In this document: positions 1-64,000 of the stretch, piece after piece
Layout: every line of letters starts with the position of its first letter
Position numbering within the stretch: position 1 is the first letter of the stretch
Source: a virus
DNA: 64,000 bases
Reading direction: 5' to 3' (one strand)
IMG/VR virus record: IMGVR_UViG_3300036785_000488
Location: 1-64,000 of that record
The notes under the pieces: generated by a model
The model's database searches: none
The model's input: only the letters and a program-made list of their open reading frames with translations
Told to the model about the DNA's origin: nothing
Made by a program: the position numbers and the translations under genes

Positions 1-268
1 CGGCGAGTTCACCGGTTGCACCAATGGAGCCGGTCAGATCTTCGTGCCCTTTGGCACCCCGATGGGCACGGTGCAAGCCTTCGTCGCCACCAAGATGCCG
101 CCCGAACAACCCGCCCAGCCCTGCCCACCGTACAACTGGATCGAGGCCCAGATCACTCTGATGGGAGCTTCAGGGTATGGAGCTGTGGTGCAGTTCTCCC
201 ACGACTACTCGTGGCAAGCGGGCATGTGGGTCACGCTGACCTGGATCGCCATCGGGATGTTCAACTAA
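1..268 (+). CDS. 3' end of a putative virion/tail protein (truncated by window edge)
   Basis: Its stop overlaps the next ATG (TAATG at 266-270). The C-terminus (VTLTWIAIG) resembles that of the next gene (VALCWIVMG). Confidence 0.55.
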   Translation, partial: GEFTGCTNGAGQIFVPFGTPMGTVQAFVATKMPPEQPAQPCPPYNWIEAQITLMGASGYGAVVQFSHDYSWQAGMWVTLTWIAIGMFN

Positions 269-1134
269 TGCCAGCCTCGTACCCGGCTTCAATCAAATCG
301 TTCCTCACCTATCAGGACCAGCCTGGACAACCAGGCCACATCGTCTCGGACCCTGAGAAGCCGGGACAGTTACCACCCGCCACCGTCGATCTCACCATCG
401 ACCGGGCCAGAATCACCAATGAGATCCATGAAGAAATAATCGCCATGGAGCAGAACCTCGGCCTGCGCTCTGACTGGGGGAAGTACTACGGCCTTTCCAT
501 AGGCAAAAACATCGACGCGCTTTTCAACGGCAAAGCGAACGGTCACCCAGACCCGACCAACAACGCCATCTACCCGCTACCACCGCCGTCGCACAACCAC
601 ATTCACGCCGAACTCAGCAACAAAAATGCCGACGACCATCCCCAGTACATGCGCGTCGATGGTGCCAGAGGCTTCACCCAACCGGTAGCCGGTCAGTGGG
701 CCACGGCGCTGAACCACCTTGTTCCTCTCGCCCAGGCCCAGAGTGCCAACTTCGTCACCTACAACCAGGTTGAATTCCTCATCTGGACCACGGTGAGCGA
801 GAATTGTCCCTACCCCATCGCCGGTCCACAGTGGACGGCTCAGCGTTATCGCATGACCGGTGGAGTCACTTCCGGGTACACCAACTCCAACGGCATGCTG
901 CGCGTCGACTACAGCGCCGCCAACTTCGGTGGCATCCTCACCTTCGTCTTCATGAAGATGCCCTTCCCTGGAGGGAGTATCGCCTACCCCGGTGCGTACA
1001 CATACCGCTACGAAGAGGATCAATTGTTGCTCTACGAGGTCGACAACAACGGTGCCTGGATCACCTTCCAAGAAGACCTCACGGTGGACCGGCAAGCACT
1101 GGTCGCCTTGTGCTGGATCGTCATGGGGGCCTAA
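268..1134 (+). CDS. Putative minor tail/tail-fibre-associated protein
   Basis: Starts MPASYPASIKSF, coupled to the upstream stop. Has a DDHPQY motif common in tail proteins. Confidence 0.6.
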   Translation: MPASYPASIKSFLTYQDQPGQPGHIVSDPEKPGQLPPATVDLTIDRARITNEIHEEIIAMEQNLGLRSDWGKYYGLSIGKNIDALFNGKANGHPDPTNNAIYPLPPPSHNHIHAELSNKNADDHPQYMRVDGARGFTQPVAGQWATALNHLVPLAQAQSANFVTYNQVEFLIWTTVSENCPYPIAGPQWTAQRYRMTGGVTSGYTNSNGMLRVDYSAANFGGILTFVFMKMPFPGGSIAYPGAYTYRYEEDQLLLYEVDNNGAWITFQEDLTVDRQALVALCWIVMGA

Positions 1135-3792
1135 GTGGGCGTATACGGCATTGACGTATACAACCAAACGCACTTCGGGCGCGACCCCAGCCTGGTTAGG
1201 CCCGACTTTTCGGTGGCTCCTTTTGAGGCCATGGCCCTCGACTACTCCACCTTGCACCTGACGTGGCAGCAACCGCACTCCACAGTCATCAGTGGACAGC
1301 CCGACTGCACCTTCCTTCGGCTGATCCGCAACACCCACAACCTGTCCCAGGATGAGGACGACGGCATGTATCTGTGGGGCAACAACACGACCACACCGAC
1401 GTACTCGGATTTCGTGCAACGCACAGCGAGTTTCACCGACAGCAAACTGGGTGGGGGCTTCCACTACTACACGATGTGGGGCTGGTCCCAGAGCGAAGGC
1501 ATCTGGGTCCGCTGCTCTGATCTGATCGCCCTGGTACCACTCAACTGGGGCTACGGCTTCCAGCTCTACAACCGTCTCCCCATGGCCTACCGGGACGCCG
1601 ATGTCGTGCTCGTGGATCCGTACAACCCGTGGCCGGTGGACAGTCCTCGACCACCCCTGCAGCGGTACCTGAGCCTCCTGGGCTTCCAGATGGATTTCAT
1701 CCGCACCGAGCTGGAGTCCCTCACGAGCGTCATGGACGCCATGAACTGCTCTGGGGCGCTCTTGCCCCTCCTGGCTCAGGAGCTGGGCCTGACCAACGAG
1801 CCAGCCATCGGCATGCAGCAGGAACGCACGCTGGTCCAGAACGCCATCCATCTCTACAAGCTCAAGGGCAGCCCACGGGGGATCTCAGAGTTCGCTTCGG
1901 TCCTGACGAGCTATCCCATGGCGACGCTGACGCACCACGGCTACAACCTCCTGCTCTCCCGCGACTCCAGCGTCGCTGAGACCAGCGTCGGTTCATGGCA
2001 GACATGGCCCCCGCCGGTCACGAACTTCCCACCGCCGTCACCCCCCAACGCAACCGGTGTCACCGTGACCCGGATCCCGAACCTGTTGGCCGCGTCGCCG
2101 CCTGCGACCAACCCGGTCTCAGAAGGGCCTGGACTAGGTCCGTATCCAGGTGGGCTGCCGGGGAACCTGATCCCGCCCTACAACAACACCGGCATGTCCA
2201 TCAATGCCAGCGGTGCCGGAGACCGCTGGATCACCACGGGGCGCATTCCCATCACCGATTTCATGTCCTCGTCGTACGGTCCCGGTTACATCACCTGGAA
2301 GATCCAGATCTGGTCCTCGGTGGCACGACAGGTCAAGTTGTCGGTCTGGGGCGACGTCGGGAGCGGCACGCCGGTCTCGATCATCCCCGAGACCACCTTC
2401 ACCGAGACCGCCGGTCACTGGACGATCATGACGGTCACCGCTGCGATCAACCCGTATCCGAACGGTCCCACTCAGCAAGCGGCGTACTACTTCGTCCTGC
2501 CGGTCATCCATATCGTCGGAGCCATCCCCACCGACTCTCACTACGTGACGCTGATGGGAATCTGGCCGTGCACGCCGGGAGACATCGGTATCAACACGCC
2601 GGTCTACGACTACCCGCGCGACGTAAAGATCACCCTCAGCCCTCAGAACGCCAATCTGCTGACCAACACGCTGACGAACTTCATGTACGGCTTCGATGGA
2701 CTCAGTCCCGCCGTCGACCCGACCCAGTCGTCCACGAACTTCACCTGTGGTCTCACCATCCACTATGTGAGCTATGAGGATCCACCTGGGTCCACCGTCA
2801 ATGGTGCCGGGTACCTTCAGGTGGCGACGACCAATCCCGGAGCCACGGTGTGGTTCGGCATCTCCAACTCGTTCACCCAGCCACTACCGACTCAGCCACT
2901 GGGGTGGTTCTCCAGCCCAGCTACGACCTGGCCTCCGAGTGGTGATGCCGGTGACTGGTTCCCCAACGAGGTGATGACAGCCCAGGCGGCGAACTGGTTC
3001 GACCCGGTCATGGGCTGGTTTTTTGAGTCCCCTTTCTTCGGAACATCGACGTTGGTCAACATGGTGGCTACTTCGTCAATGGGAGTGAACAGCGCACCGG
3101 CACCACCACCAACCACCGACTTGTACTTCACTCAAGGCACACCCGTCCCCCAGGGCAACTGGTTCCCTGTCGCCACCCAACCACCGCTGAACGGAAACCT
3201 CGCGCCCTTCACGGTTCCGGCGAACCAGCCGTTCAACTTCAGCGTCTACGCCGACTACCTCTCAGTCGTGGACCCCTCCAACGCCGTCATGCAGATGGGC
3301 TTCCGGTGGTATTACCCCGACGGCACCTGGCAGGAGATCTCTACCCAGTACGTCCTGACCAACACGCTGACCCGGTACTCGATCCCACCCGACGTCTCCC
3401 TGGGATTCCCGCCTAACGAGCCGTACACCGGGATCCAGCCGACGACGATGTACCCCTTCGTCCGCTTCCCCTACGCCCAGTCGTCACTTTTCGGACTGAA
3501 CTCAGCCATGCTGTCGCCGGGAGTGACTCTGACGCCCTACTTCGACAGCACCATGTTCCCTGGGAACCATGACTACGTCGAAGACTCCCACGGCGGGAGC
3601 TACTACTACCGACAACGATCACCTCGGACGCTGCGCCTGGAGTCAGTGCTCTATAAATGGATCCCCATGGGAGCCAGTCACACCGAGATTTTTGGAGCTG
3701 GCGGGGCGCTCACCCCGCTCGACCCGACAATGTGGACCCACCCGGCCATGGCCTTCATCGGAAACTCCGGCCTGACCGCCACGGCGTCGTAG
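1135..3792 (+). CDS. Baseplate wedge/tail protein (P2 gpI-like domain plus beta-rich C-terminus)
   Basis: LLPLLAQELGL...AIHLYKLKGSPRGI is a gpI-like motif; 885 aa; FN3-like N-terminus. Confidence 0.75.
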   Translation: MGVYGIDVYNQTHFGRDPSLVRPDFSVAPFEAMALDYSTLHLTWQQPHSTVISGQPDCTFLRLIRNTHNLSQDEDDGMYLWGNNTTTPTYSDFVQRTASFTDSKLGGGFHYYTMWGWSQSEGIWVRCSDLIALVPLNWGYGFQLYNRLPMAYRDADVVLVDPYNPWPVDSPRPPLQRYLSLLGFQMDFIRTELESLTSVMDAMNCSGALLPLLAQELGLTNEPAIGMQQERTLVQNAIHLYKLKGSPRGISEFASVLTSYPMATLTHHGYNLLLSRDSSVAETSVGSWQTWPPPVTNFPPPSPPNATGVTVTRIPNLLAASPPATNPVSEGPGLGPYPGGLPGNLIPPYNNTGMSINASGAGDRWITTGRIPITDFMSSSYGPGYITWKIQIWSSVARQVKLSVWGDVGSGTPVSIIPETTFTETAGHWTIMTVTAAINPYPNGPTQQAAYYFVLPVIHIVGAIPTDSHYVTLMGIWPCTPGDIGINTPVYDYPRDVKITLSPQNANLLTNTLTNFMYGFDGLSPAVDPTQSSTNFTCGLTIHYVSYEDPPGSTVNGAGYLQVATTNPGATVWFGISNSFTQPLPTQPLGWFSSPATTWPPSGDAGDWFPNEVMTAQAANWFDPVMGWFFESPFFGTSTLVNMVATSSMGVNSAPAPPPTTDLYFTQGTPVPQGNWFPVATQPPLNGNLAPFTVPANQPFNFSVYADYLSVVDPSNAVMQMGFRWYYPDGTWQEISTQYVLTNTLTRYSIPPDVSLGFPPNEPYTGIQPTTMYPFVRFPYAQSSLFGLNSAMLSPGVTLTPYFDSTMFPGNHDYVEDSHGGSYYYRQRSPRTLRLESVLYKWIPMGASHTEIFGAGGALTPLDPTMWTHPAMAFIGNSGLTATAS

Positions 3793-4103
3793 TGGGGGTA
3801 GACCTCGGGTACATGGTCCTCATCGCCCTGGGGACCTACAAGCTCACCGAGTTGTACAAGGAGCTATACCGGCGCTACCTGGGGAACCGGCAGGTGGCCT
3901 GGTGGAAGAGCATTGTCAGCCTGTGCTTCGCCGCCGTCCTGACCCTCCTCGTAGTTGATCGCGATGTCCGCACCAAGGTGCTCATAGGAGCTGGTGCCTG
4001 GGGGTTGTCGGCGCTGTTACACGCCCTCGATACAGTGCTCCGCAGCCACCGTGACGACATGGTGGCGAGCGTGTATAACCGGCAAAATGCGCGGCGGCAC
4101 TAG
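3792..4103 (+). CDS. Small membrane protein, holin-like
   Basis: About three hydrophobic segments and a basic C-terminus. The GTG overlaps the upstream TAG, at the end of a tail operon. Confidence 0.55.
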   Translation: MGVDLGYMVLIALGTYKLTELYKELYRRYLGNRQVAWWKSIVSLCFAAVLTLLVVDRDVRTKVLIGAGAWGLSALLHALDTVLRSHRDDMVASVYNRQNARRH

Positions 4104-4166
4104 ACGTACTGGCACTCATCGTTATACAGTGCCAGACACACACCTCCTCACAGCCGGTGTTGGGAG

Positions 4167-4200
4167 AAAAGCGGTCCCATTGGGGACCGCTTTTCTTTTT
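4167..4200 (+). terminator. Intrinsic (bidirectional) terminator
   Basis: AAAAGCGGTCCC-ATTG-GGGACCGCTTTT followed by a T run. Confidence 0.85.
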
Positions 4201-4279
4201 GTCGAACAAAATTCCGCAAATCGACTCATGGAGCTTCACCACGCACTAATAGTGGGTCCTTCCCCCGAAAGGAGCCGCC

Positions 4280-5254
4280 ATGGCGCAGAAGCAAGGTCTG
4301 ACAATCGCCTTCCTCGGCACAGGAAGGATGGACATCAACAACGCCACCGACCTGATCGAGGAGCTAATCGACGCCGTCGTCCCCAGCGAAGACGACCCGG
4401 TCAAGTTCGTCTTCCCGCTCACCACCGCCGAGTTCTCCGAGACGTTGGAAGACCTCGTCAAGATGGCAAAGAAGTCGGAGATCGCCTACGAGGTCGTCAC
4501 GCACACCGAGGACAAGGGGCGGCGCGCCTTCATCGACATCGCTGAGGGAGCGTCGAAGAAGTACCACGTAGCCGACGTGTACACCCAGATCGAGCAGATC
4601 CTCACCGAGGCCCCCACGTCGGTCTTAGAGGTGCTCTGGGACGACAAGCGCGAGGAGGAGCTGACCGAGATCCTCAACGGCTTCCTCGACGCCGGAGTCG
4701 ACGTCAGGGACCTCACCGACGGCAACGTGCCCATGGCCGAGGACGAGGGCGAGGACGTTGCCACGACAGAGCAGATCGAGACTGGAGAAGCGATCCCCGT
4801 GGCCGACGAGGAGACCGGAGAAATCATCGAGGAGGCCCAGCAGATCTTCACCCGCACCGACCTGGAAAAGATGGGGCGCGCCGAGGTACGCGAGATCACC
4901 CTCAAGCTGGGTCTACCGCCCCGCAAGGCGACCGCCGCCATGGTCGAGGCCATCTTGGAGGCCCAGGGCGGCTACCCCCAGGACGAAGCTCCGGTCGAGA
5001 CCCAGCCGGAGATGACGGTCGAGGTTATGACCAGCGAGATAGACCTGACCACCGGCACGCTGACCCAGGCGATCAGCGAGTTCCCCGGCCAGCTCCACGC
5101 CGTGCTCGACCAGTTCCTGACTGACCTCTCTAAGACCATCGAGGGCCTGATCTTCAACCTGATCCCCGAGGAGCCGATGCCGGTCGAGGAGCCGAAGATG
5201 ACCGGCCCGCCGACCAGTGCTGGTACTACGACGGCTCGCCGCCTACGGCGGTGA
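4280..5254 (+). CDS. Acidic protein with Rho-N/HeH-like helical motif
   Basis: Strong RBS (GAAAGGAG). Motif TRTDLEKMGRAEVREITLKLGLPPRKATAAMVEAILEAQ. Confidence 0.75.
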   Translation: MAQKQGLTIAFLGTGRMDINNATDLIEELIDAVVPSEDDPVKFVFPLTTAEFSETLEDLVKMAKKSEIAYEVVTHTEDKGRRAFIDIAEGASKKYHVADVYTQIEQILTEAPTSVLEVLWDDKREEELTEILNGFLDAGVDVRDLTDGNVPMAEDEGEDVATTEQIETGEAIPVADEETGEIIEEAQQIFTRTDLEKMGRAEVREITLKLGLPPRKATAAMVEAILEAQGGYPQDEAPVETQPEMTVEVMTSEIDLTTGTLTQAISEFPGQLHAVLDQFLTDLSKTIEGLIFNLIPEEPMPVEEPKMTGPPTSAGTTTARRLRR

Positions 5255-5475
5255 CCAGACGGCTCGTCCGCAAGAAGCCCGAGCCGTCAGAAGAGGAGAA
5301 GCCGCTACCGCTCCTCTACAACGCCGCCGACGCCTGCTTCATGCTGGGCAAGATCTCCGAGGGGCTGCTGTGGAAGCTCGTGCAGGACGACAAGCTGCAC
5401 CCGATCAAGGTCGGGCGGCGCTCACTGTTCACTCGGGGAGAGCTGGAGCGTTTTGTTCGGGAACGCGCCGGGTGA
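5251..5475 (+). CDS. Excisionase-like helix-turn-helix DNA-binding protein
   Basis: LLYNAADACFMLGKIS...KLHPIKVGRRSLFTRGELERF, an HTH_17-like pattern. Confidence 0.8.
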   Translation: MTRRLVRKKPEPSEEEKPLPLLYNAADACFMLGKISEGLLWKLVQDDKLHPIKVGRRSLFTRGELERFVRERAG

Positions 5476-5932
5476 AATCACCTTCCGGATCGACAAAAAC
5501 AGGGTGCTCCAAACCGGGCACCCGGACCCAGATGCCATAGTCCAGAACCTCCAGGACGTATCCGGCACCGATCTGTTGCACATGATCACGGCCCTGGGGG
5601 GCGGTTCGGTATTCTATGTACTCCCCCGCCTGGAGGGGGAGGTTTTCCCCGTCCCCCTCCAGGCTCCCCTCATCCTCTTCCTCTCCCCCATCCTCATCCT
5701 CCTCCAGGGCTTCCCACACCCGCGGTGAGCGCGCCTCGGTCGTGGTGACCAGAGAGAGTCCATGCGAGAGCAGCCAGTGCACCAACCCCGGCGGCGGATC
5801 GAAGGCGTCGAGGTTGTCCTCGCCCAGGATCCCAAGCAGGCCCATGATCTGACCGGCCACGGTCTCCACGTCGCTGTCGCGATATTCCTCCAGGAGCACG
5901 CAGAGGTTGTCATAGGTCTGGGCGTAGCTCAC
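5429..5932 (-). CDS. Hypothetical acidic protein
   Basis: GTGA overlap with the upstream gene; typical codon usage. Confidence 0.6.
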   Translation of the reverse strand: MSYAQTYDNLCVLLEEYRDSDVETVAGQIMGLLGILGEDNLDAFDPPPGLVHWLLSHGLSLVTTTEARSPRVWEALEEDEDGGEEEDEGSLEGDGENLPLQAGEYIEYRTAPQGRDHVQQIGAGYVLEVLDYGIWVRVPGLEHPVFVDPEGDFTRRVPEQNAPALPE

Positions 5933-6147
5933 TCTGGGGCACGCACCGGGCCATGGAACTGGGTCATGTGCTTCTCCCACTCCTCACGGGTCTCGTAGAG
6001 ATCCTCAACCTGGTCGCCGCGGAGGCCGAACCGGGCGATGCACAGACGGCAGCCGATCCGGTACGGGCCACCGGACGAGATCGTCACCGGCTCATCCCAT
6101 TCGATGTCCGGATAGCTGTGCCGCAGCTCCGCGTCAGTCGTCGCCAC
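5929..6147 (-). CDS. Small Zn-binding hypothetical protein
   Basis: CRLC...H...H; part of a coupled operon. Confidence 0.65.
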   Translation of the reverse strand: MATTDAELRHSYPDIEWDEPVTISSGGPYRIGCRLCIARFGLRGDQVEDLYETREEWEKHMTQFHGPVRAPE

Positions 6148-6445
6148 GACTCAACCGTATGCGGATCATGCCCTGGGTCGGATGCACAATGACCATCTCG
6201 TGGGGGTTCATCAACGGGGTCACCAGCTCCAGGTCGTAGGTCTCGATCTTACGAAGCTCCCCGAACTCCTCGACGCTGCCCCCCACGGCCCGCCACAGCC
6301 CCGGATTGCCGTCACGGAAGCCGAAGAGGTAGATGTCCCGCCCCGACGTCAGGTCGCTGAAGGAACCGAGGGTATCGCCGGGGCCGAGCTGGCCGACGGT
6401 GTCCCACTCCTCGCCGTCGCGGGTGAACTCGCAGAGGACCTTCAT
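6134..6445 (-). CDS. Hypothetical protein
   Basis: ATGA coupling with the upstream gene. Confidence 0.6.
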   Translation of the reverse strand: MKVLCEFTRDGEEWDTVGQLGPGDTLGSFSDLTSGRDIYLFGFRDGNPGLWRAVGGSVEEFGELRKIETYDLELVTPLMNPHEMVIVHPTQGMIRIRLSRGDD

Positions 6446-6750
6446 CTCACCCCACTCACCCACTCGACCGGCAGTCCCTCTGACACCATCTGTACTACCC
6501 GGTTGTGCCCTTCCTGCGCCTCTGCGACCGTCGACCACCGCCACAGGTACTCGTCCAACCCACCGCCGAACACCATCGTTTCAAAGATCAAGGGAGGACC
6601 GTGGCCGAAAGAGTGATCGATGCCTAGCCAGACAGTCGAGACCATGACGTCCCCGATAGCGGTCTTGTCGATGCCGTTACCGAAACCGAATGCGACCATC
6701 CATTCCTCATGCTCCATGGGATTGCCGTCACGGTCGTAGTACAGAGCCAC
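6442..6750 (-). CDS. Phage hypothetical protein (VSTVWLGIDHSF...PLIFETMVF type)
   Basis: A motif I recognise from small phage proteins. Confidence 0.65.
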   Translation of the reverse strand: MALYYDRDGNPMEHEEWMVAFGFGNGIDKTAIGDVMVSTVWLGIDHSFGHGPPLIFETMVFGGGLDEYLWRWSTVAEAQEGHNRVVQMVSEGLPVEWVSGVR

Positions 6751-6757
6751 GACGAGG

Positions 6758-7084
6758 TCACCGGTCGTCGGGGTCGGGATCGATGCGATTGCGCTCGTCA
6801 CGCATGCTGTGCACAAACGCCGCTGCGGCGTCTGGAGGCAGTTCGACATCACGCACCAGCATGCCCATCACGACGGCGTCCTGTACTGCTGCCTCGGCTG
6901 AAGCCAAGAAGTTGAGCGCCATCTTGCGGACCTCGTCGGGATCGAGTTGGCCCGACATGAACGAGCCGTCCTCGGCCAGAGCGCGCACGGTAAGGAAGCC
7001 CCGGTACTCACCGCCCTCCCTCTCGGCCAGACCGGACATGACCTCAATCCCCGTCAGACCCTCCCAGTGCTTCGCCATACTCAT
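6758..7084 (-). CDS. Hypothetical protein
   Basis: ATGA coupling with 7081..8037. Confidence 0.6.
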   Translation of the reverse strand: MSMAKHWEGLTGIEVMSGLAEREGGEYRGFLTVRALAEDGSFMSGQLDPDEVRKMALNFLASAEAAVQDAVVMGMLVRDVELPPDAAAAFVHSMRDERNRIDPDPDDR

Positions 7085-8037
7085 CGCACCAGCGCCCGCA
7101 CAGTTTCGCGCACCTTGAGCGGCTTGTCCTCGGGACCCTTGACGTATGCCTCGATCAGCTTCGGAGCATGCTGGGCCTTGGACGGGTACCATTGATTCCT
7201 CCAATGCGCTCCCACGAGCCAGCGGTGCGAGTACTCGACCCCTCCCTCCCTCTGACGGGACCCGTGCATCTCTGGCTCTCGCAGCCGGATCACCCGGACG
7301 TCAGGGAGTACCTTGTTCTGTCTCGCGGCCTGGCGCTCCACCTGACGGCTGTAGGGACGCTCTCGTGTCTCGATGGTGATCTTCTGGCTCGCCAGCGCCC
7401 AGAACGTCGAGAGCAGCTTTCGGTCCTCCATCATTGAGACCTTCTTGATGTCGGTCGGAGGGAGCCAGGGGAACTCAGAGGTCATCGCATCAAAGGGCCA
7501 CTCCGAGCCACCGGTCGGCATGAGTCGAGGCGGGTAAAGCTCTCGGAACTTCTCCTGCTCCCGTTCGTTCAAGGTCTGGTAGGCCATGACGGTGTCACGC
7601 CAGGCGTAGGTGGAGATCGACAGTGACGGGCCGAGCTGGAACATGGTCACCGGCCCCCACAGGAACGCCGACGTCCAGATCGTGCGGCCTTCGATGTCCG
7701 AGTCAGTACCGGCGACCGGCTTGGCGAACATGACGAGCGCAGTGTGGACGGGGGGCTGAGGGATCGTGTCGGGGATTGAGGGAGCCAATGTCTCGATCAC
7801 GTCGGTCATCTCAGGCGACACCCAGTACAGCTCAGCCGACTTGAACGCTTCGTGCATCCACCAGCGCATCTCTTCGGCTTCTCGTTCCCTGTCGTGGTTC
7901 CAGCCCTTGGCGACCTTTTCACGACCCTGCATGGCGAAGAGATGCTGCAGCTCGCCCTTCTTCGACCACCAGCGCGTCAGCATGTCGCGGTGGTGCACGA
8001 CGTCTTGGGGATGCAGGGACTGGAGGAACTCAGTCAC
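7081..8037 (-). CDS. Conserved-type actinophage hypothetical protein
   Basis: 318 aa; C-terminal HRWLVGAHWRNQWYPS...YVKGP motif. Confidence 0.75.
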   Translation of the reverse strand: MTEFLQSLHPQDVVHHRDMLTRWWSKKGELQHLFAMQGREKVAKGWNHDREREAEEMRWWMHEAFKSAELYWVSPEMTDVIETLAPSIPDTIPQPPVHTALVMFAKPVAGTDSDIEGRTIWTSAFLWGPVTMFQLGPSLSISTYAWRDTVMAYQTLNEREQEKFRELYPPRLMPTGGSEWPFDAMTSEFPWLPPTDIKKVSMMEDRKLLSTFWALASQKITIETRERPYSRQVERQAARQNKVLPDVRVIRLREPEMHGSRQREGGVEYSHRWLVGAHWRNQWYPSKAQHAPKLIEAYVKGPEDKPLKVRETVRALVR

Positions 8038-8970
8038 CGTTCTTCTCCTCCAGGTACTCCTTGCGGCACTTCGGGCACAGGTCGATCTTGGGGGTGCCGA
8101 CGTAGGCCCCGCTCTTGCGGCGCTGGGCGAACACGATGCCGTGGGGGCACTTGAACTCGGCCTCGACCTCGTCAGGCATCGTCGTCCTCTCGTACCAGTT
8201 ATCGGGCCAGCTTTTCACTTCGTACCACTGGAGCTTCACGGCTCCTCCTGTATTGGTGGGGCTTCGGGCCACGCTTTCATTTCGTACCAGCCGAGGGCTG
8301 CAAGGGCGGCGCGTTCGGCGTCAGCCTTACTCATGTCCATGTTCGTGATCTGCTTTAGCGCCCTCCTCAGCCGCTCTATCTCTGCTCGTAGCTCCTTGTT
8401 TTCGTCCCGTAGCTCCGAACGCTCTACGAGGTCTTCGGCCTCATTGAGACGATCAGCGTCCATCACGGCTTCTCCTGTCGTACAAGCGCACGTATGGTGA
8501 CGTTCGCTTCCTCAAGCTGACGCCGCAGCCGCTCGTTCTCAGCTTCTAACTCATTCCAGGCATTCTCACGGGCCAGCGCCCGGACGCCACCACGGAGCAG
8601 CACCCTGGTCGCTGCCTCCATTTCTTCCTCAGTCGGCAAGTCCTCGTTAGTCATCAAGAGACCTCCAGTCCAGGGCCTCCAGGGCAATCGCGATGGCATG
8701 ATCGCCCCGGTTGCCCGCCACTCCCGCTATGCGCTTGAGCGCCGCCCGCAGCCGCTCGATCTCTGCATCGGCTTCCATGCCCAGGCGCACGTTTGTTTCG
8801 ACCAGGGGGGCCAGATAATCGACCCGTGCCCGCAGCCGCTCGTTCTCTTCCACCAACTGTTTGTTCTGTGCGACGAGGTGGGGCAGTGCGTCCTCAGAGG
8901 CATGCTTGTAGCCCTCCACGTAGTTCGCCAGGTCTCGGATGTCGTCGTTATTCACTGGGGAATCGGCCAT
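8030..8970 (-). CDS. Four small coupled genes (8030-8239 Zn-ribbon; 8236-8466, 8463-8654, 8647-8970 coiled-coil)
   Basis: Overlapping start/stop codons; recurring (A/E)E(I/N)ERLR heptads. Confidence 0.6.
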
Positions 8971-9779
8971 GCGTCCTTCGTCATCGAGGTGTAGTTCCAC
9001 TTGAGTGTCTGGACCGTGCGGCCCTCACGCCAGATGTTCCACGCCTTGAGCACGATGGCGACGTAGCGGTACGTCGGAGCGCGCCCCCGAGAGTGCCGCA
9101 GGCGGGCGTCGTTGAGACACCACTCACGCAAACGCCAGATGGGATCGTTCTTGTTCAGGCCCGCGCCTTCCTGCCAGTTCTTGAAGAAGATCTCGGCCTC
9201 CTCCTCATCGATCAGGCGCAGCCGGTGGTAGATCGCCAGTGTTGGACCTGGTCTGACTTTGGTGTAGTAGACGAGCTTGTTGATCTCCTTGGCCTCGTCC
9301 TCCAGTTCGGGGTTCCTCTCGTAGAGCGACAACAGCTCGCGCAGAGAGGGCCGCAGGGCCGAACTGGAGTAGTGGACGCTGCCGGTCTCCTCGATGTAGT
9401 TCATCTGCGCCAGCCAGCCCAGTGCGCCCGCCACGACGTTGGGGTACTTGATGCCCCGTCGGTGGAGCTGGTCGGAGAGGTTGCGGCTCAGCCCCTGGTC
9501 CATCACCTCCTGTGCTTTTGAAGGTACCCCCCGAAGGACCAGGAACTGAGCCGTCTTTTTCGCAACAACGACCGCTGTGAGGCGATGCTGGCCGTTGATG
9601 AGAATCTCTTGGTCGTCAAAAACTACCGCGTCGCCCGTCAACTCCCACTCGTCCTCTTGCAACAGACGTGCGAAAAAAAGGACCCGACTCTCCCGCAACT
9701 TGCGGTTGTCCACATTTCCCTGGAGCCACTGCTTGGCCTTGGTCGGAGAAATGCGCTCAATGGTGACCTTGGGTGTCAC
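8952..9779 (-). CDS. ParB/Srx-fold (DGQHR-like) protein
   Basis: NRKL...GDAVVFDDQEILINGQHRLTAVV. Confidence 0.75.
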   Translation of the reverse strand: MTPKVTIERISPTKAKQWLQGNVDNRKLRESRVLFFARLLQEDEWELTGDAVVFDDQEILINGQHRLTAVVVAKKTAQFLVLRGVPSKAQEVMDQGLSRNLSDQLHRRGIKYPNVVAGALGWLAQMNYIEETGSVHYSSSALRPSLRELLSLYERNPELEDEAKEINKLVYYTKVRPGPTLAIYHRLRLIDEEEAEIFFKNWQEGAGLNKNDPIWRLREWCLNDARLRHSRGRAPTYRYVAIVLKAWNIWREGRTVQTLKWNYTSMTKDAWPIPQ

Positions 9780-10063
9780 TCCTCCTCGGACTCTTCCTTC
9801 TTGACCAGCTCCGACAGGCCGTCAAGGGCCGCATCAAAAACGTCACCGCCGTTCCCAGCGGTCATGACCACACTTTCAGCGGCTTCTCGGATCCCCCGCA
9901 AGGAGATCAGTTCAGCCTGGATCCCCTCCCACTCGGTGACCGACATCGAGATCCGGTCCATCTCAAATTGGCCCTCGCGTCCGAGAGAGCCGAGGGTCTT
10001 CCACTCGCGCCCCGAAGCCTCCTGGGGCGTCAGGGGGCGCATCTCGATCTCTTCGTCAGCCAT
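9776..10063 (-). CDS. Hypothetical acidic protein
   Basis: RBS present; coupled to the ParB-like gene. Confidence 0.55.
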   Translation of the reverse strand: MADEEIEMRPLTPQEASGREWKTLGSLGREGQFEMDRISMSVTEWEGIQAELISLRGIREAAESVVMTAGNGGDVFDAALDGLSELVKKEESEEE

Positions 10064-10246
10064 CCAGATTCCCTTCGTTGTCAGTCCCCCTCTTTCTTCG
10101 CCGTCGGATAATGCGCCATGAACCTCTCTTCGCCCGAGGCTCGATAGATCTGGGGAACTCCTCCGCACACGGGGCAGGCTGCCCACCGCACGGGTCCGAC
10201 CCATCGGTAAGACCCCTCACAGTAAAGCGAGGCCGGATGCGTCCGC

Positions 10247-10681
10247 TCACCCGGTGCTCTTGCGTGTGCCCCGAGTAGACCGGGCATTTGCATTTTTTGC
10301 ATGTCCAGATTTTGCCACATTTTTACTCGCCTTTTTTATCGGCACGACGTTTGCCGCCCTTCTTGTTGCCCCGAGCGCATTGTTGGCTTGTAGCTGCGAG
10401 CGCAGCTTGGTGAACAGATCGTCCTGGAACTCAGCTCGACTGGGAGACTGTCCCTTCTCGTAGAGATAGCCGTCGGGATGGATGTACCTCCGAGAGAGAA
10501 GCTGATAGCTCCCGTACGCCAGGTTGTCGTGGCGTTCAGTCCCACACCTGATGCATCTAAGCGACAGCCTCCAGCCGTACCACGGAGCGTCCAACCCGAC
10601 AGGGTTGAAAGTCGCCCAGGCGTGCATCCGTAGCGCCCGACAGAGATCCTCACCGTCCTGTTTGCGTGTTCTAGTAGCCAT
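10247..10681 (-). CDS. Zn-ribbon hypothetical protein, probably leaderless (MAT start)
   Basis: C...H...CIRCG; TACGCT lies 5 nt before ATGGCTAC. Confidence 0.7.
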   Translation of the reverse strand: MATRTRKQDGEDLCRALRMHAWATFNPVGLDAPWYGWRLSLRCIRCGTERHDNLAYGSYQLLSRRYIHPDGYLYEKGQSPSRAEFQDDLFTKLRSQLQANNALGATRRAANVVPIKKASKNVAKSGHAKNANARSTRGTRKSTG

Positions 10682-10902
10682 GCCAAAGCGTACAGCAACT
10701 TCCTCCTGCGAGACGTAAAAACCTGCACTGACCTGCTGTTTTGTTGTAGCACCTTCCTTTTCTGCAGTTCGGTACTACTCCATATGCCCAAATGAGTGTA
10801 CTGGCATATGGGGCGGGTACTACGTGGGATTCGGGTTTGAAAGTAAGTCGCCGGTATGGCGGCTGTAGCTGGCCTGGCCTCGTTAAGGGTGGGGGGGTCG
10901 TA

Positions 10903-11020
10903 CTGCACTGGGCTGCACTGAGGTACACAGAGCTGCTGTTCTCCCTGCTCAGGAGCTGTGTCCCTGTAACCTGGTGTTACACGGGGCTGTACTGAGCTGC
11001 ACCTGGCTGCACTGAGCTGC
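10903..11020. repeat. Phased CTG(C/T)ACTG(AG) short repeats in a ~450-nt non-coding interval
   Basis: GGGCTGCACTGAG at 10910, GGGCTGTACTGAG at 10984, GGCTGCACTGAG at 11005. CTGY recurs at 10987/10997/11007/11017. Confidence 0.7.
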
Positions 11021-11147
11021 CTGTAGCCACGGCCAGGCTAGGTGGTGTGTAGCTGGTGCCCTGAGTTGCTCACATTGGCCTCTGTATGCCCTCCTGTACC
11101 CCTCTATGACCTGGGGCGATTTCATGGGCCATGGGGTGTGTGGCGGC

Positions 11148-11315
11148 TCATAGGCGGCTGGCTGGGTGGTGCTCTTGGTCGGGGGAGCTGGGGCACACGT
11201 CCTGGGGGCGATCTAGGGCAGCCCAGACCACGTCAGTGGGACTGGAGGCGGATGCCGGGGCGATGTCTTCACCGCAGTGTCGGCACATGGCGATCATGTC
11301 CTTGGGCGGAATCAC
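11148..11315 (-). CDS. 55-aa Zn-binding microprotein (not in ORF track)
   Basis: MIPPKDMIAMCRHCGEDI...CPSSPDQEHHP; GTGA overlap with the upstream gene and a GGAGGAG RBS. Confidence 0.6.
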   Translation of the reverse strand: MIPPKDMIAMCRHCGEDIAPASASSPTDVVWAALDRPQDVCPSSPDQEHHPASRL

Positions 11316-11728
11316 GACAGCTCCTCCAGCCCGTCGGTGATGACGTTGCCCAGGTACAGGCGGGCTGCCTGCTCGATGATCGAGTCGGCGTCGACGTCAT
11401 CACCGAAGCCGTTCTCCTCGACGTAGGCGAGGGCCTCGTGGAGCTGCTGGGGCGTCGGGGCGGCGGGCACCTGGGGCGACACTGGCGTGGCGCTGAACAT
11501 CTCGGTCAGCTCGGCGTCGGTGAAGGCGACCTGCTCGGGGGCGGGCGTGCCCCAGATCTCGGGCCACTCCCGGGCGCGGAATGCGGTGATGCTGAGTCCT
11601 CCGGTTTCGGTCGGGCCACAGAGCATGCCGGTGGTCCTCTGGGCGTTGTACTCCAGGCGGGTGCATTCCCGGCACGGGCATTCCCACAGGTCGACGTTCG
11701 GGTTGTGGGCGGGGTTCGGGGTGGGCAT
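11312..11728 (-). CDS. Hypothetical protein
   Basis: RBS GAGAGGAA; starts MPTPNPAH; has CPCREC. Confidence 0.65.
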   Translation of the reverse strand: MPTPNPAHNPNVDLWECPCRECTRLEYNAQRTTGMLCGPTETGGLSITAFRAREWPEIWGTPAPEQVAFTDAELTEMFSATPVSPQVPAAPTPQQLHEALAYVEENGFGDDVDADSIIEQAARLYLGNVITDGLEELS

Positions 11729-11762
11729 GGTGGTTCCTCTCAGGTTGGGTTGGGTGGGCGGA

Positions 11763-12170
11763 TCAGAACGAGACGATGACGGTCTGGCCGGGGTGAGCCG
11801 ACACGAGGGCGAGGGCCTCACGGTACGAGGGCGTCGGGCCGGTGATGACAGCGACCCGGTTGTCGAAGTCGTTGGACATCGAGACGTAGAACTCGGTGCC
11901 TGCGGCCTCCAGAGCCTTGGCGACGACGACGATCTCGGGGCGGTCAGCAATGAGGTTCCACGAGAGGGCCTCGGCGTGGAGGTCCCACACGAGCTGGCGA
12001 CGGGGCTGGTCGGCACCGGGGCGAAGGTTCGTGCAGGAGGCGTCACCGCACTCCTCGGAGAACCGGGGGGCGATGCGGTCGGCCCGACGGTTCAGCTCGT
12101 TCACGATCTCGTGCGCGCTGAGCGTGAGGGTGGCGTGGTGGGTGGGCTGGAGTTGGTATGAGCTGTTCAT
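11763..12170 (-). CDS. Hypothetical protein, leaderless
   Basis: TACCAT lies 7 nt before the ATG. Confidence 0.65.
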   Translation of the reverse strand: MNSSYQLQPTHHATLTLSAHEIVNELNRRADRIAPRFSEECGDASCTNLRPGADQPRRQLVWDLHAEALSWNLIADRPEIVVVAKALEAAGTEFYVSMSNDFDNRVAVITGPTPSYREALALVSAHPGQTVIVSF

Positions 12171-12177
12171 GGAGACC

Positions 12178-12211
12178 ATGGTAGCAGGTTCACACAGGTG
12201 ATTTCGGTCAG
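12178..12211 (-). promoter_or_regulatory. CTGAC-22-TANNNT promoter
   Basis: CTGACC-22 nt-TACCAT. Confidence 0.75.
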
Positions 12212-12379
12212 GCGGGTGGGTTTTCTTGGTCGGGGTTGGTGGTACGGTCACCCATCTCATTTCGTCCTGAGAGGCGTCTAGAATGCCCTGTGTGCCCCGC
12301 AACAAAATCCGGCCACGTTCCCCCATTCCTGAGCTTTGCTGCCCGCAGCGGGGATCAGCACACCCCTCCCAGGACCGGA

Positions 12380-12423
12380 AACACCCCCACCTACCAGGAC
12401 GAATCCAGGTGAGTGGGGGTGTT
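12380..12423 (-). terminator. Long hairpin downstream of the helicase (terminator or processing stem)
   Basis: AACACCCCCAC...GTGGGGGTGTT arms with a TTCG loop on the minus strand. Confidence 0.7.
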
Positions 12424-12454
12424 CAAAGGAATGGGGGTTGCGTCTAGCGTGGGG

Positions 12455-13954
12455 TCATCCGGCCTCCTCCTGCCCCTCCCAGCGGGGCGTCGGGAACTTG
12501 GCCCGGAGCTGAGCCATGAGGAGGGCCTTGATGTCGTCCTCCTCGTTCTGGGCGATGCTGCCGTCGGCGGCTGCCCTGAACGTCTCCCACTTCTCAGCGA
12601 TGAGGCGGGCGAGCCAGGTGTCGACGGTGTCCTGGTTGTCCTCGACCACGAGGGTGTGGGCGAAGACGACGTCGGCCTCCTGGCCGATCCGGTTGATCCG
12701 GTCCTCGGCCTGGCTGACCGCACCGGGGTGCCAGGGCTGCTCCACGAAGAGGCAGTCGGTGACGTTGTGACCGTTGCCGACGAAGGTGAAGCCCTCGGCG
12801 TGGGCCTTGAGGGCACACACGAGCACCTCGGTGTCGCCCTCGTTGAAGGTGTCGACCTGAGCCTGCATCTCGGGGGTACCGGTCTTGAAGTCACGCAGGG
12901 CGACCGTGCGGATCTTGGCGGCGTTGAGGGCCTTGGTGATCTCACGCTGCACGTGCTCGTGCATGGCCCACACCACGAGCTTCTTGGAGGGGTTCTCCTC
13001 CCGGTACGTCTTGACCCACTCGACGGCGGCGTCGACCTTGGCGCGCCCGACCTCCTGGCGCAGGGCTGTCATCAGCTCCAGGTGGTAGCTCTGCTCGGTC
13101 TTGGCGACGAAGGTGCGCTCGATCTCGTGGTACCGGTCGAGGCCACCGTTGAGGGACAGCGGCGTCTCGATCCGGTGGGTCTCCTCCATGTCGAGCACCT
13201 CGGAGCGCAGGCGGCGCACGTAGCACGTACCGCGCAGACGCACGTTGAGCAGGTCGAGGTTGGACGCACCGTCCCACTTGGTGCCCCAGGCGTTCGTCTC
13301 ACCGCGGCAGAAGCGGTTCTTGAAGGCGAACTCCCAGTCACGGGGCGTCGGGTTGGCCTTGCCGGTCGGGCGCGGGGCGACCTCCTCCAGGCGACCGATC
13401 ATCATGAGCTGGGTGACCAGTTCGACGGGACGGTTGAGCAGCGGCGTGCCACTGAGGAGGAGCACGGTGCCCTTGCGCGAGCGCACGTCCTCGGAGATCT
13501 TGAGAGCGGCGACGGTGCGAAGCACGGGCGACTTGGCGGTGCCCAGGGCCTTCACGTAGTGGCTCTCATCCACGATCATGGCGTCGAAGCCCTCGCCCAC
13601 CAGGCCGTCGGCCCAGGAGGTGAGGAGGTCGAACTGGATCACGCTGACCTGGGCGTCGGTCTCGTAGGGCACCTTGCCGCCCAGCACCTGGACACTCCAC
13701 TCGGGGGCGCAGCGGTTGATCTCACGCACCCAGTTGGCCTTGAGGCTGGCCTTGCACACGACGAGGATCTTCTGGGCGTCGCGCACCTTGGCGGTCACGA
13801 GAGCCTGGCGGGTCTTGCCCAGGCCCTGCTCGTCAGCGATCAGCGTGCCCTTGCCGTCGGCGGTCTGGACGAGCGCGTAGGCGACACCAGCGTGCTGGTA
13901 GTCGAAGAGCTGCTCACCCTCGGGGAGGTAGCTGTTGAAGTCGATGGTAGCCAT
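12455..13954 (-). CDS. SNF2-family (SMARCAL1/HARP-like) DEXH helicase/ATPase
   Basis: IADEQGLGKT (Walker A), IVDESH, LLSGTP, QAEDRINRIGQ. Confidence 0.92.
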   Translation of the reverse strand: MATIDFNSYLPEGEQLFDYQHAGVAYALVQTADGKGTLIADEQGLGKTRQALVTAKVRDAQKILVVCKASLKANWVREINRCAPEWSVQVLGGKVPYETDAQVSVIQFDLLTSWADGLVGEGFDAMIVDESHYVKALGTAKSPVLRTVAALKISEDVRSRKGTVLLLSGTPLLNRPVELVTQLMMIGRLEEVAPRPTGKANPTPRDWEFAFKNRFCRGETNAWGTKWDGASNLDLLNVRLRGTCYVRRLRSEVLDMEETHRIETPLSLNGGLDRYHEIERTFVAKTEQSYHLELMTALRQEVGRAKVDAAVEWVKTYREENPSKKLVVWAMHEHVQREITKALNAAKIRTVALRDFKTGTPEMQAQVDTFNEGDTEVLVCALKAHAEGFTFVGNGHNVTDCLFVEQPWHPGAVSQAEDRINRIGQEADVVFAHTLVVEDNQDTVDTWLARLIAEKWETFRAAADGSIAQNEEDDIKALLMAQLRAKFPTPRWEGQEEAG

Positions 13955-13960
13955 GGGTCC

Positions 13961-13994
13961 ATTGTACCGTGTCGGGTGTGACAACACACGTCAG
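13961..13994 (-). promoter_or_regulatory. CTGAC-22-TANNNT promoter (leaderless)
   Basis: CTGACG-22-TACAAT-6-ATGGCTAC. Confidence 0.8.
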
Positions 13995-14025
13995 GGCGAG
14001 GAGAAATATGCCTAAACCAGACGGT

Positions 14026-14460
14026 TTATCGGCGGCGCTGCCACTGTCCCTTGAGCATGGCCCCACCCATGACCGCGGCACCCATCCACCGCTCTCGGTC
14101 AGAGGTGAGCGGGTTGGGGCCACGCCTCTTCGGCTTGCCTGAGGGGTGCATGAAGACCCACACGAGGGCCACCAGGATGGCGAGGGCCATCAGCCCGTGG
14201 ACCCACTTGAGACCGAAGCTGTGCCGCCACAGGGGCCACCCGATGGTGAGCACGTACAGGCCGGTGGCTCCCCAGATGTAGCCCTTGGCCGTGGCGAGGC
14301 GGGTGCGGCGTTCCACCCGGTGCTCGTGCACCCAGACGGCGTCACCGCGGCCATGGCAGTACGGGCAGACGTCCTCGGAGAGCGAACCGTCCTCATGCTG
14401 GAGGAAGGTCTTGCCGGTGCCGCGGCACACGTTGCACGGGGTCTCATCCCAGGTGGTCAC
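14026..14460 (-). CDS. DnaJ-type Zn-finger membrane protein
   Basis: CNVCRGTG and CPYCHGRG followed by two hydrophobic helices. Confidence 0.7.
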   Translation of the reverse strand: MTTWDETPCNVCRGTGKTFLQHEDGSLSEDVCPYCHGRGDAVWVHEHRVERRTRLATAKGYIWGATGLYVLTIGWPLWRHSFGLKWVHGLMALAILVALVWVFMHPSGKPKRRGPNPLTSDRERWMGAAVMGGAMLKGQWQRRR

Positions 14461-15428
14461 GAGATCACCCGCTGGGCGTCGGGGAGCACCTGGGCGAGCA
14501 TGTCCACGAACACGTCAGGCAGCTCACCAGGGTCCTTCTGGCGGCTCACATGCGACAGGACCGTGCGGCGGTCCTCCTCTAAGAGATCAGCCGCCTTGCG
14601 GGCCTCCAGGGCTGCCCTGGCGTTCTCAATGACGGCGACCACGTCGGGGTGCACGTTCAGCCCCAGGCGGGCGGCGAAGGGGAGCACGTCGGGGTGAATG
14701 TCGGCGGTGTTGACGTTGCCCGACACGTAGCTGCGGCCAGGCAGGGCGCGCACGGCGTTGAAGCCCTCCTGGTTCCATGGGCCGGTGACGTTGGTGTCGA
14801 TGACCACCTTGCCGCCACGGGAGTCGAGGGTGATCTCGTGGTGCACCGGCTGCGCCTGGGGGGCCTCACGAGGGGCCTCCAGGACGGCACGAGCGGCGTC
14901 GGTGACGTTGAAGTCGAAGGTCTCGATGAACACGTCCACCTCGTCGGACACGAACACCCGGTTGTTCTTCTGCGGACCACCGAGGTACCGGCGACCAGGC
15001 AGGGCCTGGACTGCGGACAGCAGCTCGGAGAAGTCAGGGTCACGGCCCCACCGGACCACCAGTTCACCGTTCAGCACGTCCACGATGCGGCTGGCCTTGG
15101 CCTTGCCGCGGTACTCGTACCCACGGGCGGTCTGGCGAGCAGCGGTGTTTGTGTAGCTGTCCTTGGCGTCGCGCACCACCTGGAGGGTGGTCACGTCGAT
15201 ACCGGTGTACGTGTTGATCTGCACCTGGTACCGGTTGGCGATGCGTGCAGCCTCTTGGCGCACGTCCTGGGTCCACTGGTCGAAGGGCACCGAGGCGATG
15301 CGGCGACCGAACTTGGTGTCCTGGCCGTTGAAGCCGACACCGTCGTCGGTGATGGCACCGTCACAGTGTGAGGCGACGGCGCAGATGCCCTGGTAGACGA
15401 TTGCGTATTGCTCTTCGGTGGTAGCCAT
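14457..15428 (-). CDS. Protein with DGVGFNxxD motif and two HARP-like repeats
   Basis: CDGAITDDGVGFNGQD; AVQALPGRRY and AVRALPGRSY. Confidence 0.7.
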   Translation of the reverse strand: MATTEEQYAIVYQGICAVASHCDGAITDDGVGFNGQDTKFGRRIASVPFDQWTQDVRQEAARIANRYQVQINTYTGIDVTTLQVVRDAKDSYTNTAARQTARGYEYRGKAKASRIVDVLNGELVVRWGRDPDFSELLSAVQALPGRRYLGGPQKNNRVFVSDEVDVFIETFDFNVTDAARAVLEAPREAPQAQPVHHEITLDSRGGKVVIDTNVTGPWNQEGFNAVRALPGRSYVSGNVNTADIHPDVLPFAARLGLNVHPDVVAVIENARAALEARKAADLLEEDRRTVLSHVSRQKDPGELPDVFVDMLAQVLPDAQRVIS

Positions 15429-15434
15429 GCGTCT

Positions 15435-15468
15435 ATGGTACCAGCTCGGTGTGACGTTCACACGTCAG
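15435..15468 (-). promoter_or_regulatory. CTGAC-22-TANNNT promoter (leaderless)
   Basis: CTGACG-22-TACCAT-6-ATGGCTAC. Confidence 0.8.
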
Positions 15469-15504
15469 GTCGAAAGAAAATATGTAAACCATCTGGTTGA
15501 TCTT

Positions 15505-15570
15505 TTCTCGTGCAGGGTGAGTCTCTGAGTCCCAGCCCCTGTGGCTTGCGCCAGGGGGTTCCGGGGTCAC
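15505..15570 (-). ncRNA. Candidate small hairpin RNA behind its own promoter (15577-15610)
   Basis: The promoter is nearly identical to 12178-12211. The transcript folds into an extended stem with a GCAA tetraloop. Confidence 0.45.
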
Positions 15571-15606
15571 GAGACCATGGTAGCAGGCTCACACACCAGA
15601 TTTCGG

Positions 15607-15774
15607 TCAGGTAGGTGGCAAACCGGGAGCAGGCTCAAAGCCGGGGCACTCGTCTAGCTCCAGGTGCTCACCGAGGGCACAGAAGTCACACGCTGCCCTC
15701 TTGGTACCCCTGAAGACTCCGGTGAAGCTGTGGTCATCGGCGTGGTGTCCACAGACACACCAGGAGCCGGTCAT
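15607..15774 (-). CDS. 55-aa Cys/His microprotein (not in ORF track)
   Basis: MTGSWCVCGHHADDH...CDFC...CPGF; ATGA overlap. Confidence 0.65.
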   Translation of the reverse strand: MTGSWCVCGHHADDHSFTGVFRGTKRAACDFCALGEHLELDECPGFEPAPGLPPT

Positions 15775-16082
15775 GACCGACGCCGTGGTCCGGTGCGCGT
15801 CGTCTGGAACTCACTCACCCAGTGCTCCTGGGCGAGCTTGAACCAGTGGGCGTCCTGCTCGGGCGTGAGCACGGCCAAGTGCCAACCGGCACCCTTGATG
15901 CCCTTGCCGTCCTTGCGGACCTTGTTGCCCTCGGCGTGGACGGCATGTGCCTCGTCAAGGGTGAGGTCGACCTTGATCCTCTTCACCTCGATGAGGTCAC
16001 CGTTCGGCCACGGGTCCTGGGCGCGGAAACGCTCGTCGGCCTCCAGGTCGAATGTGATGAAGAGTTGAGTGTCGACGTTCAT
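15771..16082 (-). CDS. Hypothetical protein
   Basis: Coupled to its neighbours. Confidence 0.65.
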   Translation of the reverse strand: MNVDTQLFITFDLEADERFRAQDPWPNGDLIEVKRIKVDLTLDEAHAVHAEGNKVRKDGKGIKGAGWHLAVLTPEQDAHWFKLAQEHWVSEFQTTRTGPRRRS

Positions 16083-16381
16083 GACTCCCCCCTGGCAACG
16101 CGGTTCAGCTCGTCGGTCGGGATGCGGACCTTGACGATGAGGTTGGTGGTCTCCTTGCGACCGTTGAAGTAGAAGGTGACCGTGCGCGCAGCCTGGTCGA
16201 TGATGTGGTCGGTGTCACGGCGGAACTCCCTCTCCAGGGTGGCGAGGTCGTCGGAGCGACGCACGGTGAAGACAGCGTCACTGCCATCGGCGGCGTCGCG
16301 CACCAGGATGAAGCGGCGGCGGCTCGACACGCGGATCTTCTCTCCGAGAGGCAGCGTGTAGGTGGTTGGGTTCGGGTACAT
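16079..16381 (-). CDS. Hypothetical protein
   Basis: RBS GAAAGGAA. Confidence 0.7.
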   Translation of the reverse strand: MYPNPTTYTLPLGEKIRVSSRRRFILVRDAADGSDAVFTVRRSDDLATLEREFRRDTDHIIDQAARTVTFYFNGRKETTNLIVKVRIPTDELNRVARGES

Positions 16382-16399
16382 GAGTGTGGTCTCTGTTCC

Positions 16400-16781
16400 T
16401 TTCTGCCAGGCCCGACCATCGGGCTGGCATGGCGCTCTGCTCCGGTCATGATCCGGTGCCGCCTACACGAGGCAGAGCGTGCTGCTCATGAGCTGAATGA
16501 GAGAGTCTGGGCCAGCCCTATCGTCCCCTTGCCATCCCCCATCGATGCACCTCCGGGTTACTCTCCAGGTATTTTCGGGCTGTTCTCCAAGTTCGCTCCC
16601 CTTACCTTTCGCCCTCCACACACGTTCATTCAGGGATCCTCCACCGTTCTCAGGTGGCTGGTGGTCGTTAGCCGTCAGCGTGGTTTCATCGGGTTACTTG
16701 CGAGGGCACCTCCTCGGTCCCAGGCTCTGTCATTCAGCTCATGTCATGTCTTTGAGATGTGGTCTCCTCTCACTCGGTGGT
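16400..16781 (-). ncRNA. Candidate large structured ncRNA or structured leader
   Basis: Has its own promoter (16788-16821) and no credible ORF. A 25-bp closing stem (16487-16511 with 16719-16743) encloses several helices. Confidence 0.6.
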
Positions 16782-16850
16782 GACACCATGGTACCAGGTT
16801 CACACAGTGAATCGTACGCAGGTGTGCGAGTTTTTTGTTGCAGTTTGGTG

Positions 16851-17738
16851 TCAGCCGATCACCTCCTTGACCAGTGCCCTGGCCTTGGCGACGTTGGCCT
16901 TGGTCTCCACGATGGCCTGGAGGATCTGCTCCTGGCTGAGCCGGAAGGGGTTGTGCTTGGGGATCTTGGAGTCCTTGATGGCCTTCTTGATGGCCCTCTC
17001 GGCCTGAGCAGCCAGCCCGTCACCCAGACCAGCAGCCTGGAGAGCAGGGACGAGCTTGCGGATATGGGCCTCCTCGTCACCCCCGTAGTAGACGATGTTG
17101 CTGAGAAGGTGTGACAGTTCGTTGCGAGCGGCGACCTTGGTACGGAGCACGTTGCCGTCGATCCGCAGCGGCGAGCCGTCGACATCGGTGATGGCCTTCT
17201 CGGCCTTCTCGGCATCCTTGGCAGCCTTCTCGGCGGCACGAGCCGCCTGGGCCTCACGGTCGATGCGTGCGGGCCGGTTGTAGAGCGGGTTGGTCGGGGC
17301 GTCTGGGAAGCACACCGTGCAGGCGCGCTCTCCCCACTCCTCGACCATGGCGTCCTCGTTGCAGTCGGCCAGCTCCACGAGCCACCCGTACACAGTGGTG
17401 GGGAAGCAGGTGCTGCAGTTCATGCCACGGTGGACGTGCCCGTTGTCGTTGCGAACGAGGAAGTAGCGGTTCCACGGGCGGCGGTTGTACTCGACCTGGT
17501 ACGGCACCGAGGCAGCGATCAGCTCGGCGCGCTCGGCCTGGAGGGCCTTGATGTCCTCACGAGCCTTGAGCACCTCGTTGCGGTGGTATTCGGTGTCCCA
17601 CTTGACGAGCCTCTTCTCGGAGTACTCCAGGTGGTTGACCTCCATCATGATGTGCTGCTCAACACGGGCCTGGGCCTCGTAGTTGTCGGAGAGCACCGTG
17701 TCGATCTCGACCGGCGTCATGTCTGCTGTGTTCGTCAT
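16851..17738 (-). CDS. Zn-binding early protein, leaderless
   Basis: GHVHRGMNCSTC...ACTVCFPDAP; promoter at 17746-17779. Confidence 0.8.
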   Translation of the reverse strand: MTNTADMTPVEIDTVLSDNYEAQARVEQHIMMEVNHLEYSEKRLVKWDTEYHRNEVLKAREDIKALQAERAELIAASVPYQVEYNRRPWNRYFLVRNDNGHVHRGMNCSTCFPTTVYGWLVELADCNEDAMVEEWGERACTVCFPDAPTNPLYNRPARIDREAQAARAAEKAAKDAEKAEKAITDVDGSPLRIDGNVLRTKVAARNELSHLLSNIVYYGGDEEAHIRKLVPALQAAGLGDGLAAQAERAIKKAIKDSKIPKHNPFRLSQEQILQAIVETKANVAKARALVKEVIG

Positions 17739-17745
17739 GGGGACC

Positions 17746-17879
17746 ATGGTAGCAGGTACACACAGTGGATCGTACGCAGATAGGCGGATTTCTCCAGAAA
17801 AAAGTTTTCGTCTCTGACCTGGACATTCACCTATTTTGACTCATCCTGCTGTGTGGTAGGGCATTTTCACCTGTACAGT
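17746..17879. promoter_or_regulatory. Divergent promoter pair at the strand switch
   Basis: Minus strand: CTGCGT-22-TACCAT. Plus strand: CTGCTG-22-TACAGT. An A/T tract lies between them. Confidence 0.7.
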
Positions 17880-17886
17880 GTCCTCC

Positions 17887-18864
17887 ATGGCTACCGCATC
17901 AACGCTCTACCTGGACGACGGGTTGGGCAACAAGATCCCCGACCTGACCAGGTACCACTGGCTCGTGGTCAACAGCTCGGCTGGCAAGGACAGCCAGGCG
18001 ATGCTCGACTACATCGTCGCCGTGTGTGACCTCCAGGGCGTGCCTCACTCCCGCATCGTGGTCGTGCACTGTGACCTCGGTCGCGTCGAGTGGGCTGGCA
18101 CCAAGGAACTCGCTGCTGAGCAAGCGGCTCACTACGGTCTCCGCTTTGAGGTGGTGGGCCGCAAGGGCACAGAGCACCAGGGACGCATCCTCGGTGACCT
18201 CCTGGAGCAGGTGTGGGAGCGCCACCAGGCGAACACTCGCCAGGGCAAGGAGCAAGAGGTCTCGCCGTGGCCCAATCGTGATAACCGTTGGTGCACCTCG
18301 GACCAGAAGACCTCGCAGGTGTACAAGCTGCACACGCGCCTCGCCGCCGAGTCTCGCAAAGCTGGTGTCGTCGGCCCCGCTCGCATCCTCGACATCCTTG
18401 GCATGCGTGCCGAGGAGTCCGACAAGCGGGCGCAGTTCGCTCCGTACGAGCACCTGGAGAAAAAGGCGTCGAGTGGCAACAAGCACGTCGACCGCTGGCT
18501 CCCTCTCCACACATGGACCGAGGAGCAGGTGTGGGACCGCATCTGGGCCGCAGGCACTCGCTGGCACTGGGCCTACGACAAGGGCATGGAGAGGCTCTCG
18601 TGCGTCTTCTGCGTGCTCGCCCCGGCGCACAACTGGGACATCAGCATCGAGTTCAACCGTGAGCTGGCTGACGCCTACGCCGAGATGGAGCAGGCCACCG
18701 GCCACCCGATGGTCGAGATGGCTCCGAACAAGGCCGAGAAGGCGCAGAGTCGCCCTGGCAAGAGGATCAGCATCCGGAGCACCATCGATGCGTACGACGC
18801 CCGCCACGCGGTCGCCACGCCGGTCTCGCTGAGGCCCAGCCGCTCAGAGTCCCTGGTCGCATAG
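17887..18864 (+). CDS. PAPS-reductase-family (PP-loop) protein
   Basis: NSSAGKDSQ, RWCTSDQK, GMRAEES..R, RLSCVFC. Confidence 0.88.
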   Translation: MATASTLYLDDGLGNKIPDLTRYHWLVVNSSAGKDSQAMLDYIVAVCDLQGVPHSRIVVVHCDLGRVEWAGTKELAAEQAAHYGLRFEVVGRKGTEHQGRILGDLLEQVWERHQANTRQGKEQEVSPWPNRDNRWCTSDQKTSQVYKLHTRLAAESRKAGVVGPARILDILGMRAEESDKRAQFAPYEHLEKKASSGNKHVDRWLPLHTWTEEQVWDRIWAAGTRWHWAYDKGMERLSCVFCVLAPAHNWDISIEFNRELADAYAEMEQATGHPMVEMAPNKAEKAQSRPGKRISIRSTIDAYDARHAVATPVSLRPSRSESLVA

Positions 18865-18916
18865 TTCTTTTCGTCCTGACTGGTATCCGACACAACCGAG
18901 AGGTACACTGACCCAC

Positions 18917-19456
18917 ATGGCTACCACCACCCAAGAACATCACATCGTGATCGAGGCTCGCCAGCGCAAGGACGGCATCTGGCTGTACCGTGCTGTCTCG
19001 CCCGAACTCGATTGGAACACCGCTCAGACCGAGTGGGAGCGCCTGGACGACAGGCGTCGCACCAGGATCCAGGGCGTCACGCCTAGCGACCAGTACTTCA
19101 TGGTCCGCAACGCCAACGACCCGACATGGTCATGGCTCGACATGCCCAGGGTGTTCAAGGCTCGCCAACCCAAGAGCAATGGCAGGGACGCCGACGAGCG
19201 TGCCGCCCGTGCCTTCGCCAAGATCGACCCCCAGGGTGTCGTACGCGGCAACAAGGGCGGCTGGCTCTACCGCGAGGGCCAGCGTGAGCCGGTCGGTCAA
19301 GGCTGGGACAGCTACATGCGGCAGCTCAAGAAGTACCGCGACGTGATCCGTGCGGTGCCAGGCACCACTCCAATCAGTGAGTGGAACCACCAGCCGATGC
19401 CGTACTTCGCCGCCTGGATGATCCTGCCCAGTCTCGCTGAGAGGCCAGGGGCGTGA
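18917..19456 (+). CDS. Hypothetical protein, leaderless MAT start
   Basis: Promoter CTGACT-22-TACACT at 18876-18909. Confidence 0.75.
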   Translation: MATTTQEHHIVIEARQRKDGIWLYRAVSPELDWNTAQTEWERLDDRRRTRIQGVTPSDQYFMVRNANDPTWSWLDMPRVFKARQPKSNGRDADERAARAFAKIDPQGVVRGNKGGWLYREGQREPVGQGWDSYMRQLKKYRDVIRAVPGTTPISEWNHQPMPYFAAWMILPSLAERPGA

Positions 19457-19695
19457 TGGAAGAGCGTTACACGCGCCTGTTCAAGACCATCCGCGACCGT
19501 GTCATCACCGAGTGGGGACGGGGTTGGGACAACCTGGGAGTACGACTACAGCGCGCGCTGCTCGCTGAAGCTCTAGTCGATCTCCTCATTGCCCAGGACG
19601 AGGACGTGTCCGCTGAGCGGGTGCGGGAGATCCTCGACGCAGGCCACGCATGGCTGTGCGAGTGGTACGAGAAGAACAGGGAGAACAACCCCTGA
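19453..19695 (+). CDS. Hypothetical protein
   Basis: GTGA coupling. Confidence 0.6.
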   Translation: MMEERYTRLFKTIRDRVITEWGRGWDNLGVRLQRALLAEALVDLLIAQDEDVSAERVREILDAGHAWLCEWYEKNRENNP

Positions 19696-19760
19696 AAAAA
19701 ATCCAAGAAATCCGCCAACCTGAACGAAATCAAGAGAGTGAACCTGCTACAATGACATCC

Positions 19761-20285
19761 ATGGCTACCAACGACAAACCCGAACTCGCGATCCTCATCA
19801 GCAGCAGCGTGGACCGCAGCTACAACGACCCGTCCCTCAAGATCGAGGCCAACGTCGTGAACGTCGAAGACGGCACCAAGATCCGCAACCTGTCCACCAG
19901 TGGATGGGACCGCCATCCGGCGGCGGGCCTGGGCACGTCGACCTACGCCTACACGACGATGTCCTCGCACTGGGACGTCGAGTACCGCGACACCTACCTG
20001 ATGCGGCTGGAAGAGCTGGAGGCGATGGTCAAGTACCTTCGCAAGGTCTCCAAGGCCCTGGCGCGCATGAACGACCAGCGCGGCTACGCCGAATCCTTCG
20101 CAGAGCAGGTGATGCGGTTCGCTCAGGCTGTCGGGGCGCAGTGGTTCGTCTGGAAGAGGGACTCCTCGCAGACCGCTCTCACCTACGACAACGGCGACTA
20201 CCGGATCACCACCGACGCCACCATCGCTCGCAACCACGTCAACAGCCTGATCGACACCTTCAAAAAGGAGTACACGCAGTCATGA
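19761..20285 (+). CDS. Hypothetical protein, leaderless MAT start
   Basis: Promoter CTGAAC-22-TACAAT at 19720-19753. Confidence 0.75.
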   Translation: MATNDKPELAILISSSVDRSYNDPSLKIEANVVNVEDGTKIRNLSTSGWDRHPAAGLGTSTYAYTTMSSHWDVEYRDTYLMRLEELEAMVKYLRKVSKALARMNDQRGYAESFAEQVMRFAQAVGAQWFVWKRDSSQTALTYDNGDYRITTDATIARNHVNSLIDTFKKEYTQS

Positions 20286-21497
20286 CCGACAACAATTACA
20301 TCCACCGCTACGCCGAGAACCTCGGCCACGGGCGCGGCATTATGCGGGTCGACATCGTCGTCCACGGCAAGCTGGTCAACTCTCACCTGGAGGGTTCACC
20401 GGCTCCCATCGAGACTGTGCGCGCCCATGAGAGCAAGCACATGATCGGGGACAAGCTGGCCGACGACCACGGCAACACCATCGCCCAGGAGGGCTGCGAC
20501 CGCTGCTTCTGCGGCTGCAAGTACTGGGAGTTCGACCGCTGTGTCGACTGCGGCACGCACATCTCCGAGATCAACAAGGAAAACCGATGAACACTCGTAT
20601 CTTCCAAGAGACCACCGAGGAGTACCTCGACGCACATCACCCCGGCGTCTTCAACATGCACCGCATGGGTGAAAACCTCTGGTCCACGCTTTGCACCATG
20701 GCCGAGAAGGGCGGCTGGCGCGACGGCTCAGGCTGGATCTGGTCGAACCGTTCGACCCAAATCAAGATGTGCCAGTCGCTGGTCAAGCGTGGCTTCGTCA
20801 CCGTTGACGAGACCAATCCACAGCACCCACGGTTCACCACCGATCCCATCATCATAGGGATCTACCAGAACAAAGAGCGTGAGCTGGCGCGTGAACGTGC
20901 GGCGGCACGACGCCCCCAGGAGATCGCCAACGCCCTGGCAAGCCAACACACCAAGGCCCACCATTACGCCGTCGACCTGCTCATCTGGTTCCACCAGGTG
21001 GAGTACGACGAGTTGATGCAGCAGTACAAGGACGAGCACCCCGTGGAGGCGAACGCATGAGCACCACTCTCGGCTTCGTCTACAAGTACGAGAACCGGGC
21101 AGTGGCTGTCCATGCCGTGATCGACGGCAAGCCACTGTGCGGCACCGAGGTGGATATGACATCCTTTGAGACCTACCTCGGACAGCCCGACGACATCACC
21201 TGTCGTCGGTGCAAGATGTCAGTCAGCCACCGTGGGCACACGGTCGAAGAGCCTGGCGCGCAGGCAAGTGCTGACACAGTCCCGCAAACGCGTGAGCGGG
21301 ACACCTTCACCGACCTCCTGGGGCACCTGCGTGCCTTCCATGGCATGCCCGACTGCTTCAGGGCGGTCGACGGCGTCGAGGACAACATCCGTGAGCTGCA
21401 TGCCAAGTACCACCAGACACAGCCACCTGGGGCGAACTTTGGCAAGACCGCCCCTCCCCACTCTGCGGGAGATCTCACATATTTCTCTTCGCCCTGA
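20282..21497 (+). CDS. Three coupled small genes (20282-20590 Cys-rich; 20587-21060 wHTH-like; 21057-21497 Zn-binding)
   Basis: ATGA overlaps; CDRCFCGCKYWEFDRCVDC; H...PLCG...CRRC. Confidence 0.65.
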
Positions 21498-21534
21498 CTT
21501 GCATCTGTCACAACCATCCTGTACCCTTATGGAC

Positions 21535-22473
21535 ATGGCTACCACTACCAAAACCAAGAGCACCAGCTCTCCCAGGGACACCTACGCCGACGTGACAGCA
21601 CGAGTGCTTGAGGCTCTCGACGCTGGCACGGTCATGTGGCACAAGCCCTGGGTCAGCACCGACGGCGGGCCGGTCAACATCGATTCCAACCGCCGGTACC
21701 GGGGCATCAACGTGTTCCTGCTTGAGTTCACCGCCATGGAGAAGGGCTACAGCTCGTCTCGCTGGGGCAGCTACAAGCAGATCGCCGCTCGGGGCGGGCA
21801 GGTCCGCAAGGGCGAGAAGGGCACGCTGGTTGTGTTCTGGAAGATCCTTCGCAAGGAGGACAAGGTCGACGGCGAGACGCAGGTCAAGAAGATCCCCTTC
21901 CTGCGCCACTACACCGTGTTCAACGAGGACCAGGCTGACTGGGACGACCCCGAGACCGACAAGCGGCGCAAGCCTGCTGAGCGCGTCGAGCGCGACCCCA
22001 TCGAGGCGGCGCAGGAGCTGCTCACTGAGTACCTCGCCACCGGCCCCTCGCTGAGCCACGGGGGCGACAGGGCCTTCTACGTGCCGTCGTCCGACAGCAT
22101 CCGCCTGCCGCACATCGGTGACTTCAAGAGTGCTGAGCACTACCACAGCACCCTGTTCCACGAGGTGACGCACAGCACCGGCCACAGCAAGCGGCTGGCG
22201 CGTGACGGCATCGCCCAGGGCAGCTTCGGACGGTTCGGGGACGCGGTCTACTCCAAGGAGGAGCTGATCGCTGAAATGGGTGCAGCCATGCTCTGCGGCG
22301 TCGCTGGGATCGACCAGGCGGCGACCATCCCCGAGACCGCCGCCTACTTGGCGCACTGGCGTGACGCCCTGCGGGCCGACAACAAGCTGATCGTGCAGGC
22401 GGCGGCGCAGGCGCAGAAAGCTGCGGACCTCGTCCTCGGCACCACGTTCGACACCAACAAGGAGGAGTCATGA
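21535..22473 (+). CDS. ardC: ArdC-family ssDNA-binding antirestriction protein with zincin domain
   Basis: WHKPW, YRGIN, YKQ...GGQVRKGEKG, VFNEDQ, AFY, FHEVTHSTGH, YSKEELIAE. Confidence 0.9.
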   Translation: MATTTKTKSTSSPRDTYADVTARVLEALDAGTVMWHKPWVSTDGGPVNIDSNRRYRGINVFLLEFTAMEKGYSSSRWGSYKQIAARGGQVRKGEKGTLVVFWKILRKEDKVDGETQVKKIPFLRHYTVFNEDQADWDDPETDKRRKPAERVERDPIEAAQELLTEYLATGPSLSHGGDRAFYVPSSDSIRLPHIGDFKSAEHYHSTLFHEVTHSTGHSKRLARDGIAQGSFGRFGDAVYSKEELIAEMGAAMLCGVAGIDQAATIPETAAYLAHWRDALRADNKLIVQAAAQAQKAADLVLGTTFDTNKEES

Positions 22474-22704
22474 ACACGATCCAGCGCGCCGTTCACATGA
22501 TGGACTGCGAGGACAACGTCAAGCGTGCCGTCACCACCTGGGCTGAGCTGATCCCAACAACCCACACAAGCTCTTCACCTTCGGGACCGAGGGCGACCTC
22601 TGGCGTGCGCGCTGCTACTGCGGCTGGGACAGCGAGTGGTTCGACACCAAGAAGGAGGCCCGTGAGGCACAGGTCGAGCACGACCTCTCAGAGCGTCTGA
22701 AGGG

Positions 22705-23229
22705 TTGGACATGAGCACCAAGGTGGTGACTGCTGATGACCTGCGCCCCGGCGACCATGTGGTTGCCGTGGGCGACGAGGCCGTCGACTTCAAGGTGCTG
22801 ACTGTCCACACGCACACGCACACCCGTGGCGGTGGGGTCACCATCGACCTGTACACCACCCGTGACCCGTGGCCCAACATCTACCTGGATGCGGAAGAGC
22901 TGGTGACCATCACAGTGAATGACCCGGTCCCAGTCGTACAGCACCAGGAACTGACCTGGCAGGAACGACAACGGTGGGGCCGGGACTCGCAGTGGCGTTG
23001 GTGGTACCACCCACCGGGCAGCCAGACCGGCTACTTGGTGACCGGTGAAGGCAGCAAGGAGCGACTGCTCCCGAAGAAAGACTGGCGCAAGCTGCCTCCG
23101 GTCAGCACCGGCTTCCACCGCATCCCCGACGATCCTGAGACCGGCAACCGCATGTGCGCCTGCAACAAGTGCGGCAAGGAGATGACCACACTGTCCATCG
23201 GCTACCACCGACAGAACACAGGTCACTGA
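22705..23229 (+). CDS. Hypothetical protein
   Basis: VTADDLRPGD SH3-like start; C-terminal CNKC. Confidence 0.6.
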   Translation: MDMSTKVVTADDLRPGDHVVAVGDEAVDFKVLTVHTHTHTRGGGVTIDLYTTRDPWPNIYLDAEELVTITVNDPVPVVQHQELTWQERQRWGRDSQWRWWYHPPGSQTGYLVTGEGSKERLLPKKDWRKLPPVSTGFHRIPDDPETGNRMCACNKCGKEMTTLSIGYHRQNTGH

Positions 23230-23292
23230 CATGACACATCTTTTCTTTCGTCCTGACTTGTATCCAGACCCCCAAGGTGGTATCTTCTAGAC

Positions 23293-23679
23293 ATGGCTAC
23301 TGACACCGAACACTGGTTCATCAATCACGACAACCTCGTCATCACGGCGAGCTGGATGGCCGACAACGGCTACTCAGCCGGAGCCGTCGCACGCATGATC
23401 GAGAAGCCCTGGACGTACGAGGATGAGTTCAAGGCGGCTCGCATAGAGCTGGGCGAGAGTGCCGCCAAGCCGACACCTGGACAGGGGGACGAGCTGTTCC
23501 CTGAGGGTCGCCAGGTCTGGTACGAGGGCGATGACCCCAGGGGGTTCCTCGTCGCCATCAAAGAGCGTTTCGACCTTGAGCTGGAGCTGAAGGAAGACCA
23601 GTCGGGCTTCGCCTTCTTCTGCCCGCCTGGGTACGTCGATGCCATCGTCTACACCAATGAATGGCCTATCGGAACATGA
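23293..23679 (+). CDS. Hypothetical protein, leaderless MAT start
   Basis: Promoter CTGACT-22-TATCTT at 23253-23286. Confidence 0.7.
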   Translation: MATDTEHWFINHDNLVITASWMADNGYSAGAVARMIEKPWTYEDEFKAARIELGESAAKPTPGQGDELFPEGRQVWYEGDDPRGFLVAIKERFDLELELKEDQSGFAFFCPPGYVDAIVYTNEWPIGT

Positions 23680-24653
23680 CCAAGAACGAGCGCAAGGCCC
23701 TGGAGCAGTGGCGCGAGTTCCTCGCCGGTCCCTGCGACGACAAGTGCCCGTCGCCGCCGCCGTACAACGGCCACAAGCACTACTCGGCGTGGTACGAGAA
23801 CAACCGCTCGACGGTGGTTGGACTGAACCACCTCTTAGAAGGCTGGGATCTCAGCTACTTCGCCAGGCTGCGTGAGCTGCAACCCACGCTTGAAGAGATC
23901 GACGCTGAGAACAAGGAAGAGTACGCGTGAGCACCATCATCCGCTACACCAACCCAGAGCGTCGCCCCAACGGTACGTACCGCTGCGTCGCCTGCCTGAC
24001 CATCCACACCAACGCCGACGACGCCCGGAACTGCGCCGTCGCTGACCATGAGAAGAAAGCCAAGGCTGTGAAAGCAGCGAAGAGAGGAAAGAAGAAGTGA
24101 GGGAAGCAACTGACAACCACGTCTACGAGGTCGAGCCTCGCCTGGGGGACAAGCGTGCCCTCATGATCGAGGCGTCCAAGGGCAAGGGCCGCGGCAAGGA
24201 CCAGGACACCAGCGCGCTGCTGCGCTCGGCGGTCGCCTTCGCCGTCGCGTTGATGGAGGACCCCACCCTCAACCCCGAGTGGGACGACGACCCCGAGTGG
24301 ACGAGCATGGGCGTGTACCACACGTACCCCAAGGCGGGGCCGGTGCGCCGCTACGTCGGTGAGGTCAAGGACGGTCGTTTGGTGCGGCCCTCATGAGCTT
24401 CGCCGTACAGCGGTTCACGATAGAAGGCAGGTGGGAGGACGCGGGGGAGTACCCCAACACGGCGTCCACCACCATCACCCACGCCCGTGAATGCACCAAG
24501 CACTACGGCACGCCGTACCGTGCCATCGTGCGTGAGACCGACCAGGTGCTCGCTGCCTTTGAGAAGGTGGAGGTGTCTCCTGGGCACGAACGGCATACCG
24601 GCAAGGTCCGTCGCTGGAAGGACGAAGAGAACACAGAGGGTGAGGATCAGTGA
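23676..24653 (+). CDS. Run of small coupled hypothetical genes (23676-23930, ~23927-24100, 24097-24396, 24393-24653)
   Basis: ATGA/GTGA overlaps. Confidence 0.55.
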
Positions 24654-25033
24654 TCCGCAAACAACCATGCTCAAGCTGCCCCTATCGCCAGGACGCGCCA
24701 TCGGGCCTGTGGTCCGCTGAGACCTACGACAAGCTCATCCCCTACGACGAACCGACCTGGGGGCAACCCGTGGCACCCTTCGCCTGCCATGCCACGCCGG
24801 AGCACGAGTGTCACGGCTGGGCCGTGTGCCACTCCAACCGGGGCGCTGAGAACGAGCTGCTCGCTCTGCGATTCGCAGGAAGGGCGAACGAGGAGATCCC
24901 AGAGGCGGCTGTGCCGCTGTTCAGCTCGGGCACCGAGGCGGCAGAGCACGGCAAGCGTGACCTTGAGGAACCCTCCCAGGACACCAAGGACGCCGCTGCC
25001 AAGCTCATGAACAAGTACGACAGGCTTCGCTGA
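24650..25033 (+). CDS. Cys-rich protein, DUF6283-like
   Basis: PCSSCPYRQDAPSGLW...FACH...CHGW. Confidence 0.7.
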   Translation: MIRKQPCSSCPYRQDAPSGLWSAETYDKLIPYDEPTWGQPVAPFACHATPEHECHGWAVCHSNRGAENELLALRFAGRANEEIPEAAVPLFSSGTEAAEHGKRDLEEPSQDTKDAAAKLMNKYDRLR

Positions 25034-25120
25034 TGTGGTGGCAAGTAGTCGGATGGATCACGAGCACCACCGGTTTCGTCATTATCGGCTGGTGGCTGCG
25101 AGGCAAATGGGAGGGACGCA

Positions 25121-25724
25121 ATGTCCAAGTTCACTGATGCTCAGAACGACCCCGAGTTCCGGGCACGCGCCATCGCACGGGGCAAGCGCACCGTCTTCCT
25201 GGACGTGTCATGCCCGTGCGGATCGAACCTCTTCGCTGAACCTGGGACCGGCGAGACTGTCTGCGACAAGTGTGGCCGACACTTCATCCGTTTCGGACGT
25301 CGCTGGGTCGTCCAGGAGAACTGACAACGACATCATGGACTGGTCGCAGAAGGTCAAACGGCTCACATCCCCAGGAGGACCCCCAATGGACATCGACATC
25401 AAGCTGCAGTGGCACTCGCCTGAGGAGATGTTCGCCGCCATCTTCATGCGTGACGGCAAGGAGTGGTACCTCGACGGTGCGCTCGTGGGCTTGGACGGCG
25501 ACCCAGGCGACGCTGTGAAGGATCTGATCGAACTCGCTATTCACCTGGTGACCGAGGGCGAGAACTTCCTCACCAACGGACCCATCTCCCTGGAGGACCG
25601 TGTCTGGCTGTTCAAGCTGCTCGACCAGGGGACCATCGCAGCCTCGGACGAGAGCAAGATGTATCTCGCCATACGCTATGCGTGCGGCGACATCGACCCC
25701 TACCAGTTCAGACTCGTCAAGTAG
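25121..25724 (+). CDS. Two small genes (25121-25324 Zn-ribbon; 25386-25724 hypothetical)
   Basis: RBS GGAGG; CPCG...CDKCG. Confidence 0.6.
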
Positions 25725-28238
25725 CAGGCTCGTCGGTCACCAGGAGCACCGCCGTCTGGTCATCCTCGCTCAGCTCAGGCTCGCTGTCGCTCGCTGCTGA
25801 CTGATCGCATGCCGTACACAGTGTGGACTCCGGCATCGAGTACGAGCCGACGAGCACCGGCACGACGAACTGACGGGCGCAGAGCAGGCAGGGCACGCTG
25901 ATCGTCACGACCTCGCTCTGCAGATCCTCCAGGGAGAGCTTGAGAGCGTCGCAGGGGATGCCTGCGCTCTCCATGGAACTGCACGCGCGCTCCAGGTCGT
26001 ACAGAGCATTGCGCCTACGAATCAGCTCGGACTTGGTCGTCATCGATCCTCCTCACGTACACCTCGACGTGCTTGTCGGGACAGGGACACAGCTCTGAGT
26101 GGACGTCGCCGTAGCTCTTCTCGCCACGCTTGATCTTGCGGTCGGGGTAGGCGACGTCGGGCCGGTGGATGCCGATGATGCTGGCGTGCGTGTAGCCGAT
26201 GAAGATCATGTGCCGCTTGATCATGGGAACCCCCTCACTTGTACCCAGTGCCACACCATCACTGCACTGGCTCGGTAGCTGCACCCACCGTCGGGGTCAC
26301 ACTTCTCGTTGCACCAGTAGTCGTGGTTCTCCAGGTGGCCGATCCCACCGATCACAGCTCGCAGCGAACACTCGCGGTGCACCGGCCCGTAGTGCGGCTT
26401 GCCGTTGGCCGGGATCGCACCCATGAACGTGCCCTGGTCGCCGTCGTTGATCTTCTCGGTACAGAGCACGCAGGGATCACCCACAGGGGTCGGCACCTGG
26501 ATGTTGTTCTCACAGATGTCCGACGGCCACGGTTCACCGAAGTACGTCTCCCACCATTCCAGGTCGCTCACCGCAGCTCGGGCGACGCTGTTGACTCCAT
26601 CAGCTCAATGCTCTGGATGGTGATGAGTGAGTACCTGTTCTTCTTGTCATGGTCGAGGATCAAGTACGCAGAGTCAGAGCTGGGGTGGCTGTTGATCTCG
26701 GTGAGCCTGCCAGCTACCGGCTCACGATCACCGTTGAACGTGAGCCGCACGAGCTTGCCCATGTATTGCGCCGCCTGGCCGACGTCAGGTTGTCCCATGG
26801 CGTCACGCGCTGCTTTGATGAACTCCTCCTGGAGACGAGGAGCCGCGACATTGCTGGCCCCACTGCGACGCACTGGGGTGGCCTCGATAGGGACGATCTC
26901 GTCAGACATCGGGTGTCTCACCGGAGTAGTCAGGGTGCTGTGTTGCCATGTGGCGCTCGACATTGGCGAAGTGGCGATTGCAGCACGGACACACTCCCTT
27001 GCCGATCCTTCGCTTGAGCTTGGTGATCTGTCCCTTGGTAGCGGAATGCGAACGACGTTCCCGTTCCACCTCTTCACGCAACCGTCGTGTGCGTGTCTGT
27101 TCAGCGTCGAGCTGAGCGGTAAGACGCTGGGCACGGCTTTGACCGGCTGGCGTGTGTTGATGGCCGAGAGGACAATAGATGAAGTACGACCGTCCGTCAT
27201 CGTGCTCTCGTTGTTGGAAGTTACGAAGATCACTCGGCACGGCGTGGTTGATCCCGCACCAACACGTCATCACGACCAGAGTGTCGGTGAAACTTACGGT
27301 CAGTTCACTCACTGGGCACCACCTCATGAATCACCGTCACGGCTCTGCGTAGCTCTTCCATGGCCTCCCACAGGTCATTGGACGAGTGACTTTTTTCCGC
27401 TTGTAGTTCGGCGTCCCAGGCGTGCAGTACATGCCTGGCGGCAGCAAGCAGCTCTCGCTCACTCATGAAAAAACTACGTCTTGTCGGTACGACGCAGCAG
27501 TGCGAAGGCCGCGGGCGAACTGCTGAGTGAGCAGCAACCACGATGGCGATTTTTCTGGGCTGTGTTCAGACATCATCTTCATCTCCAGCTCCTCCAGCCG
27601 ATGAGCCAAGAATGGACAGTGCGTGTGCTTGATGAGGCCCTTATGCTCCTCGTGCGCCAGCAAGATGATCAGCGGATCTTCTGGTGCACCGTTGGGCCAT
27701 TCACCCAGGAGATCGGCATCACTGAAGAGGTCGTAACGAAGGTCTGGAAAGACCGGCCCACCGGTATTGCGATAATCCAGTAGGTCGTACCCACCGTAGA
27801 GCGCCCACAGCAGTCGTAAGGCATCGAACTGCTTGGCGGGTCCGGTGAAGCAGCCATGACTGACGTTCACTTATTTCCCCTCATAGTCTTCCCAATGTAC
27901 CCCCACAAGCTGTGGTTGGGCAGGGTTAGGTTTCTCGGGGAAGAGCAGAGCGGCGAGAGCTGCCTTTAGGTCAGTCAGCTCCTCGCGCAACCGCGCGTTC
28001 TCAACAACAAGTTGCTGGTCGTTCATCAATGCGCCAAGGGAGAGACCGTGATGCTGGCGACCTGTGAGTCGAGAAGGTCGACCCAACCGAACAGTGTCTG
28101 AATGTGATACGTCCCCCCGTTATACGGGTAGGGACTAGCCGGGACCGCAGGCGCTGGGGGGGCGTAGGACGCCATGCGGTAGCTCACTCCTTGGATCACA
28201 CGACCATCGGTAGTGATGACAGTGGCTTGTACAGGCAT
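25717..28238 (-). CDS. Run of about nine small coupled hypothetical genes, several Zn-binding
   Basis: 25717-26043, 26015-26224, 26221-26571, 26568-26909, 26902-27312, 27305-27466, 27463-27870, 27871-28026, 28026-28238; overlapping starts and stops. Confidence 0.55.
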
Positions 28239-28240
28239 AG

Positions 28241-31090
28241 TCAACCTCCTGTGGCTTTGAAGTGTGCGGCGAGTTCGTTGATCGACAGCGCACGGTTGTA
28301 GATAGCGACGTGCGCCAGGTCTCCGGTCATCCACTGCGTCGTGCGCGCGCCGCGGCCCATGCGCCAGTACAAGGCTGCTTGAGCTTGACGCGCTGTTAGC
28401 TGAGTAGTGGTTCTCAGTGCACCATCTCGGTAGATGTAGAGATTCGTACCGTCAAAGATGAAGGCACCGTGGTGCCAGTTACCGTCAGCGGTGCTTGCAA
28501 CATCTTGAGGAGCGTTCTGCGGCCCGCCCCAACAGATTCCGTTCAACAAGCCAGTGGTCGGCCATGAACTCAGCGATGCGTTATACGTCCCCGTTGGAGT
28601 ACCGGTGGTCGAACTGTTCAACTCCACCATAACGCCGCCTGTCGAAGTCGATTGAATGCGGTACCACAACTCGATGGTGAACGGCGTGCCGTAGACGACT
28701 GTCTCTGCGACTGTCTCGACCAGTGAACCACCCGTACCGTCGAAGTGCGCCGATCCAGGACTAGCTCCCCAGGGATCAGCACCACCGAAGATGACGACGC
28801 CGTACAACTGAGCCGTCTTGCTTGCACCCGAGGAGTCAGCAGCAGTGGTCGAGTGGAGTGCTTCGTTGAGCTTCCAGTACGCAGCAGGGGCTGACTGTAG
28901 GACGGCGGCACTGTACGAAGTGTTGAGGTTCGTCACCTGCATGCCCGCCTTGACGTTCATGGCAATCGAGTTCGTCGGGACCCCTCTGCCGGTGTTGTAG
29001 TGCTGTGCGATCTCAGTCGGAGTCAGAGGGCGGTTGTAGACAGCCATGTGCGACAGACTGCCGAGAAGTGACCCCCACTGACGGTTTGAGTACCCGAGTC
29101 GCCAGTAGCCCATAGGCATCGTGAACGGTTGCTGACCGGCGAGAGCCTGCTGCGCCCGCAGTGATCCGTTCCGATAGATCTGTCCTGTTGTCGTCGCAGC
29201 GTTGTACACGTACACCAGGTGGTACCACTGATTGTCCGAGGAGACTTCACCCGCCCCAGCGATCCCTGAACCGGTGGAACCGAAGATGTATCCGTAGGAT
29301 CCTCCCGACCACAGACCAGTCGTGGCTGAACGTACAGCGTTATTGCTCGGGTTGTTGGCAGGGCTGGCGACGGTCGGACCTTCGGGGAGGAAGTCCATGA
29401 ACCCGGTACCGATTGTGTTGCTCCTGAACCAACACTCGATGCTGAACGAGTTGGGTATCTGTTCCTGGTAGTTCCTGACGATCTGGTTCGACGCAGCGGC
29501 ACCTGTCCCAGTCACAGCGTCCGTTGTGCTCCAAGGATCGGTTGCGCCAATGGTGAGCGTTGAACCGATGACCGTTGTGCCTCCAGGCGGCTGTGTATTG
29601 AGCCGCCAGTACAGATCGGGGTTCGATGACCGCACGGCGCTGGCGTAGAGCGCAGCGGTTGGGAGTGGGGGAGCAGCGGTGTAGTGGCTGATGATCTCGG
29701 CATACGGGAGCGCCCGACCGTACGCCGCCACGAAGCACAGGTTCCCCATGAACGGGTTCGCCGCTCCCTGACTCACTCCCCGACCGACATGCCAGCAGCC
29801 CTGGAATGGGACAGGCACCGTGGCGTTCGTTGCCGAGGCAAGTACACCGTCGACATAGAACGACCACGTCTGAATACCGTCGTACGTGGCAGCAATGTGA
29901 TGCCAGCCACCGTCACCCGCTGTGGCGGGGCCGATCTGAGGGCCGAGAACGGAAGCACCGCCACCACCTGTTCCAGACGGGGGATTAACGCGGGCGAACG
30001 TGTTCACTCCTACACCCGGTCCCTGGAGAAGGATCGACGGTCCATAACTGGGATTGCTGGTTGGGAATCCGGTGGTGTCCACGTTGAACTCCATCGGTAC
30101 GGATGAGATTGACCCAGTAGTCGCCGGGTTGGTCTGCATCCAGAACTCCATGGTGTATGCGCCACCACGGGGCCAGGGCTGGGTCGGATTCTGGAGAAGG
30201 TGACTGATGTTGGGGGCGGCACCTGTCCCGTTGAAGTACGCCGCACGGTGACCGCCCCACGGGTCCAGGGCAGTACCGAAGGCCACGGTGCCGAACACCT
30301 TGGCGTCAGCCGGTGCGACGTTCAGGGGCCAGAACAACTGGTTCGGGTTCGACGCTTGCACCGCCGCCTGGTAGACCGACCAACCGTCGACCATTGCCAC
30401 AGACAGGCTGGACGTGGCAGCCATGTTGGGACCGTTGGACCACCAGTCGTCCGGTTCGGGATCCAGGATCGACTCACTGACGAGATCGACCTCGGGGAAC
30501 CAGTCGGCCTGGGAGGTCACCACGGTCTCACCGGTCATGATGACTGTGGCCTGCACCAGGTCGTCGGCGGTGACACTCATGTCACCCTCTCCAACGAGAG
30601 TGACGCTCGGCGTGGTGGTGATCGGGATCGTGTCGGGCGTGAGCGTCGTGGTGGCCTGCATGCCGACCTGGACGGCCACATCAGGTGTGAGCGGCGGCGG
30701 GGGCAGGGGCGAAGGCGCGGGGGTGTACACCTCCCCGGTGAACTCAAAGATCCAAGCAGTGTCCCAGGCGTCGGCTGGCCCAGCGACGAGCGGACTCTGG
30801 CCGACCAGTGCGTAAACCGCTTGGAGGCCCTGAGACAGCACAGTATCTGCCGGGGCGTTGGGATCGAAGTTCTGCCGAGACGGCACGTTGAAGAGCACCT
30901 CGGTGCCAGGAACCAGCGGCACCATCTCGACCACCTGACGCTCACCGTCGAGCGGGCCGTCCTGGAGGAGCATCATCACCGGAGTGCCGACCGGGCCGAC
31001 ATGGGCGGCGGCGAAGAGCGTCGAGCTGGCAGCGAGGTTGACCGACACGACATTGAGAGCCGAGGTCGCAGCCAACGTGACCGTGGTCAT
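28241..31090 (-). CDS. Virion-associated protein with three LamG/ConA-like lectin domains
   Basis: Three repeats of Y/FWxLN...TxExW...WHHxxxxYDG...YxDG...VAxYxRAL. Confidence 0.85.
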   Translation of the reverse strand: MTTVTLAATSALNVVSVNLAASSTLFAAAHVGPVGTPVMMLLQDGPLDGERQVVEMVPLVPGTEVLFNVPSRQNFDPNAPADTVLSQGLQAVYALVGQSPLVAGPADAWDTAWIFEFTGEVYTPAPSPLPPPPLTPDVAVQVGMQATTTLTPDTIPITTTPSVTLVGEGDMSVTADDLVQATVIMTGETVVTSQADWFPEVDLVSESILDPEPDDWWSNGPNMAATSSLSVAMVDGWSVYQAAVQASNPNQLFWPLNVAPADAKVFGTVAFGTALDPWGGHRAAYFNGTGAAPNISHLLQNPTQPWPRGGAYTMEFWMQTNPATTGSISSVPMEFNVDTTGFPTSNPSYGPSILLQGPGVGVNTFARVNPPSGTGGGGASVLGPQIGPATAGDGGWHHIAATYDGIQTWSFYVDGVLASATNATVPVPFQGCWHVGRGVSQGAANPFMGNLCFVAAYGRALPYAEIISHYTAAPPLPTAALYASAVRSSNPDLYWRLNTQPPGGTTVIGSTLTIGATDPWSTTDAVTGTGAAASNQIVRNYQEQIPNSFSIECWFRSNTIGTGFMDFLPEGPTVASPANNPSNNAVRSATTGLWSGGSYGYIFGSTGSGIAGAGEVSSDNQWYHLVYVYNAATTTGQIYRNGSLRAQQALAGQQPFTMPMGYWRLGYSNRQWGSLLGSLSHMAVYNRPLTPTEIAQHYNTGRGVPTNSIAMNVKAGMQVTNLNTSYSAAVLQSAPAAYWKLNEALHSTTAADSSGASKTAQLYGVVIFGGADPWGASPGSAHFDGTGGSLVETVAETVVYGTPFTIELWYRIQSTSTGGVMVELNSSTTGTPTGTYNASLSSWPTTGLLNGICWGGPQNAPQDVASTADGNWHHGAFIFDGTNLYIYRDGALRTTTQLTARQAQAALYWRMGRGARTTQWMTGDLAHVAIYNRALSINELAAHFKATGG

Positions 31091-31238
31091 TGAACCGAGT
31101 GTACGAAGCCCTCAGTGCTCAACCGAGGACACGCGTGAAAAAAATTTCTCGGAGCTACCTACGCCGTCTGATCATGAGCGTGCTCACCACAATCCAGACC
31201 GCCAGGCCCAGAGCAAGGATGACGATCAGGAGATGCGC

Positions 31239-31781
31239 TTACTTGACCGGCGAGACGTACTCGGGTGGGCTGAACGGCGGCAGGTTGCCCGTCAGGAACG
31301 CCACCAGCTTCTCCTTCAACTCGTCGGTCCACTCACCGTCACCACCGTCGCCGCCCAGCGGCGGCAACACGATGGGGTGCGCCGGAACGACCGGGATGTA
31401 GATCGGGTGCTCAGGGCTGAGTCCTGAGTCGGGCGGCGGCGGCACCGGGATGTAGATCGGCGGCGTCGGGAAAGGCTCGTTGGCCCCGCCCCAGGTGCCC
31501 AGTGGCGGCAAGCCACCAGGTGCAATCGGGTGCGACGGCCCCGGCTGTGGTCCCGGCCCACCGATGTCGACGTACTCAGGAGGCTGACCACCCCAGGTAC
31601 CCAGCGGCGGCAGCGTCGGGAAGTAGATGGGCGGTGTCGGGAACGGCTCGTTTCCACCACCCCAGATACCTGGAGGGAAGACATCAGGCGGCGGGTCTAC
31701 CGGCAGATAGATCGGGGGCATGGGGTGGGCGTCAGCGGGGGCGGGGACGTACGCCTCAACGACTACGAACTGCTTGGGCAT
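31239..31781 (-). CDS. Proline-rich repeat protein
   Basis: GxWGG x3, NEPFPTPPIY x2, P(S/E/A)HPI x3; RBS GAAAGGA. Confidence 0.8.
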   Translation of the reverse strand: MPKQFVVVEAYVPAPADAHPMPPIYLPVDPPPDVFPPGIWGGGNEPFPTPPIYFPTLPPLGTWGGQPPEYVDIGGPGPQPGPSHPIAPGGLPPLGTWGGANEPFPTPPIYIPVPPPPDSGLSPEHPIYIPVVPAHPIVLPPLGGDGGDGEWTDELKEKLVAFLTGNLPPFSPPEYVSPVK

Positions 31782-31840
31782 GGGCTGGTCCTTTCGTTCA
31801 GGCTCAGTCTTACAGGCGTGGCTTAACGCAGCGTGACCAC

Positions 31841-33313
31841 TCAGTCCATGGTCCGACGAACCGCATCCTCGGCACGGTTGGGGTCCACTTTTCGGAGGCC
31901 CTCGGCCCGCTCGGCCCCGAAGAGCCGCGCCAGCACGCCCGCCTGGGTGCGTCCCTCGACGGTCACCTTCAAGAAGTCTCGGTTGTCCTGGATCTCCTTG
32001 ACGCTCTGCGTCATCCGCATGAATCGGTCCAATTCGGACGACAGGTTGGCGTCGGGGTAGCCGCCCTGGAGCTGCTCGGAGAAGAAGCCGAAGGCGACCC
32101 GCTGGCCCTGCATCTCCAAGAGGCTGTGCAGAATCGACATCAGTTGATCACGATTCCGTATCTGAATCGGGATCGAGTACTTGCACGACGAGCCAAGTTC
32201 AAAGAGAGGACACACTGCGGCGAGCGAGCACGAGTCGCATTGACGCAGCCCAGCTCCATTCATGACGGCGACGTCGTTGGTGACCTCGACAGTGCCCGTC
32301 CCGTTCGGATTCTCCATGACGGTGGTGTGCGGGCGGAAATCGAACACCGGCAGAGGCCGGATGACGTCGGGCAGGTGCGACCCGTTTGAAGCGGGTTCAG
32401 GAGCTAAGTGATCAACTGCCTGTTCGGGCAGAGGCGCAGTTTCCGGGGGAGTCGGATGTCCATTTGCAGTTGATCCATTACGTCGTTTGAGCAGCTTGGC
32501 GCGTTGCGGCCCCTCCATGGACTGCTCCATTTGCCGCCAGGCCCATACCGTGTAGCGGGCGACCTCGTCGGAGTCGTCGTTGACAATTTTGTCAGCGTCG
32601 AACCCGGCGGCAGTGAAGTGGCTGCGGTGCCGACGGCGGATCTTCTCCTTGTCGTCAGCCGGATACCGGCGCAGCCGGTTCTCATCCCAGATCATGGTTT
32701 CTCCAAAGCGCGTAGGAGAAATCCACGAGGACGAGACGAGCGTCGAGTACAGCCCTCCTGGGGCGTCGTAAGGGTGCGAGAACGACAGCCCATGCAGGTT
32801 GATCTTGGTCCGACGCACGAGGGACGAGAGCACGTTCTGGGTCCGGTCCTCAACCGGCGGGACGCCGAGATTGGGGTGCTTCTCGACCATGGTTCGGAGA
32901 AGAGGCGCGCCCCAGTCCTCGTGCCATACCGGGACGAACTTGTCGTCGGCCACACCCGCCCAGACCTCACGCTGGCGCAGCACCCAGTCCAGACCCAGGC
33001 TCCCGGCGTCGTATTCGGTGAAGAAGGCGATCCTCTCCAGGTTGTCCTGGACGAAGCCCAGGTAGGCCGAGAGGAACTCCTCGTGCTCGGTCTGGCTCCA
33101 GTTCTTGCGCTCGGTCGCAGAGCTGCCCGACATGACGAAGATCTTCTGCTCATCGGGGAAGACGTCAGCTAGTAACCAAGGTTGTTTAGTGATTCGTGGC
33201 TGGAGGTGGAGGTAGTTGACGGCGACGTGCGGCACGCCCTCGGCGGCGAGGAGCTTGCGCCAAGCCGGGGTCTCGGCCCCGGCGAAGTACAACTCAAGAT
33301 GACGCAGGCTCAT
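31841..33313 (-). CDS. Degenerate TGT/DpdA-like TIM-barrel protein with C-terminal Cys cluster
   Basis: IFVMSGS, TEYD, FVPVWH, LHGL, VSSSW; CDSC...CPLF...C. Confidence 0.6.
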   Translation of the reverse strand: MSLRHLELYFAGAETPAWRKLLAAEGVPHVAVNYLHLQPRITKQPWLLADVFPDEQKIFVMSGSSATERKNWSQTEHEEFLSAYLGFVQDNLERIAFFTEYDAGSLGLDWVLRQREVWAGVADDKFVPVWHEDWGAPLLRTMVEKHPNLGVPPVEDRTQNVLSSLVRRTKINLHGLSFSHPYDAPGGLYSTLVSSSWISPTRFGETMIWDENRLRRYPADDKEKIRRRHRSHFTAAGFDADKIVNDDSDEVARYTVWAWRQMEQSMEGPQRAKLLKRRNGSTANGHPTPPETAPLPEQAVDHLAPEPASNGSHLPDVIRPLPVFDFRPHTTVMENPNGTGTVEVTNDVAVMNGAGLRQCDSCSLAAVCPLFELGSSCKYSIPIQIRNRDQLMSILHSLLEMQGQRVAFGFFSEQLQGGYPDANLSSELDRFMRMTQSVKEIQDNRDFLKVTVEGRTQAGVLARLFGAERAEGLRKVDPNRAEDAVRRTMD

Positions 33314-33519
33314 GGCTTCTTCAGACTCTCAGACGCCTGGATGAACGCCTTGGACAGGTAGCGACGGGCGGTCTCCTTGGCTGAGACCCGCATCTCCTCA
33401 CGGGCTGCCCGCACCGCTTCTCGGAGGTCCTTTGCCACCTGGTGGGCCTCCCTGGTGGCCTGCTCTAAGGCAAGCCGCTCTGTGGTGATCGCCATCACTT
33501 CTTCTGGGTCAGGACTCAT
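33310..33519 (-). CDS. Small coiled-coil protein
   Basis: Coupled to its neighbours. Confidence 0.55.
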   Translation of the reverse strand: MSPDPEEVMAITTERLALEQATREAHQVAKDLREAVRAAREEMRVSAKETARRYLSKAFIQASESLKKP

Positions 33520-33970
33520 GGAGCGGATCCCGGTGTACGTCGGCCTTCACTGAAGGACCGTAATAGCCAAATTCATTGAGGTCATCCCCGGCAAAGCGGA
33601 CGTGGTGAGCGGGCACCTGGGCCTTGAGCGTGGGCAGATCCTGCTTCGGATCGTCGGGATGCTTGGCGTGCTCGGCGGCGTACCGGGCACTGAGCGTCAC
33701 CCAGTCCCCGTGGTTAATGTGACCGACGCCCCTGGGGGCGGCTCGGTAGATGGTGGCGGTGTGGTCGGGGTTGCCGCGGGCGGCACGGATCTGGCGGATC
33801 GACTCCTGGGGGTGTGCTGTCCCGGTGAAGTGGTGGGGCTTCTCGTAGACATCGAGGCCATGCATGAAGTTGCCGGGTTCGGTCAGGTCGTGCAGTGGCG
33901 GGCCATCAGAGGTCGGGATGTGCCCGCCCTGGTAGTCCTCAAACTGCTCCCCTAGAGCTTCTCGGCTCAT
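33509..33970 (-). CDS. QF-tag protein 1: ADP-ribosyltransferase-like fold
   Basis: MSREALGEQF; TIYRAAP...GDWVTLSARYAAEH...DLNEFGY. Confidence 0.7.
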   Translation of the reverse strand: MSREALGEQFEDYQGGHIPTSDGPPLHDLTEPGNFMHGLDVYEKPHHFTGTAHPQESIRQIRAARGNPDHTATIYRAAPRGVGHINHGDWVTLSARYAAEHAKHPDDPKQDLPTLKAQVPAHHVRFAGDDLNEFGYYGPSVKADVHRDPLHES

Positions 33971-34311
33971 TCGTAATCCTCAGACCGAGGGCGTCTTCCT
34001 TCAGCCACAAGCGAGAGGCGCGAAGACTTCACAGGATCATGTGTCTTATAGCTCTTCCATCCCTGCTTTTCTGTCTGTGCCAATGCCAGATCCCCCTCCA
34101 CCGTTTCAAAACCAGGATCACGATGAAGTTTCAGTCCTTGCGTGTGGACTTTCCAAACATCTACACCCGTATGGCTTTTGAGCGGCTCCGTCGACATAAA
34201 GACAGCATCCCCCACTCCTTTGCGAAGACCCTGACGTTGAATGCTCTCTCGATTCGTCGGATAAGAGATGTGGTACATGAACTGCTGTGGACTGAGTGCT
34301 TCGTGACTCAT
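33967..34311 (-). CDS. QF-tag protein 2: H-type ART/KptA-like fold
   Basis: MSHEALSPQQF; YHIS..NRESIQRQGL...VFMS...VWKV. Confidence 0.7.
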   Translation of the reverse strand: MSHEALSPQQFMYHISYPTNRESIQRQGLRKGVGDAVFMSTEPLKSHTGVDVWKVHTQGLKLHRDPGFETVEGDLALAQTEKQGWKSYKTHDPVKSSRLSLVAEGRRPRSEDYE

Positions 34312-34688
34312 GCCGGTTCCCAGTCCCCTGCTGTGGCATCGATCCGCAGCCGTTTGGGCAACCGCTCACCCAATGAACGCGCCCAGGCTTCACCCTCCCC
34401 CGTCCGGTCGGACGAATGCCGAGGAGGGCGCACACCACGGGTCTCGGCGGCGATCCCCTGGGCATGACGGTACACAGCGGTGGCGATGCCCTGGCGTCGC
34501 ACCTCTGGGGAGGTCGCGATGTTGCCGATCTCCCCGGTCTTGTGATGCCACATGATCATGCCCACGTTCGTCGCACCGCCGCCACCGTACGCCCGCACCT
34601 CATGATGAGAGCTACCCCCCATCTCCCTGGGCGTGGCCTTCTTGAAGACGTAGTGAAACTGCTCCGGGTTCAGAGCACGGTGGCTCAC
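34308..34688 (-). CDS. QF-tag protein 3: GNAT acetyltransferase
   Basis: MSHRALNPEQF; IATSPEVRRQGIATAVY (acetyl-CoA motif A). Confidence 0.85.
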   Translation of the reverse strand: MSHRALNPEQFHYVFKKATPREMGGSSHHEVRAYGGGGATNVGMIMWHHKTGEIGNIATSPEVRRQGIATAVYRHAQGIAAETRGVRPPRHSSDRTGEGEAWARSLGERLPKRLRIDATAGDWEPA

Positions 34689-34888
34689 ACCGGCTGGCGC
34701 GGTCCCCGTGCCCTGCCGTCAACGAGGTAGAAGGCCCCGATGGCGATGTCGACCAGGAAGCTCAGGAACGCCGCCATGAACCATGTGTACCACCAAGTGC
34801 TCCAAAGCTGGCCGGTGGCCGACGCACTGGCGATGATGCCCAGGACGACGAGCACGATGGCTCCTACAATGAAAAGTCGGAAATACAT
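34685..34888 (-). CDS. Small two-helix membrane protein (no tag)
   Basis: Highly hydrophobic 67 aa; RBS GAAAGGAG. Confidence 0.7.
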   Translation of the reverse strand: MYFRLFIVGAIVLVVLGIIASASATGQLWSTWWYTWFMAAFLSFLVDIAIGAFYLVDGRARGPRQPV

Positions 34889-34900
34889 CCCGGCTCCTTT

Positions 34901-35449
34901 CTATTTCTGCAATCGATGTACGACCGTGCGGTGGTGGCCCTCGGCCAGCCAGCGGGTGCCGCCGTGTTCATAGTGCTCGGGCAGATACGGGATGCCTTCT
35001 GGGTGTTCCTCTACGGGCTGGGCGTAGAGGCTGCCACCGGCAGAGCGTTCCTCTCTCACCCGTCGAGCAGCCGGATGCCCGAAGTCTTCAAAATGCTCGG
35101 GCGGTCCCTCCTCGGCGTAACGGCGCAGCGTCGGCGTGTGCAGGTGGCGCTGCGAGGTCATCACCCGCCCACGGGGATAGCTGAAGTCACTCTCCTGCTG
35201 CTCCTGGTAGCCCTCGGTGGCGATGTGTGGGGCGTCAACACCTCGTTTGGTTTGATGAATATCGGCCCGGTGCATGACGTGCTTGGCGACGCGTCCGGTG
35301 ATCACCTTGGGCACCTCTGATCCTCCGAGGGAGGGATGCAGCCCCATCTCATGCGCCACCGGACCCAGGTGCTCCTTGCCCTCATCGATCTCTGAAATGT
35401 CCTTCATGATGAGGTGGAACTGCTCGGCGTTCAGTGCTCGATGACTCAT
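34901..35449 (-). CDS. QF-tag protein 4: ParB/Srx-like
   Basis: MSHRALNAEQF; TSQRHL...WLAEGHHR. Confidence 0.65.
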   Translation of the reverse strand: MSHRALNAEQFHLIMKDISEIDEGKEHLGPVAHEMGLHPSLGGSEVPKVITGRVAKHVMHRADIHQTKRGVDAPHIATEGYQEQQESDFSYPRGRVMTSQRHLHTPTLRRYAEEGPPEHFEDFGHPAARRVREERSAGGSLYAQPVEEHPEGIPYLPEHYEHGGTRWLAEGHHRTVVHRLQK

Positions 35450-36072
35450 CGCAGATGCGGGTACTCCTTCCGCACATGCTCGGGGATCTGCTCCCCGCGC
35501 TGGTGAGCTTCGGTGACGTAGTCCTCATGCGTCTTGAAACCAGACCGGTGAGGGACGATGGCCGAGATGTGTTCTCGTTCGTCCTCGGGCTTGTATGCCC
35601 CCTCGGCGGCGTTGACGTAGAAGATGCCCCGGCGCATTTTCTGGCCTTTGGCCTTCAACCCTGCCTGCACCGCATTGGCCCGGACATCGGACATCGGCTC
35701 CGTGGAGCTACGGCGAGGCCAATCGGCCATCTCCCCGCGAGGGATTCCTTCTCGGATATTCCAGTCTGTCCCTGGTCCGCGAGAGGGATGAATGCGGGGA
35801 GTGTTCGTCATGGGGGCGGTGATGTGACCGCCGTAGAGTTCGGCAGTCGGGGAGTCTTTGATGCGTTGCTCTCGCGTCTCAGCCACATTGTGACCAGCGA
35901 TGCGCGCCGAAAGAGCATCAACGGCTGCCTCACGGGTCCCCACATGGAAGGGCTGATCCTGGTGGCCGATGATCCCCGTCGGTGTGCCGTGGAACCATGT
36001 ACCGGGCTGCGACTCAAACTCCTGGCGAGTCATCTCATGGAACTGCTGAGGGCTAAGAGCGCGATGACTCAC
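35446..36072 (-). CDS. QF-tag protein 5: ART-like
   Basis: MSHRALSPQQF; WFHGT...FHVGTREAA...YVNAAEG...SAIV. Confidence 0.65.
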   Translation of the reverse strand: MSHRALSPQQFHEMTRQEFESQPGTWFHGTPTGIIGHQDQPFHVGTREAAVDALSARIAGHNVAETREQRIKDSPTAELYGGHITAPMTNTPRIHPSRGPGTDWNIREGIPRGEMADWPRRSSTEPMSDVRANAVQAGLKAKGQKMRRGIFYVNAAEGAYKPEDEREHISAIVPHRSGFKTHEDYVTEAHQRGEQIPEHVRKEYPHLR

Positions 36073-36227
36073 TTGTACCGCTCCGGGTCAAAGAGGGTTT
36101 GCTGCTCCTCGATGGGATGAAGAGGCCCAGCCTTTCTCAGCCATGGGGCTTCTTCGTAGAGATGGTGCTCCTCACAGTAAGGACAATGCTGCCCGAACTG
36201 CTCTGAACTAAGAGCGCGATGACTCAC
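36069..36227 (-). CDS. QF-tag protein 6: 52-aa microprotein (not in ORF track)
   Basis: MSHRALSSEQFGQHCPYCEEHH...EQQTLFDPERYK; its first 20 nt are identical to the start of 35446-36072. Confidence 0.75.
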   Translation of the reverse strand: MSHRALSSEQFGQHCPYCEEHHLYEEAPWLRKAGPLHPIEEQQTLFDPERYK

Positions 36228-36495
36228 GGTGCTTCTTCACGTTGTGACGCTGCATGCGCTGCTCTTGATGACGGCGTGCCTCGGCCTTGATCGGCCTCAG
36301 AGCACGGTTCCCTTCTTCCTTGGAGTAGGCCAACGGAGGGTTATCGGGGTTGAACAGACGGCCCTGTCGGAGGCCCTCGTTCTCCTTCTCCGGTTCAACC
36401 ACCTGAGGGTTGGTTTCACGCATACGTTGCTCAAGCGACGACCCCGGTACCGGCGTGGTGGCGAACTGCTTGGAGAGGACCCAGTGCTGTGTCAC
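36208..36495 (-). CDS. QF-tag protein 7: basic small protein
   Basis: MTQHWVLSKQF; contains QGRLF. Confidence 0.6.
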   Translation of the reverse strand: MTQHWVLSKQFATTPVPGSSLEQRMRETNPQVVEPEKENEGLRQGRLFNPDNPPLAYSKEEGNRALRPIKAEARRHQEQRMQRHNVKKHRESSRS

Positions 36496-36502
36496 TGCGC
36501 CT

Positions 36503-36712
36503 TCACGCCTCTTCTTCTTCCTCACCAGGTTCAGTACCTGAGGGCTGCCGGTGCTCGGCGGTGTAGTCGTGAGAGAAAGCGGGCCGATACACGTTCGACG
36601 TCAGGTTCTGAATGCCACGCACGCGCGCTGCCAGCCCGTCCATGTTCCCCTGACCGATGATGTTCTGCTCGGTGTAGAACTGCTTGTTCGACAATGCTTC
36701 ACTGGCGCTCAT
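36503..36712 (-). CDS. QF-tag protein 8: small protein
   Basis: MSASEALSNKQF; ATGA overlap. Confidence 0.65.
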   Translation of the reverse strand: MSASEALSNKQFYTEQNIIGQGNMDGLAARVRGIQNLTSNVYRPAFSHDYTAEHRQPSGTEPGEEEEEA

Positions 36713-37230
36713 GATGTGTCTGGCTCCATTTCGTTGAGGCGCGGATCTGAGATCTTCAGCTCGCGCTGACGTGTCATCTCCGCATCGATGTCTTCCCAGG
36801 GCTTCGGCAAGCGTTTGCGGTCGGGCCGATATTCCGCCCAGCGATACGTCGGGTTGACGAAAAAAAGACAAGGGAATCCGTTGGCACTGACAGCAAGGAC
36901 AGCCTCGGGATCCGAAGAGACCACCAGGTTCAGATCGTGTCCTGCAGCTCGGAGCTGACCGGCATGTGCCACCAGGAGAGCCGGGTCCGAGTAGTCAGTC
37001 CGCTGAGTGTCCCGATGCAAGAGATCCTCGTAGAAGCCCGGACGGCCCATGCCGTTGATGCGGCACCAGAACTCGACCGAATGCTCGTCCTTCTCGGTGG
37101 TGGAGAAGACGATCTGGTACCCGGAGCGCAGGGCCTTGGCGAGCCTGACGCCCTCGACCACCGGCTGAAAGCCGTGGACAGTGCTGTGTTCGCCCAGGAC
37201 CCCCTCAACGGTGATCAGGGCGGTGCTCAT
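36709..37230 (-). CDS. HAD-fold-like protein, probably degenerate
   Basis: LITVEGVL in place of DxDGVL; VVSSDP. Confidence 0.55.
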   Translation of the reverse strand: MSTALITVEGVLGEHSTVHGFQPVVEGVRLAKALRSGYQIVFSTTEKDEHSVEFWCRINGMGRPGFYEDLLHRDTQRTDYSDPALLVAHAGQLRAAGHDLNLVVSSDPEAVLAVSANGFPCLFFVNPTYRWAEYRPDRKRLPKPWEDIDAEMTRQRELKISDPRLNEMEPDTS

Positions 37231-37486
37231 CAGCTTGAGTACTGGGAAGCCCTGGCTCCCCGGTTCTGCATGTTGTCGGGACCGTAGGGGGCGGGCTGCG
37301 TCGGCTCGTTCTCTCTCAGCTCCCATGCCTCCCTCAGGAGGGACGGCCACTGGCCGGGATCCCGACCGGCCAGGGTGCCGTCGAAAAATGACGACCAGTT
37401 GGTGGCCTTCGGCGTGCGGCCAGCCGCCTTGGTCGTCACGCGCAGCGCCGGAGCTGCGCTAGGGACCGCCGGAGGTCCTGAGCGCC

Positions 37487-37759
37487 TCACTTCACCCTCT
37501 TGACCGTCATGTGGGTGTCCCCGCGCTCGATGGCCCCGGCCACCCGGTGATGGCCGTCACCGACGTAGTACCGGCCCTGGTACGGGTGCACTAGGGGATC
37601 GGTGGAGATGTCACCGGGATCCTGGCGGGCGATATCGGCCACCTTGTCCTGGTTGACGTAATTCTGCGTGGCGACCACTTTGTCCAGGCGCACTTTTATG
37701 CGGGGCATGCGGGGGTTGGGTTTTTCTGCGAACTGCTTGGTCGACAGCGGCACTGACAC
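37487..37759 (-). CDS. QF-tag protein 9: minimal ParB/Srx domain
   Basis: MSVPLSTKQF; ATQ...PLV...YYVGDGHHRVAGA. Confidence 0.8.
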   Translation of the reverse strand: MSVPLSTKQFAEKPNPRMPRIKVRLDKVVATQNYVNQDKVADIARQDPGDISTDPLVHPYQGRYYVGDGHHRVAGAIERGDTHMTVKRVK

Positions 37760-37814
37760 GCCACGAGCTTAGGTGGCTCGGGTTGGCGCACCTGGGCCAC
37801 TTATGCTGGTCCCG

Positions 37815-38485
37815 ATGACGACGACTACACCTCAGAAGGGCTTCTGCTTCCAGTGCGGGACCGAGGTCGACGGCGACATCTTGGAGCACACCTCGACGCA
37901 CTCACCGGCTGCAGAGAAGCCCAAGACGGCGATCAAGACACGACAGCAGCGTCTTGACGACGTCGTCGGGGCGATCAAGAGGGTGAGCGAGGAAACTGAC
38001 GTAACCGTCCAGACCGAGATCCTGGACCGCGAGGTCATCATGGAGCTGTACATCGTCCGGGCGAGCCTCACCCAGAGCAGGCGGCGCGCCGCCGAAACGG
38101 AGGAATAGAAATGGGAGTTTCCGACTGGAGGGCCTGGACCACGCAGAACGGCGGCACCCTGCCCACCGCCCCGAACCCACCTGGTACGCCCTGGATCCCG
38201 AACTCACCGTTCCCTGGAGTGGGGCCGATTCCCGACCTCATCAGCGGCTCGACCTCGATCCCGACGTACCCGAACACCCCGACGACCGTGAATGCCGTCG
38301 ACCCGTTCTACGTGGGCACGTACGCGACCGGCGGTGGCTGGGTGAACGTCATGGAGCGGTACATCGTCCCCTCCCCCGGCACCGCCGGGACCCAGACCGT
38401 TGCCTGCTGGCCTGCCGGGTCTCCTGGAGCGAGCGTGCCCGCAGGGCCGATCATGAGGCCGGTCGTAGCGGGGATCACCTCCTAG
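37815..38485 (+). CDS. Two small genes (37815-38108 Zn-finger; 38111-38485 Pro/Thr-rich)
   Basis: TATGCT lies 7 nt before the first ATG; CFQC...H..H. Confidence 0.6.
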
Positions 38486-38491
38486 CTCCAC

Positions 38492-39007
38492 ATGGCCCGA
38501 AATTACGCCGAGGAGTACCGCGCTCGGTCGGAACGCGCACAAGGACGGGGCTTCACCGGCTACACCCACCAGGAGCGTGAGCGTCGGCGGCTCCAGGCCA
38601 TCGAGCAACACCCGCTGGGACACGCGCTGCGTCCAGGCTTCAGACGCCCCGGCGACATCCCAGTCGATCATGGTCTCCAGGGGCCGTTCAGTCCCAGCCC
38701 GGACACCGACCCCACGACAAACATTCCGGACTGGGACTATTACTGGCCTACCAGAACGATCAACCCACCGCGACCCAGAACTCTCCAGGCGCGCTACTCA
38801 GCTCGGGCGCAACGGATCGAAGTCATCTTCCGTGCCGGATCACCGGCCAGTCCCGATGCCACCTGGCACTACAACGACATCCCTCCGCAGATCTGGACGG
38901 CGTTCAAGCGCAATGAGTCACCAGGGCGGTTCATTAACGCAGTACTGAACGGTTGGGACGGGACCAACGGAGGTCCGGGGGGATGGGGAACCCTTGTCGG
39001 GCAGTAG
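38492..39007 (+). CDS. KTSC-domain protein
   Basis: ARYS...IEVIF...WHYNDIPPQIWTAFKRNESPGRFIN. Confidence 0.75.
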   Translation: MARNYAEEYRARSERAQGRGFTGYTHQERERRRLQAIEQHPLGHALRPGFRRPGDIPVDHGLQGPFSPSPDTDPTTNIPDWDYYWPTRTINPPRPRTLQARYSARAQRIEVIFRAGSPASPDATWHYNDIPPQIWTAFKRNESPGRFINAVLNGWDGTNGGPGGWGTLVGQ

Positions 39008-39088
39008 AGCAAAAAGGCGAGAATCTCGTCGGGCGCATTGACGCTCTCATTGCCGACATCGATCAGTCCCTGAAAGAAAACACCCTCA

Positions 39089-39430
39089 ATGTTCCTCGGA
39101 AGCGACTACGAAGACCCGGAGGAGAACGAGTGGGTACTACCCGAAGTTCCAAGCCCCGACTCGGTTCCTGACAACACCACTTGCCACGGGCCTCTGTATT
39201 TTTGGCGAGGCGAAGCCAACCCGAGGCAGACCCTATTCTCGGTGGCGATCACCCGAGAGATCACAGCTCCCTGGCGGCGAGGACTGGGGCTGACCCTGCG
39301 TAAGGGAGCAACTGCCAAGGCAGTCGGGCTGTGGTTCCGGGGCCGACCTCCTCGGATTCTGGGTGAAGCCCCAGTTGAGAAGGACTGGAAAAAGGTCGTA
39401 AAACGCTCTGGAGAGCTAAGCGAGCTGTAG
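39089..39430 (+). CDS. Hypothetical protein
   Basis: ORF within the operon. Confidence 0.55.
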   Translation: MFLGSDYEDPEENEWVLPEVPSPDSVPDNTTCHGPLYFWRGEANPRQTLFSVAITREITAPWRRGLGLTLRKGATAKAVGLWFRGRPPRILGEAPVEKDWKKVVKRSGELSEL

Positions 39431-39443
39431 TATTTTTCCTGGG

Positions 39444-40346
39444 GTGGCTCACAAGTGTGAGATCCCTCATCATCCGAACCTCGTCAGTTTTCTGTGTAGC
39501 TGCGGACAGCATTTTGTGCGTGATGACACCGGAGCGATGGTCAAAGAAAGCAGGAAGACAGCAGTGGCGACTGAAGCCGTAGAGAAGGTCTGGGACAAAA
39601 TTCAGCCGGATCATCGAAGCGGGAGCATTCCCGTCTACAACGGAAGTGAGTGGAGGGTTTTCCGGAACACTCAGACGATCTATGCCGGTGCCGAGACTGC
39701 CATCGACCCGGCTAAGGCCGATGTACTACGTCAGAACGTCGTAGACCTCCTCGGTCATTACCCCAAGACCGTTCAACAGCTAGAAAAACTGGGGGTCCGA
39801 GTCCGATCACTCCTGAACCACCGCATCGAGAGCTGCGACGATGTCGTTGCCTGGGGCGAGTCATTCTTCAACTACGGGCCTCCTGGCATTCGACCGGCAC
39901 ACGCCCAGGACACCATGGACCTGGCGTACGACGACATCATCATCGAGGTCAAGAGAGGCAGAGATCCCTTCTACGTAGTGCCTGCAACTACGAGAGGAAC
40001 TGGAGTCTCAGAGACGGTCGACTTCTCCTGGCCGGGGGCGAAGAGACGGTACGGCTCTCGTCACCCCTTCACAGAGCGGGCCTTCTCCATCCAAGAGCCG
40101 AAGGCACCCAAGCCACCCCGGTACCGGGGCAAGACGGCAGAAGGCGAACCACAACGTCCTCGTGGGCGTCCGCGCAAGGACGGACTGGCAGCCGGATCCA
40201 AAGAGGCCAGAGCTGCCGACCGCAAGAAGGAGCGCGAGCGTCAGGCCAAGCGCAAGACACGTCAGGCCAAGAAGGAGGCGACCATCACCGAGTTGCCCCG
40301 GCGGCGGCTCGTGCGGATCAGGGACGAGCGCAAAGAGGCGTGGTGA
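39444..40346 (+). CDS. Protein with AT-hook and basic C-terminus
   Basis: RPRGRPRKDG; N-terminal C/H cluster. Confidence 0.7.
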   Translation: MAHKCEIPHHPNLVSFLCSCGQHFVRDDTGAMVKESRKTAVATEAVEKVWDKIQPDHRSGSIPVYNGSEWRVFRNTQTIYAGAETAIDPAKADVLRQNVVDLLGHYPKTVQQLEKLGVRVRSLLNHRIESCDDVVAWGESFFNYGPPGIRPAHAQDTMDLAYDDIIIEVKRGRDPFYVVPATTRGTGVSETVDFSWPGAKRRYGSRHPFTERAFSIQEPKAPKPPRYRGKTAEGEPQRPRGRPRKDGLAAGSKEARAADRKKERERQAKRKTRQAKKEATITELPRRRLVRIRDERKEAW

Positions 40347-40595
40347 GTGGCCTCAGCTCTGAAGACCTGGCGGCAGTCCAGACGTGAAGCTCAGTTCTGG
40401 CAGAAGGCTCAGGCGAGATCGGTCAGCCTGGCGAAGGGCGAGGTGGTCAACAGCATCGACCTCACTCTCATGTCTGCCGGTCAAGCGATCAGCCGGTACC
40501 GAACACTGGTCGATCCAGAGATGAAGACCGACCAGCTCTTTGAGCTGAGAATGCAGCTAGAGGCAGCTCTCGGAATGCTCGACAATCTTCTCTGA
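40347..40595 (+). CDS. Hypothetical protein
   Basis: Adjacent to the upstream stop. Confidence 0.6.
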   Translation: MASALKTWRQSRREAQFWQKAQARSVSLAKGEVVNSIDLTLMSAGQAISRYRTLVDPEMKTDQLFELRMQLEAALGMLDNLL

Positions 40596-40776
40596 CTGCT
40601 GCCTACCCCAGCTCTGGGCGTGCAGCACAGCTCGACGCTTAGCGACGTCCTCGGTCTCGTAGGGCTTGGCGAGGATGCCGCACACCGTGCAGCGTGCGAC
40701 CCAGCGAGGGCCTGACTCCTTATTCACCAGGCGGGCGCGCTGAACAGAGCAAGCGTGCGGTACTACCTCAGTCACC

Positions 40777-41115
40777 TCAGACACCTTGCTCATCTTCGAC
40801 CACTCCCTCGATGCCGGAGAAACACTCCTGGCACAGCGAGGTGGGCGTGTCACCCAGCGTCACCGCACGAGCGACGGGGCGCTTGTGGCAGTTGTCACAG
40901 AGCTGCTGTTCCTTCGGGGTCACTCTGATGCTCCACACCAGTTCGATACCGCTCCCTTTGGACACAGGTCTCATGTCCCAGTCGACGTTGACGAGGCCAG
41001 CAGCCTCCAATGCCTCGATGGGTCGACGGGCGATTCCGTTGTACTTGCGTCCCTTGGAGCCTGCTTCAGTCACCTGCTCCAAGATCCGCTTCTGTGCTGT
41101 GGTCAATGTAGCCAT
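40777..41115 (-). CDS. wHTH-like plus Zn-finger small protein, leaderless MAT start
   Basis: Promoter CTGACT-21-TATAAT at 41122-41154. Confidence 0.7.
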   Translation of the reverse strand: MATLTTAQKRILEQVTEAGSKGRKYNGIARRPIEALEAAGLVNVDWDMRPVSKGSGIELVWSIRVTPKEQQLCDNCHKRPVARAVTLGDTPTSLCQECFSGIEGVVEDEQGV

Positions 41116-41217
41116 GGAGTAATTATACACCCTCCACAGAGCAATGCAAGTCAGGTCGAAGGAAAATGTGTGACATAGGTGACTGGCATTCTGCTGTGCA
41201 TGGTGTATACTCTTCCC

Positions 41218-42675
41218 ATGGCTACCAACCCAACCAGCTCGACCACCGGCCAGCCGTGGATCGAGATCGACATCAAGGGCTTCGCCCAGATCCTTCGCAA
41301 CAAAGGGATCGCACGCATCGCCCTGGAACCCATCAGCAATGCCTTCGACACCGAGGCAACCGAGATCAACGTGACCTTCTCCCAGCGGGATGGCAAGGCG
41401 TTGCTCATCGTCATCGATGACGACCCGAACGGCTTCGCTGACCTGCGCGACGCTTACATGCTGTTCGCCCCGTCAAACCGACGGGAGGACCCCAGCAAGC
41501 GCGGTCGCTTCGGTCAAGGCGAGAAGGAACTGATTGCCGTCTGCTTCGACGGCGGTCACGTCCACGTGATCTCCACCACCGGAGCAATCCACTTCGACCA
41601 AACCGGTCGAAGCAAGTCGAACAAGAAGACGAAGACCGGTACCGAACTCGCCGCCGGGTTCAAGTGCAACAAGACCCAGGCGGCTGAGTTCGAGTCGCTG
41701 GTCCGCTCGCTGATCGTCCCCGACGGGGTGAAGCTCACCTTCAACGGCGAGGTGATCGAGCAGCCGACGCCGGTCAAGATCGTCCGCGAGACCCTGCCCA
41801 CCAAGATCGTGGACGACGAGGGGAACCTGGCCGACACCCGGCGGCTCACCTTCGTTGAGCTGTACGAGCCAGCCTCCGGTGAGGCTGCCTTCATCTACGA
41901 ACTGGGCGTGCCTGTGGTCGAGCACGACGGGCGCTGGCACATCAATGTCATGCAGAAGGTGCCGCTCAACACGGCCCGTGACAACGTGACTCCCAGCTAC
42001 CTCAGGAGACTCCGGGAGATCATGCTGAACGAGACGCACGACCTCCTCACCTCTGTCGACATGAAGTCGGCCTGGGTGACCGAGGCTCTGCCTGGGGCGA
42101 ACGAGGAGGCTCTCACGAACGTGGTCACCTCCATCCACGGCAAGAACGCCGTCATCGCAGACCCGTCCAACCCCGAGGCGACCAAGCGTGCCATCGATCA
42201 AGGTCGCACCATCATCCAGGGCAGGCAGTTCACCACCGACACCTGGAGCCGGATCCGCGAGCACAGCATCTTCAAGCCCGCCGGTCAGGTCATCGAGACC
42301 GGGATCCCGTCGTCACCAGGCGGCGTGCCGCCAATGTCCAGAGACAAGTGGACTCCTGAGATGAAGCACTTGGAGAGCTACGTCCACAAACTGGGCAACC
42401 ATCTTCTCGGGTTCCCAACTACCGTCGAGTTCATGAACGTGCCCGTCCAGGGGGCGAGGCGGGCTGCAGCCTGGTGGGGCGTCGGGACGATCACGTTCAA
42501 CCTGTGCCGCCTGGGCAAGAACTGGCCTGCCACTGCCTCCCAGGAGAAGGTCGACGCTCTGGTGATCCATGAGTTCAGCCACCACACCGACGAGGATCAC
42601 TTCTCGGACGGGTTCATCCACAAGCTGGCCGAACTCGGGGCGAAGCTACGGTCATGCAAAGCGAGGTTGCGCTGA
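41218..42675 (+). CDS. GHKL (HATPase_c) ATPase with C-terminal HExxH
   Basis: EPISNAFD, DDDPNGF, GRFGQGEK, TGT; IHEFSHH. Confidence 0.85.
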   Translation: MATNPTSSTTGQPWIEIDIKGFAQILRNKGIARIALEPISNAFDTEATEINVTFSQRDGKALLIVIDDDPNGFADLRDAYMLFAPSNRREDPSKRGRFGQGEKELIAVCFDGGHVHVISTTGAIHFDQTGRSKSNKKTKTGTELAAGFKCNKTQAAEFESLVRSLIVPDGVKLTFNGEVIEQPTPVKIVRETLPTKIVDDEGNLADTRRLTFVELYEPASGEAAFIYELGVPVVEHDGRWHINVMQKVPLNTARDNVTPSYLRRLREIMLNETHDLLTSVDMKSAWVTEALPGANEEALTNVVTSIHGKNAVIADPSNPEATKRAIDQGRTIIQGRQFTTDTWSRIREHSIFKPAGQVIETGIPSSPGGVPPMSRDKWTPEMKHLESYVHKLGNHLLGFPTTVEFMNVPVQGARRAAAWWGVGTITFNLCRLGKNWPATASQEKVDALVIHEFSHHTDEDHFSDGFIHKLAELGAKLRSCKARLR

Positions 42676-43085
42676 TGAGTACCAAGAAGATTGACGAACT
42701 GAGAGAGGTTCTCAACGCTGCCTGCGACGTCGTGACGGCCCCAACCATTGCGGCGTACAAAGCAGGCAGTTACGAGAAGCGTGTGCCACGGCCCCGCATG
42801 AAGCGGCTCATTAAGGCACTCATCAACTCCGGTGCGTTCACCGAGGAGTACCAACAGACACTGATCCAACGCTTGCGTGCGGTCGAGGCAGCCGAGCAGC
42901 GCAGCAGAGAGTGGGCTGAGGGTGAGGAAGAGCGAGTACAACAGCGCAGAGCCGCAGTCGATGCACAGCGCCACCCGTTCACTGCGAAAGAGGGTCCTGG
43001 GTACATGCTCTGCACTGTCTGCAACTCCACGATAAGCAGCACCCTCCATTACGACCGGCAAGGGAACCTGCTGACCAATGACTGA
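42675..43085 (+). CDS. Hypothetical protein with C-terminal Zn knuckle
   Basis: TGATG overlap; HPF...CTVC...H. Confidence 0.6.
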   Translation: MSTKKIDELREVLNAACDVVTAPTIAAYKAGSYEKRVPRPRMKRLIKALINSGAFTEEYQQTLIQRLRAVEAAEQRSREWAEGEEERVQQRRAAVDAQRHPFTAKEGPGYMLCTVCNSTISSTLHYDRQGNLLTND

Positions 43086-43938
43086 AGAGCTGACCGAGAC
43101 AGACCTGGACCTCATGGCCCGGATGCACTGCACGATCCCGCCCAAGAAGGCGGGACGGCTGGAGCTGGTGAAGTTCACCATCACCGACGAACCCGACCCC
43201 GCCGCTGAGTTGCACTACGGCGTCCGGTCAGCCACACCGGGTGAGTACACCAAGCTCCAAGAGCGCGTCTCCGGTAAACCCCTAGAGGGCACGCTGTGGA
43301 TGAGCGACACGCCTGCCGAGCTGAAGGACCACCTGCCGGTGGCCCGGAAGATCGCAGACCCGAACTGCAAGCGTGTGCTGATCATGGGACTGGGTCTCGG
43401 CTGCATCATCAAACTGGCGGCGAGCTTCGACCATGTCGAGGACATCTACGTGGTCGAGCAGGACTCCAGGGTGATCAAGCTCGTCGGGCGTTGGTTCGAC
43501 AAGGAGTACGCCGGTCGCGTGCACGTCATCGAGGGCGATGCGTACGAGCAGCCCGTCGGTCCCCGTGAACACTGGGACGTGGTCTGGCACGACATCTGGC
43601 CGGACATGGGCGAAGACAACCTGGCCCCCATGCACTTCCTCCACCAGAGGTACCGGGACCACTGCACCTGGCAGGGACTGTGGGCCTTGGAGTTCTGCAT
43701 GATGCAGCAGGACGTGACGCGCGAGCTGGTGCAGCGCGTCGAGAGAGTGGACGGCAAGAAGATCGACGTCACGCACACCCTGTGGAAGGAGTACAACGAG
43801 TTCCTCGACCTGGAACCGCACTACAAGTACTTCGCGCAGCAGGGTTACGTCGCTGCCTCTCGTCACGGACACAACACAGTCCTGGATGAGCTGGACGGCA
43901 AAATCCCGAAGAACAAGACGATTTTCGGGGTGCTATAA
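43078..43938 (+). CDS. Spermidine-synthase-like SAM-dependent transferase
   Basis: WMSDT, VLIMGLGLG, VVEQD, IEGDA, WDVVWHDIW. Confidence 0.8.
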   Translation: MTEELTETDLDLMARMHCTIPPKKAGRLELVKFTITDEPDPAAELHYGVRSATPGEYTKLQERVSGKPLEGTLWMSDTPAELKDHLPVARKIADPNCKRVLIMGLGLGCIIKLAASFDHVEDIYVVEQDSRVIKLVGRWFDKEYAGRVHVIEGDAYEQPVGPREHWDVVWHDIWPDMGEDNLAPMHFLHQRYRDHCTWQGLWALEFCMMQQDVTRELVQRVERVDGKKIDVTHTLWKEYNEFLDLEPHYKYFAQQGYVAASRHGHNTVLDELDGKIPKNKTIFGVL

Positions 43939-44284
43939 ACCAGCGCGAGCACCAGGAGATGGAGCGCCTGATGGCAGAGGAGGAGCAGGCCCAGCAATGA
44001 GGGGGTTCTGGGGCATGCACTGCTTCAACGGACTCAGCCCTGCCCAGCAGGTGAGGCTGATCGGCTGGGGCAACCTGCCCCTGGGCTTCCAGCCCGAGGG
44101 GAAGTGCCAGGAGCCAGCGGCGGTCGCCATCGAGACCGAGGCCGACGCTGCTCCTGGTCCCCGGTTCTACTGCTGGGACTGTGCCCTGCTACCTGGGAGA
44201 ACTCCGGGATGGAGTTGATCAGTTACCGCAGATTTCTCCTCGTCCTGACGTGTCACACACCTGAGTTCCCGCTATACTGATGTC

Positions 44285-44788
44285 ATGGCTACTTACAACG
44301 AACCTCAACTAGATGCGGCAGGGCCACCACCCCTCGACGCAGCTCCCCCACCCGAGGCGGATCCCTTTGAGGATCTGCGGATCGCATCCCAGAACTACTG
44401 GGCTGGGCGCACAGGGCGGGAACGTCCTCCGGCACCCACGTTTCGCCTGGTAGGGGACAAAAAGCTCCTGGGCCGGTACATGGATCCCTACGGCTGCCAG
44501 GCCCACATGCAGGCACGGCGGCAGCTCTGGGAGAAGTGGTACACCGGCTTCTTCATCTCCTGTGGGGTGACCCTGATCTTTGCCGAGGTCGACTGGGTGC
44601 TGATCTTTCTCGCACTCCCGGCCTATGCCATCTGGTACTTCTCGGTCAAGGCGAAGCACCGCAGGCAGTATGACCTGTACTACGGAGTGCAGGAAAAGAT
44701 CCTCACCACCGGGGAACCAGAGTGGGTCCCCTACGACAAGGAGCGGCTCAAACTGCTCGACCGCAATCCCATGGCAGTCTGGCCGTGA
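44285..44788 (+). CDS. Membrane protein, leaderless MAT start
   Basis: Promoter CTGACG-22-TATACT at 44245-44278; two TM helices. Confidence 0.7.
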   Translation: MATYNEPQLDAAGPPPLDAAPPPEADPFEDLRIASQNYWAGRTGRERPPAPTFRLVGDKKLLGRYMDPYGCQAHMQARRQLWEKWYTGFFISCGVTLIFAEVDWVLIFLALPAYAIWYFSVKAKHRRQYDLYYGVQEKILTTGEPEWVPYDKERLKLLDRNPMAVWP

Positions 44789-44814
44789 CACCGACGACAA
44801 ACAGAAAGGAACCC

Positions 44815-45322
44815 GTGGCCCCCAAGACCCTGACCACCAAGACCCTGAAGAGGGTGAAGCTAGACGACAACCGAGAGGTCAGGATCTCCCGGATTCCGAC
44901 CGGCTTCGGTGAGCATCTGATCCGCGTGGGCATCAACACCCTGCCCGACGGCGACAACATGAGCGGCGCTGTCTTCCCTGAGAGCAAGCTGAATGACGTG
45001 ATCACCGCCCTCCAGGGGGCCAGGAATGCCTGACGACGACGAGCTGATGGAGATGCGGTGCCGCACGTGCGGCATCCTCCTGGGCGTCCGCAAGCGTCAG
45101 GGACCCTTCGTCTTCTGGTGCTCCGACGAGTGCGCCGACACGGTCAACGCCAAGTCCGAGCGGGACCAGGTGAGGGACGAAGTCGCCGTCGAGCTGTACC
45201 TGGGCGGCGTCGGCATCATGGAGGTCGCCCGGTTCACCGAGACCCCGTACACCAGGATCCAGCAGCTCCTGTACCGGCGGAACATCCCCCTGGTCCGACC
45301 GGCCAGGAAGGTGCCTGCCTGA
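44815..45322 (+). CDS. Two small genes (44815-45033 possible PC4-like ssDNA binder; 45026-45322 Zn plus HTH)
   Basis: RBS GAAAGGAA; CRTCG...WCSDEC followed by an HTH-like helix pair. Confidence 0.55.
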
Positions 45323-46040
45323 GCGGTACCCTGGGGCTGCAGACGGCCCCCAACGTCCACACCTTTCTCACACTGGGTTCACATAGTGGACGGGGACCAC
45401 ACTGTTGCGATGGGGCCGTCTGCCACCATCCTCAAGATCTCCTGGGTTATCCTGGGACCTCATCCTCCTCTCGGCTTGGTAACCCGGTTGGAGCGCAGTA
45501 GCCATGTGATCGAGGCCCCCCTTCGTGGGGGGCCTCGACGCGTCCAGTGGCATACATGGTGATGTGCTGGTGGCCGAGCCGCTGGTGGGTGTCGACGTCG
45601 CAGCTCCAGGTGATGCCCCGACCCTGGAACCACGAGACCGCCCAGGCGACGGCCCGATACGGCGTGCGCTCATAGTGGATGGTCTTGGGGAACGCATCGT
45701 CCCCGATGTAGAGGTCGACGGGGACCCAGCCCCCGTGGGCGTCTGCGAGGCCCCAGTCGACCCGCAGTCTGAATGGTGGTAGTGGTTCCATACCTCATAT
45801 AAGGACGACACCATCCCGATGTGTCAAAAATAATTCGGGTATTGTGGCGACGTTCACGGTCCCGGCGTCAGTCACGATGACAAGCCCGTTGGCGGTTAAT
45901 GACCGGGGGAAACCGCTCCCGTAATCGGTCGCGGAAACTACGCCCGCAGGGGACCGGGCAAGAGCCGGTCAAGTCCCCGAGCTACATTTTTCTCCTCGCC
46001 CTGACATGCGGCATGGCCCCAAGGCCGGTACAATGGGGCC

Positions 46041-46973
46041 ATGCCACGAGCCAAGACCTACACCACCGGGGGGTGGATCGACCACTGGCTGGCCCAGGTC
46101 AAGCGGAAGGTCGAGCTGTCCACGCACACCGACTACACCCGATGGACGAGGCTCTACGTCAAGCCCACGGTGGGGGCGATCCCGCTCGATACCCTCGACG
46201 CCGACGACGTGGACGACATGATGAACGACTTGGCTGAGCGGGGCCTGTCCCCGTCCACGGTGCGCCTGGCCCGCACCCTGCTGATCTCAGCCCTCGACGC
46301 CGCCGTCAAGCGGAAGAAGATCCCGTCCAACGAGGCCCGCCTGACCGACCTGCCCAAAAAGACCAAGGCCCGGATCAACGACCGGCTCGACGCGGAGCAG
46401 GCCAAGGCCGTGCTCGATGCCCTCTCAGAGGACCGGCTCTCTGCCCTCGCCGTCGTCGCCCTCTCCCTGGGGGTGCGTCCCGGCGAGCTGTTCGCTCTCA
46501 AGTGGAGCGCCGTCGACCTGGAGGCCAAGACGATCCGGATCCAGGCCGGTCTCAAACGGAACGCCGACGGGTGGTATCTCAAAGGCCCGAAGACCGATGC
46601 GGGCAAGCGCACGCTGCCACTCCCCGAGTTCGTCGTCACCGCTCTCCAGGCCCACCAGGACCAGATGATCGCTGAAGATCTGCATGGCCCAGACAGCTTC
46701 GTCTTCTGTGACACAGCCGGGGAGCCGCTCAAGGCCCGTGACGTCCTCACCTGGTGGCACAAGGCCACGCTACGAGCTGGCGTGGGGCGGCGACGGTTCT
46801 ACTGCTCCCGGCACACTGCGGCCACGCTCATGCTGAACAACGGGGTCGCCCTGGAGGTGGTCTCCAAGATCCTGGGGCACTCCGGCTATGCCATCACCTC
46901 GGACGTGTACGCCGAGGTCCAAGAGGAGCTGCAGCGCGACGCCGCCGACGTCATGGACGGTGTCCTGGGGTAA
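46041..46973 (+). CDS. int: Tyrosine recombinase/integrase
   Basis: GVRPGE, PKT, YCSRHTAAT, LGHS...DVY; SAM-like core-binding domain; promoter CTGACA-22-TACAAT at 46001-46034. Confidence 0.92.
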   Translation: MPRAKTYTTGGWIDHWLAQVKRKVELSTHTDYTRWTRLYVKPTVGAIPLDTLDADDVDDMMNDLAERGLSPSTVRLARTLLISALDAAVKRKKIPSNEARLTDLPKKTKARINDRLDAEQAKAVLDALSEDRLSALAVVALSLGVRPGELFALKWSAVDLEAKTIRIQAGLKRNADGWYLKGPKTDAGKRTLPLPEFVVTALQAHQDQMIAEDLHGPDSFVFCDTAGEPLKARDVLTWWHKATLRAGVGRRRFYCSRHTAATLMLNNGVALEVVSKILGHSGYAITSDVYAEVQEELQRDAADVMDGVLG

Positions 46974-47000
46974 GGGGCCGGGGCCGGTAAGACTCAAGGT

Positions 47001-47597
47001 GTGCCCCAGGACAAGTACAACCCCTACGAGTTGCCCGCCGACACGCTGGCCTACCTAAGCATCACCAAGATCAGCCCCCAGATAGTGGACGAAACCGTTG
47101 TGCTACCCGACCTCACCCAGGCTGTCGCCATAGAGCACATCCAACAGGCTGTCGCCTGGCATGCCTCTCTAGGTACGACCGTGGTGGACCCACGACTTGG
47201 TCCTCCTGGCAGTCCCATGTTCACCAGCTTCGACCCGCTGTTCAGTGACGGGCTGGCCGACACCTCGCTCTGGATCTACGGGAACGGTCTCACTGCGCCC
47301 TACCCAGCCGCTCCCTTCGTATTAGAGACAGCAGAATGTGCGCCGGGGTTCAGCGCAGGGAGGGGCGGCGGGACCATCAACATCACGGGTACCGATTTTC
47401 TGGATCCCAACACGCCAGTGAGTGTCTTCATCATCAATGATGAGTATTTCTACAACCTCGTCGGCTCAACGATCACCGACACGACGTGTGCCTTGGTAAT
47501 CGCGCCTCCTATTCCTGTCGGAGAAACCACGATTAGAGGACAAGACGGCCCCGGCGTGTGGTCCTCCAACGCGATCCCACTGGTGATCCCGCAATGA
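47001..47597 (+). CDS. Virion-accessory protein: PYELP module plus Ig-like domain
   Basis: YNPYELP...; GGGTINITGTDF (IPT/TIG-like). Confidence 0.7.
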   Translation: MPQDKYNPYELPADTLAYLSITKISPQIVDETVVLPDLTQAVAIEHIQQAVAWHASLGTTVVDPRLGPPGSPMFTSFDPLFSDGLADTSLWIYGNGLTAPYPAAPFVLETAECAPGFSAGRGGGTINITGTDFLDPNTPVSVFIINDEYFYNLVGSTITDTTCALVIAPPIPVGETTIRGQDGPGVWSSNAIPLVIPQ

Positions 47598-49261
47598 ACA
47601 CAGTGATCCCCGGCAACGAGTACTGCTTGGTGCGGCAGATCGCCATCGCCAACTATCCAGGAGCCAAGTGGCTCCCGACGATGTTCGGACAGACCGGAGC
47701 GCCGCCCGCAGTACCGGACGATCTCCTCTACGTCACAACGCAACCGGACACAACCGACTGGCCGTTCGACTCCACCCATTTCACTTGTTTCATGCCGACA
47801 TGGAGTAACGACTTCCCGATGGACTGTTACGTCACGGCGATCTGGTTGATGCCCGACAAGTACGGGAGCCAGGATCCGAACGACACTCAGTTCACCGACA
47901 TACCAGGCACCTTCACCTGGACCGGCAACAACCTGCCACCTCCACCCATTCCGGTTGAGTTCACCATCGTCGGTCATCTTCCAGCCACCGGAGGAACCGT
48001 CACACTCGTAGCGCAGACAAACGACTTCACACAAGTAACGGGGTCCATCGGCTGGGGTGCTGGATCCACCAGTGGAGGAGCATTGTCGTGGGCGCTCATT
48101 GACCCTTGGGACATCTCGGCCACCTTTGATGACTTCACACAGTTCGGATTCGACACCGGAACGACGGTGACCATCTATCTCTACGACCAGTACAACCAAG
48201 AGATCGGTCAGCAAGACACGGTGTTGTCCTATGGAACCCTCCCAGGAACAGTCACGTTGGCGGCGACATCATCCCTGACGTTGGCAACGACAACAACGCC
48301 GGGACCAAAGGTGACGATGGCTGCGTCAGCCGGTCTCATGATGGCTGCGACAACAGCGCCACCACCCCCTATCTTCACGGCGACACCGACGACGATGCCG
48401 ATGGGCGGCGGCACGATGACACTGACAGCAACAGGCGGGAACGACTTCAATGCGGTGAACTGGGTCGGCTACAGCAGTACCCCCGACGACACCGGATCAA
48501 AGGGAGCCATGGTGTCGTGGCAGTACATCGACACAACACACATCACTTGCGTCCTACCGAACCTCGGTTACACCACGACACTGTGGGTGGAGGTGGAGGG
48601 TCTCGGTTGGAACGAGGCGTTCTCAGTAAACCAGGTGGCAGTGACAAGTGATGCGGTCAAACTGAGTTCCATCTCACCAACCATCGGTCAGGAAGGCGAC
48701 GCCCTCACACTCACCGGTACCGGGTTTCTCAGCTTGCCACTCGATGCTGGTGGCAAGCCGCTCGTCTACTTCCTATCCGGTTACGGCTATCCAGAGACCA
48801 GTCCGGATGATGTGACCGTAGTCGAGGTCAACGACACCACGATCACATGCATAATCCCGTATCTGGATCCGTTCTACGACACACCGAACACCTATTACGT
48901 CGGCCTGCTATCCGCTCAGTGGGATGGTGTTGGACCGCCACCGGTTATTCCTTCTCCACAGCCACTGATACCAACTGCCTTCACGGTCTCACCGACGACG
49001 ATGTCCGCTGCTGCTGGCGGCACGTTCACTCTCAGCGCAAACCTAAACGTAGGCAACTTCACTCAGGTCACCGACGTGCAGTGGATCGGCGTTTCAGTGT
49101 CGGGTGAGGGTGCACCGTCGAACTGGACGCTCGTCAACCCAACGACGATCACAGCGTCGTTCAATAACTTGCACATCCTCAGCCCAGGAGCCGTGATCGC
49201 TCTCCAAGTAACGATCAGCGGTCAAACGATTATTGGTGAGCCGTACGTGATACTGACGTAG
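47594..49261 (+). CDS. Thr-rich multi-Ig (IPT/TIG-like) virion protein
   Basis: LSSISPTIGQEGDALTLTGTGF; repeated GGTxTL...NDF segments. Confidence 0.75.
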   Translation: MNTVIPGNEYCLVRQIAIANYPGAKWLPTMFGQTGAPPAVPDDLLYVTTQPDTTDWPFDSTHFTCFMPTWSNDFPMDCYVTAIWLMPDKYGSQDPNDTQFTDIPGTFTWTGNNLPPPPIPVEFTIVGHLPATGGTVTLVAQTNDFTQVTGSIGWGAGSTSGGALSWALIDPWDISATFDDFTQFGFDTGTTVTIYLYDQYNQEIGQQDTVLSYGTLPGTVTLAATSSLTLATTTTPGPKVTMAASAGLMMAATTAPPPPIFTATPTTMPMGGGTMTLTATGGNDFNAVNWVGYSSTPDDTGSKGAMVSWQYIDTTHITCVLPNLGYTTTLWVEVEGLGWNEAFSVNQVAVTSDAVKLSSISPTIGQEGDALTLTGTGFLSLPLDAGGKPLVYFLSGYGYPETSPDDVTVVEVNDTTITCIIPYLDPFYDTPNTYYVGLLSAQWDGVGPPPVIPSPQPLIPTAFTVSPTTMSAAAGGTFTLSANLNVGNFTQVTDVQWIGVSVSGEGAPSNWTLVNPTTITASFNNLHILSPGAVIALQVTISGQTIIGEPYVILT

Positions 49262-49270
49262 TCTCTGGGT

Positions 49271-50536
49271 ATGCCCCGCTTCAGTGTCTTCACCCCCAGC
49301 CACCGCCCCCAGTACCTAGACGAGTGCCTCGACAGTCTCCGACAGCAGACCGAGCAGGACTGGGAATGGGTGGTGATACTCGACGGGACGGTGTGGCGTC
49401 CCCCCTATACCGACCAACGAATCCGGGTGATGCGCGCACCGGGCAATGTCGAGGGAGTCGGGGCGCTCAAGCGACTGGCGTGTGAGGAGGCACACGGTGA
49501 GATCCTGGTCGAGCTGGATCACGACGACATCCTGGCTTCCTCAGCTCTAGAGGACATCGGAACGGCGTTCAACAATGAACCCGATGTCTCGCTGGTGTAC
49601 AGCCACACCGCACAGATCAGCCCAGACGGCACCCGTGACGACTCACGCTTTGACGAAGCACACGGCTGGGTCTACGAGGACATGACTGTCGATGAGCTAG
49701 AGGTGCTGTGCTTCAAGGCGATGAACCCGACTCCGCACAACGTCAGCTACATCTGGTACGCCCCCAACCATGTGCGCGCCTTCCGCAAGAGTGCGTACGA
49801 GAAGGCGGGCGGCTACGACGCCGACCGGCGTGTACTAGACGACCAAGACCTCATGTGTCGGCTGTATCAGGTCGGGCCGTTCAAGCTGATCGACAAGTGC
49901 TTGTACCTCCAGCGGATCCATCCGACGAACACGCAGAGCGAACCGGACACCAACGCCTTCATCCAAGAGGAGACCGTGCGGCTCTACGACCTCTACATGG
50001 AGGCCAACTGCCTCGCCTGGGCGAAGCACTGGGGCCTCGCTGCACTGGACCTGGGGGCGGCACACAACCACCCCGACGGATACCTCGGTGTCGACAAGGT
50101 GCGCGGACCCGACACCGACATCGTGGCTCAGTTGCCGTGTGGATTGAGCGAAATACCAAGCAGTTCCGTTGGCGTCATCCGTGCCGTCGATTTTCTTGAG
50201 CACGTAGGCGAGAAGGTGGCTCTGATGAACGAGATCTACCGACTCCTCGCCCCAGGTGGACTGCTGCTGTCACAGACACCGAGCACCGATGGCCGGGGCG
50301 CATTCCAGGACCCGACACACGTCAGCTTCTGGAACGAGAACTCCTTCTGGTATTACACCGACCTCAACTACCGGAACTTCGTCCCCGAGATCGAGGCCAG
50401 ATTTCAGACCTCCCGACTGGTGACATATTTCCCCACTGAGTGGCACCAGGAGCACGACATCTCCTACGTAGCGGCGAATTTGATCGCGCTGAAGGATCCA
50501 ATGCCCCGCAACGGCGGGCAGATTTTCTGGGGTTAG
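49271..50536 (+). CDS. GT2 glycosyltransferase fused to class I methyltransferase
   Basis: SVFTPSH, ELDHDD, GGYD; LDLGA, DFLEH, RLLAPGG, AFQDPTHVSFW. Confidence 0.9.
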   Translation: MPRFSVFTPSHRPQYLDECLDSLRQQTEQDWEWVVILDGTVWRPPYTDQRIRVMRAPGNVEGVGALKRLACEEAHGEILVELDHDDILASSALEDIGTAFNNEPDVSLVYSHTAQISPDGTRDDSRFDEAHGWVYEDMTVDELEVLCFKAMNPTPHNVSYIWYAPNHVRAFRKSAYEKAGGYDADRRVLDDQDLMCRLYQVGPFKLIDKCLYLQRIHPTNTQSEPDTNAFIQEETVRLYDLYMEANCLAWAKHWGLAALDLGAAHNHPDGYLGVDKVRGPDTDIVAQLPCGLSEIPSSSVGVIRAVDFLEHVGEKVALMNEIYRLLAPGGLLLSQTPSTDGRGAFQDPTHVSFWNENSFWYYTDLNYRNFVPEIEARFQTSRLVTYFPTEWHQEHDISYVAANLIALKDPMPRNGGQIFWG

Positions 50537-50760
50537 CCCCAGGAGCTGACGGGCACGCCACCTTCTGATCCAGTCGTCTGAGGGGTCGTGGCGTCGTTGA
50601 AATCACGCACCGCATTTCTGACTGGCTTGGTCACGACCTCGGCACCGTGGGCGACGCTCGCGGCCCGACCGATCCCTCCCAGAGTCCCGGCAAGACCACC
50701 GGCCTCACCAGCCTCGGCACCGATGCCCAGGATCTCGGGTAACGCTGCAAGAAATACCAT
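50533..50760 (-). CDS. Small Gly/Ala-rich protein, leaderless
   Basis: TACTCT lies 6 nt before the ATG; starts MVFLAALPEILG. Confidence 0.5.
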   Translation of the reverse strand: MVFLAALPEILGIGAEAGEAGGLAGTLGGIGRAASVAHGAEVVTKPVRNAVRDFNDATTPQTTGSEGGVPVSSWG

Positions 50761-50817
50761 GCCCCGAGAGTACCGGGTGGCCCAGGTTGGCCCCTGCCAC
50801 CGGGTAAGACTTTGGGC

Positions 50818-51330
50818 ATGCCTGAAGACACAGATGACACATATGAGGCGTTTACCGTCGAGGAGCTGCGCGAGGAACTCCGAGCCAGGGATCTCCACAC
50901 GTCTGGCAACAAGGACGAGTTGATCACCAGGCTGGAGGAAGACGACGCTGCTGCCGAGGGGGGCGAAGCCGGAGCCACCGAGACCTCCACCGAACTCGCT
51001 GAGGTCGAGCAGACCGACGAAGAGGAGGCCCCGCTCATCGATCCGCCCAGGGTGTACAGCCCCTACGAGCTGCCGTCGAACACCGCAGCCGCCCAGGCGT
51101 TCGTCGCCGCCCACCCTGACGCTGTCGACCCCGAGTTGGTCCTCGACCCGCCTGAGCGCCACGAAATGGCCCAGGCCAACATCCAGGACCACGTCGACCA
51201 GATGGCCGAACTGGGCGTGACGGTCGAAGACGTTCGCCTGGAGGGGTACACGCCCCCGCCACCACCTCCTGAGGAGGAGCCTGCCGCCGTACAGACCGAG
51301 ACTGAGGAGGAACAACCCAGTGCCGTATAA
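50818..51330 (+). CDS. SAP-domain protein plus PYELP module
   Basis: FTVEELREELRARDLHTSGNKDELITRL (SAP); YSPYELP. Confidence 0.8.
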   Translation: MPEDTDDTYEAFTVEELREELRARDLHTSGNKDELITRLEEDDAAAEGGEAGATETSTELAEVEQTDEEEAPLIDPPRVYSPYELPSNTAAAQAFVAAHPDAVDPELVLDPPERHEMAQANIQDHVDQMAELGVTVEDVRLEGYTPPPPPPEEEPAAVQTETEEEQPSAV

Positions 51331-51919
51331 CCCGCTCGCCAACCCGTACATCATCAATCCAAGAGAGCTGCCCGCCAACCAGACAGCGGCGGCAGCGGTT
51401 CCGGCCTGGAACATCGGCACGGCGAACCAATGGTGCCAGTCACCGTTCACCACACCGAACTGGAGCGATGAATCCCAGCCGGTGGGATCGGTTGCCGCAC
51501 AGTCGAAGAGTCCAAGCTCTGTGCCTTCGGTGAACGATCCGGACGCTGTTGTTGCCGCCCGTGACGTGAACGCACAGAACAACCTCGCCGCTGAGAAAAC
51601 ACGGCAGACAGCGATCCAGACAGCGGCGACGAACGCCATCACCGCCATCAACAACTTGACCGGCGGCGCACCTGGTGTCTTCTCGGTCAACCCGGCGTCT
51701 GTTGTCCACGGTGTCGCCACACCCGTCACGATCATGGGTTCTGGTTTCACCGGGGCGAGCAGCGTCACCATCGGCGTGGCCTGCACAGGCGTCACCGTCG
51801 TCAACGACGGCGAGATCACCTGCACCACCGCAGCCACGACAGTGGCCGGGACGTTCAACGTCGTGGTCGTGGCGACGGGTGGCACCGGTACCGGCGTGGG
51901 ATTGATGACGTATACGTGA
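51320..51919 (+). CDS. IPT/TIG-domain virion protein
   Basis: FSVNPAS...VTIMGSGFTGASSVTIG...VVNDGEITCT. Confidence 0.8.
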   Translation: MPYNPLANPYIINPRELPANQTAAAAVPAWNIGTANQWCQSPFTTPNWSDESQPVGSVAAQSKSPSSVPSVNDPDAVVAARDVNAQNNLAAEKTRQTAIQTAATNAITAINNLTGGAPGVFSVNPASVVHGVATPVTIMGSGFTGASSVTIGVACTGVTVVNDGEITCTTAATTVAGTFNVVVVATGGTGTGVGLMTYT

Positions 51920-52203
51920 GCGTCCAGCGCGGTGTCACGACACCGCAGCAAATCCCTATGTCACCTCGACGCTTCCTGATCGACGGCAGTCCCCCACCGT
52001 GTTATCGCGACCGGTGGGGGGACTGGCAGTGCGGGCACAATCACGATGAGCTAGACCTTGTGCCGCTCCAGGACATCTACCACTGGGTGGAAGGCTGGAC
52101 AACACAGAGAGAGGAAGGAACGCCTATCGAGATTCAATAGGGTTCGGGTCGCTGACACAGACCTGTTCCCGCTCCGCAAGTCGCCTCGCAAAAAAGGAGA
52201 CCC

Positions 52204-52836
52204 ATGAAGCGACGAACAAGCCTGACATTTTTTATCGGGTGTGCCGCACTCTGCGGCACTTTTCTTTTATTGACCAGCAGTACCGGCGAAGAGGAGATCA
52301 AGGGCGTCAGCCCTCGGTTGGTTCCGGCCAGTGGTACTCCCCCGAGAGTTGTCCATACGCCGGTCGGCAGGGTGACCGACACCCTCGTACCGACCAGCGC
52401 ACAGACCTCCCGGACGCAGCTACCACATCCGAATCTGATTCACGACATGAATCAGGTCATCACTATCGCGCCAGCGCCAACGCCTGTGCCGCCACCGGCA
52501 GCCCCTGTGGCCGCACCAGCACCGCCGCCGCCTCCTCCCGCTCCAATACCCACCACCACTACCACGACACAGCCGCCTGCTCCAGCAGCGCCCGTTGTCA
52601 ACGACGGTGGCTGGCAGCAGGTGGCGATCTGCGAGGAGGGCGGGTCGAACAGCCCGACCTACGGCTACTTCGGCATCATGCCGTCAAGCTGGGCTGCCTA
52701 CGGTGGCACGGCGTACTCAGCGACGGCAGGCGGGTCAAGCTGGGCTACCCAGGTGATGATTGGTGACAAGATCAATGGAGGCAACGCCCCCTACGCACCT
52801 TCCGGGTGCGCTGCCGCGGGCTACGGGGGCTGGTGA
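52204..52836 (+). CDS. Secreted Rpf-like lytic transglycosylase
   Basis: Signal peptide, Pro/Thr linker, WQQVAICEEGG...PSSWAAYGGTAY. Confidence 0.75.
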   Translation: MKRRTSLTFFIGCAALCGTFLLLTSSTGEEEIKGVSPRLVPASGTPPRVVHTPVGRVTDTLVPTSAQTSRTQLPHPNLIHDMNQVITIAPAPTPVPPPAAPVAAPAPPPPPPAPIPTTTTTTQPPAPAAPVVNDGGWQQVAICEEGGSNSPTYGYFGIMPSSWAAYGGTAYSATAGGSSWATQVMIGDKINGGNAPYAPSGCAAAGYGGW

Positions 52837-52975
52837 CGTAAGCTGTCGATGTCCATTGAGTGTGGGCATCTCGCTTGTGGAGTGGCCCCCTGGTTGTCAG
52901 CCAGCCAGGGGGTCGCTTCGCGAATACCGGGTCAGTCTGGAGGGGGAATCAAGAGACTGACCCGGCCCTTGAATT

Positions 52976-53251
52976 CTACTGAGCCTTCTCAGGCTCCCCT
53001 TGATGCTGGAGCTGATGGGCGATCTGGGCCTGGAAGCTCAAGATGGCCTCGGCTGTCTTGATCGCCTGGTAGTCGGCCAGGGCATTCGCCAGGGCGGGGT
53101 ACACGTCCGCTGAAGTGGCGAGCCGCTGGGCCGTGAAGCGGGCCTCAGGATCGAGCACGACCCGACTCTGGCCGTTCTGGTCGAGCACCACGATGAAGAG
53201 GCACTGGACCTCGTGGCCCTGCTGTGCTTCGTTGCCGTTCGTCTCGGTCAA
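52976..53251 (-). CDS. Hypothetical protein
   Basis: RBS GGAGGA. Confidence 0.65.
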   Translation of the reverse strand: MTETNGNEAQQGHEVQCLFIVVLDQNGQSRVVLDPEARFTAQRLATSADVYPALANALADYQAIKTAEAILSFQAQIAHQLQHQGEPEKAQ

Positions 53252-53643
53252 TCTGTCCTCCTACGACACCTCAGACGGTTGCACTCCCGGCACTCCCGGC
53301 GTCCGTGGTGGATGAGCGCGTCTTCCAGGCTGTGACCGTGCTTGCAGTGAGTCTTCGACCCCAGCGCCCCTCTCCGAACGTTCTCACGGCGGGTGACCGG
53401 CTCCAGGTGATCAGGACGGCAACAAGCCCTGTTCCGGCACAGGTGATCCAGCTCCAGGCCATCCGGCACCGGCTGTACTAGCAGCTCGTAGAGAACCACA
53501 TGAGCAAGGAGATCCTTCCCAAGGTGATTGAGGTGACCATAACCATTGGGGTACCTAGCGGCAGTCCAGGGCCAGCAGTCGTCAGCGACGAGGAACTTGT
53601 CCTCCAGTCGCTCAAGAAGTGATTTGGCATCACTCCTAGTCAA
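53248..53643 (-). CDS. HNH homing endonuclease
   Basis: CWPWT...GYG...AH...LDHLCRNRACCRPDHLEPVT..EN...THCKHGH. Confidence 0.88.
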   Translation of the reverse strand: MTRSDAKSLLERLEDKFLVADDCWPWTAARYPNGYGHLNHLGKDLLAHVVLYELLVQPVPDGLELDHLCRNRACCRPDHLEPVTRRENVRRGALGSKTHCKHGHSLEDALIHHGRRECRECNRLRCRRRTD

Positions 53644-54199
53644 CCTCGCCTGGCTCCTTTTTGTACATGCCTTTTCTGTGTCGGATCTCGGTGACCACAG
53701 TACTCGTCACGACGCAGAAATCGCAGAGATAGACCTCCTGGCCCTTCCAGCTTTCGGGAGTGAGTCGCTTGCGATCAGCTCGCCAGTCGATGCAGTCGGT
53801 GCCCTTGGGTCGACGGTGCAGGTTGTAGCACTTCCCGGCATCCTCTTTGTACGTGTCCTTGGTGGCGTAGAACTCGGGGTGGAAGCCGGTCCAACGCTCC
53901 CTCAGACCCTTGAGGATCTCGTCACGGTGGCCCTCCCAGAAGGTGTGCGGACCCCGGATCGTGGAGCGCCCCACGCGCTTGCCCTGGGCGTTGACCGCAT
54001 CCTTCTCACCACAATGACAGGGGTCCTCCGGCGCGACGAGGAGAGCTGCCGAGTCAGACTTGACGTTCCCGTGCTTCTGGACGTGACGCCGCACGAGCTG
54101 GTCGAGGATCGGGTCCTGAGCCTCAAGCTCCTTGGGGCCGTCGTAGAGCGGCAGCTCCTCGATGGTCTGACACTCTCTACATACAAGAAGCCGAGGCAC
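53636..54199 (-). CDS. Cys-rich conserved-type phage protein
   Basis: LLVCREC...KCYNLHRRP..C...YLCDFCVV. Confidence 0.75.
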   Translation of the reverse strand: MPRLLVCRECQTIEELPLYDGPKELEAQDPILDQLVRRHVQKHGNVKSDSAALLVAPEDPCHCGEKDAVNAQGKRVGRSTIRGPHTFWEGHRDEILKGLRERWTGFHPEFYATKDTYKEDAGKCYNLHRRPKGTDCIDWRADRKRLTPESWKGQEVYLCDFCVVTSTVVTEIRHRKGMYKKEPGEVD

Positions 54200-55069
54200 T
54201 ACCGGCAGTAGCGTCCATCCGGTGTTCTCTTCTCACCGCCGTCGATGCCAGCCTCAAACACGCCGTACCCGTTGCCGCCCCGATTCAGGTTGCGCCGGTC
54301 GGCCAACTGGAGGAGGTGGTCAGGGTCGGGGTAGTTGGAGCGGTCGATGCAGATGCGCTTGTAGGTCCCGTCGACCGTCCCCTCAAGCAGCTCAGATTCC
54401 ATCGAGCGGTCCTTGATTGCCGTCATGGCTCTCCTTTAGACCTGGACAGGCTGGCCCTGATCGGACCCCTGCGTGGTCATGGTCGCGCTGTCGTCGTAGT
54501 CCTTCGCCGCCTTCTGCTGGTTCTCCCAGCGTCTGATCAGTCCACTAGCGACCACAGGACCAGCGTCAGCGGCGATGCTGGTGGCGGCTCTGAAACCAGG
54601 CACGTACGCCTGGAAGCCCCCCCAGTGACCGATCTGCACACCACCAGTACTGACCGGCTGAGGCCCTTGCTGCTCTGCCATGGCGACTCTCCTACCAGAC
54701 GTCTTCCACGCCCACGTTACGCGCCGAGGACTGTGCGCCTGCGACACCCCCGGACAGCTCGTAGCGAGCGTTGGGGTAGAACCGGTCGACTTTGAAGGCC
54801 ATGTCGATACCGGGCTGGCGGTCGGGGTAGTCGGGGTAGCCGAACCGGGGCGGGAAGGGGATGATCTGGGGGAGCGGGGGGCGCACCGTGGCCTGGATGA
54901 CGTCGCCTGGAATCGTGGCCGTCATGAGCGAGGCCGTGACCAGAGCCTCCTGGGAGGCGTAGGTTGGGCCAGCCTCGTAGTAGACGTCGCCGCTCGATAT
55001 TTGCTCCTGGTTGTCCGGTGGGATCACCGGCATGTACGGCTGGTTGCCGAGGGTCCTCCGAGGAGCCAT
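54199..55069 (-). CDS. Three small virion-region genes (54199-54426, 54436-54681, 54692-55069)
   Basis: Tight spacing; AGGAG RBS before the two downstream genes. Confidence 0.65.
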
Positions 55070-55085
55070 GCTCAATTATGCCCCG

Positions 55086-55586
55086 CTACGCGATCTGGAT
55101 TGCGACGTAGCCGGTTCCAATCGCCCCGCCAACGACACCACGCCTGAGGTATCCGCTCGATCCCCCCACTCCAATAGCCTGGAGAGCAAGCGCCCCAGGA
55201 GCCGTGATGTTTGCGAAGCATGTAAACGACAGGGGGTAGGTATTCGCTGCGATCTGACCAGCCGCGCCCCACAATATCTGCGTACCGGTGGGACCAGAGA
55301 AAGAACCCGCAGCAGTCCCGATGACAACCTGGACAGTAAGGGATGAGTTTTGGCCCAAAGGCATATATCCCTGACCGGTGAAGGTGACCATCCACAGACC
55401 TACCGCCAGTGAGCCGGTCGAGAGAAAGGTCTGCATTGCTGTTGTTACGTTGAAGTCGGCACCGATAACGCCCGCCACCTGATTTATCCCTATCCCTGGC
55501 GGTCCCTGAGGCCCGGCGGGACCGGGGACACCAGTCACAGCAACGTAAGCACTCGTTCCTACATCCCAATACTTGAGAACAGCCAT
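55086..55586 (-). CDS. Short collagen-motif fibre tip/accessory protein
   Basis: VLKYWD, GVPGPAGPQGPPG, then a beta-rich head. Confidence 0.75.
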   Translation of the reverse strand: MAVLKYWDVGTSAYVAVTGVPGPAGPQGPPGIGINQVAGVIGADFNVTTAMQTFLSTGSLAVGLWMVTFTGQGYMPLGQNSSLTVQVVIGTAAGSFSGPTGTQILWGAAGQIAANTYPLSFTCFANITAPGALALQAIGVGGSSGYLRRGVVGGAIGTGYVAIQIA

Positions 55587-58500
55587 TAGCCCGTCCCTAA
55601 GTAATCCACGAATACGAATGTGATGTTACGGCCAGTTTGCCCAGCCCAAGCCGCAGAAGCCGAGCTTGCTATCCGAAACTGATCACCGGCATTAGCTCTC
55701 ACACTCTGATTGACTACGTGTGAGACCCCTCCTCCGCTATTAGTGTTTGAAATGGTGTATTGCTGAAAAATAGTGGCTCCGTTCCCCGACTCCATGTTAA
55801 GCCATCCTTGTTGAGCTGCCCCCGTCGTAACACCACGTACTTGTGCTCCGATACGCCAAACTCCTGCTATAGGTGCCGTGATCAAACCGTTGGCGATGTT
55901 GTAAAGGTTGTAGTCGTCGTACACCTCAGTGTCGAAGGTGACTAAGCCATTGGTGGTGGGCCACGTAAAAGCGGCGTTGCGGTAAGCACTGGCATGTAAA
56001 ACATCGCGAGCCTTTTTCCACGCACCACCGTTCAAAGACACCCAGACCTCACCTGATGTGTCCGTGAAGAAGTTGACCCCGGAGGGTGGCGGTACTTGTG
56101 GCGGAATGTATGGAACGCTCCCCGGTGTCGGTGTGCTGGTATCAACCCAGAGCAAACCTGCGGGCGGGGCGATGGTCGGTGCGTTCGACGGTGGTGCAGT
56201 CGAGGCCACCTCTGCGTAGGCCACTGATGTAGCAAGAGGCCAAGGAAGATTCGCTATCCAGTTCGGTGAGATCAACAACGCATTGTTGGCCCATGCCGTA
56301 GTGGGCATGGCGCTCTGATTCGCGATGTAAGCACCAGTGCCGAAGAGAAGCGTGACGTGACCACCAGGAGAGTTGACGTTTGACGCCTGAGTTTGAATGC
56401 CAACCGTGGCACCCGCCGGGGAGGATGGACTCCAAATCGTGAACATATACGGATGATTTGCCAACACGTTGATCGGAGTCTGGAGTGTGATCGTGTTCCA
56501 CGCACCAGGCGTCACCGATGCCGGGTTACCTACTGCAAGCTGAGTGGTAGTTGCCGGGTCCCACACCTGTACTTGCCAGCCAGCCGTTGTCAAACCACCA
56601 GTGTTTGCAGCATCGCAATACCAGTCGACACTGCTCACCCAACCAGCAGTACTGAACTGAAACCGAAGTCCGATGTTGTAGCCCGATAGCTGCTGGCCGG
56701 AACCCTCTGTCAGATGGATGTTGTCAGCCGCTGCTGCAACACCTTTGGGGCCGTAAAGCAGGTCGTTCTGGGTATTTAAGTAGAAATCACCCGTTACTCC
56801 CTGATTGGCTGGTAACCCCGCTCCGCTCCAGACCGTGCCACCACCACTACCCGAAGATCCCTGGGCACCCTGTGCTCCTGCTGCTCCTTGCGCGCCAGCG
56901 GCTCCCTGAGCACCAACATTGCCTGCGATGCCAAGAGTCCAAGCGGCATACGTTCCGCTGCCTGCCACGGTGTCGATGTTGATCGTGAGCGAGGTGCCTG
57001 AATATGCCGTAACGGCACCTTCCATGTAGTTGGTCGGCGTGGTCGTATAAGCGGCACGTACACGCGCACCGACCCCATAAGCGAGACCGGCTTGAGTTAC
57101 GAAGACTTTTGATCCGACGCCAATCGCGAAAGAAGTTGCCGATGTAGCGGTGTAACCCGCACCTTGTGCGCCTTGCGCTCCTGTCGTCCCCTGAGCACCT
57201 GCTGCGCCTTGAGGACCCGTACTACCGGTTGCTCCAGCCGCACCCTGTGCTCCTGTTGTTCCTGGAGCACCGGTCGCGCCTTGTGCGCCTTGTGCTCCTG
57301 TCCCCGTCGCTCCTTGCGGACCTTGCGGTCCCGTGCTACCCGCAGCACCAGTAGCGCCCTGAGGCCCTGCACCCCCAGTCGCTCCTGTTGCGCCTTGCGG
57401 ACCTGCCACACCAGTCGCACCGGTAACACCTTGTGTACCTTGTGGTCCCTGTGCTCCTGTCCCTGTTGCACCTTGAGTACCTGTTGCTCCTTGCGCTCCT
57501 GTCGAACCTTGGGCACCAGTTGCTCCCTGCGCTCCCGCTGCTCCTTGCGTCCCCTGTGGGCCGCGCAGCGTCGTGATGTACGTCACCGTCACCGAGGTCT
57601 GTGACTGCACCGAGGTCACGTTGCCGTAGAAGCCCAACGAGTTGGCGTTGGTCGACATCACGTTGTCGCCAACCTTGATCGTGCGACCGGCGACAGCAGT
57701 GGGCACGATGGCTGCGGTGGTACCCGAGCCGTTCATCTGCGTGACGGTGGTCCAGTTGTCCAGGCCCTCTAGACCCTGCGGTCCTTGTGCTCCAGCGGCT
57801 CCCTGCGCGCCCGCCGCCCCTTGTGCCCCAGCAGCACCTTGAGCACCAACAGAACCCTGGGCACCCGTCGCTCCTTGAGCACCAGTACCCGTCGCACCCT
57901 GAGCACCTTGCGGACCCGTACCGCCGGTAGCTCCCGTCGATCCCTGCGGACCTATACTGCCAGTCGCTCCGACTGCGCCCTGCGCTCCTTGAGCACCCTG
58001 CGCTCCTGTACCGGTCGCGCCCTGAAAACCTTGCGGGCCTTGAGCACCCGTCGAACCGGGAGCACCGGCTGCACCTTGTGCCCCAGCAGCACCTTGTGGT
58101 CCGGTAACGCTTGCGCCTTGAGCGCCCTGAGGCCCAGTGCTACCAGTCGCACCAGTTGCACCCTGAGGTCCAGCGCCACCAGTGGCACCGGTTACGCCTT
58201 GAGTACCCGTCGCTCCTTGCGCTCCTTGCGCTCCTGTACCTGTGACTCCCTGGGGACCTTGAGCACCCGTTGCGCCCTGCGTGCCCTGAAGACCCTGAGG
58301 GCCTTGGACTCCAACCTGGCCCGCGATCCCAATGTTCCATGAGACAAAGGTGCCGGTACCCATGGTCGTGTCGACATTGATCGTCAGCGTCGTACCCGAG
58401 TACGCCGTGACGGCACCCTCCATCCAGACAATCGCTGTATTGCTCGCGCGTGCTCGATCACCGACCAAGTACGCCAGTCCAGCTTGCGTCGTGAACGTCT

Positions 58501-59992
58501 TCGATCCGGTACCGATGACGTTGCTCGTAGTCGAAGTAGCGGTGTAGCCAGCCCCCTGCGGACCCTGTGTACCGGTCGCACCTTGCGCGCCCGTGGTTCC
58601 TTGTGCCCCGGTGGAACCTTGCGCTCCAACAGCGCCCTGCGGACCTGTGCCACCAACGGCACCCGTAGCTCCTTGCACGCCCTGAGGACCCGTCGATCCA
58701 GTTGCCCCCGTCGATCCCTGGGCACCGGGCGATCCCTGGGGGCCGGTTACCGATGCGCCCTGTGCTCCCTGTGGTCCTTGCGTGCCGGTGGCACCTGCGG
58801 CCCCAGTCGTACCTTGCGGACCCGCCGCTCCTATGACGCCCTGGGTACCCTGTGGGCCGGTCGATCCGGTTGCCCCGGTGACTCCCTGGGTCCCTTGGGG
58901 ACCGGTCGACCCCTGGGGACCGGCGGAACCCTGTGGTCCCGGCACCGAGGACGGCGCACCCTGAGCGCCCTGAGCACCAGGCGCACCGGTTGCTCCCTGC
59001 ACCCCTTGGGGACCAGTCGAACCAGTCGTGCCGGTGGCACCTTGCGGACCCGCTGCACCTTGTGGTCCCGTGCCCCCGGTCGCACCGACTGCTCCCTGCA
59101 CACCCTGCGGTCCCGGCACAGTCGAAGCTGCACCCTGCACACCCTGAGGACCGGTCGCACCGACAACTCCCTGTGTCCCCTGAGGACCGGTCGGGCCGGT
59201 TGCCCCGACGACGCCCTGCGTCCCCTGGAGGCCCTGAGGCCCCTGGGTGCCAGTAGCTCCCGTGGCACCCTGTGTGCCGGTCGAGCCTTGCGGGCCTGCT
59301 ACACCCTGAGTGCCCTGGGGGCCAGCAGCCCCGGTCGTTCCAGTTGATCCGGTGAGTCCCTGGAAGCCCTGCGGACCCTGACTACCCTGCGCCCCGGTGA
59401 CTCCCGGTGGACCCTGCGCGCCCTGCGCCCCGGTCCCCGGCGGTCCCTGGGGACCTTGTGATCCGGTCGCTCCCTGCGGGCCTGCTGCGCCCTGAGCGCC
59501 GGTCCCTGATGGCCCCTGCGGCCCGGTTCCTCCCGTCGCACCTTGAGAACCCTGGGGGCCTGCTGGTCCCTGTGCTCCGGTCCCCGCCGGTCCCTGGACA
59601 CCCTGAGTTCCCTGCGGACCCTGAGTCCCTACAGCTCCACTATTGCCCTGCGGACCCTGTGTTCCAGGTGAGCCAATGGCACCCTGGGCACCCGGAGATC
59701 CCTGAGCGCCTTGAGGGCCTTGGGTACCACCGCCGCTGCCCTGGGGAGTGGGCGGGAGGTACGTCGGGTAGGCCGGATCACCGCCCTGAAAGATGCACCA
59801 GACGACGGCACCGACAGCCGGTGTCGAACTCGTCGTCGTGAGCGGAGGTGCCCAGATCTTGACCGGCATGGTCCCGTAGATCTGGGGGATATACATCTGA
59901 ATGCGATGCGTCTTGGACGGATCATTGGTCGCGTAGACCTTGGCCGGGTAGACGCCGGGGTACTGCGAGCTGCCGTTCGTACTAACAGACAT
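55586..59992 (-). CDS. Baseplate spike OB-fold (gpV/gp5-like) fused to long collagen-like fibre, DUF4082-like and C1q-like domains
   Basis: [24 protein letters not shown]...[21 protein letters not shown]; roughly 245 G-X-Y triplets; [13 protein letters not shown]; VTFDTE...ITAPIAGVW. Confidence 0.85.
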
Positions 59993-61172
59993 CGATGTTG
60001 GAGGCGTATGCCGCCCGCCAACGATTGTTGACCAAGGTGGTGGGCGGGGCGTTGGAGATCGAGTAGGCGAACGGATTGGTGGGGGAAAAGGCGACAGCAG
60101 TGCCTTGGATGGCGCGCACTCCTTTGTCCCCAGTGGAATCGCGCCCAAGAGAAAGGTCGAGGGAGTAGCTCCACGACTCGATCTTGTGGACCACACACTG
60201 CACCCACCAGATACCGTCGTTGACGGCATCGATGCCGGAGATCACTACGGGCACCCCCTGGCGCACGGTGGTGAGACCACTGACGGTAGCGATGGCCTGG
60301 TAGACCCAGCGGTTGGAGTCAGCTATGCCCTGAAGAGTGGCCTGAGCTGCACCCTGGTTGACGACCACGGTGTCGGAGATCTGTTGACCGAAGAACGGGT
60401 AGTTCTGGTCCCGACCCAGAGGGATGGAGTTCGTGGCGTCGTTGTTGGCGCTGAAGATCTGACCGGTTCGGAGATCCAACCCACCGATGTTCCGCACTGC
60501 CTTGGTACCTCCGGCGTAGCTAGAGTTCGACTCACCGGTCAAGGAATGGAACACACTCATGGTCTGTTGCAGTCCATTCGGAGCAGCATTACGAGACACG
60601 AAGATCGGCATGGTGGACCAATACCGCTGCATGGAGAGATCGACCGACACAAAGCGAATTCTGGTCTTGTTGCACGCCAGGGAGTAGCCGGTCTTCGCAG
60701 ACAACTGTGTCAGATAAGACCACGCCGAATCACCAGTACAAGAAAGTTGCGGCCATATTGGATCATCGTCCTGAACAACCGAGGCCAAGAAGTACTGACT
60801 CGCAATCTGTTCCACCAAGGATGATGCCTGGACGGTCGACCATGCTCCGATGAAGGGGTCCTTGAGGGTATAGCTGGCTCCGATACAAACCACATCCTCA
60901 AGAGCTGAGAGGTCGGAGATGGTGCGGTCGTAATGGTTTTCAATGTGATCGACGTATCCATAGAAGTAGTCGAGATCGAGAGGTTGCCAGCCGTACTGCA
61001 TCTTCACCGGAGTACCAGGCTGCAGCTCAGGAACCGAAGTGTTCTCGCCGCGCAGTGTGATGATGGCGGTGTCGTGCATCCCCTCAGTCTGGACGACCTT
61101 GACATTGCTCACCGTCTTGATGGCAGCACGGCCCGCAGGGTCGAAGATCGGTAGGGCGTACGCCTTGATCAT
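59982..61172 (-). CDS. Baseplate hub protein (gpD/VgrG-like)
   Basis: HDTAII...[10 protein letters not shown]...FYGYV...[12 protein letters not shown]; lies between the LysM and spike genes. Confidence 0.75.
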
Positions 61173-61447
61173 TGGGATGGGAGCCTGATGATCGAGCCGA
61201 CGACGAGGTTGTCGGGATAGAAAATCTCGGGGTTGGCGTAGGCGATCTTGTACCAGTAATCGGGGATGCCGTAGAGATCACTGGCGATGGTGTCCAGGCG
61301 ATCACCCTCGACCACGGTGTAGTACACGAAGTTGACCACGGGTGCGGGAGGTGGACCGTAGACAGCGGCGGCGTACGCCTGTTCGTCAGGATCGTTGAGG
61401 ACCGTGACCACCGGCTGACCCATATAGCGAGATCCGTTGACGATCAT
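61169..61447 (-). CDS. LysM/tail-X-like baseplate protein
   Basis: YTVVEGDRLDTIASDLYG...WYKIAYANPEI. Confidence 0.85.
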   Translation of the reverse strand: MIVNGSRYMGQPVVTVLNDPDEQAYAAAVYGPPPAPVVNFVYYTVVEGDRLDTIASDLYGIPDYWYKIAYANPEIFYPDNLVVGSIIRLPSQ

Positions 61448-62775
61448 TTCGTGAACGGCTTTCCGTTGGGGAGCTTCTGTGGACCACCCTGACCCGACGT
61501 GGTGATCAGTTGGCTGACGAGGTCGGCACCAGACTCCGAAGGGTTCCAGACACGCATGACCTGGATCTGCGCCCAGGCTTCAACCGGGATCATGTCGGAG
61601 GAGAACAGAGTGAAGGCGTAGTTCAAGCTCGTCATGAAGCCCTGGAACTGAATGGAGTTGCCAGCTCCGAAGACAACCTGTACCGGCAGCATGGATGCGG
61701 CGTAGCCACCCCACCCGTTCGATCCGAGACCTGTAGCACCGCCACCTTTCACCGATGCATCGAAGAGACCATATAGTCGCTCTAAAGCGCGGATGTCCCA
61801 ACGAGTTCCTTCATCGGATGGCCCAGGGATGTTCCCCTGCCATACCTCGTACATCCGGTTGAAGTAGATGGTGAAGTTGATGGTCTGGTTCTGTGCCATG
61901 TACCCGCCAGATTGGAACATCTCATTGGACTGCATCTGGAACGGATTCAGATGTGCCTGGTCGATCTGGAGGTTCATGTCAATCTCCAGAGGGTTCATCA
62001 TGAAGTAGCACTTGAACTGTTTCGCCACCAGCTCGCCTATTCCTCCGCGCACGAGGTGCGTGATCGGGGCAAACTCCGGTGCTGAACCGAAAGGGGCGAC
62101 CCTCATGCTGCCACTGCCTTTGACCGAGGGAACATTCTGTCCCTGGAAGAGAGCAGAGAAGGGGAGGTTGTTGCGAGGGTCTTTCAGGGCCTCGATGTTC
62201 TTCTTCAGGTCGGCCATCTGCTGCGGGTTGAGTCCCGTGTTCGTGCTGCTGCTGTTGCCGCTGCCGCTACCTGACCCCGACCCAGGGGAAATAGTGGCGC
62301 TGCCAGAGGCACCGGTCACCCGCTTCACACCTCGGAAGGGTTCAGATGCGTCACCGATGAGGTCAACTTGCGCCATCTTGACCACATCACCGCTGTGCGG
62401 TGCTTCGATGGTCTGCCCACCTCCGGCGTACATCTTGACGTGCGCGTTCTGCCCACTGTTCCCAGGCTGGAAATACAACAACAGATCACCGACGACTAGG
62501 TCACCAGCGGTAAGGCCCGACTGCTTCAGGGCGTCGTACGCCGTCGTCAAGGTGGTGTTGTTGCCCCACTCGGTGTCTGTGGTCCAGCCGACATCGATGT
62601 GCGGGCCATTGAGATAGGAGTAGTTCATCAACCCGGAACAGTCGAAAGCGCCCGGTCCATGTGCCCCGTAGACGTATGGCTTGCCGAGCTGTCGCTTGGC
62701 AACCGCGAGAGCTGCATCACCGGGTCCCGTCGTCTGGGACGTGACGTTCTCCATGGGGCTGAGGAAGTCAGCCAT
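61444..62775 (-). CDS. NlpC/P60 peptidoglycan hydrolase fused to tail-tube-initiator-like domain
   Basis: GKPYVYG...FDCSGL...HVKMYAG...IEAP; C-terminal FMMNP...FSSDMIP. Confidence 0.85.
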   Translation of the reverse strand: MADFLSPMENVTSQTTGPGDAALAVAKRQLGKPYVYGAHGPGAFDCSGLMNYSYLNGPHIDVGWTTDTEWGNNTTLTTAYDALKQSGLTAGDLVVGDLLLYFQPGNSGQNAHVKMYAGGGQTIEAPHSGDVVKMAQVDLIGDASEPFRGVKRVTGASGSATISPGSGSGSGSGNSSSTNTGLNPQQMADLKKNIEALKDPRNNLPFSALFQGQNVPSVKGSGSMRVAPFGSAPEFAPITHLVRGGIGELVAKQFKCYFMMNPLEIDMNLQIDQAHLNPFQMQSNEMFQSGGYMAQNQTINFTIYFNRMYEVWQGNIPGPSDEGTRWDIRALERLYGLFDASVKGGGATGLGSNGWGGYAASMLPVQVVFGAGNSIQFQGFMTSLNYAFTLFSSDMIPVEAWAQIQVMRVWNPSESGADLVSQLITTSGQGGPQKLPNGKPFTK

Positions 62776-64000
62776 TACGTGGACCTCACTCCTGCGATGA
62801 TGGTGCGCTTGGATACTGCACCAACAAACTGAGTGGCGAGATTCTCCATGTCCTGTGCTGACGCGCCACTCGGAACTTGCAGCACGACCGATCCCTGGTT
62901 GAAGTTCAAGTGTGTGACCGGAGCACCTCCACCACCCATGCCGCCGCCACGGTTATAGGGGGAGCGGGAGTAGTTGTCCGCTGCCGGAAGCACAGCTTCG
63001 CCTTGGTGGAGGAGAGCGAGCTGGGTGCGAGCGACGAGCTGGGAACCACGCGCCAGTGAGCTGTAGCCACCGCCCGACCATGTGCTCAGACCCTTGTACG
63101 AGGCACCGGACAGACCCTTCCCGGCCTGGAGAGCACCGACGATGTCGCTATAGGAACTGGATTTCAACGTGTCGACTGTGGCTTCCAGTCCCTGCTGCCA
63201 GCTCGTGTATGCCTGGACGCCTTGTCCCCCGCCCAGATTGTTCATGTTGGAGGACCCTGGCATCGGGTACGTCGTGTTCAGTGGGTTGTACTTCGCCGTG
63301 TTGTGCCAGTTGCCGCCCTCGCGGTTCTCCCACGTCACGATGGAGTTGACGTTGGAGGAACTGGTAGGCGCACCGATGGCGGCCAGGAGGGCCTGCGCCC
63401 AGGTGGTCTGGTTGTAGTCACCACCCGCCGGGATGGTCCCGGAGAAGGCACCGGTATTCCCCGCACCAGAAGCGGAGCCAGCGTTACCACCACCGGTTGA
63501 GCTTGAACCTCCTGAGGAACCTCCTGAGGTCTGCGTTACCTTGAACATTCCGGATGCATCAGAAGTGGTGGACAGATTGCCGCGAGTGAGGAACCCAGTT
63601 ATTGGGCCTCCCACACCACCACCAGCTCCTGGCATACCAGTGCCGGATCCTTTGCCACCAGTGAGTCCAAAAACCAGAGCAGCGGCGAGCGTGTTCTGCC
63701 CCTTTTGAACTGGTTGGGTGAGAGCGTAGAGAACGCTGTCGCGGGGCGGCTTCTCCAACAGATGGTGTGCCGAGGTCTTTTCCGCCGTCTTGGGCTGGCT
63801 GTGCTTCGGTTCCGCAGCACCAGCAGGCGTACCTCCGAGGAGACCACCAAGGAAGCCACCGATGTGACCACCAATGCTGCCGAGCATGTGACCAGCACCG
63901 CCAAGGAGGTGACCGGCACCCCCACCACCGAGAAGTCCCATAGGGCTGAGTTTGAGAAGACTGCCAAGTCCACCGCCGCCGCCGAAAAGGCTGCCAAGTC
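62775..64000 (-). CDS. Tape-measure protein C-terminus with lysozyme-like domain (truncated by window edge)
   Basis: Frame is open to 64000; Gly-rich; WENREGG...YNPLNTT...GVQAYTSWQQGLEATV; ALLHQGEAVLPA. Confidence 0.75.
   Translation of the reverse strand, partial: LGSLFGGGGGLGSLLKLSPMGLLGGGGAGHLLGGAGHMLGSIGGHIGGFLGGLLGGTPAGAAEPKHSQPKTAEKTSAHHLLEKPPRDSVLYALTQPVQKGQNTLAAALVFGLTGGKGSGTGMPGAGGGVGGPITGFLTRGNLSTTSDASGMFKVTQTSGGSSGGSSSTGGGNAGSASGAGNTGAFSGTIPAGGDYNQTTWAQALLAAIGAPTSSSNVNSIVTWENREGGNWHNTAKYNPLNTTYPMPGSSNMNNLGGGQGVQAYTSWQQGLEATVDTLKSSSYSDIVGALQAGKGLSGASYKGLSTWSGGGYSSLARGSQLVARTQLALLHQGEAVLPAADNYSRSPYNRGGGMGGGGAPVTHLNFNQGSVVLQVPSGASAQDMENLATQFVGAVSKRTIIAGVRST

What the first reader, a model, noticed from the sequence alone, without database searches (positions are those of the whole stretch)
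16400..16821. About 400-nt structured ncRNA candidate with its own promoter and a 25-bp closing stem
Seen: a class promoter (16788-16821) is followed by about 400 nt with no credible ORF. On the minus-strand RNA, CAUGAGCUGAAUGACAGAGCCUGGG pairs with CCCAGACUCUCUCAUUCAGCUCAUG (23 of 25). It encloses a purine-rich core of about 207 nt with helices GCCCUC/GAGGGC, CCACC-UGAGAAC-GGUGG, CAGCCC/GGGCUG, ACCU/AGGU and AUCG/CGAU. Two more stem-loops follow before the SD of 16381, and GAGACCACA is repeated at both ends. I cannot match it to tRNA, tmRNA, RNase P or intron signatures. Inference: a large phage RNA acting as an RNAP/protein decoy, anti-defence RNA or ribozyme, possibly excised by an RNase III-type cut.
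Basis: partly seen in the sequence, partly recalled or inferred. Interest (0 to 1): 0.78.

Follow-up and report, generated by a model that had tools for sequence, protein, structure and literature searches.

The report
New dimer-forming structured phage RNA
The gene-free stretch encodes a real, roughly 257-base folded RNA that belongs to a previously undescribed family kept by at least a dozen uncultured soil and environmental phages; its fold is proven by compensating mutations and one loop looks built to pair two copies together, but what the RNA does is still unknown.

Summary
Window 16487-16743 (minus strand) is a 257-nt RNA: a 25-bp closing helix around a 207-nt two-domain core. It lies behind a recurring promoter-like motif and before gene p100.

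I found 14 more copies (about 12 distinct) in metagenome and IMG/VR phage contigs, one per phage genome. All lie on the sense strand of their neighbours, and three follow near-consensus promoters. No Rfam 15 family matches, and no cultured phage has the RNA.

Covariation is strong. An alignment made without any model gives 26 of 39 pairs with compensatory changes; the model-fitted one gives 50 of 66, with 96% of cells paired against about 40% in slid controls. No reading frame is conserved. Models built without this copy still find both of its domains.

One hairpin loop always holds an 8-12 nt self-complementary sequence whose central tetranucleotide switches between GGCC, GCGC and UGCA. That is the published signature of a symmetric kissing-loop dimer.

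The RNA sits at different, reciprocally empty sites in two related phages. Here it is a 373-nt insert between 9-bp direct repeats in the p100 leader.

Function is unknown. My best guess is a stable trans-acting RNA that dimerises.

The scan had already noted this family on another phage genome (e1-6001540).

The parts
16786..16811 (-). Promoter-like motif: palindrome TTCAC-TGT-GTGAA followed by the -10-like TACCAT (16793-16788)
   Evidence: The motif recurs at 17744-17769 and, as G[GC]TACCATGG, at 12176 and 15575. The same GTACCATGG stands before the p100 homologue in L013. Promoter activity is inferred, not shown.
16758..16766 (-). Upstream copy of the 9-bp direct repeat GAGACCACA; left edge of the 373-nt insert
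   Evidence: Joining the two copies recreates GAGGAGACCACACUC-AUG, a strong ribosome-binding site with 9-nt spacing, like the short leaders in L013-L015.
16719..16743 (-). P1/P2 closing helix, 5' arm (25 nt)
   Evidence: Pairs with 16487-16511 at 23 of 25 positions. All 16 helix pairs covary across the family (helices 1 and 2).
16586..16718 (-). 5' domain, enclosed by the covarying P3 helix. It holds the near-invariant motifs GAGGUGCCCUCGCAAGUA (16712-16695) and GAAAGGUAAGGGGAGCGAA (16610-16592) and the variable hairpin CCACC-UGAGAAC-GGUGG
   Evidence: Model R2, built from 11 other members without this copy, hits here at 91.1 bits, E 5e-23. It is the only hit in the window. Covariation.
16513..16583 (-). 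3' domain (P10 CAGCCC/GGGCUG, P11, P12) with purine-rich internal loops
   Evidence: Model R3, built without this copy, hits here at 40.9 bits, E 3e-7. Covariation.
16544..16551 (-). Self-complementary loop GGUGCAUC: the candidate kissing-loop dimerisation site
   Evidence: Every one of the 13 members has an 8-12 nt self-complementary stretch here. 51 of 52 cells pair, including the adjacent central nucleotides, which switch between GC and CG.
16487..16511 (-). P1/P2 closing helix, 3' arm (25 nt)
16394..16486 (-). Two extra hairpins 3' of the RNA, part of the insert. They could be terminators without a U-tract or processing and stability hairpins
   Evidence: Seen in the fold. The G006 copy lacks them. 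One soil contig in run X3 carries part of the first hairpin. The terminator scan finds no U-tract.
16385..16393 (-). Downstream copy of GAGACCACA; right edge of the insert, 3 nt before the p100 start codon
16079..16381 (-). p100, a 100-aa protein of unknown function whose 5' leader carries the RNA cassette
   Evidence: Five relatives exist in the protein database. The homologues in L013-L015 have leader gaps of only about 100 nt, without the RNA.
23233..23292 (+). Empty counterpart of the site that holds the RNA in the related phage G006
   Evidence: This stretch is homologous to the promoter region upstream of the G006 RNA, but it runs straight into ATG 23293. Gene order around it is shared with G006.

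Best explanation
Window 16487-16743 (minus strand) is the gene for a stable non-coding RNA of about 257 nt. It belongs to a previously undescribed family found in tailed phages with 52-72% G+C from soil and other environments.

Shown:
- The fold is conserved: a long terminal helix, a 5' domain with an almost invariant internal-loop core, and a 3' domain ending in a hairpin.
- The sequence is not protein-coding.
- It occurs once per phage genome.
- It lies on the sense strand and usually directly behind a promoter.

Inferred:
1. The RNA is transcribed early, as the first part of an operon transcript.
2. The long terminal helix either lets a double-strand-specific nuclease such as host RNase III cut the RNA out of the leader, or simply protects its ends.
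3. Two copies pair through the self-complementary loop of the 3' domain to form a symmetric dimer.
4. The invariant core of the 5' domain is the working surface. It acts in trans by binding a host or phage protein or another ligand during takeover of the cell.

In this phage the RNA arrived as a 373-nt cassette inserted into the leader of gene p100, between two copies of GAGACCACA. It therefore borrows the p100 promoter.
For: Family and fold:
- There are 15 copies, found with two independent sequence patterns and confirmed with covariance models.
- A model-free MAFFT and RNAalifold alignment gives 26 of 39 pairs with compensatory changes.
- The model-fitted alignment gives 95.8% of cells paired, against 35-43% in slid controls, and 50 of 66 pairs with changes on both sides.
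- Models built without this copy find both of its domains.
- Conserved G-U pairs fix the strand.

Not coding:
- Every one of the six frames has stops in several members.
- The spacing between invariant motifs takes all values mod 3.

Gene-like setting:
- One copy per genome in 7 phage records checked.
- All copies are co-oriented with their neighbours.
- Near-consensus promoters lie shortly upstream in L047 (11 of 12), L031 (10 of 12) and L061 (11 of 12).
- In G006 a -10-like TATGAT ends 5 nt before the helix.

Stable ends: the flanks of the core pair better than all 100 shuffles in 9 of 13 members, with unrelated sequences.

Dimer:
- The loop is always self-complementary over 8-12 nt, in 7 different sequences.
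- 98% of cells pair, including nucleotides too close to pair within one chain. The central pair switches between GC and CG, and the next pair between G-C and U-A.
- PMC12286853 used the same argument for the OLE and GOLLD kissing loops seen by cryo-EM.

Against a switch: a closing helix of 20-25 bp is too stable to act as a switching helix, and the downstream genes are unrelated to each other.

Cassette:
- The sites are reciprocally empty in G000 and G006.
- A 9-bp repeat flanks the insert here.
- A 52-nt repeat brackets the RNA in L040.
Against: - There is no expression data. No RNA run is listed for this phage, so transcript ends, processing and abundance are unknown.
- No partner is known, and no protein family recurs next to the RNA in most loci. 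ArdC-like genes are near it in only 4 of 9 phages.
- In every locus the RNA lies in the leader of co-oriented genes, and in G006 only 24 nt separate it from the next start codon. That also fits a cis-acting role.
- Three members lack a long terminal helix.
- One member (L051) has only the 5' domain, so dimerisation cannot be essential to the core function.
- The palindrome states are shared by related sequences, so the number of independent switches is small: at least two.
- Covariation counts on model-fitted alignments lean towards the model.
Confidence: 0.55

Rival explanations
1. It is a cis-acting leader element. The RNA folds on the nascent transcript and controls the operon behind it. 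It could be a riboswitch sensing a general cell-state ligand. Or it could be a processive antiterminator that modifies RNA polymerase, as the put RNAs of phage HK022 do, letting it read through the hairpins that follow.
For: - The RNA always lies between a promoter and co-oriented genes.
- In this window two hairpins stand between the RNA and p100.
- The near-invariant internal loops resemble a ligand or protein pocket.
- In G006 the RNA ends 24 nt before the next start codon.
Against: - The closing helix is 20-25 bp in most members, far too stable to switch.
- No alternative pairing with a terminator or ribosome-binding site is conserved.
- The 3' hairpins of this window are absent in G006.
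- The downstream genes are unrelated to each other: p100, a 54-aa ORF, an AAA_25 ATPase and unknowns.
- In L061 a GC-rich hairpin follows the RNA, and no co-oriented gene was apparent in the 400 nt read beyond it (not tested with an ORF scan).
- A dimerisation loop has no obvious role in a co-transcriptional switch.
Confidence: 0.2
2. It is a ribozyme, self-cleaving or otherwise catalytic. The invariant core would be the active site and the long helix would bring the ends together.
For: - Two sequence blocks are almost invariant across otherwise diverged members, held in a covarying scaffold. This is typical of catalytic or ligand-binding cores.
- The RNA is mobile between sites, as some ribozyme-bearing elements are.
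Against: - No Rfam ribozyme or intron model matches, even at E up to 10.
- No interrupted gene or exon junction is present.
- Nothing in the sequence points to a cleavage site.
- This is purely an argument from conservation.
Confidence: 0.08
3. It is the non-autonomous remnant or the guide or scaffold RNA of a mobile element: a MITE, an RNA related to IS200/IS605 or IS110 elements, or a retron msr-msd RNA. It would matter for its own mobility rather than for the phage.
For: - The insert here is flanked by a 9-bp direct repeat, and a 52-nt repeat brackets the L040 copy.
- The RNA occupies different sites in two related phages.
- Its inverted-repeat ends resemble the a1/a2 repeats of retrons.
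Against: - There is one copy per genome.
- The arms differ completely in sequence between members, so they are not a conserved binding site for a transposase.
- The 9-bp repeat does not abut the arms.
- Pfam found no transposase, TnpB/IscB or reverse transcriptase in the flanking ORFs that were scanned.
- The Rfam models for HEARO, group II introns and similar RNAs are silent.
- The bracketing repeats are explained more simply by module shuffling through recombination at repeated regulatory sequences.
Confidence: 0.07
4. It is not a functional RNA. The stretch would be a decayed gene or a missed small ORF, and the structure would be chance.
For: - A 52-codon GTG ORF (16463-16621) lies inside the stretch.
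- Antisense frames over the RNA are often open.
Against: - Fifteen copies share covarying helices.
- No frame is open in all members, and indels break the frame.
- Translated similarity appears in at least five different frames, which is the signature of conservation at the nucleotide level.
- The antisense strand is poor in stop codons only because the RNA strand is 60% purine.
Confidence: 0.02

Closest known systems
ROOL (Rfam RF03087) and GOLLD (RF01998), orphan 'ornate' RNAs of phages and prophages
   Same: - Encoded by phages, with no known protein partner.
- Elaborate fold supported by covariation; function unknown.
- Self-association through kissing loops, which in GOLLD is supported by palindrome-to-palindrome covariation (PMC12286853).
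   Different: - No sequence or structure homology: the Rfam models are silent.
- Much smaller, about 180-240 nt of core against about 580 and over 800 nt.
- Not next to tRNA islands.
- Found in high-G+C soil phages that are probably actinophages.
- Only one self-complementary loop was found, which suggests a dimer rather than a cage.
OLE RNA (Rfam family; homodimer solved by cryo-EM)
   Same: It forms a symmetric homodimer. [quoted passage not shown] That is the same signature seen here with GGCC, GCGC and UGCA.
   Different: OLE is a chromosomal RNA of anaerobic Firmicutes with known protein partners. There is no homology and the genomic context differs.
HIV-1 dimerisation initiation site (from my own knowledge, not tested here)
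   Same: A hairpin loop presents a GC-rich palindrome (GCGCGC or GUGCAC) flanked by purines. Here the loop is GAG-[palindrome]-GAU, and L055 and L049 carry exactly GUGCAC and GCGCGC.
   Different: It is a signal on a viral genomic RNA, not a separate ncRNA. The resemblance is one of mechanism only.
put RNAs of phage HK022 and other leader RNAs that cause processive antitermination (from my own knowledge)
   Same: A structured RNA directly behind early phage promoters and in front of terminator-like hairpins.
   Different: put is about 70 nt, made of two simple stem-loops, and acts in cis. Here there is a long closing helix, a two-domain core and a dimerisation loop. No homology could be tested because no model was available.
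PeSL mobile regulatory cassettes of T4-type phages and MPME ultra-small mobile elements of mycobacteriophages (from my own knowledge)
   Same: Small cassettes that sit at different sites in related phages, bracketed by repeated regulatory sequence. Compare the 9-bp repeat here, the 52-nt repeat in L040 and the reciprocal empty sites.
   Different: PeSLs carry ORFs between promoter and stem-loop repeats, and MPMEs encode a small transposase and have terminal inverted repeats. This cassette carries only a conserved structured RNA.

Membership tests
The new phage RNA family itself, as defined by 11 other members | 5' domain: P3-enclosed core with the motifs GAKGUGCCYUCGCRAGUA and GAAMGGUAAGGGGAGCGAA | tested here: met
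   Model R2, built without the window and G006 copies, hits 16586-16718 at 91.1 bits, E 5e-23. It is the only hit in 64 kb.
The new phage RNA family itself, as defined by 11 other members | 3' domain: P10-P11-P12 with purine-rich internal loops | tested here: met
   Model R3, built without this copy, hits 16513-16583 at 40.9 bits, E 3e-7.
The new phage RNA family itself, as defined by 11 other members | Self-complementary 8-12 nt sequence in the P12 hairpin loop | tested here: met
   GGUGCAUC at 16551-16544, with two G-U pairs in the self-duplex. All 13 members are self-complementary at this position.
The new phage RNA family itself, as defined by 11 other members | Long terminal helix of variable sequence | tested here: met
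   23 of 25 bp here. The helix is significant in 9 of 13 members, so it is frequent but not universal.
Any Rfam 15 family (including ROOL, GOLLD, OLE, raiA, HEARO, 6S, Y RNA-like, RNase P, tmRNA, introns, riboswitches) | Covariance-model score at or above the family's gathering threshold | tested here: not met
   The whole window gives no hit at gathering thresholds. The region at E up to 10 gives only chance-level hits outside the RNA. Seven other members give no hit, and neither does the L061 variant.
MITE or other non-autonomous transposable element | Multiple copies per genome with conserved terminal inverted repeats directly abutted by target-site duplications | tested here: not met
   There is one copy in each of 7 phage records. 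The arms share no sequence between members but stay paired. The 9-bp repeat lies 14 and 93 nt outside the arms.
Riboswitch or other cis-regulatory leader | A switchable helix competing with an expression platform, and a consistent class of downstream gene | tested here: not met
   The closing helix is 20-25 bp. No platform is conserved between the window and G006. The downstream genes are unrelated. Ligand binding itself cannot be tested with these tools.
Retron msr-msd RNA | An adjacent reverse transcriptase gene | tested here: not met
   Pfam finds no reverse transcriptase in the ORFs flanking the RNA in the window or in 8 other loci. Whole genomes were not searched for one.
tRNA or tmRNA | Recognised by ARAGORN | tested here: not met
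   ARAGORN finds no gene in the window, and none at the RNA in 13 loci.
Self-assembling RNA-only complexes (the kind represented by OLE, ROOL and GOLLD) | Physical homo-oligomer | not testable with these tools
   Only the covariation signature of a symmetric loop-loop contact is available. Native gels, SEC-MALS or cryo-EM are needed.

The most novel reading that the evidence does not exclude
This is a new class of small RNA that assembles with itself, carried as a mobile promoterless cassette that drops behind existing early promoters of soil actinophages. After being cut out at its long terminal helix, it forms a symmetric RNA-only dimer. The paired invariant cores then capture a host factor, for example a defence or translation component, during takeover. 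That would make it the first RNA of this 'ornate' self-assembling kind with a tractable size and a testable role in phage-host conflict.
Probability: 0.2. Interest if true: 0.88.

Novelty: new variant of a known kind. Interest (0 to 1): 0.72.

Why it matters
Orphan structured RNAs of phages such as ROOL and GOLLD are among the largest unexplained RNA folds in biology. Cryo-EM has only just shown that they assemble with themselves, and their functions remain unknown.

This family adds an unrelated and much smaller example of about 200-260 nt. It has strong covariation, a clean two-domain layout and a natural 'half' variant that has only the 5' domain. It also carries a dimerisation signature that a simple compensatory-mutation experiment can test.

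Its size suits crystallography, cryo-EM of the dimer and chemical probing. Its cassette-like movement between promoters in related phages gives a natural experiment on what it does for the phage.

It also shows that soil phage genomes, probably actinophages, hold conserved RNA genes that ORF-based annotation misses.

Tried and rejected
Searches that found nothing or were unavailable:
The contigs of the closest p100 relatives (P0002, P0003; 69% and 61% identity) could not be fetched, so a nearer 'empty site' could not be examined.
- A protein-pattern scan of metagenome contigs for p100 relatives found nothing. Single-protein scans of viral contigs with p298 and p100 found nothing.
- blastn against 50,697 cultured or deposited phage records found no copy, using either the window region or the 5' domain of L055 as query.
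- An 18-mer scan of 185,579 species genomes gave 5 hits. None matches the model, so they are chance hits.
- L048, L050, L053, L054, L058 and L059 matched a search pattern but not the models. I treat them as chance hits.

Expression:
- No RNA holder is listed.
- Laying contigs from three soil runs showed the same phage in two runs (one of which may be the sample the window was assembled from) and variants about 90% alike in a third study. No contig bridges an empty site.

Linkage ideas:
- ArdC linkage: ArdC-like genes lie upstream of the RNA in G006 and L049 and nearby in L051, and one is present in G000. Five other RNA-bearing genomes have none, so I dropped ArdC as an obligate partner.
- tRNA linkage of the ROOL and GOLLD kind was not seen.
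- An all-against-all comparison of neighbouring ORFs found no protein shared by most loci.

Other points:
- By eye, GAGAGUAACCGG resembles the sarcin-ricin loop and GAAGGUGGUGGA resembles the 16S rRNA 3' end. I did not pursue this. The CCGG strand covaries freely, and I had no reference rRNA from a tool.
- Complex prediction and the protein structure tools were not used, because no protein partner is proposed.

Full report
**Setting.** The window is part of an 85-kb IMG/VR virus record, G000, about 72% complete. It is a tailed phage with a P2-I-like baseplate protein, an NlpC/P60 lysin and an ArdC-like anti-restriction gene. Its proteins resemble, distantly, those of Mycobacterium, Microbacterium, Arthrobacter, Gordonia and Streptomyces phages. 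Near-identical DNA occurs only in soil metagenomes. The finding lies in a minus-strand block of small genes. A 298-aa ORF (p298, 17747-16851) and a 100-aa ORF (p100, 16381-16079) are separated by 469 nt.

**The observation.**
- The 25-nt arms (16743-16719 and 16511-16487) pair at 23 of 25 positions and enclose 207 nt.
- Two more hairpins fill 16486-16394.
- GAGACCACA stands at 16766-16758 and 16393-16385.
- The promoter-like motif recurs in this genome on the same strand. It also occurs before the p100 homologue of a related phage.
- The sigma-70 consensus scan does not call it, so promoter activity is inferred.
- Rfam 15 gives nothing, at gathering thresholds for the whole window or at E up to 10 for the region. 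ARAGORN finds nothing.

**Finding relatives.** The closest phage by helicase (L007, 56% aa identity) lacks p298, p100 and the RNA. The protein database holds five p100 relatives. A profile scan of IMG/VR still found three loci with p100 homologues. In all three, the gap before the gene is only about 100 nt: a promoter-like motif, a ribosome-binding site and the start codon.

One of these phages, G006, carries an 82% identical copy of the arm-bounded element about 4 kb away, in the oppositely oriented gene block. Homology starts exactly at the first base of the 5' arm and ends just past the last base of the 3' arm. The unit is therefore the 257-nt element. It is not the whole 400 nt.

These two sequences alone showed 10 compensated pairs. 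I scanned for a 32-nt block that is identical in both, and for a second, independent motif. I filtered the hits with a covariance model. This gave 13 further copies in metagenome and IMG/VR contigs. Scans of cultured phage records and of 185,579 species genomes gave none.

**The fold is real.**
- A MAFFT and RNAalifold alignment that owes nothing to my model recovers the same helices. 26 of its 39 pairs are compensated.
- On the model-fitted alignment, 95.8% of cells pair, against 35-43% when partners are slid. 50 of 66 pairs change on both sides, and no shuffle in 500 reaches the observed values. That alignment leans towards the model, so I give more weight.
- The helices with the clearest covariation are the terminal helix, P3 (CCGAG/CUUGG here), the 3-bp P5, the variable hairpin, and P10-P12.
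- P5 reads CCC/GGG here and GGC/GCC, GCC/GGC, GCA/UGC or CCA/UGG elsewhere.
His GCCCUC/GAGGGC is replaced by P4 and P5, and two others are not conserved.
- Conserved G-U pairs show that the folded strand is the sense strand of the neighbouring genes.

Domain models built from the 11 other members, without the window and G006 copies, find both domains of this copy as the only hits in 64 kb (91 bits and 41 bits).

**It is not coding.** Each of the six frames carries stops in several members. The distance between the two invariant motifs takes every value mod 3. Translated similarity shows up in at least five frames at once, which is what nucleotide-level conservation produces. Antisense frames are often open only because the RNA strand is about 60% purine.

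**Anatomy and setting across the family.**
- There is one copy per genome in seven phage records of 22-128 kb, four of them 93-100% complete.
- Every copy is co-oriented with its neighbours.
- Near-consensus promoters lie just upstream in three phages. In G006 a -10-like TATGAT ends 5 nt before the helix.
- The flanks of the core form a long helix in 9 of 13 members, with unrelated sequences.
- One phage (L051/L061) has only the 5' domain, closed by its own stem. It is followed by a different 3' part and a GC-rich hairpin. The 5' domain, with its almost invariant internal-loop core, is therefore the autonomous unit.
- Neighbouring genes are phage-like but varied: an amidase endolysin, a Mu-F-like protein, AAA_25 ATPases, ArdC-like proteins and many unknowns. 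None is shared by most loci.

**A dimerisation loop.** The P12 hairpin loop reads GAG-[N8-12]-GAU. The central stretch is self-complementary in all 13 members, in seven versions: GGUGCAUC here, then GUGGCCAC, GUGCGCAC, GCGGCCGC, AGUGCGCGCU, GGUGUGCACGCC and GGGUGGCCACCU. Counted as pairs, 51 of 52 cells are complementary. That includes the two central nucleotides, which are adjacent and cannot pair within one chain. They switch between GC and CG, and the next pair switches between G-C and U-A.

Kretsch et al. used the same reasoning to support the symmetric kissing loops seen by cryo-EM in OLE and GOLLD, citing switches between GGCC, GAUC and AGCU (PMC12286853). I infer that two copies pair through this loop. 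The number of independent switches is small, and no physical test was possible.

**A movable cassette.** G000 and G006 share gene order around the divergent promoter region: p298, a PAPS-reductase-like gene and ArdC.
- In G006 the RNA follows ArdC and an 87-aa gene. The homologous promoter in G000 (23233-23292) runs straight into a start codon.
- Conversely, the p298-p100 gap that holds the RNA in G000 is empty in G006.
- In G000 the extra 373 nt lie between the two GAGACCACA copies. Deleting them with one copy would restore a strong ribosome-binding site at the usual distance from the p100 start.
- In L040 a 52-nt direct repeat (85% identical) brackets the RNA. Most other members show no such repeat.

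The RNA is single-copy, its arms are not conserved in sequence, and no transposase was found among the neighbouring ORFs scanned. I therefore read this as module shuffling by recombination at repeated regulatory sequence, not as transposition. This is inference.

**What it most likely does.** I commit to a stable, trans-acting RNA.
1. It is transcribed at the head of an early operon.
2. It is closed by a long helix, which could be an RNase III site or an end protector.
3. It dimerises through the palindromic loop.
4. It acts through the invariant 5'-domain core on an unknown host or phage partner.

The fold, family membership and non-coding nature are shown. The dimer is supported by covariation only. 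Processing, trans action and the target are inferred.

The main rival is a cis-acting leader, either a riboswitch or a put-like antiterminator. The constant position behind promoters favours it. Against it count the very stable closing helix, the lack of a conserved expression platform, the unrelated downstream genes and the hairpin-terminated L061 gene.

**Relation to earlier notes of this scan.** A sequence look-up showed that the scan had flagged a 'promoter-driven, end-paired roughly 230-nt RNA of unrecognised class' on another genome (e1-6001533 and e1-6001540). The coordinates and helices quoted there (a stem at 48521-30/48742-51, and CCAGG/CTTGG) match my member L047, which is G010 48509-48762. 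It is therefore the same family. That follow-up knew of five copies. This work brings the count to 15 and adds the model-independent covariation, the dimerisation loop, the half-size variant and the reciprocal empty sites.

**Verdict.** This is a real and, as far as Rfam 15, the phage records and the literature searches show, undescribed structured RNA family of environmental phages. The window holds a full-length, well-scoring member. Its function is unknown.

Noticed in passing
L061:1490-1805 (= G014 about 66760-67075; also L051:7390-7700): A half-size variant of the RNA. It has only the 5' domain, closed by its own stem AGACAGUG/CACUGUCU. About 150 nt follow, with two tRNA T-arm-like motifs (GGGGTTCGACTTCCC and GGCGGTTCGATTCCG) and a GC-rich hairpin. 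ARAGORN and Rfam recognise nothing there.
   Followed up: partly
L040:1070-1121 and 1525-1576: A 52-nt direct repeat (85% identical) brackets the RNA, and a third partial copy lies at 920-929. It looks like a repeated intergenic regulatory element that may mediate cassette shuffling.
   Followed up: partly
window 12176-12185, 15575-15584, 16786-16795, 17744-17753 (minus strand): A recurring -10-like motif G[GC]TACCATGG. The listed ATG of the 298-aa ORF (17747) lies inside one copy, so the true start of that gene, or whether its mRNA is leaderless, is uncertain.
   Followed up: partly
window 21166-22473 (+): A 435-aa ArdC-like anti-restriction protein (ArdcN plus zincin MPTase-PolyVal) with an N-terminal extension of about 135 aa. 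Homologues lie next to the RNA in G006 and L049 and within about 2 kb of it in L051.
   Followed up: partly
L035:370-1596 and L040:1543-2316: In two high-G+C metagenome contigs the RNA lies directly upstream of an AAA_25 (RecA/DnaB-like) ATPase gene. This is the only downstream synteny shared by two diverged members.
   Followed up: no
window 22470-22714 (+) and L025:3205-3468: Small ORFs with CxxC-like motifs directly follow ArdC in both phages, overlapping its stop codon in G000. Their function is unknown.
   Followed up: no
window 16812-16829 (+): The terminator scan reports a plus-strand hairpin with a T-run (TCGTACGCAGGTGTGCGA GTTTTTTGTT). It overlaps the upstream half of the minus-strand promoter-like motif. 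It could be a bidirectional element at the end of p298, or a chance match.
   Followed up: no

What the first reader, a model, noticed from the sequence alone, without database searches (positions are those of the whole stretch)
33509..37759. Nine unrelated small proteins share one N-terminal tag (MSHRAL-x3-QF): candidate virion-packaging/injection signal with an effector cargo array
Seen: nine co-oriented genes begin MSREALGEQF, MSHEALSPQQF, MSHRALNPEQF, MSHRALNAEQF, MSHRALSPQQF, MSHRALSSEQF (a 52-aa ORF the track missed), MTQHWVLSKQF, MSASEALSNKQF and MSVPLSTKQF. Similarity stops right after QF. The bodies differ: three ART-like folds, one GNAT, two ParB/Srx-like domains and three microproteins. 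Tag codons vary synonymously (CAT/CAC, CGC/CGA/CGT, GCT/GCA), which points to selection on the peptide. The membrane protein and HAD-like gene inside the array lack the tag. Known: phage T4 loads internal proteins into its head through a ~10-aa N-terminal capsid-targeting sequence, and it injects the ADP-ribosyltransferase Alt. Inference: this is an independent, modular address tag that loads host-modifying enzymes into the virion for delivery with the DNA. I do not know of it being described.
Basis: partly seen in the sequence, partly recalled or inferred. Interest (0 to 1): 0.92.

Follow-up and report, generated by a model that had tools for sequence, protein, structure and literature searches.

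The report
Shared N-terminal address tag on phage effectors
A group of uncultured soil phages puts the same 11-residue peptide (MSHRAL-S/N-P-E/Q-QF) on the front of at least 25 unrelated small host-modifying enzymes; it is most likely an address label that loads them into the virus particle, but that has not been shown.

Summary
Nine co-oriented genes at 33509-37759 (minus strand) start with the tag: five canonical, one a residue short (g1) and three variants. In the 85-kb genome the strong form occurs nowhere else.

Pattern scans of viral and metagenome contigs found 58 non-redundant tagged proteins in about 26 unrelated families, all in relatives of this phage. It is a myovirus with an N4-gp56-type capsid, and Streptomyces phage BRock is its nearest isolate.

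- **Position:** the motif is N-terminal in 56 of 56 cases.
- **Selection:** codons at conserved residues follow genome-wide usage, so selection acts on the peptide. Identity falls from 79% in the tag to 9% just after it.
- **Cargo:** ADP-ribosyltransferase-like proteins of several kinds, GNATs, a zincin, JAB-like and ParB/Srx-like proteins. This is the repertoire of fused "polyvalent proteins". The g1 body is 46% identical to a module of a 1579-aa polyvalent protein.
- **Gene context in relatives:** tagged cassettes sit in structural operons, directly upstream of portal, inside the tail-fibre operon, or after a minor tail gene.

Virion loading is therefore the best reading (about 0.45) but rests on context only. 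A resemblance to the scaffold's conserved C-terminal motif is suggestive, not proof. This scan has noted similar tags in other phage lineages.

The parts
37487..37759 (-). g10, 90 aa. First gene of the operon; ParB/Srx-like with a DGHHR motif. Variant tag (V)SVPLSTKQF, with Ser2 encoded by TCA.
   Evidence: Orthologues carry MS[VI]x[LF][SNQ]xxQF.
37230..37490 (-). Untagged 86-aa gene between g10 and the HAD-like gene. Conserved in relatives.
   Evidence: GC3 0.79.
36709..37230 (-). HAD-like gene, untagged. True start is MSTALITVEGVLGEHS. It is a conserved frame gene at the 5' side of the array.
   Evidence: No family hit.
36503..36712 (-). g9, a 69-aa microprotein with tag MSASEALSNKQF. Its family is conserved in 3 relatives.
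36208..36495 (-). g8, about 95 aa, start GTG at 36495. Weakest variant tag, (V)TQHWVLSKQF. No homologue found.
36069..36227 (-). g7, 52 aa, canonical tag. It is the leader remnant of a split gene: g7 plus g6 equals one 310-aa protein in L127/L136. GC3 is low (0.58).
35446..36072 (-). g6, 208 aa, canonical tag. The body has a WFHGT motif. The lead to ART-PolyVal is weak.
34901..35449 (-). g5, 182 aa, canonical tag. Its family has 7 members with a C-terminal WLAEGHHRT (ParB/Srx-like) motif. An 18-aa variable insert follows the tag directly.
   Evidence: The AF2 model is of low confidence.
34685..34888 (-). Untagged 67-aa two-helix membrane protein inside the array.
34308..34688 (-). g3, 126-aa GNAT acetyltransferase, canonical tag. 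It belongs to the largest tagged family (13 members).
   Evidence: (Acetyltransf_1, 27.5 bits against a cut-off of 20.7).
33967..34311 (-). g2, 114 aa, canonical tag. The body has a YH[HI]S motif; an ART-like fold is possible. GC3 is low (0.49).
33509..33970 (-). g1, 153 aa, tag one residue short. The body is a widespread ART-like module of polyvalent proteins.
33310..33519 (-). Untagged 69-aa helical protein, with a weak DUF7169 match.
31841..33313 (-). DpdA-type DNA transglycosylase (queuine tRNA-ribosyltransferase family). Conserved 3' frame gene of the array.
   Evidence: (phrog_887, 3e-44).
28241..31090 (-). 949-aa protein with three LamG domains, a virion-structural-type protein at the end of the same co-oriented gene string.

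Best explanation
The peptide is a clade-specific, strictly N-terminal address tag. After Met removal it probably reads S-H-R-A-L-[S/N]-P-[E/Q]-Q-F. The tag works as a short linear motif: a flexible stretch followed by a helix N-cap that starts the first helix.

The tag is fused through linkers of any length to small, interchangeable effector enzymes. These are ADP-ribosyltransferases of several types, GNATs, a zincin peptidase, and JAB-like and ParB/Srx-like proteins. Together they amount to a polyvalent protein taken apart into separate cassettes.

Inferred mechanism: the cassettes are made together with virion proteins. The tag docks each one to a single conserved receptor inside the assembling procapsid (scaffold, capsid inner face or portal). 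They are then packaged and enter the next host with the DNA, where they modify host or defence components.

Shown: the tag, its modularity, selection at the peptide level, its N-terminal position, the cargo types and the gene contexts.

Inferred: the timing of expression, the receptor, packaging and injection.
For: 1. Distribution: the tag heads 58 non-redundant proteins in about 26 BLAST families across related contigs.
2. N-terminal position: 56 of 56 motif occurrences, and 19 hits against 0 for the reversed control.
3. Peptide-level selection: His, Arg, Ala, Leu and Phe codons in tags mirror genome-wide usage.
4. The tag is not part of the folds. Linkers vary from 0 to about 40 residues. 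In the confident g1 model (pLDDT 85) residues 1-10 average 53. Homologues without the tag exist.
5. The cargo matches the polyvalent-protein repertoire. The g1 body is 46% identical to residues 1397-1556 of a 1579-aa protein with ART-PolyVal, NUDIX and ADPrib_exo_Tox domains. It has 2666 HMMER hits, mostly inside proteins of 500-4000 aa. Other tagged bodies match Arr-ms, ADPrib_exo_Tox, an HExxH zincin, and GNAT.
6. Structural-operon context in relatives. Tagged cassettes lie directly upstream of portal with a 4-nt overlap (L015, L130). Others lie between two genes of the tail-fibre operon next to the sheath gene (L003, L005, L014/L090, L016). Others lie directly after a minor-tail-protein homologue (L011, L012 and others).
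7. The main array ends in a LamG virion-type protein.
8. The start of the array operon shares a TAnnCT-N6/7-GTGTC signature with the start of the tail-fibre operon.
9. [quoted passage not shown] The darB gene also lies next to the portal gene (PMC9024508). Polyvalent proteins are predicted to be encapsidated (PMC5512222).
10. The scaffold's conserved C-terminal KA[LM]TPEEY is the best match in the phage proteome to the tag core RALSPEQF: BLOSUM score 28 against the next best 21, reached in 37 of 1000 shuffles, and never reached in 168,687 residues of natural background.
Against: - There is no direct evidence of virion association: no isolate, no proteome and no RNA run.
- No prohead protease was seen in the head module (portal, scaffold, capsid gene), so the T4 route of binding to the core and then cleavage has no counterpart. 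Small uncleaved proteins might leave the capsid with the scaffold.
- The main array sits beside DNA-modification genes (DpdA, a ParB-like gene, a HAD-like gene) rather than head genes. Its timing is inferred from only two similar operon starts.
- The scaffold resemblance fails at the two invariant tag positions. Tags always end Q-F, and the 84 of 90 scaffold homologues that carry the motif always end [ED]-Y. A matrix built from tags alone ranks the scaffold site about 23rd.
- The nearest isolate, BRock, has the same head module and DpdA but no tag. The tag is therefore not needed for this kind of capsid.
Confidence: 0.45

Rival explanations
1. The tag docks the enzymes onto a common partner that is not part of the virion. 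This could be a phage adaptor that joins them into a non-covalent multi-enzyme complex. It could be one shared inhibitor or chaperone that keeps these toxic enzymes silent in the producing cell. It could be a host hub such as RNA polymerase, the ribosome or the nucleoid. It could also be the DNA-modification machinery (DpdA and the ParB-like protein) encoded around the main array.
For: Everything that shows a modular docking motif selected as a peptide fits this equally well. The main array is framed by ParB-like, HAD-like and DpdA genes in all relatives. Small untagged conserved proteins (p69, TM67, the 86-aa ORF) lie inside the arrays.
Against: None of the small untagged genes is present in all arrays. 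Tagged cassettes also sit far from the DpdA module, inside structural operons. BRock has DpdA without tags. There is no resemblance to known clamp-, SSB- or ClpX-binding motifs; this was judged by eye only.
Confidence: 0.25
2. The tag is an N-terminal stability or modification signal. It would be a degron that limits the lifetime of toxic enzymes, or a site for N-terminal processing such as Met removal followed by acetylation of Ser2, possibly by the tagged GNATs themselves.
For: The tag is strictly N-terminal. Ser2 is conserved even where the stop/start overlap does not force it. GNATs are the largest tagged family. The cargo is plausibly toxic.
Against: Conservation extends over residues 3-11 with invariant L6, Q10 and F11, which is more than known N-degrons or acetylation sites need. 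Nothing links the tag to a protease. Untagged operon neighbours also begin M-S.
Confidence: 0.12
3. The conserved element acts as nucleic acid. It would be a signal for translational coupling or re-initiation, or a short homology used to shuffle cassettes by recombination, and the peptide would be a by-product.
For: Genes are chained by ATGA/GTGA overlaps. g6 and g7 share 20 identical starting bases (GTGAGTCATCGCGCTCTTAG), and together they correspond to one gene in a relative, which points to recombination at tags. Array content and order differ between relatives.
Against: Codon choice at the conserved residues follows genome-wide usage, with 4-6 codons used for Arg, Ala and Leu. Among the five standard tags of the window, 44 codon differences are synonymous and 23 are not. 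Untagged genes are coupled by the same overlaps. Recombination at tags may occur, but only as a side effect.
Confidence: 0.04
4. The genes are diverged paralogues of one ancestral protein, and the tag is the only segment that stayed conserved.
For: The genes are tandem, co-oriented and of similar small size.
Against: The bodies belong to different established families: GNAT, Arr-ms, ADPrib_exo_Tox, a zincin and ParB-like. The g1 body has thousands of homologues without the tag. Linker length varies within a family.
Confidence: 0.03

Closest known systems
Capsid-targeting sequence (CTS) of phage T4 internal proteins IPI-III and Alt
   Same: A peptide of about 10 residues at the N-terminus, shared by unrelated proteins including an ADP-ribosyltransferase. 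In T4 it loads them into the prohead for injection (as reviewed in PMC9024508 and PMC3012670).
   Different: There is no sequence similarity to MKTYQEFIAE. No T4-type prohead protease or core was seen here, so cleavage is unlikely. The capsid lineage differs (N4-gp56 family, with a separate scaffold). There are far more cargo families (about 26), arranged as swappable cassettes. Packaging has not been shown here.
Phage P1 Dar system: the N-terminal packaging signal of DarB
   Same: An N-terminal signal of 30 residues or fewer is enough to send a reporter into the capsid. The cargo counters host defence. The darB gene lies next to the portal gene, as tagged cassettes do in L015 and L130 (PMC9024508).
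   Different: The P1 Dar proteins share no consensus N-terminus (stated in PMC9024508). Here a single consensus heads all the cargo.
Polyvalent proteins of phages and conjugative elements (Iyer, Burroughs, Anand, de Souza, Aravind 2017; PMC5512222)
   Same: The effector repertoire is the same: ART, metallopeptidase, ParB and others. The g1 body is a true module of such proteins. The proposed role is the same: proteins delivered with the DNA to act early.
   Different: There the domains are fused in one giant polypeptide. Here each domain is a separate small gene carrying a common tag. No such tag is mentioned in the passages of that paper I read.
MuF-fused polymorphic toxins and SPP1 gp7-type minor head proteins
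   Same: Variable toxin or enzyme domains, including ADPrib_exo_Tox, are attached to a constant element that takes them into the head.
   Different: There the constant element is a folded MuF domain of about 250 residues that binds portal. Here it is an 11-residue peptide, and no MuF match appeared in the family scans of the proteins I submitted.

Membership tests
T4-type capsid-targeting sequence system | A short N-terminal peptide shared by otherwise unrelated proteins | tested here: met
T4-type capsid-targeting sequence system | Sequence related to the T4 CTS and ending in the prohead-protease cleavage motif, with a prohead protease encoded by the phage | tested here: not met
   The consensus MSHRAL[SN]P[EQ]QF does not resemble MKTYQEFIAE. 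The head module reads portal, scaffold, capsid gene with no protease gene between or beside them, both here and in relatives. Not every gene of the genome could be named.
T4-type capsid-targeting sequence system | Tagged proteins are present in the virion and the tag is sufficient for packaging | not testable with these tools
   No isolate and no proteome exist. This needs virion mass spectrometry and a reporter fusion.
Polyvalent proteins (PMC5512222) | Effector domains of the polyvalent repertoire (ART, metallopeptidase, ParB and others) in a phage with portal-terminase packaging | tested here: met
   Portal.
Polyvalent proteins (PMC5512222) | Two to fifteen such domains fused in one polypeptide | tested here: not met
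   Each tagged protein has 43-326 residues, and every body that matched a family matched one domain family only.
MuF polymorphic toxins | An N-terminal MuF (Phage_Mu_F) domain carrying the variable C-terminal domain | tested here: not met
   None of the 30 tagged proteins scanned against Pfam has a MuF match.
ADP-ribosyltransferase fold (body of g1) | ART-like split beta-sheet fold with conserved catalytic-type Arg and Glu | tested here: inconclusive
   The AF2 model has pLDDT 85. The match lists from Foldseek and VIA-align are dominated by ARTs, but with E >= 0.04 and Z <= 5.7. R76 and E133 are invariant in 26 homologues.
GNAT acetyltransferase (body of g3) | Pfam Acetyltransf_1 match above the curated cut-off | tested here: met
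   27.5 bits against a cut-off of 20.7.

The most novel reading that the evidence does not exclude
The tag imitates the scaffold protein's conserved C-terminal motif, KA[LM]TPEEY, which I take to bind the coat protein by analogy with P22. Cargo would then ride into a capsid that has no maturation protease by occupying scaffold-type sites on the coat protein. If so, the injected effector set of a whole phage clade could be read from sequence, and the 11-residue peptide would be a portable loading tag for N4-gp56-type capsids.
Probability: 0.15. Interest if true: 0.85.

Novelty: new variant of a known kind. Interest (0 to 1): 0.66.

Why it matters
If the tag is a loading signal, proteins that a phage injects with its DNA could be predicted from sequence alone in this clade. 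They are the first weapons against host defences and are usually invisible in genome annotation.

It would also show a second way to build a polyvalent effector: many small cassettes with one address label, exchanged freely between four hot spots in the genome, instead of one giant fusion protein.

It would be a capsid-targeting system in a lineage without a maturation protease, so the mechanism must differ from that of T4. An 11-residue tag of this kind could be used to load foreign proteins into actinophage capsids.

Even if the partner turns out to be something else, one peptide shared by about 26 enzyme families points to a single unknown hub that is worth finding.

Tried and rejected
- **Close relatives of the array:** megablast of the array against isolated phages gave no match. 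tblastn of g6 against the same collection gave no match.
- **Bacterial genomes:** the pattern scan of 185,579 genomes gave only chance hits, such as a 31-codon Bradyrhizobium ORF. There is no prophage and no host clue from this scan.
- **Co-folding:** the capsid protein (27-row alignment) with g7 scored under the mark, so the job gave no verdict. This is neither for nor against binding.
- **AF2 of g5:** low confidence (pLDDT 53), unusable for a fold search.
- **Capsid protein match:** a match of my loose motif inside the major capsid protein (MPVLRFEQF) is internal, about residue 42, and is a conserved capsid segment, not a tag.
- **MSRSEEF:** three stand-alone g1 homologues begin this way. 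I tested it as a second tag. The scan found the same two proteins repeated across nine contigs and no arrays, so I dropped it.
- **BRock:** its DpdA and portal neighbourhoods contain no tag.
- **Sequencing runs:** three soil metagenome DNA runs hold the array, one of which may be the source. No RNA holder is listed.
- **Literature:** a search for the string MSHRAL found nothing.
- **Small untagged genes as the receptor:** p69, TM67 and the 86-aa ORF are rejected as a universal receptor because none is present in all arrays.

Full report
**1. What is there.**
The window is the first 64 kb of an 85,071-bp single-contig phage genome with 62% G+C. It comes from a soil metagenome.

The phage has a contractile tail, with sheath and tube genes. 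Its head module reads portal, scaffold, then a major capsid protein of the N4-gp56 family. The nearest isolates are Streptomyces phages BRock, Alone3, LuckySocke, GiJojo and pSt2308, with 58-59% portal identity.

On the minus strand, from 37759 down to 28241, runs one string of co-oriented genes. Most are chained by ATGA or GTGA stop/start overlaps. The order is:
- g10 (ParB/Srx-like)
- an 86-aa ORF
- a HAD-like gene
- g9, g8, g7, g6 and g5
- a 67-aa membrane protein
- g3 (GNAT), g2 and g1
- a 69-aa protein
- a DpdA-type DNA transglycosylase (phrog_887, 3e-44)
- a proline-rich protein
- a 949-aa protein with three LamG domains that matches "virion structural protein" families

**2.
Five are canonical (MSH[RE]AL[SN]x[EQ]QF). 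g1 is one residue shorter. g9 and g10 are variants that keep the core: a hydrophobic residue, then S or N, two free positions, then Q-F. g8 is the weakest.

In the whole genome the strong motif occurs only here and only at ORF starts. Identity among the five standard tags is 79% over residues 1-11 and 9% over the next 30.

**3. The tag defines a clade-wide system.**
A degenerate DNA pattern for S-H-[RS]-A-L-x3-Q-F found true tagged genes in 11 of the 17 IMG/VR stretches matched and in about 20 metagenome contigs. It found none in 185,579 bacterial and archaeal genomes. All true loci are relatives of this phage, sharing capsid, portal, DpdA and tail genes.

Pooled, there are 58 non-redundant tagged proteins of 43-326 residues, falling into about 26 BLAST families. 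One 9.7-kb contig (L125) carries at least ten tagged genes.

Positions the search did not fix are also conserved: position 7 is S or N in 37 of 38 distinct tags, position 8 is mostly P, and position 9 is mostly E or Q.

The motif [AV]L[SNG]xxQF occurs 56 times in 280 kb of clade DNA, always at an N-terminus. A pattern that did not specify the start codon or Ser2 hit four places, all of them known N-termini. In five related records there were 19 matches against 0 for the reversed control.

**4. Selection acts on the peptide.**
At the conserved His, Arg, Ala, Leu and Phe positions the tags use synonymous codons in about the proportions of the whole genome. Arg uses six codons, Leu six and Ala four.

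The exception is Ser2, which is always AGY. This follows from the ATGA/GTGA overlap with the upstream stop, and untagged neighbours (p69, DpdA, HAD-like) have it too. The specific tag is therefore residues 3-11. Ser2 is nevertheless kept with TCN codons in the g10 family, which heads the operon and overlaps nothing. The free N-terminus after Met removal may thus be part of what is recognised.

**5. The tag is a separate module.**
- Within one family the distance from QF to the first conserved body motif varies from 0 to about 40 residues.
- In the Arr-like family the Pfam match begins exactly at residue 11.
- The g1 body has 2666 HMMER relatives, whose matches start at query residues 7-13.
- Phrux gp125 and the polyvalent protein P0002 have the body without the tag.
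- In the confident g1 model (pLDDT 85, pTM 0.82) residues 1-10 average pLDDT 53.
- In L127/L136 one 310-aa protein equals g7 plus g6. The window's g7 is therefore a tag-plus-leader remnant, and g6 received a tag of its own. The two tags share their first 20 bases. Tags are evidently places where cassettes are cut and joined.

**6. What the cargo is.**
- Above curated cut-offs: GNAT (g3 and relatives), Arr-ms rifampin-type ART (PDB 2hw2, 1e-9) and ADPrib_exo_Tox.
- By motif only: a zincin with HE[LM]GH, and a JAB-like H-N-H-P…S..D.
- Weaker: ParB/Srx-like (g10; the EGHHR tail of g5), DUF7002-like, YunG-like and zinc ribbons.
- The g1 body is an ART-like module. The structural match lists are dominated by ARTs, but with Z no higher than 5.7. 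It is 46% identical to the C-terminal domain of a 1579-aa protein with ART-PolyVal, NUDIX and ADPrib_exo_Tox domains. Most of its relatives sit inside proteins of 500-4000 residues.

This is the repertoire of the polyvalent proteins described by Iyer et al. (PMC5512222). Here it is split into single-domain genes that share a tag.

**7. Where tagged genes sit.**
Mapping all loci onto this genome shows four recurrent insertion sites.
- **Site A:** between the HAD-like gene and DpdA. This is the window's array.
- **Site B:** between two genes of the tail-fibre operon, beside the sheath gene (L003, L005, L014/L090, L016).
- **Site C:** directly upstream of portal with a 4-nt overlap (the zincin in L015; an ART-like gene in L130).
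- **Site D:** directly after a homologue of ORF 1135-3792, whose N-terminal third matches minor tail proteins of Streptomyces phages (L011, L012 and others).

Three of the four sites are thus inside virion operons. The start of the array operon and the start of the tail-fibre operon, together with their orthologues, share a TAnnCT box 6-7 nt before GTGTC[AG][AG]TG. This hints at common regulation. It rests on two sites per genome, and the bare pattern is expected about 2.6 times by chance.

**8. Mechanism.**
The best reading is a docking peptide that brings each cargo to one conserved receptor during head assembly, so that the enzymes are packaged and enter the next cell with the DNA. It rests on three things:
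- the structural-operon contexts;
- the kind of cargo, which is useful at the moment of entry;
- the precedents of the T4 capsid-targeting sequence, P1 DarB (whose gene also adjoins portal) and polyvalent proteins (PMC9024508, PMC5512222).

I found that its C-terminal block is nearly invariant in four relatives. The motif [KR]x[LM][ST]PE[ED]Y is present in 84 of 90 database homologues.

With BLOSUM62, KALTPEEY is the best match to RALSPEQF in the whole proteome: 28 against the next best 21. That score was reached in 37 of 1000 shuffles and never in 168,687 residues of natural proteins.

Against mimicry, tags always end Q-F and the scaffolds that carry the motif always end [ED]-Y, and a matrix built from tags alone ranks the site about 23rd. 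Both motifs are helix-cap-helix elements, which may explain part of the likeness. I put mimicry at about 0.15 and virion loading overall at about 0.45.

**9. Rivals.**
- **A non-virion hub.** This could be an adaptor, a shared inhibitor or the DpdA module. It fits the docking evidence equally well and cannot be excluded (0.25).
- **A degron or N-terminal modification signal.** This is possible (0.12).
- **A signal acting as nucleic acid.** Codon usage contradicts it (0.04).
- **Common descent of the bodies.** The family assignments contradict it (0.03).

**10. Novelty.**
The principle is known from T4 and P1. This scan has also noted comparable shared tags in other phage lineages (e1-370441, e1-5956725, e1-5684659, e1-5340821, e1-6011976).

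Several things are new here:
- the sequence of the tag;
- the lineage: an actinophage-like myovirus with an N4-type capsid, a separate scaffold and no protease seen in the head module;
- the breadth of the cargo;
- the direct link to polyvalent-protein modules;
- the four exchange sites.

I found no description of this tag in print.

Noticed in passing
window 31841-33313 (-): A DpdA-type transglycosylase (queuine tRNA-ribosyltransferase family) lies directly after the array. With the ParB-like and HAD-like genes it forms the conserved frame of the array in all relatives. The phage probably carries 7-deazaguanine-modified DNA. BRock also has DpdA.
   Followed up: partly
window 36069-36227 and 35446-36072 (-); L127:1517-2449: g7 (52 aa) plus g6 (208 aa) correspond to one 310-aa protein in a relative. 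The gene was split, or fused, at a tag. The two tags share their first 20 bases, and g7 has low GC3 (0.58).
   Followed up: yes
window 37760-37790 (-); genome 69890-69930 (+): The array operon and the tail-fibre operon both start with a TAnnCT box 6-7 nt before GTGTC[AG][AG]TG, preceded by CCACC, and so do their orthologues.
   Followed up: partly
genome 82229-83026 (-), outside the window (L164:7229-8026): The scaffold protein has a C-terminal helix-cap-helix block with the motif [KR]x[LM][ST]PE[ED]Y, kept in 84 of 90 homologues down to about 41% identity. More distant homologues and BRock have a related ...MxxY/F... form.
   Followed up: yes
genome 82170-81964 and 81726-80932 (-), outside the window: An intact capsid protein from relative L015 aligns to this genome in two pieces separated by about 237 nt. 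This fits the group I intron noted earlier (e1-6065674). Relatives L003, L015 and L090 lack the insert.
   Followed up: partly
all tagged proteins (window 33509-37759 and loci L002-L136): The cargo bodies are rich in histidine (6.2% against 2.6% in the phage's long ORFs) and in charged residues, and poor in cysteine. This is unexplained.
   Followed up: no
window 33967-34311 (-): g2 has a much lower third-position G+C (0.49) than its neighbours (0.70-0.82), which suggests a recently acquired cassette.
   Followed up: no
L125:3007-3147; G002:C1:50040, G003:C1:18461, G004:C1:30837: In L125 a 46-aa microprotein starts MSFQVLSPRQF. The same VLSPRQF-coding sequence recurs at a further location in three large related genomes; I did not check there that it is at an ORF start.
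   Followed up: no
window 37230-37490 (-): A conserved untagged 86-aa gene (GC3 0.79) lies between g10 and the HAD-like gene. It is hidden by the long upstream extension of the HAD-like ORF.
   Followed up: partly
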